From: Euprymna scolopes
Taxonomy: Eukaryota
NCBI GenBank assembly: GCA_053919585.1
Contig: CM132785.1
Length of the DNA: 64,000 nucleotides
Direction: 5' to 3' (one strand)
Shown: positions 1 to 64,000 of the stretch, piece by piece
Layout of the letters: every line of letters starts with the position of its first letter
How positions within the stretch are numbered: the stretch's first letter is position 1
Notes under the pieces: model-generated
The model's database searches: none
Seen by the model: the letters and a program-made list of their open reading frames with translations, nothing else
Told to the model about the DNA's origin: nothing
Translations under genes and position numbers: made by a program

Positions 1-968
1 AGGCAGTGGGACCCAGGGGCTACGTTTTGTTAGTCTTGTTTGATGCTGGTATGAGGGATAACAGTGATAATGTGCATATGTATGGCGTGACCACCTAGGG
101 GAGCGATATTGCTCCCCATTGGAAAGACTAAGATCCCCTAACACACTGAGTGAGGCCGGGTATTTATGCTGAGATTGTCTGGTAAACATAAATTGGATCC
201 CGGACAGCGACGAGTAACATATCAAAAGGGATGGGTGTTCTGTGTTTTTGTAAAACATACATATATTTTATTCTTTGGGGAAATGACAGGAAATGTCAGA
301 TTAACGTAGAATTAAATCATACATTCGTTTGGCCTGACGAACACCTGCCCACGGTGCCTGGCTTCTGAGTGCGAAAAGGTGAAACTGTTGACATCTGAGC
401 GTGTGAATATATTCGAGTTTTGATCCGGGCTATGGAGATCCTGCCGAGGTTCACACAAGCAAAAGAATTTGGGAATTCCCTGAGTGACGTGACGAATTCT
501 GGTTGGTCATGGAGATTACCCCAAATTTCCCTGCCACTTGATATATAAGCGAATTCCCAGTCTGAAATTGAAGTTTAAGCCCGACCTCGAGAGAGAAAAC
601 CTAACCAAGAGATATCACCCCTACCCCACCGTCGCCACCACCGCTAACTTGAGAGAATAAGTGAACGCGTGGTTCATGAAATGAAAACGGACTGATAATT
701 GTACATATGTAAACAACTGTAAATATCGTGAATTAACTTTTAAGTAGACTGGAACCTCTCTGAATCTTCCTCTTTTTTGGCTTGCATGCGAACCTAATTG
801 ATTTTTTACGCGGAAATCGACACGAATCCTGCAATGCTGAGAATTTTGTTAAGCGCTTCTGGAGAGACGATCAACGGCCATTGTAGTTTCAAAATGGTCA
901 GAAATTACTTACTGACTTAAGACGGGAGATTCCAAATTAGGGGATCGCTGGGCGGGAGCCTTAAACAA
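1..968 (+). mobile_element. Possible LTR (solo or 3' LTR), truncated by the window start
   Basis: Non-coding block with higher GC than its surroundings, TATA-like TATATAA near 542, ending in ...TTAAACA (CA terminus). No PBS follows and no partner LTR is visible. Confidence 0.35.
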
Positions 969-2229
969 TGCTTGCAATGACAGGTGACGTTCATGATTAT
1001 CCAGCACCAAGACAATTGCACATGTTTATTAAAATGCCAAATTACCGACAAAAACTTTGATGTCATGCATCATATACTGCTGAAACTTCTTTCTGGAGAA
1101 TATAAACACTGGTGGCAAGGCAACACCTGTTGCTGACACTATGTCGCAGAACGTAACATGCTCCCCCTTTTTCTTGGTTATTTGACCAACCTATTTTACC
1201 CGTTTTGGCAGCAATAAATTCTTCACGGTCATGAAACCTGTCTATTTCAGATTGAAAATTTTTCGTGCTTCGACATTCACACTCTGGTGTTTTTTCTCTA
1301 ACAAGTGAAAGCACAGATTGATGCTGTGTTTGTTGAAGGCTGTTGCACGGGTAAAAGAAGTGGCCTCAGGTTTCGGACTTGGAAGTTTAGAGTGCCGTCT
1401 AAGAAGTAATTCTATCTCTTACCTGTTAGCATGCTTCCCATGAAGCAGTAACTATTTTTACGATTAATCACAGCTATTTCATATGACAGTTCTGCTACCC
1501 TTGTTGTCAGTTCGTAGAAAATTGTGGAACATTTTTGTAGTTAGTTTTCCATCCGTTCCTCTCTGCACTGGAAAAGAACTGTGCTTTTAAATATACTGTT
1601 ACGATTTTTTCCTCGTTGTTTTCTCTCAGGATAGAAGTCTCTCGACAGTGAGTTGTTCTTGGGACTTTTCTGTCTTCTGATACAGCTATTGCAGAATCTC
1701 TGGTCACTGTTGCCCATAATAATTCCGACGTTATAGGGGAGGGATTGTGGATTCGCCAAAAGTGAACAGAAAACAGACCAAACAAAGCCTGATCATTGTC
1801 TTCGTTGCCGCCATCTATGAAGGCTGTATCTATGGAATGCAAGATTTTATTAGTAAAGAACAAGCCAAATTCGTTTTGAACAATCTTTAGAGTAAAACGA
1901 ACAGACAGTTTTGAGAAATTTAAGGAACAAAGTTATGTATCTTAAGAGATGCTTGAGCTAAGAGGTGTTAGATTTAATAATTACACTGTATAGACACCCT
2001 AATACAAGGTAATGCATGAAAAACTATCACAAATTTATTCACAACCAAGTAATCTATAGATATAAAACCAGTATGAGCAATGTGGAGAATTGGTCACATA
2101 TGTAGAGACTTGGCCAGGCTGGCCAACTCTCTACCAGAAAAATCTGAACACAAAAAAATGAATAAAATTAAACAATAAATGCCACGTTTTAAGTAATATA
2201 CTGAAATTTTGGCTAAACGCGTACAGGTG

Positions 2230-2231
<2 letters not shown>

Positions 2232-2298
<67 letters not shown>
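2232..2298. repeat. (TA)n microsatellite; others near 2580, 2885, 3404, 6245, 10396, 17556, 17678, 35547, 35756, 37182, 47256, 52193, 53078
   Basis: Direct reading of the sequence. Confidence 0.98.
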
Positions 2299-2299
<1 letters not shown>

Positions 2300-2657
2300 C
2301 AATGTTATAAAAGCTACTATGAGTTCGAAGATAAAACGAACTAATTGAACAAAATACCTCCAAAATGAGTTAGTGCTTTCTCTCAGATATGTATCAAGAG
2401 AAGAAATCAACAGCGGATTATTTTTCCCTACTGTAGAGCTCTCCAAGAACAAAGCTAAGAATTAATTTCATACTTGGGTTTTTATTAGACATAGGGGTGG
2501 CTAAGTCTCCCCATTTGCCAATTCCCCCTACTCTCTGCTATACCTATCTATCTATCTATCTATCTATCTATCCATCTATATATATATATATATGTGTATA
2601 TATATATATATATATATGAATAAAAAGGAAAAACCTAAAAGAGTAAAAACAAAAATA

Positions 2658-2701
2658 AAATCAACGTTTCGTCCCTATTTCAGGGGACATCATCAGGATT
2701 T
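2658..2701 (-). ncRNA. Minimal type I hammerhead ribozyme motif (Penelope-like element pLTR type)
   Basis: Minus strand reads AAATC-CTGATGA-TGTCCCCT-GAAAT-AGGGAC-GAAA-CGTT-GATTT: intact core boxes, stem II, 5-bp stem I (AAATC/GATTT) and a palindromic AACGTT at stem III. Confidence 0.8.
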
Positions 2702-2724
2702 CTAGGCGAGAATGTACAGGAAGC

Positions 2725-2835
2725 CGGTCATATCACATGCGAAAGAGGAGAAGTTTAGTTCTCTTTCTGTGCTGGAGAGCCTTTCCAGTACAGAAAGAGA
2801 ACTAAACTTCTCCTCATTCGCATGTGATATGACCG
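2725..2835. repeat. Long inverted repeat (52-bp arms, 7-nt loop)
   Basis: Arm 2725-2776 is the reverse complement of 2784-2835 with 2 differences. Confidence 0.95.
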
Positions 2836-2881
2836 TATTCACATAACGTCTAAAGCATCGTTTATATCTTGCTTTATTTTA

Positions 2882-2924
<43 letters not shown>

Positions 2925-2927
<3 letters not shown>

Positions 2928-3403
2928 TTAGAATGTATGTGTGAGGACAATACTCAACCTATATGTTCAACGGATTTGTCATCTACCGATTTACAATTTG
3001 GTTATATACATTAGTCAGATATTTAGAAGACTTTTTAACCGGTTTTCATCTTGAAAACGGCTACTGAGTGTTAAAAATTAAATTATTGGTACGTTGAGGT
3101 TATCGGATTTTTATTTGTTTGTCACCTATTTCACGAATGCACATCTGTAAGTGGGTCATATGACATTCCTTATGTAAAGAATAAGTACGTTTCCAAACAC
3201 TTTTGAATTTCGTGTAAAGCTAGGTTAATGGGTATCATACTCGACTCACTTTCGTTAGGTTTTGGTTCTGATCTCAGATCGAGTATTTTGTTATTTACAA
3301 GAAATGGGCTTTTTATAAAATAAAACACAATAATCGAATGCATATGCCTCTATATAATATTTATGGGAATTTTGGGGCTGGGAAAAGCCTGGCAGTCTGC
3401 TAG
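2925..3403 (+). mobile_element. Non-autonomous Helitron, family H1
   Basis: Ends in a GC-rich segment followed by CTAG|T. Internal sequence aligns by eye with 3490-4034, 35840-36087 and the reverse complement of 55470-56042. Confidence 0.7.
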
Positions 3404-3405
3404 TA

Positions 3406-3486
<81 letters not shown>

Positions 3487-3489
3487 TAT

Positions 3490-4034
3490 ATATAGAGAGA
3501 GTGTATGTGAAACACATCTCAGCGTAGATAATTGACAAAAAAAAAGAAATTTAGTATACAGGGTATTCAAACGTATGAAAAATATCGGTTTTCATCCGGA
3601 TAAAAGGCTGCTAAATTGTTCAAATGTTTTAAAAACTGGTGCTTTGAGGTCATCGGATTTTTTTACTGTTTGTTAACTGTTTCACGACTTCACAGGATAA
3701 TTTCCTTTTATTAAGAATAAGTAGGTTTTTAACAGATTTATATCGTAGCAAGCTAGTCTACTGGTTATCGTACTTTTCTCACTGCTTTAAGATTTTAGTT
3801 TCGACCTCAGTTTGAGTATATTTTTACTTACAAGAAGTGAACTGTTTAGAAAAATAAAACATAATACCCGCATGTGGATGTCTCATTTTCTATTTTTTAC
3901 GTCATTTTTTTAGATGAATATAACGTTACGTTTTATACCTACAGTATTTTTTTTAATAAATACAGAATGTGTATTAAGTAAAATAAAGTATGTATGCGCT
4001 GTTTACGACTGAGCAACGCTCAGCGACCTGCTAG
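3490..4034 (+). mobile_element. Non-autonomous Helitron, family H1 (tandem with previous copy)
   Basis: 3' hairpin CTGAGCAACGCTCAG followed by CTAG|T; shares the internal TTACTTACAAGAAGTGAACTGTT block. Confidence 0.75.
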
Positions 4035-4259
4035 TGTATATATATATAACTCTTTTACAGACGCCTTACATAGCATTACTTACATAGAAAATTATATTAT
4101 ATTTTACTCTTATTCTATGTTATTCTGTTGAAACAAAAGTATAGAATTATGCTGTTTGGAATAAATTCTTGTATGGTTTTCCTACTGATTGAATTTTATT
4201 TGTCAGGATTCTTACTTTTTTAGCGCGTTTGTGATCTTTAGCCTTCTATTCCGACTGTA

Positions 4260-5480
4260 GAAATAAGAAAATGTACGACGTTATAAAGACACTCTCGAAT
4301 GGGAAAGTTTTAAGCACTTTTAATAAAATGTTTCCAAAAATTGCCGCATCTGTCTGGAAAATTTTATCAAATGATTTCAACTTTATATAATTTTGAATCA
4401 ATAAAATGAAACGAAATCTCATTTGTTTTGACGCAGTAGGAGAAACGACGACATATTTCAGTGATTGAATATCATTAATTTTATGGTTTGTGAAAAATAG
4501 TCTTGATTTCCTTTATACTACTACGTGTCCTACTAAACTTTCTCCGTTGGTTTCCTGAGATAAAACCAGGACGCAGACAACCTAAAGAAATACAAAGAAC
4601 AGCAGGACGAGAAAGATCATATCGCCACGGCGTGAATAACATTATTCGTTTAGACAAAATCCATCAACTGATTTTCATCAGACGGCATACACTCGAACTA
4701 AGCGTAACTATTAAAAACGGAATCAAATATTTATTCACCAGAAATGGTTTTAAATATGTTTTTTCTCAAAATCTGGGAAATTTATTTAGCTAGATATAAA
4801 TGTTGAAATATGTCGAAACAAAAAATGGTACATATAAAAAAGTTATAAGGAATGTTATATGTGTCATGAATATGTTCCAGAAGATATACAATATCTGTTA
4901 AGAAGATGCATACAATTATTCAGATGAGAGGAAACATATACAAAGTAATAGTGAACGCCTATATGTTTAAAAGAAATGAATATATAAGAAATCATTATAA
5001 TACGATAGTGGAGATGTTAGTCATAACGACACTGTCACTGAAATTTAAAAAAAAACACATTTGTCAGTGATATTAGCATCGATTTCTATAACAGAAATTA
5101 CTGCTGAGAGTGTTGAGATGATCAAACACACGATGAGAGGGGCATCATCCCTATAGACCCTGCAGATTACTGAAATACTGGAGAGCTTTAGTTCACACCA
5201 ATGTTAAATCCCTTCGTCATTATCAACAGGAATAAAAATATAAGCTGTTGCTGCAAGGTTGTATGAGAGTTTGATTTGCAATAAAAGAAAGCTTATGAAA
5301 GTCTGAACGCAACCGTTAAACAAACACTACATTATTTAAGTAATTCTGCATTGTTTTCAATTGTAGAATAATGCGCCCATCGTAATCAAGACTTCTTACA
5401 TGGTTGTCGCATACGTTTGTCTTTGACAGCAGGTAATGAAAAATGTACAGAATATAACAAAAACATTGACGCGAGGATAA
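4260..5480 (+). pseudogene. Decayed P-element/THAP9-like transposase remnant
   Basis: Translation FIRRHTLELSVTIKNGIKYLFTRNGFKYVFSQNLGNLFS resembles the P-transposase region leading to the SQD.LE..F motif; upstream NKMK-like motif; many stops and frameshifts. Confidence 0.5.
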
Positions 5481-6251
5481 TGCATTGATCGCTTATATTC
5501 AATCGGAGAAGAAAACTTGTTTTGGACACCCCATAGTTAAGACGAGGGCCCGAATATTACAAAACTATTCCTCTCCCCTCTCACAAGAACACTAAGTAGA
5601 AGGAAGGAGGAACAGGCGTCGTGTAAAAGTTATATAGTGTTATTTCTAATAATTGCAAATCGATTTTCAATATTGATCGAAGGAATCGGAGAATACGTGA
5701 CGTCTGCAAAGATTGATGATATTAGGATTCGATGGTACATAACTTGTTTGTGTTATTTAAATGATCACCAATAATAGCTCGTGTAAAATGTTCAAGTAAA
5801 TAAGAGACAAATAATCAGTGTAAGAGACACGGAGAACACGCGCTTCAACAAACATTTATTGACTAATTAATAGTTTGTTGAAAGTAAAATGAGGCTAAAC
5901 TTATTACCAATAACATCAACCAATGAATCGCCTATATTATGTGCATATATATACAAATGTAAACACAAGTTATGCACGGACAATCTTTCTGTTGGTATTC
6001 CGATGAGGTAACGCCTAAAACGAAATAAACATGTAGAAGACGTTTCAAAATCGAAAGTTTTAACAAGTAAAAACAGAAACAATCTGAAATAATTATCAAT
6101 TGCATTCAATTTAGCTTATCTTAATCGATAATCAATTTTCACTCTTGTTCGAAAACAATTAGCTGCCAGTGTTAGCTTAACGCAAAAGATTTCGAATCAT
6201 TTCTTGGATTCAATTACAAGTGTAAAATTATTAACGGTATACTTATATATA

Positions 6252-6304
<53 letters not shown>

Positions 6305-6556
6305 GTAATTTGGGTTCGCTAAAAGCGAATAAAACCATATTTCTACGTTACCAATTTAATTGAAATTTTCAGAAATTCTATTTTTAAAGTCAAGGAATGT
6401 TTTTATGTTATTAAAATAATTTAACATTGCGAATTATAAAAATATAAAATTATATAAAAAATATTTTTAGTAACTGCGAGATTATCGCCATTTTATTTCC
6501 GGTAGAAATTAGCCTTTCACTTATTGAGATAAGTATTATTTGTATTAATTTTTATG

Positions 6557-6753
6557 ATACTCATGCAGAGAGTGATCCGTGCTGAAATAATGTTATTATT
6601 TAAAAAGTCATTCTTAACATGGGGAGGGGAGGATGTTTTGTACCTATTCTGTACTTTAACCTTACAATTGAATAAAAAACATATCGTAAAACGTTAATTA
6701 AATGTGGAAATATGATTTAAAAAATAGCGCGGATCGCTCTCTGCATTAGCACC
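6557..6753. mobile_element. Small MITE with ~30-bp TIRs
   Basis: ATGCAGAGAGTGATCCGTGCT ... AGCGCGGATCGCTCTCTGCAT. Confidence 0.65.
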
Positions 6754-6764
6754 ATTTTCATTTT

Positions 6765-6840
6765 TTACGGACTATTATTCTCATCTTTATTAGTTGTTTC
6801 ACGACTTTTCAGCCAACTATTCCTCTGGCCTTCATGAAAA
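6765..6840 (-). repeat. Degenerate HHR-type repeat family B (also 31690-31750 minus, 40994-41080 plus)
   Basis: Shared pattern CTGAAGAAGGCC..GGCYGAAACGTTGTGAAA..AATAAAGATGA..AATAGTCCG; the core is mutated in each copy. Confidence 0.5.
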
Positions 6841-7097
6841 GAAGTAAGTCCTTTTTATAAATGTTCAGTAAGTTTTTCCTTTTATTATTCTTAAAAAGTA
6901 AAACATTTCTTATTCATGAAAAGAGTTAAGCCTACGTAAATAAATAAATGTTGTACACGTGACAAATTATCAATAAATGGTTTAGTTACTTTTTTTTATT
7001 ATTTATGAAAAGAGTTAACGTAAATAGTGTTTGTAAAAGTGCGAAAGGCGACGTTGTACAACGATCACTCCCATGCTTTATTTCTATAATCATTATT

Positions 7098-7997
7098 TCG
7101 ACATTTGAAAGTGGTGCTTACTTTTTAGTTACAACGTTCTGATAAATCAGTCACCCATTTTGTAAGCAATAAAAACGCGGTATTTCAAAACCATAGAAAG
7201 TAAAAATGATATGTGCCTCTACCGCATTTGTAAGTCAGAAATATATTTGTTTCTCAAAGAAAAAAATAGATTGAACATTACTTTTTTTTATTGTTTTTAT
7301 GAAAATAAAGTTTCGAGTTTTTTAATTTTTTTTTTTTACTTATTTAGTTAAAAGTCAGTTTGTTGGTGTTTTTTTTTAATTGTTTTTATGAAAGGTGAGT
7401 TTTTTTGTTTTTTTTTCAAATTTTTTTTTGTTAATTTGTTTAAAAGTATTATAAATTTCACTAACATGCTGGAGAAATGTTTAATAATTTGGTATTTTTT
7501 AGATTAGGTCAACCTCCACAATTTTCCTTTCGATGACGACATTTATAGGTTTCCGAGTATGCTGAACACGCAAATCGCATTGAAATTTTGCGGAAATAAA
7601 TAGTTGTATTATGCATTGTATTCTTCGGCGGCCATCTTTTTACGTGCACACGCGCCATAAACAAATACACGCACGCAAAAAGATGGCCGCCAAAGATTAC
7701 AATGCATAATACAACTTTTTATAACTACTTATTTCTGCAAAATTTCAATGCGATTTTCGTATTCAGCATAGTCGAAAACCATTTCAAGTTGTCATTTAAA
7801 AGAAAATTGAGGAGGTGGACCTAATCTAAAAATTTACCAATAATTTTTCATCCCGACGCCTCCCGATACATTGCTTCGTCAACATGCGACCATTTTATAT
7901 CTCCCGAAGACACTTCAGTATTTAGAAAAAAAAATGAGTGACCGATTTACCAGAACGTGGTAACTAAAAAATGAGTACCCCTTTCAAATGTTGAAAT
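7098..7997. mobile_element. Nested palindromic MITEs: inner foldback 7486-7843, outer IR arms ~7098-7161 and ~7931-7997
   Basis: Inner arms of ~160 bp are reverse-complementary. One arm is homologous to ~20485-20640, so the repeat is dispersed. Confidence 0.8.
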
Positions 7998-8631
7998 GAT
8001 TTTTTTTTTCAATTTTTTTTTCATAATCTGGTTAGTGTTCAATCAATAATAATCCAGTGAAAAAATTTCAAAAAACCTATCAGTATAGAAACTCCACCAC
8101 GTAAGTAAATAAATAAAAAATGTTACATGCGCATGCGTTAGCCTTGACTAGGGGGTGCTAAGGGAACGACCATTAAATAATTCTGCGGGTCGCCATGGAA
8201 CTCAACGCCCAAGGAGTATCAAAATAGTTTTCATGATCTGAAGAATTTTTTTTTTCGAAAAGTGGGTGATCACTTTTCCATGTAAATTTAACTTAAAATG
8301 AGCACCCACTTTCTGGCCACCTGAGGAAGGGGCATTTATTTTCGTGTTTATTGGCTTAAAGGTTTTTGACAAGGCAGTTTGGTACGCGAATGCATATTTA
8401 ACAGTTTTCGTGTATGCTCACGCATAGAATAAACAAAGGCTAGGTCTGTGAAATGGAAAATAGTCCCAGAGTTCAGGGGTTAATACCATGCAAAAGAAAT
8501 CAAACAAAAAACCTTTTAGCCAAGAAACACACAGAAAAAAGAAAAAAAATAGCATCCATTTTTTTCTATCGAATTCACTTGCTGTTTTTATTGAAAACTA
8601 TTTTCCCCCGGATTTTTGATATAATTTTCCA

Positions 8632-9209
8632 GTAAGGGCCGTGCGTCTCACGTTCGTAAATAACAAAATTTTGTTTGTAGATTATGGTATGGAAAAACGA
8701 ATCTGCAAACCGTTTCCGTCGCAAAAAAATAGTTTTTTATGATATGAAGAAATTACTTTTCCGAAAAAGTGGCGATCACTTTTCCATGTAAATTTAACTT
8801 AAAATGAGCACCCACTTTCTAGCCAACTGAGAGAGGGGGGAATTTTTCCCATGTTTATTGGCTAAACAGCTTTCGTTTATGCTCACGCATAACGTAAACG
8901 AAGGCTACGGTTGTGAAATGGAAAATAGTCCCAGAGTTCAGAGGTTATTACCATGCCAAAGAAATCAAACAAAAAACTTTTTAGCCTAGAAACACAGAAA
9001 AATGGCCCTCTCTCAGGTGGCCAGAAAGTGGGTGCTCATTCTAAGTTAAATTTACATTGAAAAGTGATCACACACTTTTCGAAAAAGTAATTTCATGAAT
9101 ATCATGAAAACTTTCTTTTTGCTACGTAAACGGTTTGCAGATTCGTTCTTAGCACACCGAAATCTACAATAAAATATTTCGTTATATATGAACGTGAAAC
9201 GGGCCTTAA
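8632..9209. mobile_element. MITE with ~200-bp TIRs and Kolobok-like termini; partial direct copy at ~8220-8545
   Basis: 8634-8840 is the reverse complement of 9004-9205; termini (G/T)TAA|GG...CC|TTAA. Confidence 0.7.
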
Positions 9210-9335
9210 AGTAAAATAATACCGGATTTTTTTGGAGCAGATTTGCCGTTTAGTTGTACAAATATCCTCAAACCATGTAATCACTAAAAGGGACTTTTAA
9301 AAGTCGTCACCTGCATCGAGCAAAAGTTTAAACCA

Positions 9336-10060
9336 CCGATTATATATCAGCCTACGTTATGGAAACATATATTGAGTGAGTTCCTAACAGTATTTTGTAT
9401 AGTTTTTAGTTTAAACTCATTTTCCCAAAATTTCCCCAAACTCAATGTGTTCGATACAGTCTGCCGCCATTTGTATTTTTCAGATATACCAATAAACATT
9501 GAATGTTTTTGAACCGATTATACATTACATAAAAACTCTAAAATCTTATCCAGTTAGGTAGAACATTTACTTTTCTTGCCTTTGATAACATTTATTTATA
9601 TATATTTATTTTTTGATAACTTCTTTGTATCTGTGTTTAGTAATACAAACACTTTTCATTTAACGTAACGTTTAGTCGGCTCGAAAAACAGTGTTTATCG
9701 GGGTATTTAAAAGCTACAAATGGTGGTGGACACTGCTGATTACTTTAAGTTAGAGAAAGTGAGCTAAAACTAAAAAAAACTATACAAAATACTGTCAGAA
9801 ACCCACCGATTATGTCAGCCTATGTCATGGTAACATATATTCGGTGAGTTTCAGACACTGTTTTGTATAGGTTTTAGTTTTCAACTTACTTTCCCAAACT
9901 TAACGTATTCAAAAGAGTCCGCACCATTTCTGTTTTTTGAGCCGATTAAACATGTTACATTACATAAAAACACTAATCAAGTATCCAATTAGGTAGAAAC
10001 GTAACTTACCTTTGCTTTAATTTATTTGTTTTTGGACAACTTTTTCGAATCTGTGTATAG
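9336..10060. repeat. Mixed direct and inverted repeat cluster (MITE-derived)
   Basis: 9336-9640 is repeated directly at ~9805-10060 and inverted at ~9700-9810. Confidence 0.75.
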
Positions 10061-10364
10061 TAACCCCCCTACCCCCATCATCAATCAAATATTAATAACT
10101 AACTCACATTTTTGTAAAACAACAACAAAAAAAAACATTTCGCGTTTCAACATTTTTGCTACGTTCGGCTTCATCCACTGATTGTTGGTCAAGTCCAAAC
10201 CATGAATGATTGACAGAAACTCCCGAGGATGCAGATAAAATTCTGCAAGAGTACATTTTTTTTCATTTTCGCCTTCTTTTTCACTGTTTGCAGTGGATTG
10301 CTGTTCTAATATAAGAAACATGCATTTTCTCTTTTTATTAAATTTTTCCATTACACCAAATTGA

Positions 10365-10394
10365 GCCACTGCAACGCGTGGCAGGGTACAGCTA

Positions 10395-10395
<1 letters not shown>
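10365..10395 (+). mobile_element. Helitron 3' terminus
   Basis: GCCACTGCAACGCGTGGC hairpin followed by CTAG|T, abutting (TA)n. Confidence 0.6.
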
Positions 10396-10446
<51 letters not shown>

Positions 10447-11189
10447 CACAAATTTAATTTACAATTATTCTTTGACTATAGTGTGATACTTATATAATCC
10501 TGTATATTTATTTCCCGAAAATTTTCATTAGCTCGCAGTAAATCCGAAAATCAGTATTTGATCTGAAATAGTTATTATTTCCGACATGAAATTTAGATAA
10601 ACACACATGTTTATTAAGTACGTTTTTCTTTCCAGAATATTTCGATTTAGCATCAATCTTTATTTTCAGCAACAAATTATAATTAAATTGGAGGCCATTT
10701 TTGCTATCTGCAGCAATTTTCACTTCTGCGAACAAAAAGTGATGTTAATCTTGTTTATCACTATTAAATTACAGTTTATATATTTTTAATTATTTAAAAT
10801 CTTACCTGAGCTCAATGAGAACATTTATCGACTTTGAAAATTGTCTACCGCATAAGTCGATGTAACACTTATTTCGTAAACGGTTCCTACTAACAAATAC
10901 GGTAAATAGTGTTAACTCTATTTGAACCATTACTTTATTTTCGATAATTATCCATTTAAGAAACACATTCTAATTTGATCCCTGGTATATTTTTTGTTAA
11001 ACTATATTCCGTGTGTCTAATTAGGTAGACACCTGATCAGTTTAATTACAATATTTCTCACTATACTTTTAAAAGACTAGTTTTAAAAAGAGAAACAATT
11101 ATTCGTATGATTCGATGGAAAGTGTAGAAAAGTTATTATTTTTTACTTGTTCGTCGGATAATGTTGTTTACCAATACTTATTTATTCTT

Positions 11190-11935
11190 TTATCAGTTTA
11201 ATTGTTATTTGTTTTAAATTCAACTTCATTTGAAATTATTGTAGATCATCGCAATTAAATATGCTTTTGGCGATCAAGACTATAATTTTTTCAGGTTACA
11301 ACTAAACCTGAACATGGATAATGTCAATTATTTGATAATTGATGATGTAGGCAAGTTTACTTCTTAATGATTTTTAAGCCGTAAACAAACAGAATTGTTA
11401 CTAAAGTAATATTCATTCATATCTTATGAATCCGAAGATTCTATTGTTGGAATTGGTATCCCCGATATTTTGCTTGAAAGCTGTTAATATCATACGGGAA
11501 ACTGATTTCGTAAAACCAACATGATTCGAAATTGTGTTATCAGTTTAATTGCTATTTGTTTTAAATTCAACTTCATTTGAAATTATAGTAGATCATCGCA
11601 ATTAAATATGCTTTCGGCGATCAAGACTATAATTTTTTTCAGGTTACAACTAAACCTGGGCAACGACAATGTCAATTATTTGATCATTGATCATGTAGGT
11701 AAGCCTACTTTTTAATGAAAACATAACAGCCGTAAACAAACAGAATCGTTACTCAAGTAACATTCATTCATATCTTATAAAACCGAAGATTCTATTGTTG
11801 GAATTGGTATCCCCGATATTTTGCTTGACATAATGCCTTCTTAGAAAGACATCGGCTACGTATGGTGAGATAATGTGAAAGCTGTTAATATCATACGGGA
11901 AACTGATTTCGTAAAACCAACATGATTCGAAATTG
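11190..11935. repeat. Tandem duplication, ~348-bp offset; second copy has ~60 bp extra
   Basis: TATCAGTTTAATTG... unit starts near 11191 and 11539; the copies are highly similar. Confidence 0.9.
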
Positions 11936-12395
11936 GAATACCGATGTTATCAGTCCGTGTCGTTAACAATTAGACCACCGTCACATTCTCGACGTAAACC
12001 AGCTTAAAGTTATTTTATTTTCATCATAAAACTGATATGAGAACATTTTTTTCTAAAAAATGGAATGTTTATGTGTCACCAGTTAACTTACATAACTTTA
12101 CTAATATCTTACAATACTCTCTTTACATAATTAAATTGTAGTTTAATCAAGCATGTAAAACTCAATGTGTGCGTCTGTCTATCTGTCTGCATCCACTTTT
12201 AAGTGCACCTTCTTTTTTTCATTTTTTTTTCTTCGATATGTACTGATATTATACTAATATTATAGACTTTTATAAAGATTCCAGAAACTAAACGCAGGTT
12301 AATGTCGATGATTATAACATACCATGAATGAGCTACTTTTTTCTGTATCGAAATCTATAAAAATTAGATCGTTAGCGAAATCGACATAATTCGTT

Positions 12396-15300
12396 CTTTT
12401 TTTTTTTTTTACACAGTGATCATCACTTATCAAGGCCCGGAAGCCACTCAGGGATAAGGGTTATTGCAAGTACATTACGTTAGTGTGGAGATTTGATGAA
12501 GTGTTTACTTAAGGGGGCGGTTCATTAGGAATCTGTTAACATTAGACTTGAAGACATCCAAGTTGTAGTCCGGAGGGAAGCAGGCAGACGGAACAGAGTT
12601 CCACAGGCGTGCAGTTCGAAGAAAGAAGCTTTGTTCATGGAATCCGCGTTTTGATTTAGGCACAGATATAGAGTGGGGGAAATTTTTCACAGTGGATTCA
12701 GCTAGACGGGTGTTTTTCGTGAAAGATTGGCGAGGGGCGACCAGGGATTGGAGTTCAGACGAGCACCTGCCATGAAAATAACGATAAAACAAGGATAGGC
12801 TCGCAATGTCTCTTCTGTGGAAGAGGGGTTGCAGGGTAGAGAAAAGAGCATCCCCCACTAAACCACGAAGTCTATTTTGTACTCTGTCAACGCATGATAG
12901 GCTGTTTTTGGCAGCTCCTGCCCAGATATGACAACAGTATTCAATCCTTGGACGTACTTGGCTTTTATATAGATAGAGAATTGCATCAGTAGTGAGATAT
13001 CTTCTGGAGCGGTAGAAGGATCCCACCATCTTTCCAGCGACCTTGGCAACAGACTTGATGTACGTGTTCCATTTCAGATCAGGAGTAAAGGTCAAACCCC
13101 GAAGTTGTCAAAACACGGGGCCTCACCCAGACGATAGCCATCCATCACAATTGATGCCAGATGGGGATCAGAGCGTTCATGATGTACGGATAGGAGTTTG
13201 GTTTTGGATGCATTAAAGGTAACTAGCCACATCTTCCCCCACTGAACCACGCGCTCGAGATCAGAGGAGAGAGAATCAGAGAGAACTTTGTCATTTACAG
13301 CCTTTGATGTGTTGCCGTAGATGGTAGTGTCATCAGCATAGATGTCAACGAATGATTTAAGTATGTGTTTAGGGAGGTCATTGATGTAGATCAGGAAGAG
13401 AGTTGGGCCCAGGATTGACCCCTAAGGGACTCCAACATTTATATAGCAGGCCTCCGATTTTTGTCCATCTACCACTACTCTTATGAGCCTATCGCAGAGA
13501 AATGATTTAATGATTGAGAAAACATTTCCAGTTATACCGTAGCTGGAAATCTTGTGAAGTAGACCCTTATGCGATACCTTGTCGAAGGCCTTTGATATGT
13601 CAAGAGCAAGTGTCCTAGAAAGGAAGCCTTTGTCAAGAGATTCACTAATCCTGTGGGATATAACTGTCAGCACACCTGCGGTAGATCTTGCAGAGCGGAA
13701 ACCATATTGTGTGTCACTAAGAAAGTTATTCCTGCTGAGGTGGTTGACTATTTCTCTATTTAATATTGATTCCAGCAACTTACTCATAACACACAGGAGA
13801 CTTATTGGTCTGTACTGAGAGGGAGATAACTTATCACCTGAATTCTTAAATACAGGGAAAACTGATGAGGTCTTCCAGGGGGTCGGAAAGCACTTCTCCT
13901 AAAGGCAGCGCTTAAATAGTTTCGTAAGTATGGGAGCAAGTTCTGGTTGAGGCTTTTTTAACACTATAATTGGGATGCCATCAGGGCCAGTTGCTTTACT
14001 GGAATCTAGGTTTTTTATTAGCTTGGCGACCTCATGCACGGATATTTGTATGTTACCTAGCTTGTTCTGTGTTATAGGAGGAAATATGGAGAGTTGATGG
14101 CCTTCGTCGCATAGGGTAGAATTAGCTGCAAAGTTCTTTGCAATAGTTTGGCCTTGTCTGACGCTGACGAGATGACCTCTGGTCCATTGATAATGGTTGG
14201 GATAGAACGCACACTTCTGTTCAGGATCCTATTTGTTATTTGCCAAAACTGGTGGGAACCAAGCTGCTGATCAGCTACCTTGGATTTAACAGACTGGGCA
14301 TATAGCTCTCTTGCATTTTTATTTCTCTTTTACAGTGGTTGCTGGCAGTCCTGAAAGCAGCTTTAGTCTCAGTACATCTATTACGTTGGTAGCTATGGAA
14401 AAAGTAATTTCTGTGCGCGATAGCAGCAGCACATTCTGGGGAGAACCATGGCTGGCTGTTAGGTTTTTGTTGGAATTTCTTAGATGGTATGAATTGGTCT
14501 ATGCCTACAATTAACCATTCGGCCAGATCTGATACTATAGAGGACACTTCCTTTTTAAACATGGAGTGCAGAGGTAAATCAGATATGAATGTACGGAAGC
14601 TATCCCAGTCAGCCATAGAGTATCGGTATACAGTACGGTGGAGGGGTACGTCTAGAGGGTTCTTACATTTCGTTTTTATCTTAACTGATACGACGGAGTG
14701 GTCGGAGGATCCTAGAGAAGAATGAACGGTACATGAACATAGCTCAGGGGAAGTTGAGAGAAAAAGGTCTAAGAGGCTTGCATATTGATTGGGTGTATCG
14801 GGCACACGAGTGGGTTCGCGACTAATCTGAATGAGGTCATAAGCAATGGCAAAATCATGACAAAACCTCCCCTCATCATCTGTCTTATTTGAATGGGTCA
14901 GCCATTCCACGTTATGGACGTTGAAGTCACCACAGATGTGGATGTTAGCCGAGGGATGTGAAGACAGTGTGTGGTCTATTTTCTCAGATATGCTCTTAAA
15001 GATAGTAACTCCGCTGTTGTGGGGCCTATAGAGGGCAAATATAAATGCAGTGGTGTTAGCAAGTGCAACCCTGAAGCACATATAGGGTAAATTAGGATCT
15101 TCTCTAGAGATATCCCTGCCACATGGCAAGCCATCCTTAATGTAGGCACATATTCCATGCCCATGGCGATCTTGGGGGTCAGATTTAGCTGTTAAATTGG
15201 AGTATCCATTAATTATGAACTCATCTAGGGAAGTGGTCGGCCCTATTCCAGTTTCACTTAGAAATAATATGTCCGGTTTCGTCTCCTGTAATTGGGTTTC

Positions 15301-15962
15301 AACCTCTGGAAGGTTGGAACGTAGACCCCTGATGTTGGAGAAGGAGACCTGGTAGTAGGGGTCTACGCTGGAAGATGGTATTCTAGGTTTAATCGAGTTT
15401 TTATTCTGGAGATATTTCATGTTGAGGTTTTGTGGATTTGTGGAATAGGTCGGCATACTTGGTTATAGCAATACAGAGAGGGAAAGTAAGAGAGAAAAAG
15501 ACAGGAATTTTTTTTATTTGTAGCACACGAAAAGGTAAAGCCGTAACAATTACCTACTAGTATGGCATCGAGAGGTCCCACCAGAGACTACTGCATGGTC
15601 CAGATCCACTCACCAAATGGCAATACAGCAGTCCCAGTACTTTGCGCCTGCTGATAGGACAGCCTCCTTAGTGGTTAATCCAAGGTTCGGGTCCCTGACT
15701 ATCAGGCGGATAACGTCAGCCCAGACAAAACGTTTACCTCCAGCACCCTTACTAGTGACATGGCCACAAGGACAGACAGAGACAGAAAAATTTCCGACAT
15801 CTCAGACTACTGGTCACCAAGTAGTACCGACCTTTAAGCAGCTTTTTCTTCACCCTTTGTCAGAAAAATCACTCATTGAATGAGGACTGAATGACAAAAT
15901 AGGAGAAGCGAGAGTTACTGGAGCTGCCGATAACACATCCACTGTATTATCTACTCTCCATT
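12396..15962 (-). mobile_element. Full-length CR1-group (Zenon-like) LINE, family A; single APE-RT ORF, disrupted
   Basis: APE motifs SNIRGL, SETG, GDFN, LDLF, SDH (ORF 14275-15456); RT motifs QYGFR, LDISKAFD, GVP, YADD (13329-13340); C-terminal EYCCHIWAGA; 3' poly(A); ~540-nt 5' UTR with no ORF1. Confidence 0.93.
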
Positions 15963-17549
15963 ATGCTGTCAGTAAAATTCTGCGAGAAGTTTTCCTATAC
16001 TTCCGAGATCATAATATCTGAGATTCACAAATGGACACCATTTCTTTACTTTTTTTTGATCGAGTTAAAAAAAAATTTCCACCATGCTGACGTCTTGAGT
16101 GTTTGTTTGTCTTTTTCATATAATAAAGCGAAACTGTTTGAATGCAAACAACAGAAAGCAGGAAGCTTACTGGTCCCGGCTTGGCCATTGGGCTAGGATC
16201 AAACTGTAGTATCTTTTTTCATGAATTTCAAACGTTAACTATTAAATATACCTACCAACTTTATTTCGATTATTTTTAATTATATTTGCACGGCTTTTTC
16301 CTTTTATGAATATTTTTTTAATATCTGAAACCTTGTATATTCTAGAATTGCATTTAATCACGTTTGAGTTCTATACTAATGAGTATTTACTAATTATTAT
16401 AATACTTATTTACAAAAACGAAAATACTTCTTAAAGAAAATAGATTGAATGTCTCTGAAAATGCTAGATTAGGATTTGAACCTATGGTTGTGATAAATAG
16501 CGTTCCATTACTAAATACAAATGTGAAATAAATATTTGTTTACATTCGACTTTGAGAGATCATTCTTTTTATTCAGCTGGGAAACAATCCCGTAATATGT
16601 TCTACGGATTGCATGTCCATCGAAAATCTGTCTGGTCATATGAACACAGATAAATAAAGAAAATATTTTCGGTTACAGCAACAAAAAAAAAATAGATAAG
16701 ATCTTGCGTTAAATATTTTTTTTTGGGGGGGGGGAGAACAACGTTAATCTAAATCGAGTGAAATGCAATACCAATAATGAATGAACACTGAAAAACTATA
16801 AAACACTTTTTTCTGACGAAAGGGGATGTAGAGTGAAGGGAAGAAATCATCCAACTTACAAAGCAAAGAAAAGTTTTCTAATTTTAGGGAATTGTTTATG
16901 GTAGAACCTATTTGATGTTAATACAGGTTGCATTAATTAGAATTTCTCTTGTTTGTCAGGCTTAATTTTGAGACCACATAAACATCGATAAACTCGTAAA
17001 GTGAATGGTATCATAATAATAATATTTGCCCTGGTTTTCGCTTGTCATTTTCTCTTCATCATCATCCTTCTTCTCTCTTCCTGCCTCATTTCTTATCAGT
17101 TCGGTTTACGCGAATTTTTTTTTATTCGAATTCAATTATTAAATTATCAGCTAAACTTATGCGAAAGAAATCCATTTACGTTCCGCAAAAAAAGTTGATC
17201 TCATTTTTTGAAAAGTTTTCATGGAAGTATTGAAAGAAATAATAGAACCTTTTTTCAAATGTAGTTTAAACGATGAGAATTCTGTGAACCGTTTTCAAAG
17301 TGTGTGTACAGGCAAAACATCTAGCAATCCTACAATACGAAATGAACAGTATAGGAACCGTATTAGTTTTGAAGAGTTTCCTATCGAACACTCATTTTAT
17401 TAAGAAACTGGTAAATACTTATGTACCTCCTTATAAATATTTGCGCGATATTTAAAATATACTTTTATGTAATTAATTTTTTTAAAACATAAATGAATTT
17501 AGATATATTTGATTTCTGCTGCATAAAACGGTTTTGCTTTGTTAAGTGC

Positions 17550-17614
<65 letters not shown>

Positions 17615-17674
17615 GGTAAGTAGATGGGTGCGTGTAGTCATCAACAGACTGATTAGATCGCTGTATCATATATC

Positions 17675-17751
<77 letters not shown>

Positions 17752-18087
17752 AGGAGGACCCATTTACCGGCGTTGTCCGGTGGAAGCATGCAAACACCTC
17801 TCGTAAAAAAATTAAACTAAAGTTGTTGTTGGTGCCGTTTATGAATAATTGTGGTCACTGGAAGCAGTGCGCAAATGAAATAATCTGGTTTTCACTGGCA
17901 ATTAGTGCTGGTTTTGGCCGATAACCTGCAGATGCTGTTTGATTCCTAAAAATAACAATTAAGGGGCTGCGTAAAACAGTACAAATCAATAAAATTACGA
18001 ACAATTGTCCATTAGAATAATAAAAAAAAGTAAAAAAAAGTTTTCGAAGTTAGGGATTCTCACTGTATAAGGACTGTATAGAGTGAT

Positions 18088-19809
18088 GTAATGCTTTGGC
18101 GAAATCTACAAAGATCATGACTTAATGTTTTGGCTTTGACTCTTTCAATTAGTCTCCTAACAGTAAGTATTTGACTTGTAGTGGAGCGATTCTTTCTAAA
18201 TCCATTTTGGTTCTTCGTGAGCACTTCTTCGAAATTTGGTTGGATACGGTTGAGAAGCATGGCATTGTAGATTTTAGCTGCAATTGTAGTTGCTGGGTAT
18301 GCTTAGGTCACCCTTCTTGGGGAAAGAAAGTATGCATCCTTCCCTCCATATATGAATAACTTTTTGTTTATATAGAGAATTTCATGAATTAAGAAGGATG
18401 TCATTGAAACCACCTGTCTTCCATGCTTTAGGAGGTATGTTATCTAAACTTGCAGCGTTACGATTCTTGATCTTCTTTATAAAGTTAGAAGTTCCTCCAT
18501 TGTAAAATCACCTTTCTCAATATCGAGTTCCTGTACAACAATCGGATGAATCGGTTGGTCTGTCACTTCTGGTTTGTTTCCGAGTAGCTTTTCAAAATGT
18601 GGTTTTACCTCGAACATGCATTTTTCGGAGTGTTTGCCTTTAACTTAGCTCTGACAGGTCGTTTACGCCAAGATATCTCATTTAATACTTGCCCAGCCAG
18701 ATATGATTGTTTGTCATATGTTGCATTCTGGATTCGACTCCGTACATAGATGAAAAATGATCAGCATGTTAAAAGCATATGACATCCCAAATGAATCCAT
18801 TAATGCTATCATGATGCTATATGAGCACACTCGAGCAATATTCATGTTGCCAGATGGAGACACTGAATTTTTCGACATCCGCACTGAGGTTCTACAAGGA
18901 GATACTCTTGCCCCTTTTCTTTTCATTGTCTGTCTTGACTTTGTACTTCGCACCTCTGTTGATATACACAACACGCTAGGCTTCAGTCTAAATGAATCCA
19001 GAAACAGATGTCATCAATCAGCACACATAACTGATGCAGACTAGGCAGACAATATTGCTTTGTTCGCGAACAACCTGCTGATGCGCAAACACTGTTACGT
19101 AAGCGAGAAAAGCCTGCAAATTACATTAGTCTCCACATTAATGCGGATGAGACAAAGTTTATGACTTTCAATGTTAAAAGAGAGATCAGAGCTTTGGTTG
19201 GATCAACACTAAAAGAAGTCGCTCAGTTTACTTATCTGGGCAGCAACATACTTTCCACAGAGAGAGTTATCGGAATTCGCATCTAAAAAGCATGGACCGC
19301 ATTGTATGAGCTACATTCAGTATGGACTTCGGGACTGGCTGACAAACTGAAAACGCAGTTCTTCATGGTAGTGGTAGAGTCTGTCCTTGTTTACGGTGCA
19401 ACAACCTGGACACTCACCAAAAGATTGGAAACAAAACTAGACGGCACATACACCCGTATGCTACGAACAGTATTATATATATCTTGGTAAAATCATATGT
19501 TTATGGCAACCTACCTGCCATGTCTAATACTATTCGAGAAAGACGCCTACTATTTGCTGGTCAAGCATAAATTGGTGAGTGATGTATTGCTATGGACTCC
19601 ACGACACGGACGTGCAAGCAGAGGACGACCTAGATCCACGTAGATCCAGCAAATATCACATGACGCCAACATTGAACCTGAAGATCTGAGGCAGCTGATG
19701 GAAAACAGGAAACTCTGGAAAGGAAGAGTCACATTAGTCCGGGCAATGGGCCCGTCATGATGATGATGATGATGATGGTGATGATGATGGTGATGATGAT
19801 GATGATGAT
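18088..19809 (+). mobile_element. RTE-clade LINE, 5'-truncated with 5' inversion, (TGA)n tail and TSD TATAGAGTGAT
   Basis: RT motifs NQNGFR and FVDFAKA on the minus strand (18090-18730); FDSVHR, LQGDTLAPFLF and ESVLVYG on the plus strand. TSD at 18077-18087 and 19810-19820. Confidence 0.9.
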
Positions 19810-20151
19810 TATAGAGTGATCGAAATCAGTGGTAGCAGTCCTAGCTGTTTTCGTTTGTTGTTTAAGTCTTCTTCTTCTTTTCAAATCTTCAATTTATAGC
19901 ATTAAATTAAATTCCAGTTTTACATCCTATATTTTAATGTGTAAAACAAAACTATTACGTCTTTTTCACTTCTTTTTGTAATGACATGTTAAGAACCTTT
20001 TTCGGAATAAAATATCACAATTTCCTCAATAATTAATAATAGCTTTCGGTGTAGACATCCCATTATTCGGTGGCTGCGAAAAAATATTTGTCCCAAATTT
20101 AACCGTGATATTCGTTGTCTTCATAACAACCCGCAAATGCTACAATTTTGA

Positions 20152-20428
20152 TGGTTGGTTGGTTGTTTTTGTTTTACGGCATATCAACCTCTTTTCAGGT
20201 GATGTAATGCCGAATCTAAAGATTTTGAAGAAAACATTTTTTATAGAATATATTTGTTGTTTTCAAGTCGGTTTCTATTTAACTCACAGTTGGGACCCTA
20301 ACAGGTACTACCACTCCGAGTCAGAGTGGACCTGCAAGCAATGGCAATTAAAGGGTGGCTCCACACTCCTCAAAGCCCTCAAGCTGGGGCCTCACCTCTG
20401 GATATAGTTCAAGGTCATATCCAGGACC
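20152..20428 (-). mobile_element. SINE-like retroposon family S (other copies: 62132-62403 plus; tail-only ~63294-63353)
   Basis: Clear homology between the two ~275-bp copies; 3' tail GGTTGATATGCCGTAAAAC followed by (AACC)n. Confidence 0.8.
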
Positions 20429-21369
20429 GGTCGTTAGGAGAGAAGTAGATATGTTTATTGATCGCGCGTACAAACCTGGTGGTCAGTGCATTACAATGCA
20501 TAATACTTGTGTGTATATCTGGAAAACTACTTAAAACTGCAAAGCTTAAATGGGATTTTCTTAATCAGCATTGTCAGAAACTTATATAAGTCGTCATTTT
20601 AAAGACAATTGTTGACGGGGGCCTAATGTAAAAATGACTCCCAGAAAAAAAGAAAGAAACACATATGTACAGTCGCGATAATCAGTCCGGAAAAGATAAT
20701 TAAATAAAATACTCCACAGAAAGCACATTTGGTAAAACACAAGTATAAAATAAATAAGTGGATCAGCGGTCTTACTTATTGCACGCCCCTTGTATCGTTA
20801 ACAATTAAGGTACCAGTATTTACTTGCTTGTTTATGATCAGTTAATATGTGTGTATTTAGATTTTTTTATCATTGTTATCTCCTGTAGAGAGCGACGCCT
20901 TATTATAAAGTTTGAAGTGTTCGTTTATGTAGGAAATATTTACATTCCGGATTATAGGAATGTTTAGTTGTCAGCCAATTGGAATATATGGAATATGTCA
21001 AAGAAAGCCCTCATTATTTATGATTAGGAGATCGGAAAGATTATGTTAAAGTCTATGTGTCGCCCTTATTATAACTTCCAAAGTCACTGGTAATTCCTTG
21101 ATCGTATTACACAGTATTTGTGTATAGTTCTTTTCATTTTGTAGTGACGCTATTACTGTCTCTTCTAGCGGTTCCCTTGATTGTGGGATAAATCGCGACA
21201 ATCCGTTTGTGTTAATTAACTTGGCAGATGTAAGAAATTCAGTAGACTGTTATTTGTTTTTGTTTTGCCATACGTTTCGAATGAATTCATTTACGAAAAT
21301 GCATCATTACCTTAATGCGAGTTGGTAATAAATTTCCCTTTAACCAACTTGGTACCCCATATGGGAAGA

Positions 21370-21735
21370 CTTCAGACTTCTTACCATGGGGTCTCGATTT
21401 CGAATCTCGCTAGATTCAGCCAGCCTGATGAGTCATAAATGACGAAACACGTGACAGTGGGTGATTATATTTCAAAACCATATATATGCCGCTCCCCATA
21501 TGCACTTTCGTAAATAATTGAATTCATTAAAAACTTATCGCAAAACAAAAACAAATAACATCTACGTAAATCTCGATATACATGAACAGTCGTGCGAGGT
21601 GGCTGAGTTGTAAAAGTTCAGGCTTCTTACCATGGGGACCCGATTTCGAATCCCGCTAGATTCAGACACTCTGATAAGTTGTAGACGACGAAACATGTGT
21701 CAATGGATACTTACATTTTAAAAACTATATATGAT
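21370..21735 (+). mobile_element. Two tandem tRNA-derived head + hammerhead ribozyme units, 246 bp apart
   Basis: A-box-like TGGCTGAGTTG at 21600-21610 and B-box-like TTCGAATCC near 21645. HHR cores: CTGATGA 21425 with GAAA 21444; CTGATAA 21671 with GAAA 21690. Confidence 0.72.
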
Positions 21736-21869
21736 TAGTTTTTTTTTTGGGGGGGGGGGAAAGAATCCAGCAGAGTGCTTAATTAAAAGAAAAATCCGAA
21801 TCTAAGAGCGTATTTATATTTTGTGTGCAGAAAGTTGTTAGATGAGACAAGTCATTGGTACCGTCGGTT

Positions 21870-24635
21870 TCAAGCCCGATGATTAGGATCGCTTTAGATA
21901 TCCTTATCAAGCGCTCTTTAGCCAATATTCGTCTATTTTATAACCTGAAGTGTGAAATATATATACCTCGAGAGTTCACATTTACTCTCGTTTTGTTAAA
22001 TCCCCCCCGTATTTTTATCGGATGATGATGATTTTATTAACTTTAAAATTTGAATCGTTTAATTATATCGAATTACATTTTAAAATTTCGAAAATACGTT
22101 TAAAGTTTGTTTTTCTTTAATCCAAATCTTTCGTTTAATTATATCGAATAACGTTTTAAAATATCGAAATACGTTCGAAATACGTTTAAAAATCTCTTTA
22201 AAAACTTCCAAATCTTTCACGGTTTTTGGGAATTGAGTATTTATCTAGCACTAGCGGAGGTACCCAGCGTTACCCGGGTGTTTGAAGGTGTGTATGTGTT
22301 AAAAAGAGGTGTAAAAGAAACAAGAAAGTTTTGATCGGGTGGTCGGATTGAACCCCGAAGCCTTGACGCGAAGGTGGAAACAAAAGGGAAAATATCGCGT
22401 CACCTAACCATCTGGACCACGGCGAAGAGGAACTCTTAAGAGCGTTATATGAATGCTTATGAAGCGAAATAAACAGGTGCGAGGAAGTTTGACCTAGTTT
22501 TGTAAGCCAAATCATTCGCGGACATACACAAGAAGAAGCTAGCGAACACACACACACACTTTCGCTTTTATATGTATAGATGCCTCCCTGGTTTAGCTAA
22601 TATACGACGGGAGTAAATTTTCTGTAAATGAAAACAGCGGACTTAAACAAAATAAACCGGTAATGATTTATGTTGAATTTGTTCTGTTAGTGTTTAGTCT
22701 AGCGAAGAAATGAAACTTTATTTGCCTCCCCACTGGCAAGCAAAAGGACCCAAATATGTTTAATGTTATTCTTATCTGCGTGTTTTATGCGCGTAAATTT
22801 GAAAGAATTAATAGCAAAAACTGGGTGCAAAAATGTAAGAAGAGTGGTAAAAAAATCGTTTGTATGTGTTTAGGGCCCAAGAAAAAGGGGGAAAAGGAAA
22901 AAAATGAAGGTAGTCCTGCATAATTGGACCCGAATTCGCATGAATTCCTGTCAAGCATTGATCGTGCGACACCGGCAATCATCGGTGTCAGCCGCAGACT
23001 ACCGGAAAAACAAACAAACAAACAAAACGAACTGGAAAAAATACAAATAGGGGGAGGAAAAACCCAAGAAACGCTCCGTGTAAAATGCAAAAATGTTTAT
23101 GGCATTTTATTAATTTTTTTTTTATTTATTGTTGGTTTGTTTTCTGCAATAAACTCCAATGAACAAAACAAACTGAAAAAATACAAATGGAAAAACCCCC
23201 AGAAAACTGACCGTGTATAATATAAATATGTTTAATATATTATATTCTTTTTTAATGTTGGTTTGTTTGCTGCAAAAAAATAGTTTTTAACCGTATAATT
23301 GTTAGGTGTAAGTACAACGGTTTGATTTGCGTTTACTTTTGTTTACTTTTTGTATTGTTTTCTTTGTGGTCGCTTTTACCAATTGGAATGTCGTCTGATT
23401 CCATATCAATAGCGTAGTAGTAATTGGGCTAATGACACTCCCAGAAATCCAATGTATAGAAATAAAAAAATGAATAAGTAAGTAATCGGAATATAAGAAG
23501 TCAGCTCTCCTCCCTACTATCACTGCAAACATAATAGAAGAAAAAATGCACCAAATAAAAACGAAAAGGGCGGGGGGGTAAAATAAAAAGAAATATAAAA
23601 AATGGTATAAGTAACCCATATAATAGATGTAATCCAAAAGTTGCGTTTAACCTGACGGTAAAATGCCAATCCATTTTTTGTAATCTGCTAAGAACTCAAA
23701 CCGGTGTTTCCTCGTAAATTTCACTGTGGACGTATCCGCAACGGTGTTAAGTGGTTGGGGGGGAGTATGAATCTAATAGAGAGAAAACATTTTACCACTT
23801 CCATTGATTGTAACAGATTTTGGCCGTGAACTATCAGCAGAAAAATATAGGGATCTAAGATTATCGAAGAAGGGGATAGGTAATAGGCCTATAACACACG
23901 AGAGATATTGTGCTGCAGTCTGTGCATAATACATTCGCATGAAATTTATTGATTTTAAATCCTATTAAGGTCAAACTCAGAGGGGAAAATGAGTTCGTTT
24001 TATTTATATAGAAGATAAAGGATCTCCCTAGTATATTAACATTATAAAATGTTTAGATGTGAGGAGTGAATCTTTTAAAAATTGCATACACAGAAAGAAG
24101 GCGCTCCTAGTAAACTGGCTCAATGAAAAGGACAAAACTTAGATTTTGTTTATATATATATATATATATATACATGTAATATGAAAAAAAGGAAACTTGG
24201 TTTTAGTCGGTAAAGTTGGATTTTAATCGTAATTGTATTATAGATTTTAAATTAATGTATTATACATAAATTTTTAAAAAATCATACTTTATAAATGTAA
24301 TTTACAATCTGTATCGAATTAAAAACTATAGGAAAATATAATAGTGTTAATATACTAGGAGAATCCTTTAGGCTAGATAAATACTCACTTCCCCCAAACC
24401 TTGAATGATTTGGAATTTCTTAAAGAGATTTTTTAAACGTATTTCGAAATTTTTAAACGTTATTCTATATAATTAAACCTTCATCACTGACCGATACAAT
24501 TAGGAACCGATATTTGTTGCAGGTTAAATTCTAGCTTCCTATAAAATACAAGTATTCAGATTTATTCAACTTTGAAAACAATGCATAATTCCTGCTCATA
24601 AGGAATATTAAATTGATTTATCGCCATGGGCTACA
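21870..24635. mobile_element. Large non-autonomous element with long imperfect TIRs, containing nested insertions
   Basis: ~22135-22249 is the reverse complement of ~24372-24478, with weaker similarity extending outward. A nested IR element lies at ~24016-24370. Confidence 0.55.
22251..22580 (-). mobile_element. Non-autonomous Helitron, family H2
   Basis: Minus strand: A|TCTATACATATAAAAGCG..(GT)n ... CCCGGGTAACGCTGGGTACCTCCG-CTAG|T. TC start, 3' hairpin, CTAG end, A|T insertion site. Confidence 0.85.
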
Positions 24636-25635
24636 TCATAATATCGACATTCGATAATTTAATATTATATTAGATGAAAATTTTTCAGGTTTCTAACTTC
24701 AATATTATTCGCTTATTGACAATTTTGGCATCAACTTGCAATTCTATCCCCGGGATGTTTTTCTTTAGTTCACAAATAGAGACAAATCACGAGCCGTCCT
24801 AATAATATCGGTTCGGACAACGAATTTAATGTTATTCAATATGAAAACACAGTCAACCTTTTCTTGTTAAAGCATTTGAATAGAAAACATATTTAGCAAT
24901 TATGAAAATCCAAACTTTTCGTTATAAGATCCATATAAACTTAGAAAACAACCCAAACACTTCATGAAAAGGTTAAATAATGATATACACTAATTCACTA
25001 ATGAAATGCAAGGGTTAGAACCCTACATACATTACAGCAACAAAAAGCATTCCTATCATGAAAGATCTCCCAACACATTTTGAACGTTTGAGTACGAAAA
25101 TAATATTAAAATGCAAAAATCTGAATCTAAAAAGACAGTGATATATTAAAGTCAAATTCCAATCAAATCAAATCATATCCAATTAAATTATAGGTTCCCA
25201 ACCACAAACAAGACATATTTCCCATTTTCATAGTAAATCTTTCTCTATAAGCCTGCATTACAACTACGCCATGAATCAAAGCTTATTGGTTACGTTTACA
25301 AATTATTTGAAGTTAATGAGAGTAAAATCATTTTTTTAAATTAAAAAAATTAAGGTATTTCAACGTTTATGAAAAGGAATAACCGGAATTTAAAAGTTAT
25401 TAAACATGTAAACATGGCAGTACTTTTAGATTCCCGCAAAATAATAAGTTTGCCTGATTGTTACGGTTACTGTTTAAATGGAATTTTCATACCTGAACTT
25501 GCAGATTAAATAACCTTAAGGAAAGCTGCTCTCACTTATCTTGTGGAAGATGATGATCCTGGACTTCCGCAATCGAGTAATTATGTCTAATTATTAAATT
25601 GTTTACTAAAAAAAGTAAACAATGTAATGATTTTG

Positions 25636-28600
25636 ATTTTTTTACATAGGCATCACCACATTATCAAGGCCAAGAGGCCACTCAAGGATAAATGTTAAAG
25701 AGTGTACAGAAGACATTTGACAATATAGTAATCATTAGTAATGAAAATTCGGTAAATTTGATAACTTATATGGAATGACTCATCAAGAACTTATTTACTT
25801 TAGACTTGAACACAACCATATTGTAGTCAGCCGGAAAGCAGGAAAACGGAAGACAATTCCACAGGCGTGCAGTTCTAAGAAAGAAGCTTTGTTCATGGAA
25901 TCTCCGTTTAGGTTTAGGCACATATAAAGAGTGGGGGGAATTATTGATAGTGTTTTCAGATGGACGAGTGTTTCTTTTGAAAGTTAGGTGAAGGGGGGGA
26001 CCATAGACTGAAGCTTAGTAGAACACTTTCCATGAAAATAACGATACATCAGAGCCAAACTCGCAACATCTCTACTGTGAGATAGAGGCTGCAGGGAAGA
26101 GAAAAGGACATCTCCTACGAGGCTACAAAGTGTATTTTGAACGCAATCAAGGCAAGTCCTTTCTAGCAGCTCCTGTCGAGATATTGCACGAGTACTCCAT
26201 CCTTGGACGTACCTGGCTCTTATATAGATAGAGAATTGCATCAGCAGTGAGATATCTACCGGATCGATAGAAGGATCCCACCATTTTTCCAGTGGCCTTG
26301 GCAACAGATTTGATGTACGTGTTCCATTTAAGATCAGGAGTAATGTCAAGCCCAGAAGCTTGTAAAAACTTGAGGCCTCCTCAAGACGAGAGCCATTCAT
26401 TTCAATTGATGCCAGATGTGGATCAGAATGTTGATGATGTAAAGAGAGAAGCTTGGTTTTAGATGCATTAAAAGTAATCAGCCACTCCTTTTCCCATTGT
26501 ACTACGTGCTCAAGATCAGAGGAGAGAAAAACGGAGATACCTTGGTCGTTTACTGTCTAAGATGTGCTACCATAAATGGTAGTGTCGTCAGCATAAATGT
26601 CTACAAATGATGTAAGGGTGTGATTTGGAAGATCATTAATGTAGATCAGGAAAAGAGTTGGGCCCAGGATTGACCCCTGAGGGACACCGGTATTAATACT
26701 GTGAGCTTCTGATTTTTGCCGCTCAACTACTATGAACGTATCAGAAAGAAATGGTTTAATAATTGAGAAGACATTTCAAGCTATACCATAGCTAGTGATC
26801 TTACGAAGTAAACCTTTATGCCATACCCTATCAAAAGCCTAAGATATGTCAAGAGCAATTGTCCTAGAAAGCTTGCCTCCGTCGAGAGATTTGCTAATCC
26901 TATGAGATATAACTGTAAGCACATCTGCTGTAGATCTAGCAGAACGGAAACCATATTGAGTGTCGCTAAGAAGGTTATTTTTGCTGAGATGGTTGATTAC
27001 TTCTGCATTTAACACAGATTCGAGCAACTTACTCATGACGCACGGGAGACTTATTGGCCTGTACTGAGAGGGGGATTAGCGATCACCTGAATTCTTAAAT
27101 ACAGGGCATACTGATGAAATTTTCCAGGGAGATTGGAAACTAATCTCCTTAAGACAACGTTTAAATAGTTTTGTAAGTATGGGCGCTAGTTCAGGTTGAA
27201 GTTTTTTGAGTACTATAATTGGAATACTGTCAGGGCCAGTTTCTTTACTGGAATCAAGGTTTTTGATTAGCTTGGCAACATCACGTACAGATATACGTAT
27301 ATCACATAGCGTGTTTTCTGATACAGGAGAAAATATTTGGGGTTGGCGGCCTTAGTCGCAAAGGGTAGAATTAGCTGCAAAGTTCTTGGCAAAGAGTTTG
27401 GCTTTGTCTGATGCTGACGAGATTACCTCAGGTCCATTGATGATAGTTGGGATAGAGCACACGCTTCTGTTCAGGATTCTGTATCTATTTGCCAAAAACT
27501 GGTGGGAACCAAACTGCTGCTCAGCTACTTTGGACTTAACGGATTGAGCATACAACTCTCTTGCGTTCTTTATTACTTTCTTACAATGGTTGCTGGCAGT
27601 CCTGAAAGCGGCTTTATTTTCCATACATCTATTACGTTTGAAGCAGTGAAAAAAGTGATTTCTGTGCGAATGGCAGCAGCACATTCTGGAGAGAACCATG
27701 ACTGGCTGTAAGGTTTTTGCTGAAACTTTTTCGAGTGTATGAAACGGTCTATACCTACAATTAACCATTCCGTCTGATACTATAGAGGACGCATCCTTTT
27801 TAAACATGGAATGCAGAGGTAGATCCGATATAAATGTACGGAAGCTATCCCAGTCAGCCTTAGTGTATCGATATACTGTACGATGGAGAGGTACGTCTGG
27901 GGACTTATTATATTTCATTTTTATCTTAATTGATACAACAGAGTGGTCGGAAGATCCAAGATCCAAGAGGCGACAGAACAGAAACTGAACATAGTTCAGG
28001 GCAAGTTGTGAGAAAAAGGTCTAGTAGGCTCGCATAATGGCCGTCATTGTCGGGCGCACGGTTGGGTTCCTGAACAATCTGAGTGAGGTCATAGGCAATG
28101 GAGAAATCATGACAGAATCTCCCCTCATCATCGGTCTTGTTTGAGTTGGTCAACCATTCGAAGTTGTGAACATTGAAGTCTCCACATACGTGAATGTATG
28201 CTGAAGGATAAGCAGATAGGACTTGGTAAATTTTCTCAGATATGCTTTTAAAGATAGTAACTCCGCTATTGTGATGGGCGATAGAGAGTAAATATAAATG
28301 CAGTAGTGTGAGCTAAAGCAACCCGGAAGCACATATAGGGTACGTTAGGATCTTCCCTAGAGATGTCCCTACCATATGGAAAGCTATCTTTAATATAGGC
28401 ACATATTCCATGCCCATGGTGATCTTGAGGGTCAGATTTAGAAGTTAAGTTAGAGTATCCTTTAATTGTGAACTCATCTACGGAAATAGCCTGTCCAATG
28501 CCAGTTTCACTTAAAAATAAAAGGTCTGGTTTAGTCTCCTGTAATTGGGTTTCAACCTCTGAAAGGTTAGAACGTAGACCCCTGATGTTGGAGAAAGAGA

Positions 28601-29228
28601 CCTGGTAGTAGGGGTCTACGTTGGAAGTTGGAGAACCTGGTTTAATCGTGTATTTTTTCTTGAAACTTTTCATGATGAAATTTTGGAATATGTGGACTAG
28701 GTCGTAAGATTTACTTAGAGCAGGACAGAGAGGGGAAACTAAGAGAGAAAAAGAAACGAATCATTTTTTTTATTTGTAGCTCATGATAAGGTAAAGCCGT
28801 AACAATTACCCACTAGTATGGCATCGAGAGGCCCCACCAGAAGCTACTGCATGGTCCAGAATCCATTCACCAAATGGCAATATAGCAGCCCCAGTACTTT
28901 GCACCTGCTGATAGGACAGCCTCCTTAGTGGTTAATCCAATGTTCGGGTCCCTGACTATCAGGCGGATAACGTCAGCCCAGACAAAACGTTTAACTCCAG
29001 AACGCTTACTAGTAACATGGCTACAAGGATAGACATAGAAGCAGAAAATTTCCGCCATCTCTGCCAACTGTTCGCGCAAAATACTGCCAACCTATAAAAC
29101 AGCTTTTTCTTCTCCCTGTGTCAGAAAAATCACTCATTAAAAAATGAGGACTGAGGGACAAATAAGAAGAAGCGAGAGTAACGGGAGCTGCCGATAACGC
29201 ATCCACAATGCGTGTTCTACTCTCCATT
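25636..29228 (-). mobile_element. Full-length CR1-group (Zenon-like) LINE, family A, diverged subfamily; disrupted
   Basis: Collinear with 12396-15962 from the 5' end (AATGGAGAGTAG) to the 3' tail; APE and RT motifs present, YADD at 26584-26595. Confidence 0.93.
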
Positions 29229-30559
29229 AAAAAAAATTATTAAGTATTCTACTCATTAAAAGTCCAACACACGTGTTTAAGGGAAGGTATGGTGATAGAT
29301 TCCCCTCTCACGAACTAAAAATGAGTACAATTTCGTAATCTATTTTTGCAATCAACTTGGTAGATAAATACAAATTTATGGACGAGAAAAAAGCTAGCAT
29401 TTAATGAAACAGAAATACATAAATTAAATACTGAAATAAAATGTAGGTATTAATATTTGAATTTAAAAATAAAAAGTACGATTTATATAGAAATCACTTA
29501 TTTCAACAAAAATACTTCCGTCTCCAAAATGCAAACTGTAGTGAAGAATGTAAGTTTTAACAGCGTTCAAAAGATTTTTATTTTAAATTGTTTTTTATTG
29601 GGTCTTACTGTTCGTATATGTAATTTATCTATTGATGTATTGAGAATTTTTATTAAGATCTGTCGTCCAAATACATACATAATCTTGTTTATATGTTAAT
29701 TTTTTTGTTAACCTCAAACTAAGCATCGTTAGGCGTTGATTTATAACGGATAAAGTTGGAAAATTTGGAGCATATTATTGTTTCAAATTTTATTGTAATC
29801 TCCTCAGCCGAGGAAAGAAGGGACGGGGAGTGAATTCAAAATCAATGTGTCTGAGCGAAGTAACAATTAAATTTGAAATATTTCCGTATATTAAGAACGA
29901 TACATTTTAAGGGTGGGTACATTACGGATAGACTGAACAATCGGATTATTTTACTCTGAATGAATACGAATGCAGTAAATTCAATCGCCAACAATAGATG
30001 AACAAATATGATTGAATTACTTTCATTATCCTTAGTCTTAGCCTTGTCTTCTTTTTCTTTTTTATGTGATCTCTGGGGATAGAGACGACATGATTTCGGG
30101 ACATCCAATTATTTTTTTTAATTAATAGAATAGTAATAATGTAAACATCAATTGATCCTTAACAAAATCTTACTGAAGGAACTTGGCGATTGAAGTATTC
30201 TTTTGTTTTCATATAACTCTACTTTATGTTATATGGTGTAGACGGATGTGTGCCCTGGTGACGAACTCCCGTCATTGCGTTCAGTTTCCATATATCCTAC
30301 CACCTTACATTTTTCTATATAAATAAACTTGCATATTCTGTTACTTTCTGATTGGTCGCCTTGATCTGCTACACAACATTAGCGAAACCAAAAAAATATG
30401 CTTCGTCGCTTACGAAACAGTTGGACTTTTCTTTTCGTCTAATTCGAAACTGACAACGAACAAACGTGAACGAAATAACGCCTGTCGTAAACGAAAAAAA
30501 AAACGTATTTATACGCTGCAACCATGAACTCCGACTAAAATTTCGTCTTATTTTCTTAT

Positions 30560-30920
30560 AGGAAATATTCTAGTTTCAAGTGCCAGTGCTTCTCTACACT
30601 AGTCACATGCTAACCGTGGGCACTTTTTGCTATGGTTCTCCTTATTGGAGAATGGCGCCTCAGATAGTCATATGGGTTTGCACTTCGCAAGGTGTATATT
30701 CCCAGCTTTTTTAACATAAACAAATTTGTACTATACAACTGGCCTGTAAATTTAGATTGAGTTTTCTTGATAAAATTGCAGTTACTCCTTGGCTTCTTTT
30801 TAGGTTGGCATTGATCTTTGCTTGTTTTGCTGATTCTAAGCAATATTACTCTGACGAACCTATCCCTTTTCGATAGTATCTCTAAATGATATGAGGTAGT
30901 AATGCTTTCATAAGCACAGG
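30560..30920 (-). pseudogene. Decayed Tc1/mariner N-terminal (HTH) remnant
   Basis: LKKLG..ANP..LRRHSPIRRTIAKSAH resembles the Tc1 KKP.L..H..RL.FA..H segment. Confidence 0.35.
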
Positions 30921-32432
30921 CTGAACTAAACGAAAAATGACGTAAAAAATCAACTCAGCAGTACTAATTCATATTTATTTGTATTTGCAAATTAAACGCA
31001 GACAACTAATCCCGAATTTATTTTTTACACACGATTTAATTAAAATTGTCCTAGATAATGTGTAAAAATAATAGATAAAAAGAGAAAGTAAAGTACATGA
31101 ACGAAATCTGTTACTGGATATAAGAATATGGATAACTTTTTGGACAAAAATGATATATTATTTATTTGATCATAAACATAAATTACAGGCCATCGGGAGT
31201 CTGCAGTCAATTTATAGATGATATCGTCAAAGATGAGGATTCAAGTTGTTGGAGAACAAACTCCGTAATTTCTTTTTGTCGGCACATGCCGCAAAGAATA
31301 AACTTTGCGAATAAAGTGTATGTTTTCTGAATTGATATGATACGACCTTTTGTGATCGAAATCCTCTATTGTTGGCATTTTTCATTTTTACTTACTGGAA
31401 ATATTATGCGATGGTTACCCGAATCCAAACGTTAACGTGATGTTATAGAACCACTTCAAATAGAACTTGACGCCCCAAGTAATTTTATTCTATACTTCTT
31501 CAACATATATGATATATTGGTAAATATGTTTGACATGCTCTCCTTCCCACACTGGTATCATCGCTAATTTCACTAGATATACAGAATAAATATAAATTAA
31601 ACTATGATGGTGTATCTGCACATTGGTAGTTCTAAAGTCGTCGGAGAAACATATTTTATAGTTTATTTAGAGCATTCGAAATGTTGTTCCCATTATTGTT
31701 TTTATATCAAGAATGCTTCAGCCGTTATGCTCTATAGCCTTCGTTATGTATGATTTGATTTATTGTTTAACGCTCTGAAACTTTTCAGATTCCCGGTGTC
31801 TTTTCAAATTTTAAAAAAGTACACCTTAAAATCGGAGAGAAAAACCGTCACAAGTTTGTGAATAAGGAAACGATGAAAATAACACTCAGAATACTTGTAG
31901 TTATTTAAATAAATACCTCGTGTCGAAGACATTGTAAAATTAACAGTGAGTATATCTTGTGATGTACTTTTAAGTACAAACTTCCATGCTTCTGGATTTA
32001 TTATATAAAAAAATAAAAATATATGTGGTATATCACAATTCACAAGGTACATGTTTGGATAAAAGTATAACAATAATTTCGTAGGTATATTACTTAAAAG
32101 GTGTATGAAATGAGCTTTATGTTCTTTGTTTTTTCAGACAATTCATATATACAAATAAACACAAAAAATCGTAAGGATTTGTCAGCCATTTTAAATTAGT
32201 CAGACTTAAAAAGCTTTGAAAGGAAAATATGAAATGACATGTCAAGATTTAAGTGATTTGAAATAACAAATGATATAGAAACTAGTTAAGAAACTACGTG
32301 AGACAATGAAAATTGATGACAGTAAAGCAGACAGAATTCGTGAAACAGCAAACAGAAATAGAGTGAAATTCGTGCACGGGAAACATAAACTTACAAACAT
32401 GACCCTAAATCATAATAACTTTACAGTATCTT

Positions 32433-34765
32433 CTTTTTTATTACATTTTCATCCCAAACAAGGCACATTGCCACTGTGGTGTAGGGGGCTACTATCAGGG
32501 GCAGCAGCTATTGGGACACTGTGTTGGGATTTGGACAGCAAGATGTCGGTTCACGTTACACTTGAACTTCTGCATGTCAGTACAGTTGGGGAAGCAGGGA
32601 CCTGGAATGGAATTCCAGAGTCTAGCGGTGCTGAGGAAGAAACTACTAGAGTAGAAAGATCTTCTCCATCTAGGGACCACTACTGTGTGGGGGGTGGGAT
32701 TTAGTTGCCTGTCGGATCTGTCGAGGGTGTCTACGTCGTGTGGGCACAAGTGTCTGCAGTTCGTCAGCATTCACCATTGAAATACTTGTAGAACAGGCAG
32801 AGGGATGCAACGTTTCCTCGATGGGACAGAGGCTGAAGCTTAGATGCCAGTTCAGGGCCTATCAGATTGGCGACTCTCTTTTGAACCTTGTCTAGGAGCG
32901 AGAGACTAGCAGCAGATGCACCAGCCCAAATGTGACAGTAATACTCCATACATGGGCGAATGGTGGCCTTATAGAGGTACAGGATATTTTCAGGTGTCAG
33001 TAGTTTTCTAGCACGGTAGAGAGCGCCTAACTTTTTCACAGCGGCCCTGGCAATGTGTTCAATATAATTGTTCCAACTCACATTTCATGTGAACGTTAGG
33101 CCAAGCAGTTTGAAAGATGTACTCTCAGACATGGAGTCACTGGCCATTGCTATAGGTGGCAGAGAAGGTTCCTTGTAATTATTGAAGGAAACCAGTTTAG
33201 TCTTGGCAGCATTGAATGTGACCATCCATTTTTGTCCCCATTCCACTACAGATTGGAGGTCATCCTCTAGTATTTTCGACATTTCTTTAGTTATGTGTTC
33301 ATTTGTTTTCCTGTCATGCCTGTTATAGAGTGTGGTGTCATCAGCATATATACCCATCTCAGAGGCAGTTTTGTCGGGGAGGTCATTAATAAATATTAGG
33401 AACAATAGAGGTCCACGGATAGACCCCTGAGGCACTCCCGCATTTATATCACACTGTTTAGATGTGACAACCGTCGAGGAAAACCTGGATTTTTCTCTTA
33501 TCTAAGAAGGATTTAATTGTGTTAAGTATTCTACCAGTGATACTGTTTGATCTAATTTTCCTGAGTAGACCCTTGTGCCATACTCTGTCAAAAGCCTTAG
33601 ATATATCTAGAGCTACCGCTCTGCCTTCCCCCGCCTTGTCCAGTGAATGGTATATACGTTCAGAGATTACAGTGAGGATGTCTGCTGTTGAACGGTCTTG
33701 TCTAAATTCATATTGTTTGTCAGTCAGAAGTTTAGCATCTTTAAGGTGACGGACTAGAGCATAGTTAATTATGGTCTCAAATATTTTGGCGAAAAGTGGG
33801 AGAAGGCTAATGGAGCGATAATTTGATAGGTCAGTTCTTTCGCAAGAATACTTGAATACTGGTACCACAGAAGCAGTTTCCAGCAGCCCGGGAAGTATGA
33901 TTCATTAAGGCATTTGTTGTAGAGTTTGGAGAGAACTGGAGCTACTTCGGCTGAGCATTTTTTAATGGCACTGCTGGGATGAGATCAGGTCCACATGCTT
34001 TTGAAGTGTCAAGGTTTTTTATAACAGCATGTACCTGAGCAGGGGTTATTTGTAGATCGTCTAGTGTGGCGTCTGTCCGCAAAGGAAAGCCAGGTATGGA
34101 GTGGTTGGAAGGGTCCAGTGTGGAGTTTGAGGCAAACCGGCTGGCAACCATATTAGCCTTGTCGGTTGCTGAGCAAGAAACCTCATGATTATTGGTTAGT
34201 AGAGGAATTGTTGATCGCCCATTATTTACTACTCTGTTGTAGATTTTCCAGAAGTCACGATTTCCTAATTTCTGTGTTTCGATGCGCTTTTTAGTGGTTT
34301 CAGTAAATTCTCTCTTAGCTGTCGCTATTTTTATCTTAACGTTACTTCTAGCTTCTATATACTTCTGTCTGTTTGAACTGGACTTATGTCGGTTAAATCT
34401 GCGGTATGCATGCTGCCTTTGAGCAATGGCAGTTGCGCAAGTAGAAGTAAGTCATTGGGGAGAGTGGGGCTTGCTATAAAATTTCTGCATAGGAACATGT
34501 GCTTCAATTGCTGTTTTGAACCATTCAGTGGTCTCATTTGCGCACTGCACAGCAGGAAGAGAAAAAATATGTCCCCATGGGGCATCTCTGATAAGATCTC
34601 TGATGGCTTCCCAGTCAGCCTTTTTATAATATCTCGTTGTTTTGAGCACTGGCTCTTCAGTTTTGGGTCTACAGTTTAGGGTGATTTCGGCCATTATCAC
34701 TGCATGATCAGCGTTCCCGAGTGGGCTGTCAGCATTTGTTTTACACTCTTCGGTTAATGACAGGA
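32433..34765 (-). mobile_element. CR1-group LINE, family B, 5'-truncated
   Basis: RT motifs LDISKAFDRVWH, PQGS, IYADDT and MEYYCHIWAGA; end of APE (ADH); A-rich tail. Confidence 0.92.
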
Positions 34766-35357
34766 AAATCCGACTTTATCAAATTTCATTTCATTTTTGC
34801 TTTTTATGCATTTATTTTACTGTTTAAGTTTAGGTAACTATGCGTGTTGTCCATTTATACTCGTCTATTTTGGTTCACCACATCTAGTTAATCGTCTGTG
34901 CTAAACAAGTACTAGGAGACTGATGTTTTTTTAAAAAAAAAGGACGGGCACAAAACATTACGAAGAGATAACTTGTAAAGTGATACAGATAAAAAGATAG
35001 GTAGATAGATAGTTTATCTCGCTAGATCCGGTTATACAGTATGTTGCCGATAGCAGTCTGACGTCATTCCTACTTGAAATCTCGCCAGCTAAGTGGAAAA
35101 AGTTTTCCTTGGAAAACACGTTCTCTTCTTTTTTGACGTTGCTAACGCAGTCATTGGAGTTTCTCGACAGTACACACATCAATCCACATCTTACTACATC
35201 AAGTGAAGTTATCTGAACACAAAAGTATAAGTATAGCAATTACAAAGTTTCTTTAGTTAAAATCTAATTATGAATACATTTAATGTTATGATCTTACAAT
35301 AATCACTATTTCAGTAAATTAAAACTTAATTGGATTCTTCAACATCTGGTCGTCTCT

Positions 35358-35439
35358 TATCATCACTTCATGGATTTTCTAATCTGCACATCACAATGGT
35401 GTGTGATGTGCAGAACAGCAAATCTATTGAGTGATGATA
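35358..35439. repeat. ~80-nt imperfect hairpin
   Basis: TATCATCACT..TCTGCACATCACA / TGTGATGTGCAGA..AGTGATGATA. Confidence 0.8.
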
Positions 35440-35540
35440 CCAACGGTGCATCTAGTCATGTACAACCGCCAAACTTTTAAGTGTTCTGGCGGAACCTTCC
35501 CAAAATTCGTGTATTGCTCTTGGTATCAAGGTAAAAACGT

Positions 35541-35599
<59 letters not shown>

Positions 35600-35603
<4 letters not shown>

Positions 35604-35713
35604 GTGTTCATTTACGTTTCGTCTTTATTTCGAGACTTCCTCGTGATGAATGAGATATATATATATATCAGAGGAAGTCTCGAAATAAAGACGAAACGTT
35701 GATGAACACATAA
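35600..35713. mobile_element. Inverted pair of degenerate HHR-bearing pLTR-like fragments within (TA)n
   Basis: GAGGAAGTCTCGAAATAAAGACGAAACGT occurs on both strands around a short TA spacer. Confidence 0.65.
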
Positions 35714-35777
35714 TACGGTTTGTTCTTTTTATTTCTCTATTTCCATTTTTTTATCATATATATATGTATATGTATAC

Positions 35778-35836
<59 letters not shown>

Positions 35837-35839
35837 GTT

Positions 35840-36087
35840 TCAGGAGGGTTGAAACACTTTTTAAAGCTGATCTAATAGTTGTCGTATTTTATTCGCTTTT
35901 TGTTTCGATCTCAGCCCGAATATTCTTTACTTACAAGAGGTGAACTATTTAGAAAGCACACCATACTCATATGGACCTGTCACCGTTTCTTTCTGTTTTT
36001 TATTTTTAATTATTTAGTCTTGTACTCCATTTCTAAAGGGATTTAGCGTTAGGTTTTATATCGAGCAACGCCGTGTACATCTTCTTG
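35840..36087 (+). mobile_element. Helitron family H1, partial copy
   Basis: Shared internal block; GAGCAACGCCG terminus with a decayed CTAG. Confidence 0.55.
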
Positions 36088-37059
36088 TACTGCTATAAAG
36101 TTAATTGTTTATGGAAACTCCTCATTAACAGTTGTAACTCATCTAGTCTTCAGGTTTAAAAGTAGAACAGTTTAATATGACTTCTTAGAGCATTTAAGTT
36201 TCACCCTACTCAGAGTATTTCATCAGAAGGAGCCATACATTTGTCACATTAAACTCAACATCTGTCATGTTCAATATTTAAAATTGTTCTGCATTGTGAT
36301 TTTGGTCAGTTTTACGACACACGAATCCTGTTATTCACTTACATCATATAAATTTGGTTATTATTTAAAAGCGTATCAATTTTTTTGGTAATTCTAAAAT
36401 ACTTAAACACCAATCCAATTGTTGCATCATTTATTGCAAATATTTACAAATATTCGTGTCACAATTTTGATAAAAAAAATATCATTGTATGAGTGAACAT
36501 AATGATGTCGAAAAAATTTTAACTCGACCTGTGTATTGTAAAGTGTGCACCGTAAACATCCAAACTATGTAGACGCAAATATACGATAACATTTAGATTT
36601 CGCCACTAATTTATGGCACGTTTAATTTTATAGAATAATAACATTGTATATATATATAATATATATATATATCTTTTATTTTAAAAAATTTGTGGAATAA
36701 TAAAATTGTATATATATACATATACATATATATTGATATATTTATATATATATATATCATGCACATCATATCTTTTATTATTAGTTCTTTTCTGTGTCAT
36801 ATTTGATCGAATGTATATTAATAAAACACAAGCTTATATATCTAATAACCAATGACAAATCAAATGGGTAAATCCTTATAGCTTTATCAAATTTACAATT
36901 CAATTTATTTATTTCGGTATTGTTTATACATATTCATGTATATATATACAAAGTTAGACACACGGATATTTATTTTTCAGATTATCAAATACATATCATT
37001 TCCCACATACACATAAAAACCTACAAAAGTGCACACATAAGTGCGTCAATCAAATTATG

Positions 37060-37177
37060 AAGTATATATTAAATCTGTCTCCTAAATAATTAAATATTCT
37101 GATGCCAATTGCCTTTCATCATATTTCCAATAACTTGTATATGTCAACAATTCTCGGAGAGATAATTTCATATATAT

Positions 37178-37246
<69 letters not shown>

Positions 37247-38080
37247 GTGTTTGTGTTATTATGCTTATAAAATTNNNNNNNNNNNNNNNNNNNNNNNNNN
37301 NNNNNNNNNNNNNNNNNNNNNNNNNNNNNNNNNNNNNNNNNNNNNNNNNNNNNNNNNNNNNNNNNNNNNNNNNNNNNNNNNNNNNNNNNNNNNNNNNNNN
37401 NNNNNNNNNNNNNNNNTAAATGCATATGTGCTCTTATATACTCCATCATGTTAACATATTATACTTTTCATAGCCGTATTTTCGTAACGCATATTTACTC
37501 AAAATATATATTAAATTTGTCTCCTAAATAATTAAATATTCTGATTGCAATTAACTTTCATCATATTTCCAATAACTCGTATATGTCAANNNNNNNNNNN
37601 NNNNNNNNNNNNNNNNNNNNNNNNNNNNNNNNNNNNNNNNNNNNNNNNNNNNNNNNNNNNNNNNNNNNNNNNNNNNNNNNNNNNNNNNNNNNNNNNNNNN
37701 NNNNNNNNNNNNNNNNNNNNNNNNNNNNNCTACTATAATTATTCACACACGCACACACAGATATATATATATATATATTATATGTGTGTGCGGGGAGTGT
37801 ATGTGTAAGTGTGCGTGTGTGCGTGCGTGTGTGTGTGTGTGTGTGCGTGTGTGAATATGCTTATGAAATTATCCCTACTATAATTATTCACACACGCACA
37901 CACACAGATATATATATATATGTGTGTGCGGGGGGTGTATGTGTATGTGTGCGTATGTGCGTGTGTGTGTGTGTGTGGTATCTCATATATATGAAAATAA
38001 ATGCATATGTGCTCTTATATACTCTATCATGTTAACATATACTACTTTTAATAGCCGTATTTTCGTAACGCATATTTAGC
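37060..38080. repeat. Tandem duplicated microsatellite-rich unit containing two assembly gaps (N 37275-37416 and 37590-37729)
   Basis: Sequence flanking each gap recurs elsewhere in the block (e.g. TAAATGCATATGTGCTCTTATATACTC near 37417 and 37998). Confidence 0.85.
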
Positions 38081-38299
38081 CATATGCATGCTTAATAACA
38101 TGCGAGTATCATTAAACCAACATATGGGTACAATAAGACACTTACATACATATGACGAGGAACAACGATCATTCTGATATTCACCATTATTATTCTATAC
38201 CAGATATTGAATGCAAGATATGTGGATTTATATGAATAAAAATGTTCTTTTTATATTTTTTTGTTTTTATTTTTTTATTGCAAACGGCTTTATAAGTAG

Positions 38300-39330
38300 A
38301 AAATACTTATTTTTTTGTGATAGGTTGCCGGGCGCGAAATTTAAAAAAAAACTCAATAGTTTGTGGCCATCTAAAACAGATTGGGAACAACTTGATTTAC
38401 CTCTCTAAGTAAAACCATATAATTAACGAGCGTCTTCCTTATCTTACGCTGCCTATACAGCTAGCTAATTGACGGGATTAGTCAATTATTGGAGTAGAAC
38501 ATGACCACAATACATTACAGTTGAGAAGACATACCTACGAATTAATTCTTTCTCACCTTATAAATACGGCTACACATTTGGGGGCAAATGAGATTGGTCA
38601 CAAAGTAAGTTTATCAGAGCAAGTTCGAGAGAAAATATTCTTGCTAACCTGTTTATACTTGTACTGCGGTTTACCATGGATATAATATTCGGTCTGATAT
38701 CTAGGTCTGTGCTATTTTTCCTTAACCATCGATCATAAAAATTACGATATCTTCTATATCATTATTTAAAAATTGTAGCACTTTTGAAACTTGTGATTTA
38801 AAGAAACGAAAAGAAAATTGCAATATTGACAGAAATACTCTGATAATAGTCTGTATAGAGAGGAAACTTCTAAATATTTCTTTAAATTCTATCCCAACGA
38901 AAAATTTACCATAGGTTTAATCAATGTTCTGATTAAGATTAGGAAAGTAGGTGTAGAAATCTTAGAGATCATAATTGATAGAATGAATGCGGCATATAGT
39001 GATATTAAAGCTAGAAATATATAATGGAGTAAACATTAGCAAGGTTCGAAACAGTTTCGACCGGACAATGATCCTTAACATACTGCAGAATTAAAATGCA
39101 TTTTAAAAGAGAATAGACGTTCTGGAATGGATAAGCATTCTTTGATCTCGAATATTGTGAAAGATTATGGGTAAAGCGGATGTCGATATTTAGAGATTGG
39201 AAATGCAATGTAATAAAGGAATTACATCGTGGAGAATGAAAAGATGTTAGTAAAAAACATGCAAGAAGTTTATAGAGTATTGTTCACATACATTCCTGCT
39301 GCAGTTATCAAAAATTATTATGCTTATTTT
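38300..39330 (+). pseudogene. Decayed Tc1-family transposase
   Basis: QFRPDNDP*HTA matches the FQQDNDPKHT motif (~39052-39087), followed by VLEW.S.S.DL..LW-like sequence; upstream IWG and RMNAAY. Confidence 0.72.
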
Positions 39331-41887
39331 TTTAATAAATCTATCGTAATGTATGTTTCGATTAATGTAATACTTATATTTCTTATTTTATTTTAATCCC
39401 ATCGTTTGACTGCATGCATATTAGTAACAGTAAAAGCCCCATAATTCAATCCCCAGGTTATACATTAAGCAATTTTTAATGTAAATTGTTGCGTGAAACT
39501 GTACATATAGTCATGAACATATTGAATTACCTATTGTGTGACAGCTTTTTCATTATAGTAAGCGAAAAATTGAAACAGNNNNNNNNNNNNNNNNNNNNNN
39601 NNNNNNNNNNNNNNNNNNNNNNNNNNNNNNNNNNNNNNNNNNNNNNNNNNNNNNNNNNNNNNNNNNNNNNNNNNNNNNNNNNNNNNNNNNNNNNNNNNNN
39701 NNNNNNNNNNNNNNNNNNNNNNNNNNNNNNNNNNNNNNNNNNNNNNNNNNNNNNNNNNNNNNNNNNNNNNNNNNNNNNNNNNNNNNNNNNNNNTTTCAGG
39801 GGAATTGTACATTAAGAATAAGTTTTTGCCTATTCAGCAGAAAAACACACACGATCCAATTCGAGAGACTGTGTCGTTGAACAGAAGGAATTGACAGCCG
39901 TTTTGCGCGCAAGGCAAATAGATGGTGAGGTCCGCATGCGTGGTGGTTCTGTTTTACATAGTGGATGCCGTGCAAGTCGGTTGCACGTGCTTTGTAGCTA
40001 ACAAATAGTACGCCTGAAATATTCAGATTGGTCCAGTCAAGCAACCGCAAACACGCGAAATGGATGCTAAAAAGCGCAGAGAAATATGAATAAGAAAAAA
40101 GAAAGATACTTTTTTAACCTGAAGATACCGAACACAATTTTACAAATATAATGATAGAAACTACAAGAAAAGGAAAAAAAATTAAAGCTAGAAATAAGAA
40201 ATGCTTGTGATTTCCTTCGGTTACACGAAGAAAAAAGTGATGGCTAGGTGAACAAAATCGTGAATATTGGCTATGTGCATAATGATAAAGACGTTAGTTG
40301 ATTCTTTCTCATCCTATACGGTGCGTGGTTAGTCTAGTAGATGTTTGCGCAGCTTATGAGATCATTGAACGTGACGACGTGCATACATTTTAATAGAAAA
40401 GTTAGTTAGTTTTGTTATTTACGAGGGTCGTTTCAAAAGAAAAACCTCATATTTTGACCACGTAAAGTTGAAGAGCTACGAAAGCTTGAATCGTATCGTT
40501 AAAATTGCGAAAATCAGTGTTCCAGATTTTTTTCACAAACTTACCGCCTTTCGCAATGCGTTTTTGCCAGAAATTTAAGTACTTATCTCTGATCTTAACG
40601 TAAGTCAATGCCAGTACTTTTCTTAGCTTCACATTGTTAATATCTGCAACTGAAAAATAAAATAATTCCAGTCATCATAAAATAGATATTTGCAATTTCC
40701 TTTGATCCATTCGGGCGGAATAAAAAATAAGAGTTATTACTTTTGTAAGAGCGCTCGTAGTTATGTTTATTTTTAGTAATAAATTTAAAGTATAATTAAG
40801 AAATTTTCACGGAATTTAGAACAGGAAACTTCATTTAATCCAGGGGAGATGGGTTAAATTTGTTCTAGTTCTGTCAGTCTTATTCTTAGTATTGTCTGAG
40901 GATTGAATCTTCAACATCCAAGAGAGTTTTATTTAGAAACTAATTTTTTGCAGTACATTATCCATTACACCATAGCTCATTGACGATTTTAATGTCTGAA
41001 GAAGATAGGAGAGTACATCGACTAAACCGTTGTAAAAATAACACTGAAGGTGAAAAAAGTAGGCCAAATAATGTCAATGGTGCATATTTATTACAATTTT
41101 GATCATGTGATTATGCGTAAGAGGCACCAATAACATTGGTTATACAAAGTGCAATGTCTATTGAATCTAATGCAGTCATGTAGAAAGGAGTGCTCTCACT
41201 AGTGACGTGAGTGTAAAAAATATAAAGATATTTTGATTGATTGAGATATTAAGTGTATAATACGCTCTTATTCTTAGAACAAACATGGGTCATTTTTCTT
41301 TTCAATAATTATAGAGATAGAGATATTATTTGTACCATAAATTATATTTATATATGCACGATAAACGCACTATTACGGACAAGTATGGAAGAGAAATATA
41401 TTTGACTAAAAAGAGAGAAACAATGCTATTGCTTCAAACTTCTGATCATTCTACCACTACAACTGAAGAAAAAATCATGTTATCTTATTTCGAAACATAA
41501 TTATATTTGTTGCTTATTTTAGAATTACATTCAATTAAAAAGAAAACAAATATAAAAAAATCTTTATGGTGTATGCATCTATAGCAGAACGAAGATGTCA
41601 CATTTCAAACATCACTTAAATTGATCAATTAATTGTTTTATTTAATCAAAGAAAACCAAATTTTCTGAAGATGAGATAGTGTAGCTGGAAACCGGTCTGT
41701 TGTTTAAGAATTTCAATAGCGACAACGTTAATCGATTACAAAGATTTAATTTTTTTTTCCACAATAATTTTAAAATTGTTAATTGCTAAAAAAAAAAAAA
41801 AAAAAAAGTAGCCAAGTTCGATGTTACATATTGAAGTAAAACTACTTGATCTATTTACGGGATAGGGTTTTTCTTTCAAATAACATC

Positions 41888-42920
41888 TTAGCAATTATAT
41901 AAAACTAATAAGTCGATAGTGTATTCAAGATTTCTATAAAGTTTATTATTCGATAGTGCATTTACCAATTATATAAAACTTATAAATTGGTTTTGCATTT
42001 AGTAATTATATTAAGCTTGAAATCGATAATGCATTTAATAGATTTATCAAGCTTATAAATTGATATTGGATTTGTAAATTATATAATACTTGTAAATCCA
42101 TAGTGAATTTAGCCAGTTTATACAGCTTGTGAATTGATATAAAATTTAGATATTATATAAAGCTCAAGATTTGATAGTACATTTCTCAATAATATAAATC
42201 TTATGAATCGATGGTTCAATTTGCAATTATATAAAGCTTATGAGTTGGCAATGTATTTAGCAATTATATAAAACTCATAAATTGATAATGCGTTTAGCAA
42301 TTAGATAAATCTTATGAATCGATAATGGGTTTAGCAATTATATAAATCTTATGAATTGATAATGGGTTTAGCAATTATATAAGCTTAGAAATGTATAATG
42401 CATTAAGTAATTATATGCAGCTTATGAATTGAGAGTGTAATTAGAATTATATAACGCTTATAAAACTGTGTTGCCATTTCAAATGTATAATGCAAATAAA
42501 TCGATACTGTATTGGGTTTTCTATAAGGATTATAAATTTCTAATGTATTTACTAATGATATAAAGTTTATAAATCGATATAGCAATTGCATAAAGTTTGT
42601 AAACCGATAATGTATTTAACAATTCTGTAATGCTTATAAATTGGTGTGTCCTTTAGTAATTATATAAAGCTTATAATTCTATAATTTATTTAGCAATTAT
42701 ATGAATCTCATAAATCGTTAATGTATTTAGCAATTATATTAAGCTTATAAATCGACGGTGTATTTAGTAATTCTATAAAACTTATAAATCGATAATGTAT
42801 TTATCGATAGCGCATACAACAATTTTATGAGGCTTAAAAATTGATAATGTGTTTAGTAATTTTATAATACTTTTTAATCACTGTTGCTTAGCAATTATAT
42901 AAAAATTAGATGTCGATAAT
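41888..42920. repeat. Degenerate ~37-38-bp minisatellite, roughly 27 units
   Basis: Consensus approximately TTAGCAATTATATAAARCTTATAAATCGATAATGTAT, repeated head to tail. Confidence 0.92.
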
Positions 42921-44099
42921 TATATTCATTTTAAAAATTGTATTATATGATTTACACAAAGATCAAACAATAAAATGTACATTTATGTTAAAACAACTGC
43001 ATCATAAACAAACCATCTAACTATTTATATAAAAGAAACAAATTCTATTTCCTAAGAATATATATGTTAAAAATCTATAGGTAGAAATTTGATTTTAATC
43101 AAATTATGAAAATTAATCCACAAATAGCAAACATAAAATACACTTTTCTCCTAAATATGTACTTATGACTGTTAAAAGTGTTCAAATAATCAAATAGCCA
43201 GTGTGCAATTAAATACTGTCTTATAATTAACACAAATTTTGAATTTTAATACGTCATTTAAAATCATCATAGATTTTCGAAGGAATCGAATGCTGAGTGA
43301 AGTAAGTTACGGTAGAATTAAACGATGCATTTCTTTGTTAGAGTTACTCAATTTATAAATATCTCAGTCAATTAACTTAATTGTATAAATTTGTCTAAAA
43401 ACAGGCCAATTCTGAGTCTACAACACTGACATAAGAAAACAACGAAACGATATTTTCATATTCACTAAATATATTGACCATTGGATAACATACCAATGTC
43501 TTCATATAGATGACTGTGACGCGGATATTCAACGTATATACAACCTCATATAATCTAACCACCAGACAACACACATATGTATAATATCTGTTTGTGTCCC
43601 ATAAACAGTAAATATACTAGAACAGTTTTGTTTCGCGAATACCTTTTTGTTAAGAAAAGACAAATACTTCAAAGTAAAAAGTATTTTCCCCAAAAGGAAG
43701 CTAAACTGAAACCACAAGGTTTTCTTAGCGCAAACTAGTGGAAAACGAATGACTGTTTCCTTCTTAGCTGTTCTAACTTTGTCAAATGTTATTTCTTTTA
43801 AAATATCGAAACATTCTTACTTTTTACTAATTATACAAAAATGGTTGATCTTCACGCAACTCTAGCACAAATGATAAACTACAAATTCAGCAGCAGGAAA
43901 AGTAGAATGAATAACAAGACAATTATTTGAATGAGAGAAATGCATATCAACAACCCATTGAATAATGAGAAATTCGTATTGAGGAGTTATTAAAACACTC
44001 TGTACGCGGATAATAATACTGCATTTTCAAAAAATTATATATGGCAGCAATTGACAAATTATGTTATGTATTGGAAGAAGATAAATCGTTTGCGGCATA

Positions 44100-45461
44100 T
44101 TTTTTTTACAAGGTGATCACGATTTATCAAGGCCCAGAAGCCACTCAGAATTATTGCATGTACAGTACGTTGGTGTTGGGATTTAATAAAGTGTATACTT
44201 AAGGGGGTGGTTCGTCAGGAATTTGTTTGCGTTGGACTTGAAGACATCCAGGTTGTAGTCAGGTGGGAAGCAGGCAGACGGAACAGAGTTCCACAGGCTT
44301 GCAGTTCTAAGAAAGAAGCTTTGTTCATGGAATCTACGTTTTTATTTAGGCACAGATAAAGAGTGGGGAAAGTTTTTGACAGTGGTTTCAGCTAGACGGG
44401 TGTTTTTTGTAAAAGATTGGCGAGGGGGGGGGACTAGAGATTGGAGCTAAGACAAGCACCTGCCATGGAAATAACGATAAAACAAAGATAGGATCACAAC
44501 GTCTCTTCTGTGGGAGAAAGGTTGCAGGTAAGAGAAAAGGGCATCCCCCACTAAGCCACGAAGTCTATTTTGTACTCTGTCAAGGCAGGGCAGGCTGTTT
44601 TAGCAGCTGCTGCCCAGATATGCTAGCAGTATTCCATCCTTTGACGTACTTGGCTTTTATATAGACAGAGAATTGCATCAGTAGTGAGATATCTTCTGGA
44701 GCGGTAGAAGGAACCCACCATCTTTTCAGCGACCTTGGCAACAGACTTGATGTACGTGTTCCATTTCAGATCAGGAGTAAAGGTCAAACCCAGAAGATTG
44801 TCAAAACATGGGGTTTCTCCCAGACGAGAGCCATCCATCCCAATTGATGCCAGATGGGGATCAGAGCGTTGATGATGTAAAGATAGGAGTTTGGTTTTAG
44901 ATGCATTAAAGGTAACCAGCAACGTCTTCTCCCCACTGAACCACGCGCTCGAGATCAGAGGACAGAGAATCAGAGAGAACTTTGATGTGTTGCTGTAGAT
45001 GGTCGTGTCATCAGCATAGATATCAACGACTGATTAAAGTATGTGTTTAGGGAGGTCATTGATGTAGATCAGGAAAAGAGTTGGGCCCAGGATGGACCCT
45101 TGAGTGACTCCAGCATTAATACTGCAGGCCTCTGATTTTTGTCCATCGACCACTACTCTTATGAGCCTATCAGAGTGAAATGATTTAATGATAGAAAGAA
45201 TATTTCCAGTTATACCGTAGCTGGAAATCTTGTGAAGTTATGCCATACCTTGTCGAGGGCTTTTGATATGTCAAGAACAATTGCCCTAGAAAGGGAGCAT
45301 TTGTCAAGAGATTCACTAATCCTATGAGATATAACCCTTAGCACATCTGCGGTAGATCTTGCAGAACGGAAATCATATTGCGTGTCACTAAGAAGGTTAT
45401 TTCTGCTGAGGTGGTTTACTATTTCTCTATTTAATATGGATTCCAGCAACTTACTCAGCAT
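44100..45461 (-). mobile_element. CR1-group LINE, family A, 5'-truncated
   Basis: Highly similar to 12396-13790; RT motifs and poly(A) tail. Confidence 0.92.
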
Positions 45462-46049
45462 CCTATAGAAAATGTGAAGACTCCTTTAGTATAGACTGTC
45501 AGCGTTAGTCCGACCAGAAAAAAAGTTCGTTTGCTATGACACAAATTGTATAATGCTGAACACATTAAGCTAGTGGATTTTATTTTGTCAAGAAAAACTT
45601 CTAAGCTATATTTCGCCAATACACTAAAACCCCTTTCTATAAATCGTGGAATTGCTTAAATTTGGTTAAAAACGACAAAAATGATTTCGCAATTTATATG
45701 GTTGTTTTTAATAAACACTTGTACGATTTTAAACTATCAGATCTCAGTGTGAACAATTTTAAATTACTATTGTTCGCAGGAGGGGGGCTTACCTCAGGTA
45801 ACAATGCAGGAATACAAAAGGTATATTCTAACACAATTAGAAGATGAACCACGTTTAACTCTACAAAAGTTAACAGAATACTGTCAGAATATAAAATCAT
45901 TAAGAAAGACTCTAAAGATACTTATTCTGGCATCCAACTTATAAAACGTAGATAAATAACCTTACACGCACGTAACAAATAAAATCCAAGATAAGGAGGA
46001 ATTATTACGCATATCCCCACTCATTCGAATTTCAAATGGAACACTTTCC

Positions 46050-46860
46050 TCTACCTATAACTGATGTGAAAGTGCGCATTGGATACGAGATTGACTATAT
46101 TTAGCTAGAAAAATTCTTGATATGTAAAATAATAGGAAGAAAAGGTTCCATTGCAGGAATAAACATAAAATTAAAAGTGGGTGCGCGCTTAATGAAAACC
46201 GTTGAAAATCACGGTGAAAGTGTACGTAAATATGTAAGAATAAAAATTCTTTCAAAAAAAAACATTTTATATCACTGAGATTCAGGCTCAGACCTATAAA
46301 TAGGAAATTTAAATTGCATAGACTCACTATTAAAATCTCACAAAACAACGAAGACCGTAACCAGCACACAAATCAACCTTGTTGGAAAATTTCTAAGCGG
46401 AGTTACACGACTTGGAAAACTAAAGAAATAAAAGTTTCCGTATCACCGAATACCACGAATTTACGATGTTTGGGCTGGATGCATGAATTCAAATCATGGA
46501 ACTTACTAATATACACGTTCTGCAGAAAAGCATAATTATTTTTCTCAGAAACAGAGAATTTGATTTTAGACTTAAAAAAAAACAATTTACAGAAATGGCC
46601 GCACGTGCAGAAATGTACAAAAATAACTTGTTCCCCTGAAGAAAGAACTGGAGAAGTCTGCAAGAAAAAACGTCGAAACATTCATTCCTGCTTCAAAAAG
46701 ACCGATTGAAATATGGGGAAAGCCACGACGGTTAAGAAATTATATATATTATCCAGGAAGAAGTTGCCTGTATACGAACGCAAAGGAATTCAGTGGTGAA
46801 ATAGTATTCAAGCTTTATCGCCCGGATTACATCTTGTCGAAAAAAAAGAAAACACCAACG
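46050..46860 (+). pseudogene. Decayed Tc1/mariner-like transposase
   Basis: Fragments resembling VWAG, Q(N/D)G..H and PIEIWG motifs occur in the expected order; heavily disrupted. Confidence 0.4.
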
Positions 46861-46861
46861 A

Positions 46862-46962
46862 TAGATTTTTTGAAGTAACAAATTTAAATTCTTCCTTTTT
46901 TTGGTGAATTGGCTATTCACCAAAAAAAGGAAGAATTTAAATGTGTTACTTCAAAAAATCTA
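46862..46962. repeat. Near-perfect palindrome (~47-bp arms)
   Basis: TAGATTTTTTGAAGTAAC..GGTGAAT / ATTCACC..GTTACTTCAAAAAATCTA. Confidence 0.92.
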
Positions 46963-47146
46963 AATAAAAAATATTTTCAAATTCCGGTTGCCATAGAAAC
47001 AAAGCCAAATTAAAATTCCAGTCAGAAGAAAAGCAGCGAATCGAAACATGATACATTTATAGTTTCCTTCCCGTTATGGGAAGGATTCTAACACTGTTTT
47101 CTTTTGGTCTATGTTCGTTTTCTTCTTCTGCATTTTTCCTTTTACT

Positions 47147-47186
47147 ATCCTGATGATTTCCCCTGCAATAGGGACGAAACGTTGAT
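47147..47186 (+). ncRNA. Minimal hammerhead ribozyme motif, same family as 2658-2701
   Basis: ATC-CTGATGA-TTTCCCCT-GCAAT-AGGGAC-GAAA-CGTT-GAT, upstream of (TA)n. Confidence 0.75.
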
Positions 47187-47299
47187 CATCATTTTATAAA
47201 TTCATTTCGGTTTTTCTTTTTTCAAAACAACATAACGTCAACCATCGCTGATATTTATATATACATATATATATATATACATATATATATGTATATATG

Positions 47300-47346
<47 letters not shown>

Positions 47347-48055
47347 GTATGTGTTTATCGTACAAGATAAAATTGTAAGCTTATTAACTTAATATTTTTT
47401 TAAATATTGCTCAGCGTACATATGTTTAACACGAATTGCAGTTATACGAATGTTAAAAAGTACAATTTAATATTAAAGATTCAGTTTGTTTATAGCATTT
47501 AAACGAATATTATGTTTTCTTCCTTGTATATTACTTTTCATTATAAAGAGTTAATATTACAAATTTACATTGAATTGGATTGTTAGTTATTAAATACCAG
47601 TTTAACAAGATTTCATAAATCTCAATATTTTAATAAATTTCAAGAAAAGGAATTGGATGTTATTAAGGTCTAAAAAGTAAGCTACGCATAAGGTATAGCA
47701 TAATTATATCTTCTATTCAAAGTATAAATTTTACTCTTCATAAAATGAATACGTCGTTTGTGCACATATATGTATAAATGCATTGCTTTTGCATCTTTTT
47801 AAATATTTATTTGTCTATGTAGAATGTTTAGTCTACTCATGTAAATTCCGATATCATTTTACATCAACAAGTTTTATATTATTAATGTCGGTTAAACTCT
47901 CATAAACGTTTCGTACTTTCTTTAAATTCTCCTTGAGATCTAAAAAAAGAAACTATATGAGACTAAGCCTATTTTAAATTAAAGCTTGGATTAGGCAATT
48001 AGTCATGAATTTCATACTTTTTCGCCAATATACTTTCCTTTTCCCTCAAAAGCAG

Positions 48056-48530
48056 AGACAGGCTCGCAACGTTTCTTCTGTCGGAGAAAGGTTGCAGGGA
48101 AGAGAAAAGGGCACCCCTCACTAAGCTATGAAGTATATTTTGAACTCTGTCAATGTAGGATAATTCTTTCTAGCAGCTCCTGTCCAAATTTGGCAACAGT
48201 ACTCCATCCTTGGACGTACTTGACTTTTATATAGATAGAGAATTGCATCAATAGTGAGATATCTTCTGGAGCGGTAGAAGGATCCAACCATTTTTCCAGC
48301 GACCTTGCCAACAGATTTGATGTACGTGTTCCATTTCAGATAAAGGGTAGAGGTCAAGCCCAGAAGCTTGTCAAAACATGGAGCCTCCTCAAGACGAGAG
48401 CCTTTCATTTCAATTAATGTGAGATTGGGATCAGAGCGTTGATGATAGAATTGTCTTTTATATGCATTAAAAGTAACCCGCCACCTCTTTCCCCATTGTA
48501 CCACGTGCTCAAGATAAGAGGAGGGAGAAT
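48056..48530 (-). mobile_element. CR1-group LINE, family A, internal fragment
   Basis: ORF 48121-48504 containing LYKSQVRPRMEYCCQIW. Confidence 0.9.
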
Positions 48531-49274
48531 AAAAGAATCTGTTGTTTTTTGTAGAGGTTTTTGTTTGATAAAATTCCCTTGTATTTTCTGCTAGTTATCC
48601 CTAATGAACGATAATACTCTTGAATTTTACTATCTTGTTGATTTTTTTTTTCAAGAAAAAAATGTAATTTGTATAAAACCTCTTGTTTTTCTATTATTTT
48701 TTATTAGACACCCTAATTTTCAAATTACAGTCTATTGTTTTATGTTGAACAAAGCATACATTTTTAACTTTACGAAAGTATGGAGAAAGACTATTTGATT
48801 CTGTAACTTACTTAGAGATTTATCTTCTTAATTTTATCTGAAAATGTTTATTAAGTAAAATTTGGGGAATATTTTCCTGTGTAAAAAAGCGATGTTTTAT
48901 TCTTTTTTACGCCTTTATTATTATGGTTCCCAAGTATCAGTTGAAGGATTTTCTTGTTTCTTTGTTATACGACTGTATTTTATATGGTTTCGGTGTGTAA
49001 ATACTGGTGGGAGTTTAATACGTTTGCTTTTTTTGTTCGAAGACGGGTTTGTTGTTGGTAGCCCTGTTTATGAATTCCTCGTCCTCAGATTTGTGTAGCC
49101 TGGAAATTTCACTAAGATGCGAGCTGAGATGTAATTTAGAAAAAGATATTTATTTTAATAAAGACAGAATACATAGCGAACAAAAGCTGTACTTAATGCA
49201 AACATGACATACAAAAACAGGCGCTCTGGATTGCTACTGCTTGATATATTTACAACGTTTAGGAGAATTCATAT

Positions 49275-50960
49275 TTTTTATTGCATTTTCACACCAAACA
49301 AGGCATAGTGCGACTTTGATGTAGGGGCTACTACCGGGCACATAAATAGCAGGGATACTATGTAAGGAGTTGAACAGCAAGATGTATGTTCACATAACAT
49401 TTAACTTCTGCATGCTAGTACAGTCAGGGAAGCAGTAACTAGGAAGAGAATTATAAAGTCTACCAGTTCTGGGAAATAAACTATTAGAGTATAAGGCTTT
49501 CTCTATTGTGTGCGGTGGGATTCTGCTACTTGTCGGGTTTGTCTGAGGTATGTATGTCAATGGGCTACCAGGGCATGTAATTCGTTAGATCATCTACCAT
49601 TAAAATACTTGTAAAATGGGCAGAGAGAGGCAACATTTCGTCAATGATCCAGAGGCCGAAGCCTATCTGACAGTTCGGGACTTATTAAGTTGGCGACTCT
49701 CTTTTGAACCTTGTCAAGAGGGAGAGACTAGTAGCAGATGCACCAGCCTAAATTAACAGCAATACTCCATACGTGAGTGAATGGTGGTCTTGTAAATGTG
49801 CAGCATACTTACAGGCGTACGAAAATTTCTAACACGGTAGAGAGAGCCCACCTTCCTCGCAGCAGACGCGGCAATGCCTTCGATGTCTGTTGCAACTCAT
49901 GCTGCATGTGAACGTTAAGCGGAGGAGTTTGCCCAAGTAATTTCAGGTAATGTATCATTAGACATTTTGGTTGCAAAGGTTACTGGTAATTATTAAAATT
50001 AAAACAGCTTAGTCTTGGAAACATCGAATGTTACCATCCATTTTTTTCTCATTTTAATACTGATTGGAGGTCTTTCAATAGGGTTTCCTCCATTGTATTG
50101 GGTATGTGTTCATTCGTTTTCCTCTCGTGCCTATTATACAGTGTGGAGTCTTCAGTAAATATACCTATCATAGGGATGTTTTATCAGGTAGGTCAGTTAT
50201 GAATGTCATGATTATTAAACGTCCAAGGATAGATCCCTGGGGTACACTCGCATTTATATTATATTGTTTTGAAGTGCGACCATCGAGGGCAAACTAAATT
50301 CTTTTTCTTATTTAAGAACGATTTAATTGTGTTAAGTATTCTTCCAGTAATACCATATAATCTGATTTTCCTGAGAATGCCACCGTTCCATACCCTGTCA
50401 AAATCCTTAGATATATCTAGCTTCCTCGTGCATGTCATATACGTTCAGAGATTACAGTTAAGATATCTGCTGCAGTACGGGCTTGCCTAACCCGATACTG
50501 TTGGTCAGACAGAATGTTTACAAAATGTAAGGTGGTGGACTAGAGCTTTATTAATTATGGAGTAAAATATGTTGGAGAAAACAGGGATGGGGCTAATGGG
50601 GCGATAATATAATGAGTCAGTTCTTTCGCCAGAATACTTGTAAACTGGTACCACAAAGCGGTTTCCAGCAGTCAAAAAATTTGTTAAGGCATTTGTTGAA
50701 AAGTTTTGAAAGAACTGGAGTAACGTCAGCGTAGAATTTTTTAATAGTATAGCCGGAATGAGATCAGATTCGCATTCTATTGAGGTTTCCAGGTTTTTAT
50801 GATACCATGTACTTGAGAATCGGTGATTCTCGGATCATCTAGCGTGTTTTTTTTTCGGCAAAGGAAAATAATAGAGGGAGTGTTTTTCTGGGTCCAATGT
50901 AGAGTTTGAGGCAAATCGACGGGTAAGCATGCTAGTCTTCTCAGTTGCCGTGTAAACACT
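49275..50960 (-). mobile_element. CR1-group LINE, family B, old 5'-truncated copy
   Basis: Collinear with 32433-34170, with many disabling mutations. Confidence 0.85.
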
Positions 50961-52186
50961 ATATATTGTGTATAGGTGAGTACTTTCAACAATTAAATTA
51001 ACTTAATAACTATTAGTCTATCTTTTTTAAGTTTATTCTCTTTAATTAAGTATTGAAGCCTAATAGGTTAAATTAATAACATTTATTGCCTAAATGTTTC
51101 AACATATATTTAAATATATCATAACATTGAAACAAACAAAAAACTCATATTTGCATACTGAATGCAAGAGACTACAAGACGTTTTAAGGGGAAATCGAAT
51201 AGAGAATGACAAAGATAAAAGAATAGAGAAGAGAGCATCATAAGAGGATAATAATGGCATATTTAAAAGTACTCAGAAGAATAACACTTTTTAGTTTATA
51301 AAAATATATGACAGATTTATTGTGGATTTAGTAGGGGGTGGGACGATGCGTCCGGCCAAGGCAGAGGAGATTAAGTTTTGCCTGGAGAAAGGTGCGTACT
51401 TTTGAATTTGGTCACTGGTTCAGCTTTTGTTTTCAAAATGAAAACAAAAATTCAACACAATCAGCTGATCAATTAACGGCAACGTCGGGTCTCCCTACTA
51501 ATATTCTATAAATGAAAGCTTATTTCCCTCATCCAATACATATATTATTATTATTTTACCTGCATTGATTTCTTTATTGTTCAAAATCCTGCGAATTTAA
51601 ATAATTCTTAGGCGACTAATTGTAATTTTTAATTGAAAGTGATTATATTGGATATATTTTATGAGCCGTGGCGTACGTACGCGCTCTATAGAGTGCCATT
51701 TATATATAATTATTTAGTTTTTTGTTGCATTAACTTTAAAATTATGCTGATATATTTAGTTAATGTTTTAAAAACAAAACACAAACATACAGCAGCTAAT
51801 GCGCAAACGAACGGATCTTGTCATTTTCAAAGCTAATAAGCAAAAAATACGGTACGAAAACTATATAAACACATTTTTTAAGAAAAACGTACATGTTTAT
51901 TATTAAGATAACGACAGCCTTCGTGACTAAGTGCGATAAATTACAGAAAAGTAGAATAAAACAAAGTAACAGAACACACACATTTCCTATTAGCTACCTT
52001 TTTTGAAATCCATCGGGTTGAACATGTTCGCTGGCGTTGTATACGCTATTAATTTAACACATTTATTCATATGTATTATCGTTGCTTTGAAAAAAGACTT
52101 GTAGCCTTGAACAATGGAGCTAAATTAATTTGCTAAAATAAATAAAAATTAATTCATACCTACCTCTTTTCTTATATATACATATA

Positions 52187-52239
<53 letters not shown>

Positions 52240-52429
52240 ACGTATGTTTACTGAATTATATTCCACGTTTTGCTTGTACTAATCCTTTATTATATGAAGC
52301 TCGTTGTAATTGCAGAGCATATAACAAATACATGACAAAAGTATATATACTAAATTTAAAATGTTGACCATGTTACCGTTTATTCCTTTAAGTAAGTTGG
52401 CATGCACAATTCTTGGTAGCACTTATTCA

Positions 52430-52775
52430 TTAGCGCAAAATCATTTATTTAATTATTATATCAATCAATGAATTTATTTCGCCCTTAGTACATAAGAAAA
52501 AAACACTTGTCAATTTTAAAAGACAGGCACATGGGCATGATTACAAAATCCGAAAATTGGAGGAAAATTTACAATTGACTTATTTACTTTCTTACGCTAT
52601 CTTGGCAAAAGGTATTTGCAACTCCTTTCCTAATTTTCGGATTTTGTAATCATGTGCATATGGCATTATTTGGTTTTTATTTTTCAAATTGATAAGTGCT
52701 TTGTTCTTTTGATGAGTCAGAGGCGAAATAAATTCATTTATTGATATAATAATTTAATGAATGAGTTTGAGCTAC
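52430..52775. mobile_element. Foldback MITE (~130-bp arms)
   Basis: AATGAATTTATTTCGCC..CATGATTACAAAATCCGAAAATT and its reverse complement. Confidence 0.8.
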
Positions 52776-53052
52776 GAAACAGATGATGTAAACCATTGTG
52801 CATATCAACGTACTTAAAGAATATGAACATGACTTTTGTCATATATATGTATGTATGTATATATGTGTGTGTGTGCATTACACTTACAATCGAGTATCGA
52901 GCGCTTTGAATATCTTCGATCCATGTATGAACATTGATATAAAGATCCGCTCCGTTCCAGCTAAGTAAAGGGAGCCTATTATTATAATGCACCAACCAAC
53001 TCTATCCCACTAAACGAAAACAAATAGTGGAAAATCGTCAGATGGTACCGAG

Positions 53053-53074
53053 CCGAATATGGGTTAATATGCTC

Positions 53075-53142
<68 letters not shown>

Positions 53143-53164
53143 GGGCATATTAACCCATATTCGG
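53053..53164. repeat. Palindrome: ~25-bp inverted arms around (TA)n
   Basis: CCGAATATGGGTTAATATGCTCCTC-(AT)n-GAGGGGCATATTAACCCATATTCGG. Confidence 0.95.
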
Positions 53165-54669
53165 TTTTATAGTTACATTTTTCTCCCCCTTGAATAAAGA
53201 AGATAGTGACACCAACAAGTTATTTTAACAGGTAAATAAAGAGCATAAGTCCTCAACAAATGCAAAAATGAAAAGAACGGCAGAGATCGGAAAATTTTAA
53301 TTTTATAATTTTGTTTGCATTGCTTTTTTTATTTTTATTTTATATAAACAAAGGAATTGAAAAGGGAAATAATGACAAAAATGAGAGTCTTCTAAAGTTC
53401 TCAATTGCAAAGTAGTAGGACACTAATAAAATTCTCAGAGCATCGAAATAATTTTCTCACTCAGCAGGGTAACGTATTGAGCAGAACTATAAGGGTAAAA
53501 GTCAACCAAAGTGAACGCGCTTATCCTAATGCCATTTAAATTGTGTCTGCAGCAATAAAAACACCACATAAGCCATGTAAACAGAGAAACTTAAACGATA
53601 TAGAGAATAAAAATGATTCCATCACCAACCTTTCCACTGGGTTAAATCCAGGTAAAGAATATTAATTCACATATGATGATCTCATGCTATCCATGGCCTT
53701 CTTTTTTTCCTTTTCTCTTTTCTTTTTATGCTCTTTTTCCTTGTGTACGAAAGAAACCCCACGACCCGTTAAACTTACGGCCTTAAGCCCTATTTTGTTA
53801 AGTCGAATCCACTGCTTGCAAAAATTAAGTAAATCGATGGTTTGCAAGTACACGATAATCTCGGGTCGTAGGATGTCCATCATGGGGAGATGCGTACTTC
53901 CAACTCGAGTTGAACCCAGGTTATAATTTTATTTCCGTCAGAAATAAAATATTTTTCTATTTCTTTTCGTTACAGTTGCAAGTTAGTAACTCCAAACTTA
54001 AACCCTTGTGCCATCCAATTCAGAAATCAAAAAGTCTAAGTATCTATAAAATACACCCAGACTGTTTATTCATTTCAAAACGCCCTTGTTACGTTTCTCG
54101 CATTTGCCATTGCATATCTGTCAACTATTGCAGGTTTTGACGCGATTTCCACTGTTTCTTTACCCTCGGTGGCGAGAACTCACGAGTGGAATTCCTTACA
54201 CGTTCACTGTTGCTTCAAGAGTAATTTATCCCACACGTGCCTGGTTTTGCACGTGTCCTTGCCCACACGTTAAATGAAAAGCGTTAATTTGGTTGGCCAG
54301 ATTTGTTCGCTATCCTGCACCATTTTTTTTTTATTTTTATTAAATATGATTCTTTATTTTATATCGTTTTTTGAACTCTGTGTTGTACTTACTGATATCT
54401 GTTTGTCTACAGAATGTATGATGGTACAAGGACAATATTTTTCACCATGATAGCGAAACACGTAAAAGAGTAAGAAAGAGATCGAATTCAAAACTCTATA
54501 ATTGATGTTTTCCTAATTACGAAGCTTTCACAATAAAAACTATCGCATTTCAGCCTCATAACAAAACAAATGTCACGTAATATCATACCAGTATGATTTA
54601 ATTTCGCATTGACTTATTATAAGCTTTTTGCTCAAATGTTTTATTTGGTTGTTTAAGGTATCAATTTAT

Positions 54670-54760
54670 ATATGGCATAATCACGTTGACCACAGGTTCC
54701 CGTTAGATCACCGAAGTTAAGCAATGTTTAGCCTAGTCAGTACTAAAATGGGTGACCATC
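54670..54760 (+). pseudogene. 5S rRNA-derived sequence (pseudogene or SINE3 head)
   Basis: CACGTTGA..GGTTCCCGTTAGATCACCGAAGTTAAGCAA..AGTACT..ATGGGTGACC matches roughly 5S positions 10-92; the 5S 3' end is missing. Confidence 0.85.
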
Positions 54761-55469
54761 TCAGCGTTGTTTCCAGTCGTCTAACACTTCTCCTTGAACT
54801 GGGCTCAATCAGTGTCTATTTATTAAAGGTGTTGGAGAATTGCGCAACCCTTGCCTCACAATTACCAGCGAAGCTACCCTTACAGGGTAGGATTCATTGT
54901 CTCTTGAGACTGGACGTATACAGCGATCAATTTAAAAAAAAAGTGGCCCTATCACATTTTGCTTTGGAACTCTTAAAATACAGACATTAAACTACAGTAT
55001 AGTTAGCAAATAGAAAATATAAAAATAATATAAAGTAAACGAAAATTATAATTGTTTTCTGATTATTTCTATTGGTCATTAGGAAAGCAATTAATCAGTA
55101 TATATACTTTTTAAGGCAGAATTATGTCTTCACTAAGCTTATTATTGTAACATTTAGACTACATTGTAAGGAATATGTACCTAAACACATGTTTATATGA
55201 ACTCAAGATATACATAAATATTTTATTTTCATTTATAATTTTATTTGGGTATATGCATTTAGATACACTTAATGGGTCTGTGTTCTTCTTATATGCGGAA
55301 GTGATGTTGATGAAAATTAATTAATTTGAGTCTTGAAGGTACTATTTGTATTATTTCTTGTACTGTTTGCACACAAGCATTCAGGAATCAATGTTCAAAG
55401 GTTTATTAGGGAAGCCACTAGTAGTATATCAATTATATAATGATATAATAATTAATATTATGTATGTAA

Positions 55470-56042
55470 CTAGTAGGACGCCCGGCGTTGCCCGTTTTTG
55501 AAATAATCGTAAATATCATATTTTAATTAATGCATAATTCTTATTTATTATAAACAGAAATAGCGTAGGTATTAAACGTAAAGTTTAATTTTCTTTATAA
55601 AAACATGAAGCAAATAAAAAGAAAAGAAACATAGCAATGTGAAATATGTTTTTTTTCTTAACAGTTCACTTCTTGTAAGTAAAAATACTAGAGCTGGGAT
55701 CGAAAACAAAACCTTAAGAGACTGAGTCAATAGGATAACCATTAAATCCGCTTGACATAACGCTTAAATAGTTTTCAACCCAGCTAATACTATACAATAC
55801 TGTCATATTTCACGACAGTAGTTAAACAGTTGAAAGCACATAAACATCCGATTGCCTCCCTCGTATTAAGTTTTTCATCCCTTATCAGCCCTTTTTTCCT
55901 GATGGAAACCGAGTATAATGTTATTACCCTGTCTGAATCCCCTATATACAAATTTTCAAGTCTGTAGATCAAAGAATTGTTGACTATATAAGTTGCGAAA
56001 TGTCCTCATTCACATACATTTTAACTTTTATGGATATACAGA
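55470..56042 (-). mobile_element. Complete non-autonomous Helitron, family H1
   Basis: A|TCTGTATATCCATAAAAG ... CGGGCAACGCCGGGCGTCCTA-CTAG|T. Confidence 0.85.
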
Positions 56043-56249
56043 TTAGTTTATTTCTAATGAGGGGCAAATGCATCTAATGAAAAACTACACTTATTTTATG
56101 TAGTACTGATAAGCAATGCGTACACAAGAATTGCAGTTGAATCGCTGGTTGGTCGTGATAATCAGCTTGCGTGAAAAGGCAGTAACACAATGAGAAGGCA
56201 GAAATCATAAAAGTATATAATACCTGATTACTGTAGGAATACTTAATAT

Positions 56250-56745
56250 AAATGTGTCAAAGCATCCTGAATGAAGTGAAACATACAGAATAAACAATGC
56301 ATGTTTTAAAAAGCAAGCGTTTAGATGCAAATAAAAATAAATTTATTGTTATTTTTTTTCTAATTAATTTCGTATTTAAAATCCCTCGCCAGAGACATAC
56401 TTCTTAACTTTTGGTCTTTTTTTTTCCTCGGAAGTAAAAAATCCATCTTCGGGTTGTTGCTGTTGTTGTTGTTATCGAGATCACGCTGGCTTGTATTGCA
56501 CTTAACTCCAGCTGAATTTTTTTTTATTAAGTTGAAAAAGCATGGGTTAGCCAAATATAAAGTTGAAAATGTGTCGACTCTTAGAAACATCTTGAATGAA
56601 ATGAAAAATGTAGGATAAAAAGAGCAAGTGATTTTAAATAAAAACGCTTTTAGATGCAAATAAGAGAATTTTATTTTATTTTTTCTCTCCTAATTAATTT
56701 CGGATTTAAAATTTCTCGTCAGATAAATAGTTCTTTTAGTTTGAA
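56250..56745. repeat. Diverged direct repeat (~320-bp offset)
   Basis: TTTAGATGCAAATAA..TAATTAATTTCG.ATTTAAAAT..CTCG.CAGA occurs twice. Confidence 0.7.
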
Positions 56746-56899
56746 AATTGGTGTCAGTGAATTTGTAAATTTATGTTCTGTCCCGCCGACAATCTTTGGA
56801 GTCAGCTTCAATAATCCTGTTAACACACACGTCCGTTCGTATAAATCACCGTCTTTAAATTCATCGGTAGTTCTTTTTATCGTTTCTTTTATGCATCTT

Positions 56900-58618
56900 G
56901 TATAATCTTATTTTCATAGAGTCTGCGTTACTCACACGTGATCGTTAAATACAAAAGCGACGTGGTCATTTTAGCTTTGTTTACTTTTATTACTATTTTT
57001 CCTTAAGCGAATGAACACGACAGCCGTGTTAGTCAATTAAGCTACGATTTCCCCTATCCCGCCTGATATCATGATCAAAAACAGGACAGGGAGCAGTATC
57101 CGTCTTTGTTGAGTACTTCTTCGAAGAGGACTGACGCGAGCCTCACTCTCATGCGTACTCTCGTCAGTGGGTCGGCTTTCAATAGACACCCCATCAGGTA
57201 GAAGGTTACTAGCATCTGAATCATTGTCAAGATAGATTAGCCGCTCACTATACTCAGAATAACTTTCGTCACTTGATAAGTGCATACCTATTACTGGTTG
57301 AAAGTCTTTAACGTGCCATGAAACCCTATTAACTTTCGAAGACTGCGTGCTGATCACTTCAGTAACTCGACCCGTGTTATATTTTGTTGTGCATTTGCCA
57401 CACGGGTTTTTACCCAAACGTCTCCTTCTTCATACTTCCCTCTAGTCACCTTTGATTAGGGCAGTAGGTTAGCTTCAACAATGTGAACATGATATCTATG
57501 TAGCACGTCAGCTGGCGCGGTGCACAGTGAACCGCCATCCTTTGGGGTGACCTTGTGCAAGTATTCCGACTCCAATAGTGAAAAATTATTTCTGACTGCG
57601 ATGGTCTTAATGATTCTACGACTTCTTTCTACAATTCCCTTTCCATTCACTAAATATGCACATCAAAACCGCAGATATACGTCCCAAATTTTTTTTTTGC
57701 ATTAAAGCAGTGTTGTTTGGTGGGTTTCCTGAGCGGGCCTTTGCTTGCAAATTTTTGGCAAGGCTCCCAACCGGAGCAAATCAACTCCTGTGGGCTAGCT
57801 CAAGCATAACTTCATTGTCCCTTAATTGCCTGGTAGACTGGGTCAGCACCGTGATGAAGAATACTTTTCAGCTGAGAGAGAAAGTTGACAGTGACGAATT
57901 CTAGCTACCCTTTTGCTCATTTTATTTATTTTATTTTGTTTTGCTGTTTACCAGCCCATTTAACTGCAAGCTATTTCGGCGTAATGGGATGATGAAACAG
58001 CCGACGATCTGTTGTTTTGCATGGTGAAGGAGACCATCGCAAGGGTAAAGTAGGATAATACCGCCAAAGAAGACAGGGAGACAAACTAAACGGGTGGGTG
58101 GATGCGAGCTCTCTGGCAATTGGTGTGCTGTTGGAGAAGAATGGGGCTGCGATTGAGGACGCCTGCTGGTTGCGACCGGCGAATGACGCTGCTCATATCA
58201 ATCTGGCAGAGCTCGATGCGGTGATAAAAGGTATCACCCTGGTACTCCAGTGGAAAGTCAGGAAATTACGCATACACACGGATTCGCTATGCGTGTGCCA
58301 CTGGACATCGGACACACTGTCAGGGAAACCAGGGTGCACAGTAAGCCAGCCAGCGAGATGTTGATCAAACGGAGGTTGAAAACCGTAAAAAAGCTGGTAA
58401 CAGAGTACAATCTGTCTGTGGATGCGGTATTGTTCACTTCTAATTGCAACCTTGCTGATAGGCTCAATCGGGTGCCACAGAGATTGTATGACACCATGAA
58501 GAAGAAAACCGAAATAGCTTGCAGTAAAATGGGCTGGTAAACAGTAAAACAAAATAAAATAAATACAATAAGCAAAAGTCCAGCTAGAATTCAGCACTGT
58601 CAACTTTCTCTCTCAACT
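56900..58618. mobile_element. Scrambled Gypsy-type LTR retrotransposon remnant (integrase/PPT on minus; gag and RT-link/RNase H on plus)
   Basis: Integrase NG.GIVER..R.IKT at 57456-57650 minus; purine tract near 57050; gag-like FLARLP at 57720-57865 plus; RNase H VDASS..AELDA..HTDS..N.AD.L.R at 58098-58508 plus. Confidence 0.8.
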
Positions 58619-58764
58619 TCCAGCACGTGTTCTCCAAATTACCTCTGCCAACAGGCATTTTAATGGAAAACTGATCCCATTTCATTTGCATAGTGTGCAG
58701 TGGAAGATGAGATATTGTGAGATCTACGAGACTATACCTTATAAATCCATTACTGCCATCTTAA

Positions 58765-58767
<3 letters not shown>

Positions 58768-58803
<36 letters not shown>
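58768..58803. repeat. (CT)n microsatellite
   Basis: Direct reading. Confidence 0.97.
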
Positions 58804-58805
<2 letters not shown>

Positions 58806-59339
58806 ATCCCATCCGAAGTAAGTTGTATAACCGCATAATACACACACAAACGGCCGCTTTCTTCTTTGGTTATTACATTCAACTCTACAGATTATAAGAA
58901 TTCGAAATTCTGCTAATTCTTACAACCAATGTTACTACTGTCAATCAATGGAAGAGTTTTTCCAGAATGTTTACACTGTGTGATGATGTATTCAAGTTTA
59001 ATATAGTCGACCATGGTTGACATCTGTTGCACGGTGAAAATGATATTTCAATATTTAGACATAAATCTTGTGACACCATAGAAAAATGAAATCTGAACAG
59101 TATATGGAGATGTTCACAGAACAGATTTTTTGCATTGTGAGCTTGCGTTAGTAGATATACAATAGTTAAATTAGCAGGGCCAGTTTGTCGGGGGCGAATA
59201 AGTGAAACAGGCAGAAAACTGATATGAATAGATTCGAGAGAAAGAAGGATAAAGAAATATCTGGAGAGAGATAGATTTCTTTAAATCCTAAAAACCGTCA
59301 AACAGTTGTCATCTCATAAACCAGATGTAAACACGAGGG

Positions 59340-59515
59340 TGATGATGATGAAGTTGGTATTGATGATAATATTGGTGATAGATGATGATGATGATGATGA
59401 TAATAATGATGATAGTAACGATGATGAGGTTGATATTGATGATTATATTGGTGGTAGATGACAGTATCGATGATAGTGATGATTATAATGATTATGCTAG
59501 TGATGATATATTATT

Positions 59516-59591
<76 letters not shown>
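59340..59591. repeat. (GAT)n microsatellite with degenerate flank
   Basis: Direct reading. Confidence 0.97.
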
Positions 59592-59592
<1 letters not shown>

Positions 59593-62131
59593 TGGAATAT
59601 TTCACAAAGAATGTTAGAGATATGTGATCAGAAATTACCTTAGAAATTGATGTTACAGATTCCCGAGCAACGTCATATACTTCATTAGTTTTAAACAAAT
59701 CAATTTTATTTTCATTTAATTCAAGGAAGTTTTAATACCGATATTCTTTGCAATAATTGTTTATGATGTGTTTTATACTATTATAAATTATGCGATTTTC
59801 ATTTTTATTATTTTTTATACAATTCCGTTTATATCTGAAATGTTTCTCGAATTTATCGCTTTCTCTAAAGAACCTTATCTGATTGGCTGCGCATTTCCCA
59901 TTTATTTTTAAAATATCGGTTGTTTATGTTTTTTTGCGGTTTCCGCGTAAGTTAATGTCTTCGCTTAATAATTCAATTACATATTCAAATTCATTATCTA
60001 CTTTCATTCTTTTCAAGCATTTAATCGATTTGTATGTGTTTTCGTAGTTTATTTTTTGCATTGTCTCAACACGATTTATTATTAAAATGAGAATCTGGAA
60101 ATATAGAAGCTGCGATCGATGCTAAATTAAAGTAAGGAAAGGTAAACTTCATTTTAATGAGTGGTTTCATTTTTTTTTATATTCATTTTTAAAATTTATT
60201 TCATTATAAACATTTTATTCAGAATAAACAAAAGAATTATATGTTTGTGAATCCCTCGCTATTGATTGTGAAGCATTATGCATTCAGTAAATGGGTTCCA
60301 ACCGCTTGATGATAGGAATGAGGCAAGCAATAATAGCTCAAATCCAGGTGAGCTGCTAAAGCATTTAAACCATCGGTGAATATGAAGAGGATCACAATAG
60401 TGCAGCCGGGGATTTTCTCTCGGGCCCAAAGGCATCAGACACCAGACCATTCTTGAGATGTTTTTGTCCCCTGTTGCTTAAGATATTTTTTTTTATCCAG
60501 TACTAGAAAATCCACTTTCTCCCTTTAAGATGTTAGATTATTGCTGATCGTCTAAATGATTTCAGTTCGTATGGGGGAGCACAGAGATATTTTTCAAGCC
60601 ACATAGATCTTTCCATATGGCGCTTGCTACTCATAGTGCACTTTCTGACCCTTGTGTCACATAATCCCATCATGGGAAGGAAATAAATATCAGAGAGGAG
60701 CGCCATTGAAATCAATACTGTTTTCTCTGCCGTTTACTATCCAGTTTAAAACGAGCTTCATTTCAATTATAATGCAAATGAAAATAGAGGATGTTTTCAG
60801 AGGCGGCGAACTTTCAATTGAAAGAAACCACAGAAAAATATATTTTATTATACAAGTATGTAATTTGTTTCAAATATTAATTATTGCCATTAATTATTTA
60901 AATAAAATTTCGGACATATGGCCTCCTCGCCTCGCGTATATATGGCGGAATTAAGAGGTCTAATTTCACAACTACGTATTTTCGGCAATAACTTGTCGAT
61001 TCTTGTCTTCAAAGTGGCCAACTAATCCTGTTTATCAGCATAGACATCGGATTTCTTCACAAATCTCGAATGAAAATTATCTAATGGAAGTAAACTGTAC
61101 GATCGAGGTGGCCAGTTGACGGGTTCATTTCGTGGAATTATTCATTCATCACATATCTCTCATTAATCGTATCACGCGCTGTGTGGCATGTAGCTCCGAT
61201 CTTCTGAAACCACCTGATTATTTGTTCGCCAAAGCTAGACTCAGAACAACTGATAGTTGCTAAATCTGCAATTAAAGAAAACAGATTTGTTAATTTAAAG
61301 TCCGAGGCCTCTAAAAGAACACACAATATAAGGTAGTCAGAAGCTATCATATTATCACATGCTTGGAAGACAGGTTAACATCAAGATAATCTTAAAATAG
61401 CCAACGTAGGTAACAACGCCCCTCCTTATATGAACGATTATGTATGATAACTATTAACCACCTGTACCTGATAACGTATGACAATATAAATTGCGCGTTT
61501 GAGAAACATTACAATAAAAACGAATAGTAGGTCAGCTGTGTTTTTAGTTTTCACATCAATTCAATTTTTGGGGTTTTACTTTTAGTTTTGTCTTTCGAAC
61601 TCCAAGATAGGTCCATTAACTTGTTTTAAATCCCACACATTCCATGAGCGACGTTTCTTACAAACAAGGTTCGATTTATTGTGAAAATCGATCTATCAAA
61701 TACTTACCGTTGGCTAGGTTTTTTTGTTGTTATTGTTTTTACCTTGAAACACATTCTTTTCCTTACTCTATTTTATTTGTTTGCTTTAAGTAGCTTCGCC
61801 ACATGCCCGTGGCTATTTTCGTAGAAAATAATTACGTATAACCTATTTCTTTCTTCTGTGCGATTTTTTATTTGTGTTGCGATTTCACATGTATTTTGTC
61901 TAGTGTATTTGATCTGAAATGGTAGATACATTTAGAACAAGGCCCTTCTATTGACTATTAAAAAATAATTTGCCAATCATTACGTTCCGATTTTGCTCTG
62001 TGTCTTCTGGTGTTTTTATTTGTTTGGTATCATTTATTTCACATTTTGTCAAAGTTCTCAGAAATCAAGGGGAAATTTCTGGGGTAACATTTAATATCCA
62101 TATGAGATACATAGATATTCAAATATTCTTT

Positions 62132-62403
62132 GGTCCTGGATATGAACTAAAACTATATCCAGTGGTGAGGCCCCAACTTGCGGGCTTAGGGGAGTGTGGA
62201 GCCACCCTTTAATTGCCACTGCTCCCAGGTCAACTATGACCCGGAGTGGTAGTACCTGTTAGGGTCCTAACTATGAGTTAAATAGAAACCGACTTGAAAA
62301 CAACAAATATATTCTATTAAAAAAAATTCTTCAAAATCTTTGGATTGGGCATTAAATAATCTGAAAAGGGTTGATATGCCGTAAAACAAAATCAACCAAC
62401 CAA
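62132..62403 (+). mobile_element. SINE-like retroposon family S with 11-bp TSD
   Basis: TSD TCAAATATTCT at 62119-62129 and 62404-62414; homologous to 20152-20428. Confidence 0.85.
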
Positions 62404-64000
62404 TCAAATATTCTATTACCGTTCTCTTTTATCTCTCAAACATTGAGTTAGTAAAGAAGTTGAGAACATAATTTTCCTCTCCCAGATTGACTATGTAAAT
62501 ATGTTGTAGTAGACCTTTCTTCTGGTATGTATGTCATACTAGATTCCAGAACAAGAATCCATCTAGTCAGGTGTAGTATCCAGCGTCGTGCTGTAACCTG
62601 AGAAAGTATAGCAATCCTCGCATAAACAATAATATCGAGGAGATATTAATTGGATCGCGAAAACAATGTGATTTTGAATGTTTAGTTATGGTTTATTTGT
62701 AGAATAAAATATTCTTATTCCAGGTTGTTCTGACAAAATACTGGACAGAAAGACCTTAGACACTCGAGGATAGTGTTTAATAGGCATTCAAGTTTTCTCT
62801 TTCCTTTACGTTTATCACAAGATTCCTGGTTATATATCCAACGTGTAGAAATAAGATTGAACCAACACACATATGCTTCCTGATAAGTCTGTACAATAAC
62901 ATATGTTGATCAGTATTTATTTTAATATTGTAAAACACATAGAATATATGTTTTCAGATATCATCATTGTGGCTTCCATTACGCATTAAGAGATGATGGA
63001 TAATTCCTGTAAAACTAACTGCACGTTTAATTGTGAAGCAAGAGTTGCGCAATCAATTAATATATCTTGCTGTTTAGTGCTACGAAATAAGATTGTCTGA
63101 AGATATTTGCATCCTGACTGAAAATATTTCAATCACTGTTGTTATTGTTATTTATTTTATTTTCAAGACTCGCTGATGTGCAGCAAAATCTAAAACAAAA
63201 ACAGCAATTTTCCCTACAAAAACAGCAAACCAAACACCATAAATAAATATATGAAAATATAAAGAAATTGAAATACATTTTTGCAAAAATTACTGAATTC
63301 AACATTAAATAACACGTAAAAGGTTGATATGCCGTAAAACAAACAACTAAATCAAGCTCCAATAATGTATATAGCAAGAAAAAAATAACCAGACCAATCA
63401 CCAATCTTAGTTGGTACTGCTTGATTCCAGTGGTGAGAACAATACAAAGACGACTCAAACAATGCTTGGATAAGCGGAGAGCCCCTTCAGAAATATACAG
63501 AAGAAACTTTTGAGACCTGTGTTTATGGAAATGTTTTAATTACGTATGCATATAGACTGTGTTAATCTATCTTGTCTGTGTAAGAGAATATTGGCATACA
63601 TTGTATTAGATTTTTATAATAAAGAGCGTTATTAACTATTTATTTTAATAATATAAAAATCGGACCGTAAGCGTTTTTATACAATTATTTGTAGAAAAGT
63701 TTTGAATTATTTACGCATGCAAAACATAATCCCGAAGTTATTCTATCGATCTTCTAAAAACTCTATGAGCCGTTTATGCATAATTTTTTTTATTATTTTG
63801 TTAATGATTCGACAACCCATAATTGATCACATGTTAAATTCTTGTTCTGACATAATTTAATCATAATATGTTGAAATGTTCAAGTAGACGCATGTTTTTA
63901 GATCACTCTAGGTATGGCTATGCTCAAGTCATGGTGATGAATATATTATCTTCGGAATGGTAAAATTAATTTCTCTATTTGACCTCTGGAATGATTGCGG

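What the first reader, a model, noticed from the sequence alone, without database searches (positions are those of the whole stretch)
15457..15962. ORF1-less LINE with a structured 5' UTR core more conserved than its coding sequence (candidate IRES-like or other cis-acting RNA)
Seen: the two full-length family A LINEs (UTRs 15457-15962 and ~28710-29228) differ at only ~14 positions across a ~225-nt core (~15515-15740, hand count), while the adjacent APE coding DNA is visibly more diverged. The differences mostly preserve pairing on the element strand. (a) A 13-bp stem GGGACTGCTGTAT/ATGCAGTAGTCTC (plus-strand 15623-15635 with 15584-15596) has a true A-U to G-C swap in copy 2, plus one new mismatch. 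(b) The inner hairpin CCATTT/GAGTGG becomes CCATTT/GAATGG. (c) CGCCTGATAG/CTATCAGCAGGCG and AGGTAA/TTACCT change only to G-U pairs. (d) A 5'-terminal hairpin is rebuilt from different sequence (GATAATACA/TGTGTTATC vs ACGCAT/ATGCGT). An A-tract and a long pyrimidine tract follow, then the shared AUG (15420 / 28673). Inference: a multi-domain RNA under selection sits where ORF1 normally would. It could be an IRES (pyrimidine tract before AUG, as in picornaviral IRESs), an internal promoter/packaging element, or a ribozyme.
Basis: partly seen in the sequence, partly recalled or inferred. Interest (0 to 1): 0.75.

Follow-up and report, generated by a model that had tools for sequence, protein, structure and literature searches.

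The report
Conserved folded RNA in LINE leader
The flagged stretch is a real folded RNA domain of about 200 bases in the untranslated leader of a jumping gene (LINE); distant relatives keep its shape through matching base changes, it matches no catalogued RNA family, and its job, perhaps helping ribosomes reach the gene, is untested.

Summary
Two family-A LINE copies on the minus strand share a leader core that is 92-96% identical, against about 80% in the ORF.

The core (window 15755-15556; copy 2 29012-28812) is a four-way-junction RNA, here called Domain II, followed by a small hairpin. It lies upstream of homologous single-ORF APE-RT genes on 16 independent sequences, with protein identity from 70% down to roughly 30-45%.

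- **Covariation:** about 90% of cells are paired, against 37-50% in slid controls. 39-41 of 58-66 pairs carry compensatory changes, and no shuffle out of 500 reached this.
- **Strand:** G:U pairs outnumber A:C pairs 135 to 19, so the sense RNA is the strand that folds.
- **Known families:** Rfam 15 has no match, and the region does not code for protein.

- One proposed stem register is wrong.
- Four pair-breaking differences, and half of the "swap", are private mutations of copy 2.
- The "5'-terminal" hairpin belongs to a second module (Domain I: helix, rebuilt hairpin, possible pseudoknot). Domain I is not HDV-like.
- Many copies extend further upstream into tandem promoter-like monomers.

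Function is inferred only. An IRES-like translation element is my leading reading (about 0.35-0.4). Protein binding, RNA stability and ribozyme readings remain open.

Earlier notes of this scan describe what look like related modules elsewhere in this genome.

The parts
15556..15755 (-). Domain II, copy 1: a four-way-junction RNA. Closing helices H1 15755-15745/15566-15557 and H2 15741-15736/15576-15571. Small hairpin Hs about 15733-15712. Arm A is H3 15708-15703/15650-15645, H4 15695-15689/15664-15656 and H5 15685-15679/15673-15666. Arm B is H6 15639-15623/15596-15579 and H7 15620-15615/15611-15606.
   Evidence: RNAalifold and covariation counts. Helix coordinates. The single-sequence MFE reproduces the fold. 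The CM R1 hit scores 211.6 bits.
15533..15555 (-). Hairpin III, directly 3' of Domain II (copy 1).
   Evidence: Helix 9: 8 pairs, 6 with compensatory changes. Also present in the MFE fold.
15756..15963 (-). Domain I, copy 1: P1 15958-15953/15915-15910; family-specific rebuilt hairpin 15950-15943/15937-15930; candidate pseudoknot P2 15928-15923/15842-15837; a long hairpin lies between P1 3' and P2 3'.
   Evidence: The same order of elements was read in 11 families. P1 and the hairpin covary. P2 is positionally consistent but not significant by shuffling.
15421..15532 (-). Spacer between hairpin III and the AUG: an A-tract, a long pyrimidine tract, then a G-poor A/C-rich run.
   Evidence: Sequence. 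The same composition pattern recurs in most of 12 families without sequence conservation.
12505..15420 (-). APE + RT coding region of copy 1. The AUG is at 15420-15418. This copy is broken into pieces by stops.
   Evidence: ORF list and Pfam hits. Intact 972-aa versions exist in L034 and L035.
12397..12410 (-). Poly(A) tail at the 3' end of copy 1.
   Evidence: Sequence. The same 3' end plus A-tail occurs in deletion derivatives L005 and L024.
28812..29012 (-). Domain II, copy 2 (A2 subfamily).
   Evidence: CM R1 hit of 193.6 bits. Helix map. It has 7 private differences from the A2 majority.
28789..28811 (-). Hairpin III, copy 2.
   Evidence: Alignment with copy 1.
29013..29229 (-). Domain I, copy 2. 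Its hairpin is rebuilt from different sequence.
29230..29589 (-). Upstream leader of copy 2: a poly-T tract, a unique part and a remnant of a 276-bp promoter-like monomer.
   Evidence: This region is 89% identical to the upstream region of other A2 copies. L043 carries 3.9 tandem 276-bp monomers. Sequence.
28671..28673 (-). Shared start codon of copy 2.

Best explanation
**What it is (shown).** The flagged core is Domain II of a structured leader RNA of a young, abundant, single-ORF APE/RT LINE.
- It is about 200 nt and forms a four-way junction: a two-part closing helix, a small hairpin with a conserved YUGGRYUG loop, and two long irregular arms.
- The arms carry near-invariant loop and bulge bases: GAUAGU, GGAGGCUG, CAGC and UGCCA.
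- A short hairpin follows. Then come about 90-155 nt (most families; outliers 42 and 231) of pyrimidine-rich and then G-poor sequence, and then the AUG.
- It folds on the sense RNA and is kept by purifying selection across LINE lineages whose proteins are only about 30-70% identical.

**How it most likely works (inferred).** It acts in cis on the LINE mRNA as a cap-independent, IRES-like translation element. It would recruit or position the small ribosomal subunit downstream of a 490-700-nt leader full of AUGs. The unstructured tract before the AUG would serve as the landing zone.

**Odds.** I put about 0.95 on the conserved structured RNA and about 0.35-0.4 on the translation mechanism.
For: **Structure**
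- RNAalifold found 66 pairs, 40 of them with compensatory changes.
- On a structure-blind MAFFT alignment of 11 sequences, 89.9% of cells are paired against 37-50% when partners are slid. 41 of 66 pairs have double changes against 12-19. No shuffle out of 500 reached this.
- The 16-sequence CM alignment gives the same picture.
- G:U cells number 135 and A:C cells 19. The sense MFE is -77 kcal/mol and the antisense -56.

**Linkage to the LINE**
- Domain II was found upstream of the homologous ORF in 11 of the 13 distinct protein-ascertained contigs.
- It was also found in 8 pattern-ascertained metagenome contigs. All 8 carry the homologous LINE ORF or a fragment of it just downstream, with HSP identities mostly 27-47%.

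**Conservation**
- Searches give the identity figures.
- Across families, BLAST detects only this part of the leader; only L067 and L068, the closest relatives of A1, align further 5'.

**Translation reading**
- Leaders carry 6-11 upstream AUGs, close to the shuffle expectation of 8-12, so they are not depleted.
- Positions -100 to -36 are 51-85% pyrimidine. The last 35 nt are 0-9% G in 11 of 12 families.
- Spacing from Domain II to the AUG is mostly 92-156 nt.
- There is no ORF1.
- L094, a relative with an intact ORF, lacks Domain II but keeps Domain I. This suits an accessory expression module better than a core reverse-transcription signal.
- Precedent: HDV-like ribozymes at LINE 5' ends have been reported to promote translation initiation (Ruminski et al. 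2011; I saw only the citation in PMC8501958). A review raises IRES-type initiation for non-LTR elements (PMC3894237).
Against: - No functional assay exists, and nothing in Rfam's IRES models matches.
- The AUG lies 42-231 nt from the domain, and AUGs occur inside the spacer. Direct placement as in HCV or cripavirus IRESs is therefore unlikely.
- Non-depleted upstream AUGs and a G-poor start region are also compatible with shunting or leaky scanning.
- Two internal-deletion derivatives without an ORF keep the whole leader, so retention does not need translation in cis.
- Strong conservation of loop bases would equally suit a conserved protein partner or catalysis.
- The single-sequence folding z-score is unremarkable (-1.18).
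- The source organisms of the metagenome contigs are unknown, so the number of independent lineages is uncertain.
Confidence: 0.4

Rival explanations
1. Domain II is an RNP-assembly platform. It would bind the element's own APE-RT protein (or a host chaperone) in cis, standing in for the missing ORF1p, or coordinating second-strand steps as the R2 5' RNA does.
For: - The element lacks ORF1.
- Conserved irregular arms with invariant bulges look like protein-binding sites.
- Deletion derivatives L005 and L024, which have no ORF, keep the full leader plus about 150 nt of the 3' end.
- R2 proteins are known to bind structured 5' RNA (abstracts, e.g. PMC12222951).
Against: - Loop bases stay nearly invariant while the protein drops to roughly 30-45% identity. 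A self-encoded partner would be expected to co-diverge.
- L094 has an intact ORF and Domain I but no Domain II.
- The two derivatives could keep the leader simply because the deletions were internal. Their copy number was not measured.
Confidence: 0.25
2. Domain II is an RNA stability, nuclear-export or silencing-evasion element for an intronless transcript that may be uncapped.
For: - It is a conserved sense-strand structure in an intronless retroelement RNA.
- Conserved loops would suit a conserved host factor.
- The domain is modular: present in some lineages and absent in others.
Against: There is no resemblance to known transport elements and no Rfam hit. The consistent pyrimidine-rich then G-poor tract between the domain and the AUG is not explained.
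Confidence: 0.12
3. Domain II, alone or with Domain I, is a self-cleaving or otherwise catalytic RNA of an undescribed class.
For: - Covarying helices around near-invariant junction and loop bases are typical of ribozymes.
- 11 of 30 A1 copies start within 2 nt of one site, 3-5 nt upstream of Domain I's first helix.
- LINEs of other clades use HDV-like or twister ribozymes at their 5' ends (PMC4035085, PMC8501958).
Against: - No hit to any ribozyme model at E up to 10 in 16 homologues.
- Domain I has no room for P3/L3 and no conserved C before P2 3'.
- The pile-up of 5' ends is seen in A1 only; 0 of 30 A2 copies show it.
- Domain II lies about 200 nt inside retrotransposed copies, so the template RNA is not cut there.
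Confidence: 0.07
4. There is no RNA function. The high A1-A2 identity would reflect recent recombination or gene conversion of the leader, or a DNA-level promoter element.
For: The core is 95-97% identical between subfamilies whose flanks are 72-85% identical. LINE 5' ends are known to be swapped between lineages (general knowledge). An antisense B-box-like word lies in arm A (seen in the sequence).
Against: Conservation with compensatory changes reaches lineages with roughly 30-45% protein identity. The G:U excess is strand-specific. Neither is expected for a DNA signal or for a recent swap. ARAGORN finds no tRNA-like gene.
Confidence: 0.03

Closest known systems
HDV-like ribozymes at LINE 5' ends (R2, RTE, Baggins, L1Tc Pr77)
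   Same: A structured, pseudoknotted RNA at the front of a non-LTR retrotransposon. These ribozymes are reported to define the RNA 5' end and to help translation start (PMC4035085; Ruminski 2011, cited in PMC8501958). Domain I here has a P1-like helix that encloses the 5' strand of a possible pseudoknot, followed by a long hairpin.
   Different: There is no P3/L3/P1.1 and no conserved catalytic C in the J4/2 position. No CM hit. Element copies start 3-5 nt upstream of the helix, not at its first base. Domain II has no counterpart in these ribozymes.
Viral IRESs (picornavirus types I/II; HCV-like type IV)
   Same: A large multi-helix domain in a long leader rich in AUGs, followed by a pyrimidine tract, a spacer and the AUG. 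Loops are conserved while helices covary.
   Different: No sequence or CM similarity to any Rfam IRES family. The distance to the AUG is variable. The shared 9-mer GCCUGAUAG with the HCV IIIe region (recalled from memory) is within chance. Activity is untested.
R2 5' UTR protein-binding pseudoknot RNA
   Same: A conserved folded RNA in the 5' region of a single-ORF non-LTR element. It could bind the element's protein.
   Different: R2 belongs to a different clade (restriction-like endonuclease, site-specific). No similarity was detected. Here the loop sequences are conserved far more deeply than is usual for a self-protein partner.
Mouse L1 monomeric 5' UTR
   Same: Tandem promoter-like monomers (276 bp x 3.9 in A2; 99 bp x 2 in A1) lie upstream of a non-repeated leader. 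Copy number and 5' truncation vary.
   Different: The sequences are unrelated. Here the non-repeated part holds two conserved structured RNA domains, and the element has no ORF1. Promoter activity of the monomers is inferred only.

Membership tests
APE-type non-LTR retrotransposon (LINE), single ORF | Apurinic-type endonuclease plus reverse transcriptase in one ORF, a 3' A-tail, and many dispersed 5'-variable copies | tested here: met
   - Pfam PF03372/PF14529 and PF00078 hit an intact 972-aa ORF.
- Poly(A) tail at 12410-12397.
- Thousands of candidate copies in the genome.
- No ORF of 60 aa or more upstream in L043 and L003; L045 has only 68-84-aa ORFs in its upstream 1.5 kb, which includes non-element flank.
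Evolutionarily conserved structured RNA | Base pairs maintained by compensatory substitutions above controls | tested here: met
   about 90% of cells paired against 37-50% slid. 39-41 pairs have double changes against 11-19. No shuffle out of 500 reached this.
HDV-like self-cleaving ribozyme | Nested double pseudoknot with a P3/L3 hairpin between P2 5' and P1 3', P1.1, and a catalytic C in J4/2 | tested here: not met
   Only 4-7 nt separate P2 5' from P1 3' in 10 of 11 families. No conserved C precedes P2 3'. No hit to the Rfam HDV-like models.
HDV-like self-cleaving ribozyme | Self-cleavage immediately 5' of P1 | not testable with these tools
   Genomic 5' ends of A1 short copies lie 3-5 nt upstream of P1. 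A cleavage assay is needed.
Other small ribozymes (hammerhead, twister, twister-sister, hatchet, pistol, hairpin, VS, GIR1) | Match to the family covariance model | tested here: not met
   No such match at E up to 10 in the two window copies or in 14 homologous loci.
Catalogued IRES families (Rfam) | Match to a family covariance model | tested here: not met
   The only hit was a chance-level ODC_IRES match in the spacer of copy 2 (17 bits against a gathering score of 44, E = 7.4). It is absent from copy 1 and from all homologues.
IRES (functional class) | Cap- and end-independent initiation in controlled reporters; binding of 40S or initiation factors | not testable with these tools
   Only circumstantial sequence features are available.
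tRNA / tRNA-like or other host small RNA | Detection by ARAGORN or by Rfam models | tested here: not met
   ARAGORN found 0 genes. Rfam gave no SRP, snRNA, 5S or tRNA hit in the leader.
Exonuclease-resistant RNA (xrRNA), considered for Domain I | Ring-forming junction plus pseudoknot that stalls 5'-3' exonuclease a few nt upstream | not testable with these tools
   The topology is loosely compatible and A1 5' ends pile up 3-5 nt upstream. The P2 pseudoknot is not significant by shuffling, A2 shows no pile-up, and no Rfam xrRNA model matched.

The most novel reading that the evidence does not exclude
The leader is a two-part expression system of a kind not described for LINEs. Domain I would be a pseudoknotted module that creates or protects a defined, probably uncapped, RNA 5' end just downstream of the promoter monomers, acting as a new self-cleaving motif or as an exonuclease-stalling fold. 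Domain II would be a new class of IRES, conserved across animal LINE lineages, that lets this RNA be translated without a cap.
Probability: 0.15. Interest if true: 0.9.

Novelty: new variant of a known kind. Interest (0 to 1): 0.7.

Why it matters
Large structured RNAs with dozens of covarying pairs are rare outside the classic families, and few are known in eukaryotic transposons. This one is linked to one widespread LINE lineage, is absent from Rfam 15, and comes with natural sequence diversity ready for structure and function work.

If it drives cap-independent translation, it would be a compact, covariation-validated IRES from an animal genome rather than a virus. Claims of such non-viral IRESs are disputed. 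It would also show how LINEs without ORF1 express their protein.

If instead it binds the reverse transcriptase, it would be a handle for cis-preference and for engineering RNA-templated insertion.

In either case it supports a new RNA family model for annotating these elements.

Tried and rejected
- **Rfam.** Searches at gathering and at E up to 10 on the window, both leaders and 14 homologous loci gave nothing in the leaders.
- **tRNA.** ARAGORN found none.
- **Coding potential of the core.** Most sequences have stops in all three frames, and no frame is open in all 16.
- **Antisense folding.** It is weaker (-56 against -77 kcal/mol) and G:U far exceeds A:C.
- **HDV-like reading of Domain I.** Rejected on architecture.
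- **P2 pseudoknot.** Shuffling the downstream region gave a best-helix p of 0.14-0.99 per sequence and a combined p of 0.79. P2 rests only on positional consistency and a few compensatory variants.
- **Intron reading.** A GGUAAG-like word after Domain II plus a pyrimidine tract suggested an intron. The GU is not conserved, the word lies in covarying hairpin III, and retrotransposed copies keep the region.
- **Antisense B-box-like word in arm A.** There is no A box at tRNA spacing, and the strand test goes against it.
- **TATA-driven start at AATGG in A1.** The TATA-like word lies about 49 nt upstream with variable spacing.
- **Short versus long A1 copies.** The tree is star-like and unresolved (8 changes against a shuffled mean of 7.9), so it does not say whether short copies are a lineage.
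- **Target-site duplication of copy 1.** None is evident.
- **Candidate counts.** Counts for Domain I, Domain II and the ORF (766, 1861, 1085) are not comparable enough to infer Domain-I-only elements.
- **L079.** No Domain II upstream. It is a single 1x contig and is uninformative.

Full report
**Setting**

The window is part of a 5.9-Gb AT-rich animal genome. Earlier notes of this scan call it a mollusc; I did not verify that.

Two copies of one LINE family lie on the minus strand.
- Copy 1 runs from 15963 to a poly(A) tail at 12410-12397.
- Copy 2 runs from about 29589 to about 25637.
- Both ORFs are broken.
- Young genomic copies have an intact single ORF of 972 aa with an AP-endonuclease and a reverse transcriptase. 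They have no ORF1.
- The two copies represent two abundant young subfamilies. A1 has at least 1861 first-look candidates and A2 at least 3291. Within-subfamily identity is 96-99%.

**The observation**

A pairwise alignment gives 92-96% identity over 15760-15560. Most of the ORF and the neighbouring leader give about 70-89%.

The 200-nt core differs at 12 positions between the copies. Seven of copy 2's bases there are private mutations of that decayed copy. Among them are all four changes that break pairs and the A-to-G half of the "true swap". At subfamily-majority level only about six positions differ.

The two-copy covariation argument, however, was weak on its own.

**Deeper sampling**

A protein search found hundreds of relatives at 43-70% identity, mostly on 3-5-kb marine metagenome contigs.

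I fetched the contigs of 12 of these proteins.
- BLAST and a covariance model found the core upstream of the ORF in L067-L070, L073-L078, L080 and L095.
- L071 and L072 begin too close to the ORF to show a leader.
- L079 (a single 1x contig) and L094 had no match.

A pattern built from near-invariant bases found 13 JGI metagenome contigs. Eight of them are true matches. In all eight, the domain is followed by a homologous APE-RT ORF or a fragment of it. In seven of them the HSPs are mostly 27-47% identical to A1; the eighth, L091, is 66% identical.

The source organisms are unknown.

**Structure of Domain II**

RNAalifold on a plain MAFFT alignment of 11 sequences predicts the following:
- a long-range closing helix in two segments;
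- arm A, made of three stacked helices with conserved bulges and a UARC-type apical loop;
- arm B, a 17-bp helix and a 6-bp hairpin;
- a following hairpin III.

Of the 66 predicted pairs, 40 have compensatory changes.

| Test | Alignment | Cells paired | Pairs with double changes | Covariation score | Shuffles reaching it |
|---|---|---|---|---|---|
| Named structure | MAFFT, 11 sequences | 89.9% | 41 of 66 | 0.47 | 0 of 500 |
| Partners slid 1-3 columns | same | 37-50% | 12-19 | about 0.1 | n/a |

The 16-sequence model-based alignment agrees.

A fourth element is a 3-6-bp hairpin with a conserved YUGGRYUG loop. A hairpin forms in this segment in all 16 sequence folds, in the homologous register in most of them, and also in the MFE fold of copy 1. 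This makes the core a four-way junction.

G:U cells outnumber A:C cells 135 to 19, and the sense strand folds better than the antisense. The sense RNA is therefore the folded species.

Most sequences have stops in all three frames, and no frame is open in all of them.

In (c), the covariation supports CGCCUG with CAGG-CG. GAUAGU and CAGC are near-invariant internal-loop bases.

**How conserved is it?**

- Across 55 pairs of intact elements, Domain II identity averages 64% with gaps counted.
- ORF nucleotides average 62%, and codon positions 1+2 average 73%.
- Domain II exceeds the ORF in 38 of 55 pairs, most clearly among the closer relatives.
- Across families the rest of the leader is not alignable; only L067 and L068 align beyond the core.

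**The rest of the leader**

*Domain I.* The first ~200 nt, from AAUGG, contain these elements in the same order in 11 families:
- a helix P1 that covaries, as GAGAGU, GGGGGU or GUGGUA with their complements;
- a hairpin rebuilt from unrelated sequence in each family;
- a junction strand that can pair with a site about 55-85 nt before Domain II;
- a long hairpin.

The pseudoknot is positionally consistent but not significant by shuffling. The module lacks the P3/L3 and the J4/2 cytosine of HDV-like ribozymes.

*Upstream of AAUGG.* Many copies continue upstream.
- 28 of 30 A2 copies and 12 of 30 A1 copies carry a poly-T tract, a stretch of roughly 100-130 nt that shows shared motifs between A1 and A2, and tandem monomers.
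- The monomers are 276 bp x 3.9 in one A2 copy and 99 bp x 2 in one A1 copy. The arrangement resembles mouse L1 promoters.
- Eleven of 30 A1 copies start within 2 nt of AAUGG. No A2 copy does.
- Short and long A1 copies are not separated on an unresolved tree.

The "5'-terminal hairpin" is thus terminal only in the short form. What makes that end (a start site, processing or protection) is open.

**Function**

- The strand-specific covariation excludes a purely DNA signal and a mere recent swap.
- Known RNA families are excluded at the sensitivity of Rfam 15.
- For translation: leaders of 490-700 nt carry 6-11 AUGs, about as many as chance predicts. A pyrimidine-rich and then G-poor tract precedes the AUG in most families, without sequence conservation. 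Spacing is mostly 92-156 nt.
- L094 keeps Domain I and an intact ORF but has no Domain II. The domain is therefore a modular accessory.
- Against translation: spacing varies and AUGs occur in the spacer. Two ORF-less deletion derivatives keep the leader. Nothing has been assayed.
- I rank IRES-like translation first (about 0.35-0.4). Next come a protein-binding or RNP platform (0.25), stability or export (0.12), a ribozyme (0.07), and no RNA function (0.03).

**Comparison and novelty**

The closest known things are these:
- HDV-like and twister ribozymes at LINE 5' ends (PMC4035085, PMC8501958);
- R2's 5' RNA;
- viral IRESs;
- mouse L1 monomers.

Membership in each RNA family fails where it could be tested. 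This looks like a new RNA family within the known category of retrotransposon leader structures.

Earlier notes of this scan (s1-279901, s1-292408) describe a ~200-nt conserved fold and a pseudoknotted head in LINE leaders elsewhere in this genome. I could not compare the sequences, but they probably describe the same or sister modules.

Noticed in passing
L043:230-1301; L003:791-991; window 29230-29589: Full-length copies carry tandem monomers upstream of the structured leader (276 bp x 3.9 at 97% in an A2 copy; 99 bp x 2 in an A1 copy), then a variable poly-T tract. The layout resembles mouse L1 promoter monomers. The last ~100-130 nt before the poly-T show shared motifs between A1 and A2.
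   Followed up: partly
L001-L030 5' junctions (window 15963): 11 of 30 A1 copies begin within 2 nt of AAUGG, 3-5 nt upstream of Domain I's first helix, while 0 of 30 A2 copies do. This is a subfamily-specific discrete RNA 5' end of unknown cause (start site, cleavage or exonuclease stalling).
   Followed up: partly
L005:1318-2043; L024:1352-2036: Two independent internal-deletion derivatives keep the whole leader up to the first ~10 codons, plus ~150 nt of the 3' end and an A-tail. They may be non-autonomous elements. Their copy numbers were not measured.
   Followed up: no
L094:1130-1364: A relative (46% protein identity, intact 992-aa ORF) has Domain-I-like motifs, with the AUG about 45 nt after them and no Domain II. 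It is inserted in a fragment that looks like an LTR-retroelement pol gene.
   Followed up: partly
L074:200-390; L080:400-575; L068:1-300; L073:1-365: Other families carry further conserved sequence upstream of Domain I. It includes repeats of a GGGTAGGAA-like word and a second GGGAGTAG motif shared by L074 and L080. This may be duplicated head modules.
   Followed up: no
window 12411-12470 and 25645-25690 (minus strand): The 3' UTR ends in a short GC-rich hairpin (GGC..GCC) that differs between A1 and A2 while keeping its pairing. It is a candidate recognition site for the reverse transcriptase.
   Followed up: no
P0135 (cluster of P0032): One relative of this animal LINE protein is deposited as a hypothetical protein of a Cytophagales bacterium MAG. 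This is most likely eukaryotic contamination of the bin.
   Followed up: no
window 54668-54785 (+): A 5S rRNA gene scores 42.3 bits against a gathering score of 38.
   Followed up: no
window 44100-45457 and 48057-48530 (minus strand): Two 5'-truncated fragments of the same LINE family (88% and 83% identical to copy 1's RT region). The 88% fragment may represent a further subfamily.
   Followed up: no
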